Part shown: one piece after another, positions 1 to 10,942 of the stretch
Numbering within the stretch: the stretch's first letter is position 1
How the letters are laid out: the number at the start of each line of letters is the position of its first letter
NCBI GenBank assembly: GCA_016840425.1
Contig: JAEOSI010000057.1
Coordinates: 1 to 10,942, forward strand
Origin: Candidatus Wukongarchaeum yapensis
GTDB lineage: Archaea; Asgardarchaeota; Wukongarchaeia; Wukongarchaeales; Wukongarchaeaceae
Reading direction: 5' to 3'
DNA: 10,942 nt
Notes under the pieces: generated by a model
Database searches by the model: none
Seen by the model: the letters and a program-made list of their open reading frames with translations, nothing else
What the model was told of the DNA's origin: nothing
Program-made: the position numbers and the translations under genes

Positions 1-13
1 TCGACCTAGTCGT

Positions 14-967
14 GTGAAAAATTTTCTGAAAACGTTAACAATCGTTATTATGGTGCTTTTGAACGGTTTTCTTCTTAGAGCTCTTGTAGGGGTTTTTGTT
101 TGGTGGATTGTTGGCTTCTTGGTTTCTTCAGCCATTGGTATAAGGATCATGTATCCTTTTGTGAGACGGATAATGGTGCCGAAGAGGAAGACCCTTGAGG
201 GAGTTGTTAAAGGGGAGTTTTTCTCGAATAAAGCTGTTAATACCAAGGAGTTAACGTGGAAAGAAGCCTTCTTTGAAGAAGGTTGGAAGAAGTTCCGAAT
301 GCCTACCCTCACAATATTCGGGATTTTAAGCATAATGTTGACCCTTACTTCGGAGACTTTGGGTTTAACAGAGGGGGATATCACGCTTGAAACTGTTGCT
401 TTTGTTTGGGGTGGAGCGTTTTTATGGGTGATCTTATTCGCCCCCGTAGTAGTCGCATTCTTCCCCGTAATTTGGCTTACTTCGGACTCAGGATGGCTGC
501 TTTTCGATGAAGAAACCCATAAAATCATAAGCGTGGGAGAAAAAGGACAAGAGTTCATAAAAGGTCTAGCTAGCTTTGGAGTAGTTCTAGCTTTCATAAT
601 AAAAGCCACCCACATATTCGGCATCGTTGACGCCATCATCTTCATGACCTTAGTATTAGTTTTAGCCGCTCCTCCAACTTACCTAACCACCGTTATCTAC
701 TTCAAGAAGTTCCATTTTAAATTCGTGAAAAAATTCGCAAAAAGACTCCAAGACTACATTATTCCAGCCGGCGATTATCAAGTTGATTTAAAAATTGGCG
801 GAACGCCAGTAAAAATTGCTGAATCGCCTAACCCCACATCAACACCTTTACCCTTTAAAACTCAGCAGATCAGTGACAATCAATCACTAAGCGATCCATT
901 ATCGATCAAAAAGTTCGGACAACCATCAACCGACCGCAAACTCCCTCTTTCCGTGTTCCTCTTATGA
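14..967 (+). CDS. Hypothetical multi-pass membrane protein (~6 predicted TM helices), possibly 5'-truncated by the window edge
   Basis: 317-aa ORF with GTG at 14, but the frame is open back to position 2 (no upstream stop), so the true start may lie outside the window. Several long hydrophobic segments and a P/S/T/Q-rich soluble C-terminal tail. No recognisable catalytic motif. Confidence 0.72.
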   Translation: MKNFLKTLTIVIMVLLNGFLLRALVGVFVWWIVGFLVSSAIGIRIMYPFVRRIMVPKRKTLEGVVKGEFFSNKAVNTKELTWKEAFFEEGWKKFRMPTLTIFGILSIMLTLTSETLGLTEGDITLETVAFVWGGAFLWVILFAPVVVAFFPVIWLTSDSGWLLFDEETHKIISVGEKGQEFIKGLASFGVVLAFIIKATHIFGIVDAIIFMTLVLVLAAPPTYLTTVIYFKKFHFKFVKKFAKRLQDYIIPAGDYQVDLKIGGTPVKIAESPNPTSTPLPFKTQQISDNQSLSDPLSIKKFGQPSTDRKLPLSVFLL

Positions 968-1067
968 GGAGCACCAACATTTTTTAGTTTGTTATAAGCT
1001 TCTCATAATATTATTATTTCCCTTATTTTTCTCTACAAGATTTTCTAAGATTCTATTTACATTAAAG

Positions 1068-1110
1068 TCGCAGAAAGCCAACGGCTTCTTTGGTCGTTGG
1101 ATGAATGCGA
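1068..1110 (+). repeat. IS200/IS605 left-end subterminal hairpin
   Basis: Inner stem CCAACGGC(1078-1085)/GTCGTTGG(1093-1100) with one G-T pair; outer stem TCGCA(1068-1072)/TGCGA(1106-1110); AAAG guide tetranucleotide immediately 5' of the inner stem. Confidence 0.75.
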
Positions 1111-1113
1111 TAG

Positions 1114-1121
1114 CTTAAATA
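1114..1121 (+). promoter_or_regulatory. Putative archaeal TATA box inside the element left end
   Basis: CTTAAATA lies at -30..-23 relative to G1144, where the GC-rich structured region begins; a T-rich tract (1123-1137) lies between. Inferred from sequence only. Confidence 0.45.
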
Positions 1122-1418
1122 GTTTGTTTTCTTTTTTAAGAACGGTCATGCCGCACAGCATGGTGGCAGGGTGGGTAAGACGAGGACAATATCAGTATAG
1201 GCCTCGGTGCTGTGCATTCACCCGAAAGGGTGCAAAGGCATCCGCAATGCGGCGATAAGCGTGAAACCCACGCCGGAAGAAGGGATAGCGCTAACGAGCA
1301 GCTGACTAGGCTCGTGTTTCTCTCCAAGTTGGGAACACTTGAAAGACACCCCTTTGAAAGACTTGGATAAAGAGAGGCATAAACCAAAAGCTTGTTGGGA
1401 AGCGGCTCACCAACAGGG

Positions 1419-1452
1419 GAACCTCACTGCTTTAGCGGTGGGAGGAAGTTAG
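1419..1452 (+). repeat. IS200/IS605 right-end subterminal hairpin and terminus
   Basis: GAAC + CTCACTGC-TTTA-GCGGTGGG (8 bp including 2 G-T pairs) + AGGAAGTTAG. Resembles the common '...TTTAG...GGAGGA.GTCA' right ends of IS605/IS1341 elements. The exact end is uncertain by about 2 nt. Confidence 0.78.
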
Positions 1453-1455
1453 CTC

Positions 1456-1479
1456 GTATGACAAGAATCATACTTTTTT
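1456..1479 (+). terminator. Putative terminator (hairpin + T6) just outside the element right end
   Basis: GTATGA-caagaa-TCATAC (1456-1473) followed by TTTTTT (1474-1479). Confidence 0.4.
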
Positions 1480-1483
1480 ATGG

Positions 1484-1497
1484 GGAAACTTTTTAAA
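1484..1497 (+). promoter_or_regulatory. Possible BRE/TATA upstream of the prenyltransferase gene
   Basis: GGAAAC-TTTTTAAA resembles a purine-rich BRE plus TATA box; a second TATA-like motif (TAATATAATA) lies at 1551-1560. Confidence 0.33.
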
Positions 1498-1532
1498 GGG
1501 CTAGGTTTTTACACTTTTTGGCTTTAATCAAA

Positions 1533-1554
1533 ATTACCACTAATAAGTGGTAAT
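1533..1554. promoter_or_regulatory. Perfect 9-bp inverted repeat, candidate transcription-factor operator
   Basis: ATTACCACT-aata-AGTGGTAAT, overlapping the TATA-like motif at 1551-1560 upstream of the menA-like gene. Confidence 0.45.
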
Positions 1555-1581
1555 ATAATAGGAACTTTTCGGATAATCAAA

Positions 1582-2559
1582 ATGCCGATTGTACTGATCC
1601 ATATAGTGGGTTGGATCTTTATGCAAACGCCGTTTTTAACTTTAAGATCTCGATTTGTGATATGGTTAAAAGTGAGTCGTGCTAATTTTATTCCAGGAGC
1701 TCTTTTTCCATTCTTGGTTGGGAGTGTATTCGCTTGGTCTTTTGAAAACGCTTTTAGCTGGAGATTGTTAACCTTAGGCTTATTGGGGGTTTTCTTAACA
1801 ATCCTCGGTACAAATCTTTTAAACGAATACTATGATTATAAGAGCGGGGCGGATGTTTTAAACACAAGTTTTAACAAATTTTCAGGGGGTTCAAGAGTTC
1901 TTCCTGAAGGATTATTAGCACCCGAAAAAGTCGTTATAGTATCCCTAATATCTTTCTCCTTAGTTTTTTTAATAGCAATATACTTATCATATATTACAAC
2001 TTGGGTCTTGCTTCCTCTTGCAACTTTCGGCATTTTTAGTGGTGCATTTTATACAGCAAGCCCCATACAAACTGGTTATAAAGGTGTAGGAGAATTTTTC
2101 ATAGCTTTAAGTTTTGGCTGGTTATGTGTAACCTGTGGGTATATTGTACAAACAAGTTCTATTGCAGCTGAGCCCCAAATACTCTCCATACCATTGAGCA
2201 TTACTATTTTTCTAGTGATCCTAATAAACGAATTACCCGATTATCAAGCAGACAAAAAGGCGGGGAAAAACACCATGGTAGTAAAAATCGGCCCAGAAAA
2301 ATCAGCAAAAATCTATACTTTATTAACACTACTAGTTTACATATCAATCATCCTTATCACGTTGTTCTTATCGGCATTATCTCTACTTCTTGCCCTTCTT
2401 ACGTTACCCATTGCAATAAAATCAATACAAAATATAAAACTATACAAAGATCACGAAATCTTAGAAAAAACATGCGGAATGACCATCGGAATACATATAC
2501 TAACAAGTCTTCTCCTCATAATAGGTCTCGTAATCCACCAATATCAGTTAATACCCTGA
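1582..2559 (+). CDS. menA: UbiA-superfamily prenyltransferase, MenA/UBIAD1-like (1,4-dihydroxy-2-naphthoate polyprenyltransferase)
   Basis: Motifs NEYYDYKSGAD...GGSRVL and INELPDYQADKKAGKNTMVVKIG (the two Asp-rich motifs in MenA-type spacing); ~8-9 TM helices. The real start may be the ATG at 1621. Confidence 0.82.
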   Translation: MPIVLIHIVGWIFMQTPFLTLRSRFVIWLKVSRANFIPGALFPFLVGSVFAWSFENAFSWRLLTLGLLGVFLTILGTNLLNEYYDYKSGADVLNTSFNKFSGGSRVLPEGLLAPEKVVIVSLISFSLVFLIAIYLSYITTWVLLPLATFGIFSGAFYTASPIQTGYKGVGEFFIALSFGWLCVTCGYIVQTSSIAAEPQILSIPLSITIFLVILINELPDYQADKKAGKNTMVVKIGPEKSAKIYTLLTLLVYISIILITLFLSALSLLLALLTLPIAIKSIQNIKLYKDHEILEKTCGMTIGIHILTSLLLIIGLVIHQYQLIP

Positions 2560-2619
2560 TACTCTCTCAAAAACTCCCTTTTTTAAAAACAAAAAAATTA
2601 TAAAAAGATAAACATTAGC

Positions 2620-2826
2620 TTAACTTCTTTCTCCTTTATTTTTTCGATAAACATAAAAAAATAAAAGGTATAGAAAGCAGAAAATAATGCCAAAAATAAT
2701 AACTATGAATAATATCTCCTCAAGAGGGTTTACGTACTGTAAAAAACCGATAAAAATCAGACTGATAATCAACCAACCTATATACACTAACGGAGAATCT
2801 TCACTTTGCTCTAACTTCTCTAACAT
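2620..2826 (-). CDS. Small hypothetical membrane protein (68 aa, 2 TM helices, basic C-terminus)
   Basis: ATG at 2826 preceded by a GGTGA Shine-Dalgarno (reverse complement of TCACC, ~2837-2841); two hydrophobic helices. Confidence 0.68.
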   Translation of the reverse strand: MLEKLEQSEDSPLVYIGWLIISLIFIGFLQYVNPLEEILFIVIIFGIIFCFLYLLFFYVYRKNKGERS

Positions 2827-3002
2827 TTATCTGCTTTCACCAAGCAAAAAGGTCATTAGTATCTTTTCATTAATTCCAATAAAATTCTCAATAATGTTTT
2901 TGGGAGCCTTCTTATTCTTTTCTCCTTTCTTTTTTTAGTTTACTAATCGCATTCTATTTTTTGTTAATCTGCATCTGATGAGTTTAGTTATTTTTCCTTT
3001 CT

Positions 3003-3500
3003 TTAAGGATATTGTCTTCTTTTTTCGGTTTTTCTACGGCGTTTTGCTCTACCAGTCGATTCAGCTATGACTGCGAAAATCAAAAACAGAATAGGTGCCA
3101 AAATTATTAACATAAGAATCAATACTAGCAGTGGCACAGTCCAAGGAAGGAAAAATACGATCACAGAAAACAAAACTAGAATAAACAGAATAAAGATTAT
3201 CTGGCCCAAAATCCATCCGAAACCGCAAAGTGATGACTCTCCTTTCCGCGTTATTATTCTTCCAGTAGCCACGCCTTCATGCCACTTTTCAGCTGCAAGA
3301 GCCCTCAATTCAGCGCCACAATTTGAACAATATTCTGCGAAAACTTCCTCTTTTTTTCCGCAATATGGGCAAACTAAAAACTTCTTTTCACGTTCTTTTT
3401 TTTCTTTTCTTATTTTTGAAAGGTCTGCACCACAATGTTCGCAAAAATCATATCCCTCCCGTATGGCAGAACCGCAGAAAGGGCAGTAATAAATACTCAA
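3003..3500 (-). CDS. Double zinc-ribbon (DZR) membrane protein, 165 aa
   Basis: Four CxxC pairs (CPFC, CEHC, CPYC, CSNC), two TM helices and an R/K-rich tail. Start reassigned from 3608 to the TTG at 3500, which has a GAGGTG Shine-Dalgarno 7 nt upstream (3508-3513). Confidence 0.8.
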   Translation of the reverse strand: MSIYYCPFCGSAIREGYDFCEHCGADLSKIRKEKKEREKKFLVCPYCGKKEEVFAEYCSNCGAELRALAAEKWHEGVATGRIITRKGESSLCGFGWILGQIIFILFILVLFSVIVFFLPWTVPLLVLILMLIILAPILFLIFAVIAESTGRAKRRRKTEKRRQYP

Positions 3501-3569
3501 GCTAAAACACCTCTTAACAGGTGAAAAACAGTAAGAAATCAAATTTGTTCTTAAAATAAAATTAGCTAA

Positions 3570-3758
3570 ATAATATTTAATCCGTTCGGTGACCGAGCCC
3601 TTATGCATCTTGCAGACACGATTTTAAACTTTTATCTCATAAAGGATAGAGGCAACAATTACTTGACAAAGATCGAAAGTTTTGGTAGAAACTTAACAAA
3701 ACTATCATCGTTGCTGATGGAAATCGAAAACAACAAAATAAAAATAAGCGAACTCTAA
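3570..3758 (+). pseudogene. Possible fragment of a RecA/RadA/KaiC-superfamily ATPase C-terminus
   Basis: Open frame not in the ORF track: IIFNPFGDRALMHLADTILNFYLIKDRGNNYLTKIESFGRN...KISEL* (ATG at 3603 gives 51 aa). G-x-x-x-L-x-H-x-A-D-x-I-L resembles the late conserved motif of RecA-fold proteins. No Walker A/B is present and similarity is by eye only. Confidence 0.25.
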
Positions 3759-3815
3759 CTCCCGTATTACTTTTTTTTCTTGTACATGTTTTAAGATAGT
3801 GTCATGTTCTTAATG

Positions 3816-3823
3816 TTTATAAA
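3816..3823 (+). promoter_or_regulatory. Possible TATA box for the EndoQ-like gene
   Basis: TTTATAAA about 43 nt upstream of the ATG at 3866. Confidence 0.33.
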
Positions 3824-3865
3824 TAATGCGTGTTTTTAGAGATTTTAAAGTAAAATAGGGCATTA

Positions 3866-5281
3866 ATGATGCGTGTCATAGCTGATTTTCACGTTCATTC
3901 CCCTTATTCTCGAGCTACTTCTCAAAAAATAAGAATAAATGACCTTTATAGAAACGGTAAATTAAAGGGTTTAAACCTGATTGGTACCGGAGACGTTATC
4001 CACAAGGCTTGGAGAGAAGAACTGGAGAAAAGTCTCGATTTTTCAAAAGATTATGGTCTCTACTTATCTAAAAAAAGTCTACGTGAAGTTAACGATCAAA
4101 ACATCTTTTTTATACCTACCACTGAGGTAAACTGTATTTTCTCTAAAGAAGAGTTGAAAGATTCAAGTAAAAAGAGGAAGTCGAACAGGAAACAGATCCA
4201 TCATTTAATAATTATGCCTGATTTAAAGACTGCAGAAGAAGTTTCAAAAGTTTTATCAAAGTTTGGTAAAATGGATGCTGATGGCAGGCCGGACCTTCAT
4301 ATTTCCCCTGCAAAACTCGTAGAGATTCTTATGTCAATATCTTCAAACATCGTTATAGTGCCTGCTCACATCTGGACTCCTTGGTACTCTCTTTTCGGAG
4401 CTTTTAGCGGGTTTAACTCAATAGCTGAATGTTACGAAGACCAATTAAAACACATCTATGCTTTGGAAACAGGTTTGTCAAGCGATCCTCCGATGAATTG
4501 GCGTCTTAGTCAACTTGATGATTTTCTCCTTGTTTCGAACAGTGATGCTCACTCGGCTAATCCTTGGCGCCTTGGAAGAGAAGCCAACATTTTTGAACTT
4601 GAAGAGCTCTCTTGTGAAACCCTGATAAAAGCTTTAAAAAAACGGAGTTCAGAAGGGAAAAATAAGCTTTCAGCAACCATCGAAGTCTACCCAGACTTAG
4701 GAAAATATCATTACACAGGTCATAGAAAGTGCGGTGTAAACCTCTCTCCTGACGAAGCTTTAAAAATAGATAATAAATGCCCTGTATGCGGTCGTTCTCT
4801 GACCATTGGCGTCATGCAAAGAGTTGAACAACTGGCAGACCGCTCCCAAAAATTCACCCATAAAAATAAGCCTGGTTTCATTTCAACCCTCCCCCTCCAT
4901 GAAATTTTATCCACGGTTCACGGAATCACTACTTATCACTCAAAAACCCTTTGGAAAGCCTATTATGAGATAGTTGAAGCGACAGGTTCGGAATTCAACG
5001 CCCTAATATTTACGCCAGAAGAAGTTTTAGAAAAAACCGTTCCAAGAGAAGTTTTTAAAATGATAACAGCCCTAAGGAAGAATAAAATCAGGTTAAAACC
5101 AGGCTTCGACGGAGAATACGGAAAAATAATCACCGAGGAGAAAATGGGGGAAATTTATTCTCCCTCCCTTGAACAACAGAAAAAACAAAAACAACAACAA
5201 GAAATAAAAAAGAGTACCAAACCTGCTCCTAAAGAGTCAAAAAAGCATCAAAAATTAACCATTCTTGACGAGTTTCTCTAA
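3866..5281 (+). CDS. endoQ: Endonuclease Q family / PHP-domain DNA repair endonuclease (TIGR00375-like)
   Basis: N-terminal DFHVHSPYSRATS, GTGD, PAHIWTPW, ETGLSSD, SNSDAHS PHP motifs; Zn-finger GHRKC...CPVCG; PG(F)DGEYG near the C-terminus; Q/K-rich linker ending in LTILDEFL. Confidence 0.85.
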   Translation: MMRVIADFHVHSPYSRATSQKIRINDLYRNGKLKGLNLIGTGDVIHKAWREELEKSLDFSKDYGLYLSKKSLREVNDQNIFFIPTTEVNCIFSKEELKDSSKKRKSNRKQIHHLIIMPDLKTAEEVSKVLSKFGKMDADGRPDLHISPAKLVEILMSISSNIVIVPAHIWTPWYSLFGAFSGFNSIAECYEDQLKHIYALETGLSSDPPMNWRLSQLDDFLLVSNSDAHSANPWRLGREANIFELEELSCETLIKALKKRSSEGKNKLSATIEVYPDLGKYHYTGHRKCGVNLSPDEALKIDNKCPVCGRSLTIGVMQRVEQLADRSQKFTHKNKPGFISTLPLHEILSTVHGITTYHSKTLWKAYYEIVEATGSEFNALIFTPEEVLEKTVPREVFKMITALRKNKIRLKPGFDGEYGKIITEEKMGEIYSPSLEQQKKQKQQQEIKKSTKPAPKESKKHQKLTILDEFL

Positions 5282-5318
5282 ACCTGAAGTGCTAAAAAAC
5301 TAAAAGGTTTTCTTTGTT

Positions 5319-6968
5319 TTATTTTCGTTTGTGTGTTTTGAATATGAATCGTGTGCACGTGTTTCTTATGCCTCTTACTGCTCTTATTTGTTCTAATATT
5401 CCGTTTATTTCGTTCATCGTGTTTCCGCTTAGAAGTGCTTCTATGTCGTATTGGCCTGATATTTCGTAAACACGGTATACTTGGGCGATTTTTGAGACAT
5501 TTCTTGCTATCCCTGTCGTGTATACGTTACTTTCACATTGGATGAGCATCAAAGCATTAATAGCGTTATCGTTAAAGCTTTTAAGCTGTCCGTTAATCTG
5601 TTTTAAAACTAAGCGCGTATCTGTGCGCTGAATACCCTTCTCGGCCCTTATCCTGTCAAGGATGGCGTTTAGTTCAGGCATGGAGGATGCTTTACAAAAC
5701 ATTTCGGCATCATACTCACCACTTATCTCATAAGCTGCTTGGATTGGATCTAAATCCGCTATTTTTTTGAGTATTTCCGCTGCTTGAACGCTTGCAAAAC
5801 ACTGCATCCTGACAATTGCCTCTACTTCTGTGGGTATCGTAGCGGTAAAACTCTGCCCCGTTATCCTCTCTGCAAGAATCACTAAATCAGGATCTTTAAG
5901 ATTTCTAAAGGCAGGATTCTCTTTAATCAGTTTTAAGATATCGCCCAACTGTTCCTCCGAAAGGTTTATTCCAGCCTTTTCAAGCTTAGCTTTCACAGCC
6001 TGTCTCCCTGCATATTTATCCACTATTATGTCCCTGTGTCTACCAATTAAGTCAGGGGGAAAAGCTTCATAAGTTCGAGGGTCTACAAGGACTGCTGCTG
6101 TGTGTAATCCTCCTTTATGACTGAACGCATTTTCCCCAATGACAGGTGTTTGAGCCGACAAAAGGATGCCGCTAAGCCTCTCAACGAGGAGGCTAGCCTC
6201 TGGAAGCTTTTCAAGGCTTATTTTTTCATGACCCAAATGAAGTCTAGCAACTACGGCAAAAGTGGAGAGATCGACGATCCCACAACGTTCCCCTAAATTG
6301 TTGCAAGTAACGTGAATACAGGTCGCCCCATTTCTTACGGCTTCTAAAGCATTAGCAACCGCCATACCTAAATCGTTATGAAAATGACCATCTAACTCCG
6401 CCTTAACCTTTTTAGAAAGGGTTTGAAATAAGGGTCCTACTTCGAAAGGCATCATGACACCTGCGGTATCTGGAACACTAATCCTCTCAGCCCCTGCATC
6501 GGCTGCAGCATTAGCAGCTCGTGCTAAGTAATCCACCTCTGTTCTTGAAGCGTCTTCACAAGTAAACCTCACCTTAAGCCCATGTTCTTTTGCATAAGTT
6601 ACTGCCTCTACCGCCATATTTATCACTCGTTCCTCTGTAAACTTCCGCGCCCTCCTATGAATATCACTTGTGGGTAAAAAGATGCCCACCCAGTCAACAT
6701 CACAAGAAAGGGCAAGATCTACGTCACTTTTTCTCGCCATACTGTGCGCAACTATCTCTGCTTCTAATCTTTCATCAGCCACTTTTTTAATGCCCTCTTT
6801 AACGTCGGGAGAAACAGCTGGATGACCCGCCTCAATCATATCTACTCCACATTCATCAAGAAGTCTCGCGATCTCAACCCGTTCATCAGGCGTAAAAGAA
6901 ACACCTGTTGTTTGTTCCCCTTCACGGAGCGTTGTTTCAAGAATCAACAGCTTTTTTTCGTCTTGCAT
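5319..6968 (-). CDS. Homocitrate synthase (DRE-TIM metallolyase, LeuA/HCS family) with two tandem C-terminal RAM (Lrp/AsnC ligand-binding) domains
   Basis: TTLREGEQ (R-E as in Thermus/Sulfolobus/fungal HCS rather than R-D of IPMS), EDASR, PDTAG, HFHND.G, GERCG, HKGGLH. No LeuA regulatory domain; instead two ~75-aa repeats each with YEISG[E/Q]YD. ATG at 6968 (GAGTGG SD) preferred over the GTG at 6980. Confidence 0.87.
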   Translation of the reverse strand: MQDEKKLLILETTLREGEQTTGVSFTPDERVEIARLLDECGVDMIEAGHPAVSPDVKEGIKKVADERLEAEIVAHSMARKSDVDLALSCDVDWVGIFLPTSDIHRRARKFTEERVINMAVEAVTYAKEHGLKVRFTCEDASRTEVDYLARAANAAADAGAERISVPDTAGVMMPFEVGPLFQTLSKKVKAELDGHFHNDLGMAVANALEAVRNGATCIHVTCNNLGERCGIVDLSTFAVVARLHLGHEKISLEKLPEASLLVERLSGILLSAQTPVIGENAFSHKGGLHTAAVLVDPRTYEAFPPDLIGRHRDIIVDKYAGRQAVKAKLEKAGINLSEEQLGDILKLIKENPAFRNLKDPDLVILAERITGQSFTATIPTEVEAIVRMQCFASVQAAEILKKIADLDPIQAAYEISGEYDAEMFCKASSMPELNAILDRIRAEKGIQRTDTRLVLKQINGQLKSFNDNAINALMLIQCESNVYTTGIARNVSKIAQVYRVYEISGQYDIEALLSGNTMNEINGILEQIRAVRGIRNTCTRFIFKTHKRK

Positions 6969-7150
6969 GGAAAAAACCACTCAAACAGCGTGTTTAACGC
7001 CTTTAAGTAGAAAATCCTTATTTTATAGAAAACAAAAAACGAGTTAGCTCCTTCCCATTTAAACTTTTTTTTCCATCTTTTCGTCATATTATTGGAGACC
7101 TCATACATGCCTAATATAATATTTTATTATTATAATACTATTTTTTATTT

Positions 7151-7681
7151 TTAGGGGGTTTTTATGTTTTCTCTGTATATTTCGTAAGCTATTTCGTTGA
7201 AAACGTTTTCCACATTTTTCCCTGTAAGAGAAGAGGTTTCAAAATAATTTTTTACCTTTAATTCTTCCTTTTTTTCTGTTACCATGTTTTCTGTTACTTG
7301 TATTTCATTCTCAAGGTCTGACTTTGTTCCCACTAAAACCACTGGGATATTACCCACATTTTCACTGACCAATTCCTGCCATTCTGAAAGACTTAAAAGC
7401 GTTCGCATACGGGTTAAATCAAAGGCAAGAACCGCTCCTTTAGCCCCTTTTATATAACGGTCAAACACTCCCATTGATTTGAACTGTTCTTGTCCTCCAA
7501 GATCCCAGATCTGTAGAGTAATCTCCTCATCTTCTATTTTTACTTTGTGCACATAAAAGGCTACGCCTAGAGTTATCAAGGTGTCGCCTATAAATTCACC
7601 GGTAAGAAAACGTTGTGTTAGTGTCGTTTTGCCAACACCACCTTCGCCAGCAATTACAACCTTATAGAGATTAAAAGACAA
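7151..7681 (-). CDS. Ras-superfamily small GTPase, Rab-like (Asgard type), 176 aa
   Basis: G1 GEGGVGKTT, G2 T(LG), G3 WDLGGQE, G4 TKSD, G5 ETSSL. TTG start with an AGGAG SD. Confidence 0.92.
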   Translation of the reverse strand: MSFNLYKVVIAGEGGVGKTTLTQRFLTGEFIGDTLITLGVAFYVHKVKIEDEEITLQIWDLGGQEQFKSMGVFDRYIKGAKGAVLAFDLTRMRTLLSLSEWQELVSENVGNIPVVLVGTKSDLENEIQVTENMVTEKKEELKVKNYFETSSLTGKNVENVFNEIAYEIYRENIKTP

Positions 7682-8050
7682 TTTTCTCCTTCCTATGGCG
7701 GTTTTTTCCTGTAAAACCCCTTTTATTACTGAACTAAACGATTCAATTATATATACAATTATTTTTAAGCATATTAAGTGTTTTTATGGAATTAAACAAG
7801 AATTCTATTTATTCTCAACATCGTCTAAGCAAAATTACGATATTTATAAGACTATGAAATTTTGTTCTTTTCTCCTTCCCGAATATCGCAATAAGACAAG
7901 AAAATATATATTTTTTAATCTCTATTTTTATACATAGGTTGAATATAATATAATTAAATTTTATAATAAAAACACTTTCTAAAAAATAAAATTATTTAGA
8001 AATAAATCAGGTATCTATGAGAAAAAGCAAAATAAGGAGGGAGTTAAAAA

Positions 8051-8608
8051 GTGCCTGAAAAAAATACGAAATCAAAACGTAAAAGCCGTAAAACATCTCA
8101 AGATAACTTTTTCACTCCCTGTGAAATTTTTTTTACGAGAAAAAAAAGAGAAAAAGATGTTTTTAGTTATCTTACAGGCGGTATAGATTGTAAGAAAAAA
8201 ATAGAAGGTATATGCCCTCTAAGAAAAAAAGGAAATAATGAACCGCCAAAGCTATCTCTAACCGAAGAATTTGATATCGTCATGCTCATTTCTAAGGACG
8301 GTATTCCCCTCTGGAAAAAAGAGTATAATAGCAACAAAAGGAAGAAAAAAGAGCTTATAGATCCTATCCAATTCACCATTTTTGCAGGAACTTTCTCAGC
8401 GATAAATGCAACCTTTTCTTCAGTAGTTGGAGACTCAATAGGTCTTGTGAAAAGTTCAAAAGGAAAAAGGCATTGGTTGATAAAAGATCTAGCCTCTTCA
8501 AACTGGCTCCTCATTGCTCAAACAAAATCATCAAAACCCACAACGAGCAAATTATTCGAACAAATGTGTAAAACAATCGAAAAATGCATAATTCATTCCA
8601 AAAAATAA
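8051..8608 (+). CDS. Longin/roadblock-like domain protein with a basic, Cys-containing N-terminal extension
   Basis: GTG start with AGGAGG SD. The C-terminal ~115 aa have a beta-beta-alpha-beta-beta-beta-alpha pattern (IVMLISKDGIPLW; FAGTFSAINATFSSVVG; IGLVKS; HWLIKD; WLLIAQT; SKLFEQMCKTIEK). Fold is inferred from the pattern only. Confidence 0.62.
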   Translation: MPEKNTKSKRKSRKTSQDNFFTPCEIFFTRKKREKDVFSYLTGGIDCKKKIEGICPLRKKGNNEPPKLSLTEEFDIVMLISKDGIPLWKKEYNSNKRKKKELIDPIQFTIFAGTFSAINATFSSVVGDSIGLVKSSKGKRHWLIKDLASSNWLLIAQTKSSKPTTSKLFEQMCKTIEKCIIHSKK

Positions 8609-8735
8609 TAAAAAAGCGAAATGTAGCCGATATCTATTAGGAGTACCTAAACATGATTTTTGAACAAACTCGGGTAACTAGGGCAAATTAGATCAGTATC
8701 ATTTGACATGTACAGAAGCTCCTTCCCAAGGTAGT

Positions 8736-9347
8736 TCATTCTTCCTTTTCTTTTTCAATTATTTTTGCTTCTAGTTCCCGGATTTTTTGCCAAAATCCGT
8801 CTATATCTATATCTTTTAACAAGAATAAAGCTTCTAAAATGTCGTCAGAAACTGTATCTTCATCAAAATTTGAAAAGGATGCGTAGTCTTCGATCTGTTT
8901 TTGGAAAATTTCAAATTCTTTTTTTATGCTTCCGATAACCTTATCGTAAGGCGATATTTTTTCTTTAACGATCCTCCTGTTTTTTTCAATTAAATCAATC
9001 AATTTCTCATAATCATGGGAAATTAACAATGCTCCAAGTTTTGCTTCTTCTACGTCTTGAGCTTGTTTCTCTATCCTGTCACAAGTATTCAAAAAATCTG
9101 TAAAAAGGTTAAACATCCTTTTTCTCATGCTAAAAACTTCTATTAAGGTTCTTAAAAGGTTTATGATAAGGGAAGTTGTTTTGTCTAAAGTTTTTTTGTA
9201 GTCATTAAAATCTTCAATTTTTTTACTTGTTGTTATCACGCTTGGAAAAAGATGAATCTCCATATCTAACGTTTTTAGTAGAAGGTAACGTATCATGCGA
9301 AACCCATTTTTTATCTCAAAAGTCTCCTCTTCCACAAGATTATGCAT
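8736..9347 (-). CDS. Hypothetical all-alpha-helical / coiled-coil protein, 203 aa
   Basis: ATG with GGGGGA SD; amphipathic heptad-like helices rich in E/K/L/I; no recognisable motif. Confidence 0.75.
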   Translation of the reverse strand: MHNLVEEETFEIKNGFRMIRYLLLKTLDMEIHLFPSVITTSKKIEDFNDYKKTLDKTTSLIINLLRTLIEVFSMRKRMFNLFTDFLNTCDRIEKQAQDVEEAKLGALLISHDYEKLIDLIEKNRRIVKEKISPYDKVIGSIKKEFEIFQKQIEDYASFSNFDEDTVSDDILEALFLLKDIDIDGFWQKIRELEAKIIEKEKEE

Positions 9348-9508
9348 ACCAATTTCCCCCGAAAAACTATGTTGAACTATTTAAGAAATATACACAATAT
9401 AAACTTATCTTTCATTACAAATTCGAACAAAACAATCTATCTTTTCCTCATGGGATAATTTTAAAGCTGATCAGTCAAGAAAAGATTTAGTTTTGGAGGA
9501 ATAATAAA

Positions 9509-10726
9509 GTGGGTAAAAACCAAGACGAAGAAGAAGGAAATTTGAGCCATAATACAAAAGCGGTGATATCCTTAGATGAGAGGTTTGTTATGCAGACTTA
9601 CAGTCGTTTTCCGGTAGTTCCTGTGAGGGCGAAAGGGGTCAAGGTTTGGGATTGTGATGGAAAGGAGTATATTGATTGTGTTTCAGGGATTGCTGTTTTA
9701 AATGTTGGTCATCGTCATCCGCGTATCCTTAAAGTACTAAAAGAACAGGCAGAGCAACTTATGCATATCTCAAACCATTTCTACATCGAGCAGCAAGCAA
9801 AAGCAAGCGAATACTTGGCAAAAATAGCTCCAAAACCGCTTGAAAAAACGTTTTGGGGAAACAGTGGCACAGAGGCGGTAGAAGCAGCGCTTAAGCTCGC
9901 CATAAAGTACACAGGAAAACACGAGTTTATCGCGGCTCAAGGAAGTTTCCACGGAAGAACTATGGGTGCATTAGCCACAACATGGAACGAACATTACCGG
10001 GCTCCCTACGCTCCTTTCGGAATTAACGCTAAGTTTGTTCCCTTCAACGATTTACAAGCGATAAAAGAAGCAGTCTCAAAGGATACTGCAGGAATAATTC
10101 TTGAACCCGTACAAGGGCAAGGAGGCGTCAATATACCCTCAAATGGTTACCTAGAAGCAGTAAGAGAACTCTGTGATGAGAAAGAAATACTGCTCATTTT
10201 TGATGAAGTGCAGACAGGGTTCGGACGCACAGGCAAACTTTGGGCAGGAGAACACTGGAACGTTGTCCCAGACATAATGCCACTTGCTAAAGCTTTAGGA
10301 GGAGGAATATCTTCTGGAGCCTGCATCGCAAAAGAAGAGATCGCAAAAGCTTTCGATCACGGCGCCCACGGAACAACTTTTGGCGGAAACCCACTGGCTT
10401 GCGCCTTATCCCTTGAAGCCATGAAGATCGTTGTCGAAGAAAACCTATCTGAAAGAGCCGCTGAACTGGGTAAAAAAGCCGTTAAACAACTAAAAGAGCT
10501 TAAGGAAGACTTAGAAATTATAAAAGATGTGCGTGGAATAGGACTACTTATCGGCATAGAAGTTTCTAAAGACGCAAAAAAACTGTGTTTAGAAATGATT
10601 AAGAAAGGCATTTTAATCACATACACAGCAGAAAAAGTCATAAGAGTCATACCTCCCCTCGTAATAAAAGAAGAAGAACTTGAAAAAGCTTTAAACATCA
10701 TAGCGGAAGGTTTTAAGCAACATTAG
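9509..10726 (+). CDS. lysJ: Class-III PLP aminotransferase, [LysW]-aminoadipate semialdehyde / acetylornithine aminotransferase (LysJ/ArgD)
   Basis: NSGTEAVEAALK, SFHGRT, FDEVQTG, AKALGGG (PLP lysine), TTFGGNPLAC. TTWNEHYR resembles the 'TW..KYR' of LysJ rather than ArgD, and HCS is nearby. GTG start with GGAGG SD. The lysJ versus argD call is moderately certain. Confidence 0.85.
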   Translation: MGKNQDEEEGNLSHNTKAVISLDERFVMQTYSRFPVVPVRAKGVKVWDCDGKEYIDCVSGIAVLNVGHRHPRILKVLKEQAEQLMHISNHFYIEQQAKASEYLAKIAPKPLEKTFWGNSGTEAVEAALKLAIKYTGKHEFIAAQGSFHGRTMGALATTWNEHYRAPYAPFGINAKFVPFNDLQAIKEAVSKDTAGIILEPVQGQGGVNIPSNGYLEAVRELCDEKEILLIFDEVQTGFGRTGKLWAGEHWNVVPDIMPLAKALGGGISSGACIAKEEIAKAFDHGAHGTTFGGNPLACALSLEAMKIVVEENLSERAAELGKKAVKQLKELKEDLEIIKDVRGIGLLIGIEVSKDAKKLCLEMIKKGILITYTAEKVIRVIPPLVIKEEELEKALNIIAEGFKQH

Positions 10727-10942
10727 GTGCTTGGAAGAATTATCTCTTCCCCTTCTTTCCCATATATTCTACACTTGTCCAAAAGGTAAAATTTTGCGGT
10801 TAAAGCGGCAAGAACGGCGTCCACTTCATGCTGATTTTTTGGAATATTTTTGAATTTTAAGCTGAATTTTCTCTCACAAGCTTTTACAAAAGCTTCTATA
10901 GGTTTTTTCTCTATTTTTAATGCCTTAGCAGAAGAAGAAGGA
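10723..10942 (-). CDS. 3' end of a DUF429-like (predicted RNase H-fold nuclease) gene; start lies beyond the window
   Basis: Not in the ORF track. Reading from 10941: PSSSAKALKIEKKPIEAFVKACERKFSLKFKNIPKNQHEVDAVLAALTAKFYLLDKCRIYGKEGEEIILPST*. The HEVDAxxAALTA...G.E..IILP pattern is characteristic of DUF429 C-termini. Confidence 0.65.
   Translation of the reverse strand, partial: PSSSAKALKIEKKPIEAFVKACERKFSLKFKNIPKNQHEVDAVLAALTAKFYLLDKCRIYGKEGEEIILPST

Follow-up and report, generated by a model that had tools for sequence, protein, structure and literature searches.

A protein-less IS200/IS605 mini-element of an Asgard archaeon with a candidate stand-alone TnpB guide RNA and a conserved 5′ hairpin module

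We propose a model in which positions 1061-1452 of the window, by which we mean the whole 10,942-nt stretch of DNA analysed, form a PATE-type mini-element of the IS200/IS605 family (IS605/IS1341 group) that is mobilised by TnpA in trans and carries a stand-alone guide RNA for TnpB, a reading that we consider probable as a whole. Its parts are not equally firm: that 1061-1452 is a mini-insertion sequence we consider very likely, and that its interior is an RNA cargo with omega-RNA-like function is the interpretation towards which we lean. As proposed, a Y1 TnpA encoded elsewhere would excise and insert the element as single-stranded DNA without target duplication, recognising both subterminal hairpins, with AAAG pairing with TTAC. 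Transcription from a TATA-like box would yield a plus-strand RNA of ~310-330 nt, in which a conserved 5′ hairpin module precedes an omega-RNA-like scaffold; past the right end the RNA would continue into the flank as far as a run of six T, so that the flank at 1453-1473 would supply a 21-nt guide. A TnpB from elsewhere, for example the 414-aa protein of contig C235, which has the same left end, would together with this RNA cut TTAC-flanked empty sites, and through such cutting the element would therefore be retained by homing. As read from its sequence, the architecture of the interior is that of a putative TnpB omega-RNA plus guide, with an extra 5′ module. The features, all on the plus strand, are as follows.

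1057-1060, plus: TTAC target/cleavage motif, external to the element
1061-1113, plus: left end, with AAAG (1074-1077), an imperfect hairpin (1078-1100), an outer stem (1068-1072/1106-1110) and conserved GGATGAATGCGATAG
1115-1122, plus: TATA-like box TTAAATAG, a candidate archaeal promoter
1144-1252, plus: 5′ RNA module, with P0 (1149-1152/1237-1240) and the outer stem of P1 (1153-1161/1207-1215)
1162-1206, plus: inner parts of the 5′ RNA module, a 19-nt G-rich one-sided bulge (1162-1180) and an inner stem (1181-1185/1202-1206)
1219-1232 and 1242-1252, plus: small hairpins of the 5′ RNA module
1282-1417, plus: omega-RNA-like scaffold, with GGGATAGCGCTAAC (1282-1295), a hairpin (1296-1313), a long hairpin (1318-1376) and a further hairpin (1391-1417)
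1418-1452, plus: right end, with GGAACC, an imperfect hairpin (1422-1445) with a TTTA loop, and terminal AAGTTAG
1453-1479, plus: candidate 21-nt guide flank (1453-1473), then T6 (1474-1479), a candidate archaeal terminator, both read from the sequence

The element and its ends

The element is a 392-bp, protein-less island that lies directly 3′ of TTAC, and its GC content (55-59% over 1057-1452) stands out against the ~30% of the surrounding DNA. The preliminary description of this DNA had proposed an ORF-less IS200/IS605 mini-element here with both ends intact, and the ends, the borders and the gene-free interior bear this out. The external TTAC and the 13 nt that separate it from AAAG can be read where that description placed them; AAAG itself abuts the left-end hairpin on its 5′ side. 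TTAC is also the TAM to be expected for a partner TnpB. Folded as single-stranded DNA, the left end nests an inner stem (1078-1086/1092-1100) within the outer stem, and none of 200 shuffled sequences folds as well (z = -3.2). Both subterminal hairpins had been proposed, and the right one is likewise present, with a core of 1425-1430/1435-1440, the TTTA loop and a GG bulge, and homologous to covarying hairpins, yet in the window copy it is weak when taken alone (z = -1.2; 24 of 200 shuffles as good). The distance of 10 nt first given between this hairpin and the right end is approximate, the terminus lying 7 nt past the extended stem and 12 nt past the core.

Comparison of the copies described below sets both borders: likeness between them ceases upstream of TTAC on the left, and on the right the flanks diverge immediately past GT(C/T)AG. 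Imperfect subterminal hairpins at both ends and no terminal inverted repeats are found, as in PATE-type elements, and the window flanks, TTAC and CTCG, show no duplication, as in target-duplication-free insertion. As in PATE-type elements too, there is no protein gene: only four ORFs of 43-83 aa fall within the island, none with protein similarity, and a blastx comparison with every ORF of the genome returned no TnpB or TnpA similarity. Furthermore, the indels among copies measure 1, 2 or 4 nt, so that reading frames of any kind are broken between them.

The paradigm of the family, IS608 of Helicobacter pylori, inserts 3′ of TTAC without duplicating its target and has imperfect subterminal hairpins, the left one with the AAAG guide tetranucleotide at its foot. 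The present element resembles it in all four respects, but has no internal tnpA or tnpB, finishes its right end in GT(C/T)AG rather than TCAA, and has hairpins of unrelated sequence.

The element lies between an upstream ORF with multiple hydrophobic segments (14-967) and a UbiA-family ORF on the same strand (1582-2559), which begins 130 nt downstream and whose top NCBIfam matches are all MenA models, each below its curated cut-off. This agrees with the first placement between a membrane-protein gene and menA. Two 28-nt stretches of the window, one just past the stop of the upstream gene (959-986, CTCTTATGAGGAGC...) and one just past the right end of the element (1453-1480, CTCGTATGACAAGA...), are 71% alike and both end in TTTTTTA, a likeness that may have arisen by chance or may be left over from the original target region. 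A search of the window for tRNA and tmRNA genes found none.

Relatives, copies and empty sites

The source genome is an Asgard MAG of 2.16 Mb in 277 contigs (G000), apparently of Hodarchaeota type (Hod-type) as an ADF/cofilin ORF suggests, and in it the left end recurs at seven further places with 84-98% identity and different upstream DNA at each. TTAC precedes six of the seven, as it does both Borrarchaeum copies described below, and TCAC precedes the remaining one. The copy on C235 is 98% identical to the window in its left end and continues into an intact TnpB of 414 aa (OrfB_IS605 and TNB domains), terminating in a right end of the same kind. This right-end layout is common to the window and to the C7, C135, C235 and C117-type elements, and a 26-nt right-end stretch is 96% identical to C246. 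The window's right-end hairpin is homologous to those of the TnpB-bearing copies, among which 7 of 13 pairs covary (right-end hairpin and one upstream hairpin). A covariance model built exclusively from TnpB-linked 3′ ends (R2) matches the window at 1362-1452, that is, over the last ~90 nt only and with a modest E = 0.0014. The genome further contains 31 TnpB-domain matches, one internally deleted tnpA and one intact Y1 tnpA, on C70, whose element has the left-end layout of the window (TTAC, AAAG, hairpin, GATGAAT) with different stem sequences (39 of 60 aligned positions identical). Ends of this kind are therefore common to tnpA- and tnpB-bearing elements of the same genome. Both searches suggested by the preliminary description, for further copies with different flanks and for tnpA/tnpB elements with these ends, have thus returned what it anticipated, and TnpA is presumed to mobilise the element in trans.

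When aligned with Cas12f (7l48), the C235 protein (L004:60-1304) has Gly-Asp at the usual position of the RuvC-II glutamate (CGDL vs MENL), so that its activity is unproven; judging from the alignment, it has its catalytic residue elsewhere or does not act as a nuclease. The C117-type TnpB genes read IGDV at this position.

Deletion derivatives that lack the interior of the window element are found at C7:3190-3475 (285 bp), on C246 (~560 bp) and on C84 (51 bp). The last (G000:C84:3727-3777) is a minimal element past TTTTAC, in which the left-end hairpin is fused straight to the right-end terminus (...GGGATTATGTCAG), and the same fusion occurs in contigs of two metagenome runs. At G000:C117:12636-12800, the left-end copy with TCAC leads into a TATA-like word, then ~70 nt rich in GC and a T6 run, and a right end cannot be recognised there; a 193-nt contig of RNA library X20 spans this left end and its upstream flank. 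Elsewhere in the genome, an ORF on G000:C91 (L003:581-1087) that adjoins a decayed TnpB element encodes a full Cofilin_ADF domain (E = 2e-21).

There are five ORF-less copies that also share the interior, each at a locus of its own and together spread over four Asgard genomes: that of the window, one on C56 of the same genome (76%), one in a genome of the same genus (G001:C4, 79%) and one in each of two Borrarchaeum genomes. Identity among the copies is 76-80%, and the four copies besides that of the window adjoin unrelated genes. The C56 copy sits past CCTTAC, and the orthologous site of G001 measures 78 bp instead of 480 bp and is thus near-empty; half of the left-end hairpin of this copy is gone and the RNA part is still kept. 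The G000 counterpart of the G001:C4 copy, on C173, is rearranged. The Borrarchaeum weybense copy (G040:C8) contains a nested insert of ~190 bp (L035:1150-1335) with a reverse-oriented right-end-like hairpin (R2, other strand, E = 0.021), an insert that the B. yapensis copy, similar in other respects, does not have.

The element of the window is missing from the orthologous locus of G001 and therefore cannot count as a conserved host feature; this contradicts the circumstance named at the outset as refuting a mobile element, its conservation in all relatives. In its place the G001 spacer (C128, L045:780-1560) has 655 bp of unlike DNA, including a frame-broken ORF on the opposite strand (79 + 114 aa), so that one lineage or the other has had its spacer remodelled. 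Since that DNA fills the spacer, the predicted joint of 1060 to 1453 is unreadable in G001, and it was also not seen in four sequencing runs; the empty allele that had been predicted was therefore not found. Both junctions are bridged by DNA contigs from samples of other studies and, as no empty joint accompanies them, the window copy looks fixed, and not recently mobile, in the sampled populations.

The interior as a candidate RNA gene

Only the plus strand of the element folds better than its shuffles (z = -2.67, against z = -1.08 for the minus strand). All five copies have an AT-rich TATA-like word 26-30 nt ahead of a conserved GGTCAT (1144 in the window), the intervening spacer being variable, and we infer that the TATA-like box acts as the promoter of the RNA. 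The 5′ module that follows is conserved in structure: 4 of the 14 pairs of P1 are changed on both sides and yet remain paired between Hod-type and Borrarchaeum-type copies, which belong to two Asgard classes. On one metagenome contig 1223 C>T is accompanied by 1228 G>A, so that the small hairpin that follows P1 keeps its closing pair, and in another variant, 1207 G>A, a U-G pair has become U-A. RNAalifold pairs the 5′ strand of P1 with the 3′ arm of the right-end hairpin instead, a fold that competes with the covariation-supported P1. The four G-tracts of the bulge are kept in all five copies; we do not propose a G-quadruplex, because the changes 1165 G>T and 1175 G>A occur in metagenome contigs.

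The distribution of the 5′ module is narrow. A model built from the five copies (R1) found only these same copies in 151 Asgard genomes and two small classes, and the element was found in only 2 of the 85 Asgard genera searched. The exact pattern of the bulge was found among genome contigs only in Hodarchaeota DZ1B.339, two Borrarchaeum MAGs and one chance Chloroflexota match, and among metagenome contigs only in two copies of the Borrarchaeum locus; viral contigs yielded nothing for this pattern or for that of the left end. Our search of the literature found no description of the module. No Rfam family reaches its gathering threshold, the weak matches being HgcC (E = 0.58), D12-methyl (E = 6.6), an astrovirus frameshift site and CrcZ. 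The element is not a member of HgcC (RF00062), since it scores 15 bits against a gathering score of 50, and the weak match arises because the right-end layout, and nothing more, is held in common. The match to D12-methyl at 1126-1179 (14 bits, over GCCG-CACAGCAU-GGCAGGG-GGG) is taken as chance.

Downstream of the module, GGGATAGCGCTAAC differs at two positions from the consensus 14-mer of TnpB-linked ends, the sole such match in the window where 0.09 would be expected, and the hairpin that follows it has the same offset as in TnpB-linked 3′ ends. The scaffold at 1282-1417 shows compensatory changes between copies. Its central part (1314-1390) has no counterpart in TnpB-linked scaffolds, and BLAST of 1216-1452 against 400 Asgard genomes returned short right-end matches only and no TnpB-bearing parent of the central scaffold. 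In the Borrarchaeum relatives the same 5′ module stands ahead of a different and clearly TnpB-type scaffold (R2, E = 1e-14). As the middle part of these copies cannot be aligned with that of the window (32-33% identity), the 5′ module is joined to two different scaffolds.

By analogy with the way omega-RNAs work, 1453-1473 may serve as the guide; this stretch has no second match in the genome. A single 231-nt metatranscriptome contig covers 1175-1405 with five differences. It gives weak support for transcription because it is unstranded and its library may contain DNA; no contig of the flanking genes was found in this library, and a second search of RNA runs found the element in this one library only.

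An inert, decaying IS605 remnant, in which the ends are real, the interior is functionless and any transcript is noise, could account for the apparent fixation of the window copy in several samples, for copies that are only 76-80% alike, for the loss of half the left-end hairpin from the C56 copy and for the simple deletion derivatives without interior elsewhere in the genome (C7:3190-3475, C246 and the C84 fusion). We consider it unlikely, given that the interior bears no trace of tnpB coding sequence, that the 5′ hairpin has been kept by compensatory changes in two Asgard classes ahead of a middle that can no longer be aligned, that C56 keeps its RNA though the transposon end is gone, that the TATA spacing is conserved and that the RNA-library contig exists.

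The retention of RNA by the immobilised C56 copy would also suit a domesticated RNA with a host role, for example as a promoter/terminator cassette for the MenA-like gene or by guiding a TnpB-type regulator that has lost nuclease activity, as would the apparent fixation of the element and its position on the same strand just upstream of the UbiA/MenA-like ORF. This we find improbable: the other four copies lie beside unrelated genes, the genome offers no further target for the guide region, and the T6 run separates the RNA from the downstream gene. A host housekeeping RNA, or an 83-aa small protein encoded on the minus strand (ORF 1136-1387), that merely happens to lie between the hairpins would fit a GC-rich, structured island in which such an ORF is present, but this very improbable reading is already largely refuted by the absence of an Rfam family at threshold, of the element from the orthologous locus of the sister genome and from all but two of the 85 Asgard genera searched, by a minus-strand fold no better than shuffles, and by frame-breaking indels between copies and a paralogue without a matching ORF.

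Known systems and the 5′ module

Our preferred reading, a PATE-type mini-element with a stand-alone guide RNA, makes the element one of a known kind, because PATEs with omega-RNAs, stand-alone omega-RNAs and an archaeal PATE RNA have all been described. Protein-less PATE-like IS200/IS605 elements often encode omega-RNAs that are used in trans (PMC10055086), and stand-alone, mobilised omega-RNAs acting in trans have been summarised (PMC10691335). The PATEs of Geobacillus stearothermophilus (PMC10055086) and the omega-RNAs of Altae-Tran 2021 (in PMC10691335) resemble the present element in having no protein gene. They further share with it ends common to TnpB/TnpA elements of the same genome and, on the reading proposed here, a scaffold that ends at the right end with the flank giving the guide and a need for both TnpA and TnpB in trans. 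The present element differs in its Asgard host and candidate archaeal-type promoter, in the extra conserved ~100-nt 5′ hairpin module ahead of the scaffold, and in central hairpins without a relative beside any TnpB gene searched.

Among archaea, a PATE RNA is transcribed and the Rfam family HgcC has been linked to right-end hairpins (PMC4615843). Halobacterium salinarum VNG_R0052, the IS1341 sotRNAs and HgcC RF00062 (PMC4615843) are, like the RNA proposed here, archaeal intergenic RNAs from fused or retained IS200/IS605 ends with a right-end hairpin closed by a four-base loop, and the HgcC consensus end has the GGAACC-hairpin-GAGGAGGUCAG layout of the window. The loop is UUUA here as opposed to UUCA, and the proposed RNA exceeds HgcC threefold in length.

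Only the 5′ module looks new. We suggest tentatively that it (P0/P1 with the 19-nt G-rich bulge of invariant length, 1149-1240) may be an undescribed RNA domain, found so far only in protein-less IS605 elements, and it could shed light on the expression or loading of stand-alone guide RNAs. If this is true, the module might act as a transferable domain for expression, stability or TnpB capture, and it could let a gene-less element parasitise the transposase and nuclease of its relatives. The element also gives a compact, promoter-driven candidate guide scaffold together with a candidate partner TnpB and a TAM (TTAC), in Asgard archaea whose TnpB lineages are of interest as kin of the eukaryotic Fanzor nucleases.

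Follow-up and report, generated by a model that had tools for sequence, protein, structure and literature searches.

What is the GC-rich, hairpin-dense block between two protein genes in the 10,942-nucleotide stretch of DNA analysed here (the window), and could it be a guide RNA that lives apart from its nuclease? TnpB proteins and their omegaRNAs are the ancestors of Cas12 nucleases and their guide RNAs, and of eukaryotic Fanzor. An earlier note on this DNA proposed an omegaRNA-like unit derived from the right end (RE) of an insertion sequence (IS), with its own promoter and no nuclease gene. This proposal is borne out by a covariance-model match to TnpB-linked omegaRNA cores and by a scan of the open reading frames, the promoter being putative. 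Positions 1061-1452 form a 392-bp, non-autonomous element of the IS200/IS605 family with both transposon ends. It appears rather probable that this is a PATE-like, gene-less member of the IS1341/TnpB type, with TTTAC as transposon-adjacent motif (TAM) and the right end ...GAGTATGTCAG, which expresses its own omegaRNA and is served by TnpB and TnpA in trans. Its parts are the following.

1056 to 1060, plus strand: TTTAC, target or transposon-adjacent motif immediately 5' of the left end, as judged from the left-end copies in the genome
1061 to 1113, plus strand: transposon left end (LE), a nested hairpin, recognized by its fold and its identity to other LE copies
1114 to 1121, plus strand: putative archaeal TATA box, CTTAAATA, at a spacing conserved in five copies
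1144 to 1257, plus strand: new 5' RNA domain (about 105 nt), defined by model R1 and covariation, absent from intact IS copies and without Rfam match
1258 to 1315, plus strand: omegaRNA-core-like helices 1 to 3, with the helix order and GGGATAG..TAAC motif of the TnpB-linked core and weak sequence support
1316 to 1378, plus strand: long three-part hairpin of 63 nt, inserted between core helices 3 and 4 according to the consensus fold of three Hodarchaeal copies
1391 to 1452, plus strand: last two omegaRNA/RE hairpins and the terminal AGGAAGTTAG, matched by model R2; the RE stops at 1452
1453 to 1473, plus strand: right flank with the putative guide segment of about 20 nt; homology among copies stops at the RE
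1474 to 1479, plus strand: run of six T (T6), a possible archaeal termination signal in native intergenic DNA, as judged from comparison with a sister genome

The unit 1061-1452 is bounded by genuine IS200/IS605-type ends, since both LE and RE are homologous to those of full-length IS copies. The LE folds into an outer stem (1067-1072 with 1106-1111) and an inner one (1078-1086 with 1092-1100), and its hairpin recurs on seven other contigs at 88-98% identity (C235, C91, C7, C117, C84, C246 and C263). The tnpB-bearing copy on C235, which lies directly upstream of a 416-aa TnpB frame, is 97.8% identical to it; the same value holds for the copy on C91, a contig without TnpB match. TTTAC, already singled out in the earlier note, is indeed the left-flank motif of this IS family: it stands 5' of the same LE hairpin in seven of the nine copies in the genome and also 5' of a tnpA-tnpB copy on C70. 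At the other side, the 3' end of the block, ...GGGAGGAAGTTAG at G1452, aligns with the terminus ...GAG(T/G)ATGTCAG of tnpB-bearing copies, which closes the "group B" TnpB elements of this genome. The block thus stops at an IS right end, as had been claimed.

The hairpin-T6 stop that had been placed behind this end stands in part. The hairpin (6 bp, 1456-1461 with 1468-1473) and the T6 are present at 1456-1479, so that part of the guide segment folds on itself. However, the T6 is pre-existing flank and does not belong to the element. In G001, a Candidatus Hodarchaeota genome (MAG) of the same genus, the orthologues of the window's flanking genes are adjacent on another contig, separated by a different stretch of about 650 nt that carries no element. 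Homology to this empty intergenic site resumes at window position 1473, and the T6 is conserved there.

Coding capacity inside the 392 bp is limited to overlapping ORFs of at most 83 aa. All three forward frames contain stops, and the indels that distinguish the copies (4+1 and 8 nt) disrupt any reading frame. The nine ORFs scanned in the 10.9-kb window include no match to TnpB or to a nuclease family; the neighbouring genes encode an unassigned 317-aa protein and a UbiA prenyltransferase. A coding relic at 1144-1390 was considered, because ...NAAI... in frame 1 recalls RuvC-III, and was rejected: alignment to tnpB 3' regions stays at chance level (z at most 1.2) and the frame is not kept between copies.

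The TATA box that the earlier note had put at -30 to -23 is found 23-30 nt (about 26) upstream of the predicted start, G1144. In all five known copies of the unit a TATA-like octamer stands 28-30 nt from GGTCAT, as read from the sequences, and the spacer between them diverges. The GC content is 0.505-0.52 over 1101-1400 against 0.38 for the whole 2.16-Mb genome; the structured RNA, 1144-1452, has about 52%. The plus strand of 1060-1490 folds at -145.9 kcal/mol (z = -3.3), a value that none of 100 dinucleotide shuffles equals, and the minus strand folds at z = -2.1. A consensus fold of the three Hodarchaeal copies (window, C56 and G001) has 13 helices, many of its G-U pairs being workable only on the plus strand, and includes a GAAA-capped hairpin at 1219-1232. 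The GC-rich block of hairpins, one of them GNRA-capped, is therefore as first described.

The window and G001 copies are 79% identical, with 89% identity in paired columns against 78% in unpaired ones, and each folds at z of about -2.9. Covarying base pairs among homologues, on which the earlier note had made its reading depend, are seen: 4 of 13 pairs in the 5' domain and 14 of 25 in the core show compensatory change, and 11 of the 13 pairs that differ between window and G001 stay canonical. The RNA unit of about 309 nt is more than a product of chance, since it recurs with conserved promoter spacing and compensatory changes in other genomes.

The 5' domain is made of P1 (1148-1154 with 1249-1256), P2 (1153-1160 with 1208-1215), P3 (1180-1184 with 1202-1206), the GNRA hairpin and an invariant purine-rich (G-rich) 19-nt loop at 1161-1179. 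The earlier note assumed that deletion of the protein genes had left the cassette behind. This is contradicted by the 5' part: the TATA box and the first 105 nt or so are not found in any intact IS copy, where the LE is followed by unrelated sequence and a different promoter-like box. The cassette is therefore not a simple deletion remnant.

Model R1, built on 1144-1215, was searched against 151 Asgard genomes of at least 85% completeness. It detects five sites in four genomes and no further one: two in this genome (C12, which is the window, and C56), one in G001 and one each in the Borrarchaeum genomes G040 and G057, the latter being Candidatus Borrarchaeum yapensis. A pattern search of 400 Asgard genomes returns three of the same four, the G040 copy being missed because of a 1-nt deletion in its motif. 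nhmmer with a Hodarchaeal profile adds no copy. Exact-pattern scans for the 5' domain return G001 and G057 from genomes, nothing from a viral collection and, from metagenomes, no more than two contigs, neither of which differs from the Borrarchaeum copy. The dispersed family and guide repertoire that had been envisaged thus come down to two copies here, of which one is decaying, plus single copies in three other genomes. For a selfish element this is a very low copy number, a point against our main reading.

The 5' domain is the part of the RNA that is best conserved between Hodarchaeal and Borrarchaeal copies, with a mean column identity of 83%. The pairs that change on both sides fall in P2 and P3; pairing is kept in 97% of cells, and the covariation score is higher than that of any shuffle. 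In a natural variant contig the change C1223T is accompanied by G1228A, so that the GNRA hairpin stays paired. The Borrarchaeal copies have the domain joined to an omegaRNA core that is complete and near-canonical and still contains relics of the C-terminal tnpB coding sequence. This fusion, together with the same helix order in the Hodarchaeal copy, argues that the 5' domain is linked to omegaRNA function. Most likely, it would supply a stable, self-contained 5' end and fold that normally come from the tnpB mRNA context.

The last 200 nt or so appear, from their predicted helices, to have the layout of a TnpB-linked omegaRNA core. The core alignment comprises the last 130 nt of seven group-B RE regions (five beside a TnpB match, C246 not) and two Borrarchaeal copies. 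Its consensus has five helices, and the core regions give sub-threshold matches (E 0.002-0.08) to the haloarchaeal sotRNA family RF02656. Together with the compensatory pairs, these matches indicate that the core is a real omegaRNA-type structure. Canonical group-B cores occur in all four genomes that hold the RNA (15, 5, 2 and 7 of them). In the window, helices 1 to 3 consist of an outer stem of 5 bp (1258-1262 with 1288-1292), an inner CCC/GGG stem (1267-1269 with 1282-1284), an AAC linker and a hairpin of 6 bp (1294-1299 with 1310-1315). Over 1258-1315 sequence similarity to tnpB-linked cores is weak (nhmmer E=0.14, to C246), and local alignment does no better than chance. The 63-nt hairpin that follows is specific to the Hodarchaeal copies and has no counterpart in TnpB-linked cores. 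The two last hairpins pair 1391-1400 with 1407-1417 and 1423-1430 with 1435-1442.

A covariance model, R2, was made from the TnpB-linked and Borrarchaeal cores, with the Hodarchaeal stand-alone RNAs excluded. It gives these matches:

1336 to 1452 of the window, plus strand: 25.5 bits, E=1e-5, ending exactly at the RE
3' end of the RNA in the G001 copy: E=3e-4, ending at the RE
3' end of the RNA in the C56 copy: E=0.012, ending at the RE

Each is the best match in its source, and what aligns is the last two hairpins with the tail. When whole genomes are searched with R2, the window falls short of E<=0.001. The statistical tie to TnpB-linked omegaRNA thus extends over about 70-115 nt at the 3' end, the remainder having no significant similarity to tnpB 3' regions. 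It must be noted that conservation of the last two hairpins is by itself no proof of function at the RNA level, since a minimal RE needs them for TnpA. The deletion derivative at C7:3200-3475 keeps mainly these two.

The five copies of the unit (two in this genome, G000, and one each in G001, G040 and G057) share no related flanks. Each lies at a different locus, and no neighbouring protein gene is conserved across them. In the C56 copy the LE hairpin is gone, 11 pairs are broken and the fold has z = -0.8. This copy is therefore regarded as decaying; it has kept promoter and RNA. The G040 copy carries a nested insertion of about 200 nt. Other ORF-less group-B derivatives in this genome are C7:3200-3475, C246, C18 and C84, the last two being LE/RE fusions of about 55 bp; a solo LE at C117:12647 has no cassette on inspection.

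In the MAG the putative guide has no second match, whether its first 12 nt are searched exactly or the 20 nt with as many as 3 mismatches allowed. With 16 nt and a tolerance of 2 mismatches there is one match, on C132, with no TTTAC beside it. A guide without second target would fit the homing or retention role of bacterial TnpB (PMC10055086). In four public sequencing runs, neither empty-site alleles (TTTAC joined to CTCGTATG) nor excision joints were seen. The joints 1194>1347 and 1225>1373, considered as excision events, probably come from paralogues.

The earlier note expected a TnpB-like protein somewhere in the genome or lineage. The genome in fact has 31 matches to the TnpB Zn-ribbon, including full-length frames of the matching type, group B, of 416, 424 and 415 aa (C235, C117 and C5); the tnpB genes lie on contigs other than the window's. 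The genome has one intact Y1 TnpA, which adjoins a group-B tnpB on C70. Group-B TnpB keeps the RuvC-I and RuvC-III aspartates and has Gly at the canonical position of the RuvC-II Glu. Such a configuration has been termed "rearranged" and is probably active (PMC10691335).

A metatranscriptome contig of 231 nt falls wholly inside the RNA (1175-1405, 5 differences), both flanking genes having zero depth in that run. This one contig from one RNA library (a second search returned the same run only), which shows neither ends nor strand and may reflect DNA carry-over, gives a weak hint that the RNA is expressed.

The following course of events may be proposed. In place of tnpB, the element would carry a cassette made of the TATA promoter and the RNA of about 309 nt, in which the 5' domain precedes an omegaRNA-type core of five helices with one inserted hairpin. 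Transcription would start near 1144, continue past the RE over about 20 nt of flank and end at the T6, yielding a scaffold-plus-guide RNA. This RNA would be loaded in trans by a TnpB from the same IS group whose gene lies elsewhere, such as the 416-aa frame on C235. TnpA, also in trans (C70), would mobilize and excise the element. After excision TnpB would cleave the empty site thus re-formed (TTTAC plus 1453-1472), and recombination would then copy the element back. The outcome would be selfish retention of a transposon without genes.

The concept of a stand-alone, trans-acting PATE omegaRNA is not new. It is common for PATEs to encode an omegaRNA that depends on TnpB supplied in trans (PMC10055086), and a transcribed PATE-derived RNA (Halobacterium VNG_R0052), with a link to HgcC, was described in archaea in 2015 (PMC4615843). 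Like the latter and the PATE-like elements of Geobacillus stearothermophilus (PMC10055086), the element lacks protein genes and combines LE and RE hairpins that belong to a resident IS family with an RE-derived RNA structure; dependence on TnpA and TnpB in trans and a guide from the right flank are predicted likenesses. It differs from them in several respects, and some of these are new: a dedicated TATA promoter with a conserved, covarying 5' domain of about 105 nt, both absent from intact IS copies; a very low copy number; and its sharing by two distant Asgard lineages. The inserted hairpin is also new. In size, its 392 bp contrast with the 55-bp or so of the fusions on C18 and C84.

The scaffold ends at the RE, as in TnpB omegaRNA (reRNA) of the ISDra2 type and in archaeal sotRNAs (RF02656, sot0042), and its 3' hairpins and tail ...GAGNANGTNAG are homologous to the tnpB-linked cores of the genome, which weakly match sot0042. 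Unlike these RNAs, it does not overlap tnpB, it measures about 309 nt against the core of about 130 nt modelled here, and it has the 63-nt insertion and a foreign 5' domain; the window itself has no RF02656 match. With IStrons and IS200/IS605 elements bearing a structured RNA at the LE (bioRxiv 10.1101/2023.11.20.567912) it shares a structured RNA just inside the LE, upstream of the omegaRNA. In contrast to them, it has no group I intron signature (Rfam, E<=10), it is intergenic rather than intragenic and archaeal, and nothing suggests splicing.

The idea of an undescribed RNA family agrees with the Rfam search, where no family matches the window at the gathering threshold. A permissive search of 900-1700 lists HgcC (E=0.71), D12-methyl (E=8) and astro_FSE (E=3), all sub-threshold, and no group I intron, HEARO, SRP or RNase P family at E<=10. 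HgcC (RF00062) groups GC-rich ncRNAs of AT-rich archaea such as Methanocaldococcus jannaschii and has been linked to an RE-like tetraloop of IS1341 elements (PMC4615843). The block is likewise a GC-rich island in an AT-rich genome, and its 3' end resembles the consensus ...GAGGAGGUCAGC with a UUUA-loop terminal hairpin. However, it scores 15 bits against a gathering threshold of 50 (E=0.71, 1314-1465) and only the 3' third aligns; by Rfam criteria it is not a member. A housekeeping RNA (SRP, RF01857, or RNase P, RF00373) was also considered and rejected: neither matches the window at E<=10, RNase P RNA is on C123, SRP RNA is at other loci in G001, G040 and G057, and no more than 4 of 151 Asgard genomes have the RNA.

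Could the RNA have nothing to do with TnpB? A promoter with a structured ncRNA of about 250 nt, regulatory or binding a protein or ligand, might ride as cargo between the IS ends, the 3' hairpins being kept as DNA for TnpA. A promoter and 5' domain absent from all intact IS copies would suit such a gene, as would the 83% identity and invariant loop of that domain, the best-conserved part between Hodarchaeal and Borrarchaeal copies. Moreover, the terminal hairpins are the one part with significant sequence similarity to omegaRNA, and in deletion derivatives they suffice as RE. This interpretation is nevertheless unlikely, given that the Borrarchaeal copies join the same domain to a complete, near-canonical core with tnpB relics, that the Hodarchaeal copy retains the helix order of the core, and that no protein partner or target can be named. 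It is also unlikely that the element is the decaying relic of an odd IS variant, transcribed incidentally and without present function. Its low-energy folds in window and G001 despite 21% divergence, its canonical changed pairs, the compensatory changes in P2 and P3, the conserved TATA spacing, an LE nearly identical to that of active-looking copies and the RNA-library contig over the unit all speak for maintenance. On the side of decay are its rarity (the model detects it in 4 of 151 Asgard genomes, the pattern in 3 of 400), the degeneration of one of the two copies in this genome, the nested insertion in G040 and a guide whose sole target is its own flank.

Domestication by the host is very unlikely. 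It would make the RNA the guide of a nuclease-dead or repurposed TnpB-like (TldR-like) protein, for instance in RNA-guided regulation. TnpB exaptations with separately encoded guides are known (PMC10691335; bioRxiv 10.1101/2023.11.30.569447), and the element's own promoter, low copy number and extra conserved domain recall them. The C56 copy, which kept promoter and RNA after loss of the LE hairpin, could be counted here too, but that copy is the decaying one. Further, the guide is mere flank with no second genomic match beside a TAM, close relatives have the RNA at different, non-syntenic loci, no neighbouring protein gene is conserved, and the distribution is sporadic. A last proposal keeps the omegaRNA and concerns the 5' domain alone. 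The domain might be a new RNA module, active in maturation or stability, as a sensor or in protein recruitment, by which the omegaRNA of a transposon becomes an autonomous guide-RNA gene with its own promoter. It would have spread horizontally between Hodarchaeia and Borrarchaeia on IS ends, and the unit would be an intermediate between transposon-embedded omegaRNAs and free-standing guide-RNA genes. We regard this as somewhat unlikely.

With the PATE-like element as the preferred reading, an omegaRNA without nuclease gene but with its own promoter and an extra domain would illustrate one route by which guide RNAs may become independent genes, served by nucleases in trans. The locus gives a concrete, testable archaeal combination of TnpB, omegaRNA and TAM (TTTAC). 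The 5' domain is the part worth pursuing. It would count as a new RNA module if it had a function of its own; otherwise the locus is a plain PATE-like mini-transposon, of which this genome has a great many.

Among prokaryotes, Asgard archaea stand nearest to eukaryotes. That the DNA comes from such a host, here a Hodarchaeal one, as the earlier note guessed in part (an Asgard-like archaeon) from the letters, is borne out by the relatives that hold the RNA, namely G001 and G057. Elsewhere in the window, a Ras-family GTPase gene at 7151-7681 also fits an Asgard archaeon.

The IS family to which the gene-less window element belongs is also represented in the Wukongarchaeum yapensis genome (G000) by elements of only about 55 bp, found at G000:C84:3737-3790 and at G000:C18, around position 459 on the minus strand. 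In both, the right-end terminus (...GTGGGATTATGTCAG) is joined directly onto the left-end hairpin of group B, the TnpB/IS type whose ends match those of the window element, and a TTTAC- or TTATA-like motif lies upstream. Among the PATE forms of the family, these two are the smallest. A composite of about 540 bp, devoid of any ORF, is located at G000:C246:2513-3057 (minus strand; locus L003). It consists of a group-B left end, a segment (...GGGATAGTTCAC) that resembles the omegaRNA/right end of another TnpB group, and then a group-B omegaRNA core and right end.

The RNA copy in the Borrarchaeum genome G040 carries an insertion of about 200 nt (L034, G040:C8, about 1345-1150, minus strand) that separates the 5' domain from the omegaRNA core. 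With a hairpin of its own (CCTCACCACGCTAAAGCGGTGGTG), the insertion may represent a mini-element nested in the copy. In the congeneric sister genome G001, the site orthologous to the insertion point of the window element (G001:C128:2026-2682; L066) is occupied by a different AT-rich stretch of about 650 nt. This intergenic region is remodelled and is therefore not a clean empty site.

Glycine (IVCGDL or IVIGDV) replaces the canonical RuvC-II glutamate in the group-B TnpB proteins of G000 contigs C235, C117 and C5, and likewise in TnpB proteins of C172, C265 and C97; other TnpBs of this genome keep the glutamate (VAVEKL, IGLEDL). The glycine pattern of these six contigs matches the 'RuvC-II rearranged' TnpB clades described in PMC10691335.

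The weak likeness of window 1126-1179 to the Rfam D12-methyl motif (14 bits, E=8; GCCG.CACAGCAU..GGCAGGG.GGG) is most likely due to chance, but the stretch concerned runs into the 5' domain's invariant loop. The archaeal SRP RNA (RF01857) was not found anywhere in G000, a MAG that is 92% complete, probably reflecting an assembly gap; G001 and the two Borrarchaeum genomes, G040 and G057, each contain one. The window also encodes one of the 'eukaryotic signature' proteins typical of Asgard archaea, a Ras-family small GTPase of 176 aa at 7151-7681 on the minus strand (Pfam Ras, E=1.5e-40).

Follow-up and report, generated by a model that had tools for sequence, protein, structure and literature searches.

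The window (the whole stretch of DNA analysed, 10,942 nucleotides) carries a head-to-head gene pair that encodes a small GTPase of Rab-like type together with a strongly basic sequence orphan, the C-terminal domain of which likely folds, according to structure models, into a roadblock-type (MglB/LAMTOR-like) sandwich. The identities of both genes are well supported and the modelled roadblock fold is moderately supported. A cognate GTPase-regulator module is hypothesized from the adjacency alone; the pairing and a role at the membrane we infer. Our overall explanation, a Rab-like GTPase and a roadblock-like basic partner acting together, is held tentatively and placed below an even chance, about level with its main rival, an incidental adjacency. 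The features of the locus are:

7151..7681, minus strand: Rab-like small GTPase, 176 aa, TTG start
7682..8050, no strand: divergent spacer common to both genes, 369 bp, 23.0 % GC
8051..8608, plus strand: orphan gene, 185 aa, GTG start, stop codon at 8606-8608
8051..8260, plus strand: N-terminal extension of the orphan, residues 1-70, polybasic tail with a conserved NFFTPCEIFF segment
8261..8608, plus strand: predicted roadblock-like alpha/beta sandwich, orphan residues ~71-185, from AF2, Foldseek and VIA-align
8736-9347: third gene, 203-aa helical protein, no DENN or other Pfam match

In the ORF list of the window the pair occupies 7151-7681(-) and 8051-8608(+), coordinates identical to those of the preliminary description, which had also noted head-to-head genes with a very AT-rich spacer of ~370 bp; the values of 369 bp and 23.0 % GC confirmed this. 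The GC content was 37.4 % for the window, 37.5 % for the GTPase gene and 33.5 % for the orphan gene. Because the remaining intergenic stretches of the window are AT-rich too (26-29 %), the low GC content is ordinary for spacers here and not special. Shine-Dalgarno-like purine runs were read off the sequence for both genes, AAGGAGG about 9 nt upstream of the GTG at 8051 and GGAAGGAGA upstream of the TTG at 7681. TATA-like A/T blocks at ~7736-7768 and ~7880-7919, a promoter reading by eye, were kept in three lineages. Aligned with the sister lineages L002 and L049, the spacer had a mean column identity of 81 % two-way and 77 % three-way, and a segment of ~110 bp present in both sisters was missing from the window. 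The seven indels listed among environmental strains (four runs) were confined to spacers, six of them to 7682-8050, and the orphan gene was free of them. For an ORF within the spacer (7695-7937, plus strand), which spans the site of the ~110-bp indel, the ORF lists of L002 and L049 contained nothing corresponding. Scans of the window for sigma-70 promoters and terminators, which are not relevant to archaea, did not exceed shuffles, and Rfam and tRNA scans gave nothing at threshold. RNA-library coverage consisted of one contig (268 nt, depth 2) over 7148-7326, the 3' end of the GTPase gene, with none on the orphan.

The gene on the minus strand belongs to the Asgard Rab-like small GTPases as a lineage-specific paralog; its catalytic motif set is complete, and a lipid-anchor cysteine is missing. 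Its product matched Pfam Ras (PF00071) at 1.5e-40 (138.9 bits for a cut-off of 21.6, covering residues 7-169 of 176) and TIGR00231 small_GTP with 80.5 bits. The best PDB sequence matches were Rab11 (2.8e-28) and then a Thorarchaeota Rab (Thor-Rab 7ezb, 8.5e-28), so the earlier naming as a Rab-like GTPase was borne out. Small GTPases are characterized by the motifs G1 (GxxxxGK[ST]), a switch-I threonine, G3 (DxxGQ), G4 ([NT]KxD) and G5 (S-A/S-x); the translation contains the P-loop GEGGVGKT, switch-I T37, DLGGQ, TKSD and ETSS, and K18, T19, T37, D60, G63, K120, D122 and S150 were invariant in an alignment of 52 sequences. Compared with L002, the gene had a dN/dS of 0.24. The protein ends with YRENIKTP and has zero cysteines in its whole length, hence it lacks the geranylgeranylation cysteine motif of eukaryotic Rab proteins. 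An account of Asgard Rabs likewise describes them as free of lipidation and of a C-terminal cysteine (PMC10933270). The clade of this GTPase comprises the gene itself and P0006-P0011, with the C186 type (56 % identical) as sister clade. The contig with the C186-type sister paralog stops 21 bp beyond that gene, and C186-type orthologs were absent from 201 genomes of the phylum at E<=1e-50, the sole other match being a C12-type gene of G001.

The gene on the plus strand codes for a fast-evolving, genus-restricted, strongly basic protein of 185 aa, by its sequence an orphan limited to one Hodarchaeota-like genus. A word-indexed search returned full-length homologues, 94-73 % identical, in five clusters (5 matches from 81 candidates), and the orphan profile recovered solely its own cluster among 1.84 billion representatives. 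Pattern searches led to one locus in genome contigs (from 320 matches) and two loci in metagenome contigs (from 572 matches); the gene was present in two of 41 genomes of relatives, the window's own genome included. A sensitive search for paralogs among the ORFs of the same genome gave nothing under E 0.2, and the profile had no match among PDB sequences at E<=10. Pfam and NCBIfam yielded no relevant family; the only Pfam match, Borrelia P66, was disregarded at 16.2 bits for a cut-off of 25.2. AT-rich DNA yields lysine-rich chance ORFs, and a protein with no family match might come from such a non-coding open frame at 8051-8608. This origin has next to no probability and is effectively refuted: besides the full-length homologues and the restriction of strain indels to spacers, the orphan had a dN/dS of 0.34 over 187 aligned codons to L002, that is purifying selection, and its start codons (GTG in the window, ATG in L002, TTG in L049) fell into one aligned column, preceded by a conserved purine-rich, Shine-Dalgarno-like stretch in the three-lineage alignment. 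The antisense ORF 8167-8514(-) was absent from the ORF lists of both sister loci.

Residues 1-70 of the orphan contain 19 K/R, 8 D/E and 3 Cys and had a dN/dS of 0.38 in comparison to L002. C24, C47 and C55 were invariant in all six sequences, as were C173 and C179 further downstream. The extra, K/R-rich and cysteine-containing N-terminus of ~70 aa in the preliminary description was thus found as described. In the AF2 model the extension is largely disordered, apart from a short helix at residues 23-27.

For residues ~71-185, AF2 predicted a beta-beta-alpha-beta-beta-beta-alpha topology (beta 74-81, beta 86-91, helix 107-125, beta 131-134, beta 141-146, beta 152-158, helix 163-179), identical in two separate runs on the full length and on residues 64-185. 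The mean pLDDT of the two models was 58.5 and 63.8, a low confidence; the other four models of the first run scored 37-41 and the central helix of the second model 37-47. The dN/dS of this part was 0.31. Foldseek searches of the two models against the PDB retrieved 4 and 13 matches at E<=1e-3, mostly MglB/MglC, LAMTOR/Ego3, Rag C-terminal domains and solved Asgard roadblocks. With MglB, LAMTOR/Ego and Asgard roadblocks on top (best E 2.6e-4), the Foldseek search of 8051-8608 proposed in the preliminary description favoured a roadblock-like fold. In a VIA search against 48,161 chains the domain aligned to a LAMTOR-like chain with Z 10.3 (rmsd 3.4, 114 aligned residues), to MglB with 9.8 and 9.2, to MK-D1 Roadblock3 with 8.9 and to Thor-RB with 8.2; the full-length model reached only Z 7.3, and Z values of 7-8 are frequent for models that have no true match. 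In both low-confidence models five antiparallel strands form the sheet and a single long helix sits between the second and the third, which is the roadblock layout. Of the flanking helices, the C-terminal one (163-179) is present, and the N-terminal side has only the five-residue helix 23-27 (pLDDT ~55), 45 residues before strand 1. A protein language model gave a lead from the orphan to the Asgard clusters 'Roadblock/LAMTOR2' and 'Fuz longin' (0.85-0.86).

The HHpred-type search proposed alongside Foldseek failed to recover the family: hhalign of the orphan against 12 roadblock ORFs of its own genome gave a probability of 1.6 %, with a beta1-beta2 hairpin in register with these proteins that was not significant, and Pfam, NCBIfam and PDB sequences gave no relevant match. 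Robl_LC7 (PF03259) did not match any of the six orphan homologues at E<=10, and the 14 matches of a genome scan at E<=1 did not include the orphan gene. In a fold comparison, longins lack a helix at the N-terminus and carry two successive ones at the C-terminus after strand 5 (PMC10933270). The orphan has a single C-terminal helix (163-179) with 6 residues beyond, longin chains ranked below roadblock chains (synbindin Z 8.4 and VAMP7 Z 7.2, top Z 10.3) and the longin Pfam families did not match; a classical longin was rejected. Of the 'longin/roadblock-like' protein of the preliminary description, roadblock therefore stands at the level of the fold, in two low-confidence models, but neither the classical longin nor any sequence signal does.

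The orphan could instead be no roadblock homologue but a small, highly basic protein whose two-layer alpha/beta sandwich is a generic one (profilin/GAF-like or none) and which would bind nucleic acid or ribonucleoprotein via its lysine-rich surface and possibly metal via the five invariant cysteines. We regard this as unlikely. It would agree with the high pI of 9.87, also seen for residues 71-185 alone (9.7), with the missing roadblock signal in the sequence, with the low confidence of the AF2 models and with profilin, GAF and longin chains within ~2 Z units of the top (profilin 8.4, the longin synbindin 8.4, GAF 8.3). However, roadblock-family chains ranked first in four structure searches on the two models, and the uninterrupted central helix of ~19-21 residues suits a roadblock or longin, not a profilin, by the fold comparison in PMC10933270. 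Six of eight canonical roadblock ORFs of the genome have a pI of 4.5-6.2, but the other two are basic (9.1 and 9.4). The orphan sequence lacks CxxC and CxxH pairs, which makes a classical zinc finger unlikely.

Even with a roadblock fold, the place of the orphan beside the Rab-like gene may be incidental; the protein would then serve another of the many small GTPases of the genome or be a GTPase-independent dimeric adaptor, and the Rab-like neighbour would be regulated by unlinked factors. This is a strong contender, below an even chance and about as probable as the two acting together. The genome has 24 Ras-family and 14 Robl_LC7 matches (23 and 8 over the cut-off), therefore some adjacency by chance is expected, as a rough estimate rather than a computed one. 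A scan of 23 genes next to 14 further Rab-like paralogs of the genome showed not one roadblock or longin gene; these neighbours were GrpE, HEAT-repeat, CDP-alcohol transferase, TnpB-like, transposase and similar genes. For strain MK-D1, the GTPase genes are reported to lie generally outside operons with RB or longin regulators (Tran et al. 2024, PMC10933270), and roadblock proteins are described as spread widely among prokaryotes and diverse in role (PMC12962969). Furthermore, the two genes are divergent and not co-transcribed. The one canonical roadblock-GTPase cluster of the genome (C125) is co-directional and Pfam-detectable. On the other side, GTPase and orphan share a narrow distribution: both were found solely in one genus-level group and were neighbours in every contig holding either gene with enough flank. 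They adjoin each other in the window, in L002 and L049, and on a contig of 6,063 nt from run X8. The GTPase as a lineage-specific paralog also fits a newly born partner. A check of the synteny was advised in the preliminary description. Three lineages of the genus retain the pair, but they also retain the entire neighbourhood of ~10 kb, from a UbiA-like or PHP-like gene to an aminotransferase and beyond, and because of this colinearity the synteny is uninformative on the pairing.

On one side of the pair lies a homocitrate synthase bearing lysine-sensor-type RAM domains, on the other the gene of the 203-aa helical protein and the LysJ/LysK genes of the lysine pathway. The 203-aa neighbour was rejected as a third partner; its weak full-length relatives (20-24 % identity) occurred in three other genomes of 201, with no GTPase or roadblock gene within ~1.5 kb. 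A DENN domain (PF02141) was not matched at E<=1 in the 92 %-complete genome.

Roadblock proteins bind small GTPases, as in MglB-MglA and Ragulator-Rag. If the orphan and the Rab-like GTPase act together, the roadblock-like domain would dimerise via the central helix and the sheet edge, by analogy to solved roadblock proteins, and the dimer could be a platform that binds the adjacent GTPase in one nucleotide state. It may be a GAP, as MglB is, or a scaffold or GEF in the manner of Ragulator. The polybasic N-terminal tail would keep the complex at an anionic surface, a membrane being the most plausible one, and supply the anchoring absent from the unlipidated GTPase; both genes would be co-regulated from the divergent spacer. 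Fusions of RB domains and GTPases occur in Asgard archaea (PMC10933270). A bolder version, which we consider very doubtful, sees the newly born roadblock-fold orphan with its polybasic tail and cysteine cluster as the dedicated partner of a young Rab-like paralog, forming between the homocitrate synthase and LysJ/LysK a primitive amino-acid-linked GTPase switch, a minimal Rag-Ragulator analogue of independent origin in one Asgard genus.

Asgard genomes encode dozens of small GTPases as well as roadblock and longin proteins. Gene order in this group hardly ever tells which GTPase a regulator belongs to, according to one account (Tran et al. 2024, PMC10933270). A stand-alone Rab-like GTPase kept beside a roadblock-like gene is a cheap and concrete candidate for in vitro testing, and the polybasic tail suggests one route of an unlipidated archaeal Rab to the membrane. 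The components are of kinds already described, and GTPase and roadblock-like orphan add one more candidate pair of a sort known as common in Asgard archaea; the value lies in a bench candidate, not in a discovery.

Among known systems, MglA-MglB of bacteria and archaea (a Ras-like GTPase with a roadblock-fold GAP; PDB 3t12, 6izw, 6h5b) also has a small stand-alone roadblock-type protein encoded beside a small GTPase, and MglB was among the best structural matches of the orphan (Z 9.8 and 9.2, Foldseek E ~1e-3). A basic membrane-facing patch is attributed to MglB (PMC10933270). Unlike MglA, the GTPase in the window is Rab-like with DLGGQ in switch II, and the genome's own MglA-like gene lies between roadblock genes on C125. 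The genes of the candidate pair here are divergent rather than co-directional; in contrast to MglB, the orphan has no Pfam Robl_LC7 signal and carries the additional 70-aa polybasic, cysteine-bearing extension. From the Ragulator/EGO complexes (LAMTOR2/3/4/5, Ego3/Gse1) came the top structural match, 8fw5_G, a LAMTOR-like chain of the S. pombe Gtr-Lam complex (Z 10.3), and LAMTOR and Ego3 chains led the Foldseek list. The concept in common would be a roadblock platform tethering an unlipidated GTPase to a membrane; however, the likeness of the orphan is at the level of the fold only (9-16 % identity), and the locus has neither a Rag-type GTPase that carries a roadblock domain of its own at the C-terminus nor an identified LAMTOR1-like wrapping subunit. 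The solved Asgard roadblocks (Thor-RB 7f8m; MK-D1 RB 7yh1, 9jq8, 9jue) and Thor-Rab 7ezb, as presented by Tran et al. (2024, PMC10933270), share the organism group and both kinds of protein, but the solved roadblocks can be recognised from their sequence and possess a complete helix at the N-terminus, where the sequence orphan has only the short low-confidence helix 23-27. Comparable too is an Asgard operon predicted by Liu et al. (bioRxiv 10.1101/2020.10.19.343400), in which a LAMTOR1-like roadblock-superfamily protein is combined with a Rab-like GTPase and a DENN protein. There as here, going by the description of that operon, a roadblock-superfamily gene adjoins a Rab-like and not a Rag-like GTPase in an Asgard genome, whereas the pair in the window has no adjacent DENN gene, is divergently oriented and belongs to one genus rather than to most Asgard archaea.

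Gene order on contig C12, which forms the window in a genome of 2.16 Mb (277 contigs, 92 % complete), matches the head-to-head arrangement of the preliminary description exactly. The nearest named relatives of the window are MAGs designated "Candidatus Hodarchaeota archaeon", which places it among the Asgard archaea. The ORF list gives the pair as follows:

7151–7681, minus strand, Rab-like GTPase of 176 aa with TTG start
8051–8608, plus strand, divergent partner of 185 aa with GTG start, here called the orphan

The shared spacer is AT-rich as described (369 bp, 23.0 % GC versus 37.4 % for the window), but its low GC content is ordinary intergenic composition here, since the remaining spacers have 26–29 % GC. 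Shine-Dalgarno-like purine-rich runs lie ahead of both starts. The spacer (7682–8050) has a column identity of 77–81 %, near the conservation of the genes, with two strongly conserved A/T-rich blocks (~7736–7768 and ~7880–7919); a segment of ~110 bp present in both sister loci, L002 and L049, is missing from the window.

The assignment of the first gene as Rab-like GTPase is well supported by a Pfam Ras match (1.5e-40, 138.9 bits, cut-off 21.6), by the top PDB sequence matches, Rab11 (2.8e-28) and the solved Thorarchaeota Rab (8.5e-28) followed by many Rabs, and by the motifs GEGGVGKT, switch-I threonine, DLGGQ, TKSD and ETSS in the translation. Weaker matches were to Roc and Arf in Pfam and to TIGR00231. 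Key residues are invariant in an alignment of 52 sequences. The protein contains no cysteine and therefore no prenylation motif, a lack also reported for Asgard Rabs by Tran et al. (PMC10933270). Ras-family matches in the genome numbered 24, 23 of them above the cut-off. In a midpoint-rooted FastTree phylogeny (16 own paralogs, 51 database homologues, 177 columns) the GTPase clustered with the homologues P0006–P0011 (94–67 % identity), and the sister clade held a paralog on contig C186 (56 % identity) with P0012–P0015; by this grouping the GTPase is a lineage-specific paralog. The neighbourhood of the C186 paralog is cut off by the contig end, and the 201 genomes searched contained no ortholog of it.

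The orphan is a real gene and its N-terminal extension is translated. Five database homologues (73–94 % identity, 183–187 aa) align with conservation from residue 4 on, including C24, C47, C55, C173 and C179. Relative to L002, dN/dS was 0.34 overall, 0.38 for residues 1–70 and 0.31 for residues 71–185, compared with 0.24 for the GTPase, 0.17 for the 203-aa neighbour, which is under the strongest constraint among the three small genes, and 0.135 for homocitrate synthase. The window, L002 and L049 start the gene with GTG, ATG and TTG, respectively; the three codons share one column of the alignment, and a purine-rich run resembling a Shine-Dalgarno site is conserved ahead of it. All seven indels listed from contigs of four public runs fall into non-coding spacers, none into the GTPase or the orphan; an antisense ORF and an 80-aa spacer ORF have no counterpart in the sister loci. 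The extra K/R-rich, Cys-bearing N-terminus proposed earlier was found as such, with 19 K/R among residues 1–70 and C24, C47 and C55 conserved. A classical zinc finger is unlikely because none of the five invariant cysteines stands at CxxC spacing.

Sequence relatives beyond these homologues were scarce. Pfam, NCBIfam and PDB sequences gave no match, a profile run against 1.84 billion representatives recovered the orphan's own cluster and no other, and the own genome yielded no paralog. Two of 41 related genomes carry the gene, the own genome counted, both of one genus; genome and metagenome contig scans added only the loci L002, L048 and L049. The class-level comparison set comprised three genomes. 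A Robl_LC7 scan of the own genome gave 14 matches at E<=1, none of the 14 at the orphan and eight of them above the cut-off. When the orphan was compared by hhalign with 12 own roadblock ORFs, nothing beyond the strand1–strand2 hairpin could be aligned, in the expected register but at 1.6 % probability. The full-length AlphaFold2 model (6-row alignment; mean pLDDT 58.5, pTM 0.60; other four models 37–41) predicts the following elements:

residues 23–27, short helix
residues 74–81 and 86–91, strands
residues 107–125, central helix
residues 131–134, 141–146 and 152–158, strands
residues 163–179, C-terminal helix

Residues 64–185 alone gave the same topology (pLDDT 63.8, pTM 0.62; other models 61.9, 58.0, 56.8 and 46.2), with a pLDDT of just 37–47 in the central helix. 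Foldseek against PDB at E<=1e-3 returned four matches for the full-length model and 13 for the isolated domain, headed by MglC, LAMTOR subunits, Ego3, MglB, Rag C-terminal domains, dynein LC7 and solved Asgard roadblocks (TM 0.47–0.60). A structure search independent of Foldseek (VIA) over 48,161 chains reached a best Z of 7.3 with the full-length model; the isolated domain matched LAMTOR-like 8fw5_G (10.3), MglB (9.8 and 9.2), Gse1 and Roadblock3 of the Asgard archaeon MK-D1 (both 8.9), profilins and the longin synbindin (both 8.4), GAF domains (8.3) and the VAMP7 longin (7.2). A protein-language-model look-up pointed, as a lead only, to Asgard "Roadblock/LAMTOR2" and "Fuz longin" clusters (0.85–0.86). 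According to Tran et al. (PMC10933270), longins lack the N-terminal helix and have two C-terminal helices, and in profilin strands replace half of the central helix; the orphan model has one C-terminal helix followed by six residues, a long central helix and an N-terminal helix that is at best vestigial. Its topology thus fits the roadblock description. Of the earlier longin/roadblock-like claim the roadblock part is supported at fold level by two low-confidence models; a classical longin layout is contradicted by the single C-terminal helix, and longins rank below the top matches. Judged by the models, the orphan quite probably has a roadblock-superfamily fold, and would be a very divergent roadblock-like protein with an unusual N-extension. 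A basic protein of another, non-roadblock kind is an unlikely alternative, as both structure searches are led by roadblock-type proteins.

A lysine (aminoadipate/LysW-type) biosynthesis neighbourhood surrounds the pair and the adjoining 203-aa gene; its members are the homocitrate synthase, the aminotransferase and, in the sister loci, the LysK-like deacylase. The genes listed around the pair are:

3003–3608, minus strand, protein with two zinc ribbons and a probable membrane segment at its C-terminus
3866–5281, plus strand, 471-aa PHP-like protein (TIGR00375 220.5 bits, below the cut-off of 326.6; weak PHP_C)
5319–6980, minus strand, homocitrate synthase (TIGR02146 416 bits, cut-off 413.55)
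8736–9347, minus strand, 203-aa protein with no family match
9509–10726, plus strand, ArgD/LysJ-family aminotransferase (TIGR00707 above cut-off)
L002 7535–8524, minus strand, LysK-like deacylase of the sister loci (TIGR01902 above cut-off)

The homocitrate synthase ends in two RAM/LysM-like ligand-binding domains. The 471-aa protein has a lysine/glutamine-rich tail and is divergent from the zinc-ribbon gene; the sister loci keep both. Weak full-length relatives of the 203-aa protein (20–24 % identity, 196–203 aa) occur in three other Asgard genomes of 201 searched, where no GTPase or roadblock gene lies beside them. An ORF-poor, GC-rich island (1057–1452, ~49–50 %) gave nothing at gathering score in Rfam scans (best HgcC, 15 bits versus 50).

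The cognate GTPase-regulator module of the preliminary description has its weak point in the coupling of the two proteins. Synteny, named there as a check, was preserved in L002 (76 % identity), in L049 (73 %) and on a contig of run X8 that is 6 kb long. Yet every one of these carriers keeps the entire neighbourhood in the same order (zinc-ribbon membrane protein, PHP-like protein, homocitrate synthase, GTPase, orphan, 203-aa protein, ArgD/LysJ-type aminotransferase, DUF429, LysK-like hydrolase), hence the conserved adjacency adds no independent weight. Around 17 Rab-like genes of the genome 58 flanking ORFs were surveyed; 31 were complete within the retrieved loci, and after exclusion of five GTPases themselves and three short ORFs (73–85 aa, two overlapping larger genes) 23 were scanned. 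None belonged to a roadblock or longin family, and 8 of the 23 had no match at all. A 407-aa protein adjoining tandem GTPases matched V4R (27 bits versus 31) and TRAPP (22.3 versus 27) below cut-off and is possibly, from its sequence, a TRAPPC3-like neighbour:

contig C127, 1–1226 (minus), 1440–2054 (plus) and 2287–2841 (plus), tandem Rab-like GTPases and the 407-aa protein (profile matches)

It is quite conceivable that the orphan is roadblock-like and serves a partner unrelated to the adjoining GTPase. A direct functional pair is a tentative reading; it draws on the narrow distribution that both genes share, on their lasting adjacency, on the fold and on precedent. In such a pair, a roadblock-type dimer of the orphan would form a platform for the unlipidated Rab-like GTPase, and the polybasic tail might provide electrostatic membrane attachment; the whole protein has a pI of 9.87, versus 4.5–6.2 for six of eight canonical roadblock ORFs of the genome. 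Rab-like GTPases and roadblock proteins are both abundant and already described in Asgard archaea; in the titles, abstracts and accessible portions of the structural and comparative papers, no stand-alone Asgard Rab-like GTPase is matched biochemically with a roadblock protein. The main use of the pair is as a candidate for the bench.

Precedents for coupling are MglB-MglA, Ragulator-Rag and the roadblock-GTPase fusions of MK-D1 (PMC10933270), and a predicted Asgard operon of roadblock, Rab-like and DENN genes (bioRxiv 10.1101/2020.10.19.343400); that operon includes DENN, whereas the genome of the window has no DENN match. A canonical cluster is present on contig C125:

9388–9759, plus strand, roadblock gene divergent from the MglA-like GTPase
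9902–10492, minus strand, MglA-like GTPase
10588–11058, minus strand, roadblock gene directly upstream of the GTPase

Two more roadblock-like matches ~3 kb off (13371–14259, one above cut-off, one weak) are separated from this cluster by transposase-like ORFs. The window pair differs from this layout, in which the roadblock gene and the MglA-like GTPase are co-directional, more roadblock genes lie around them and all are detectable with Pfam.
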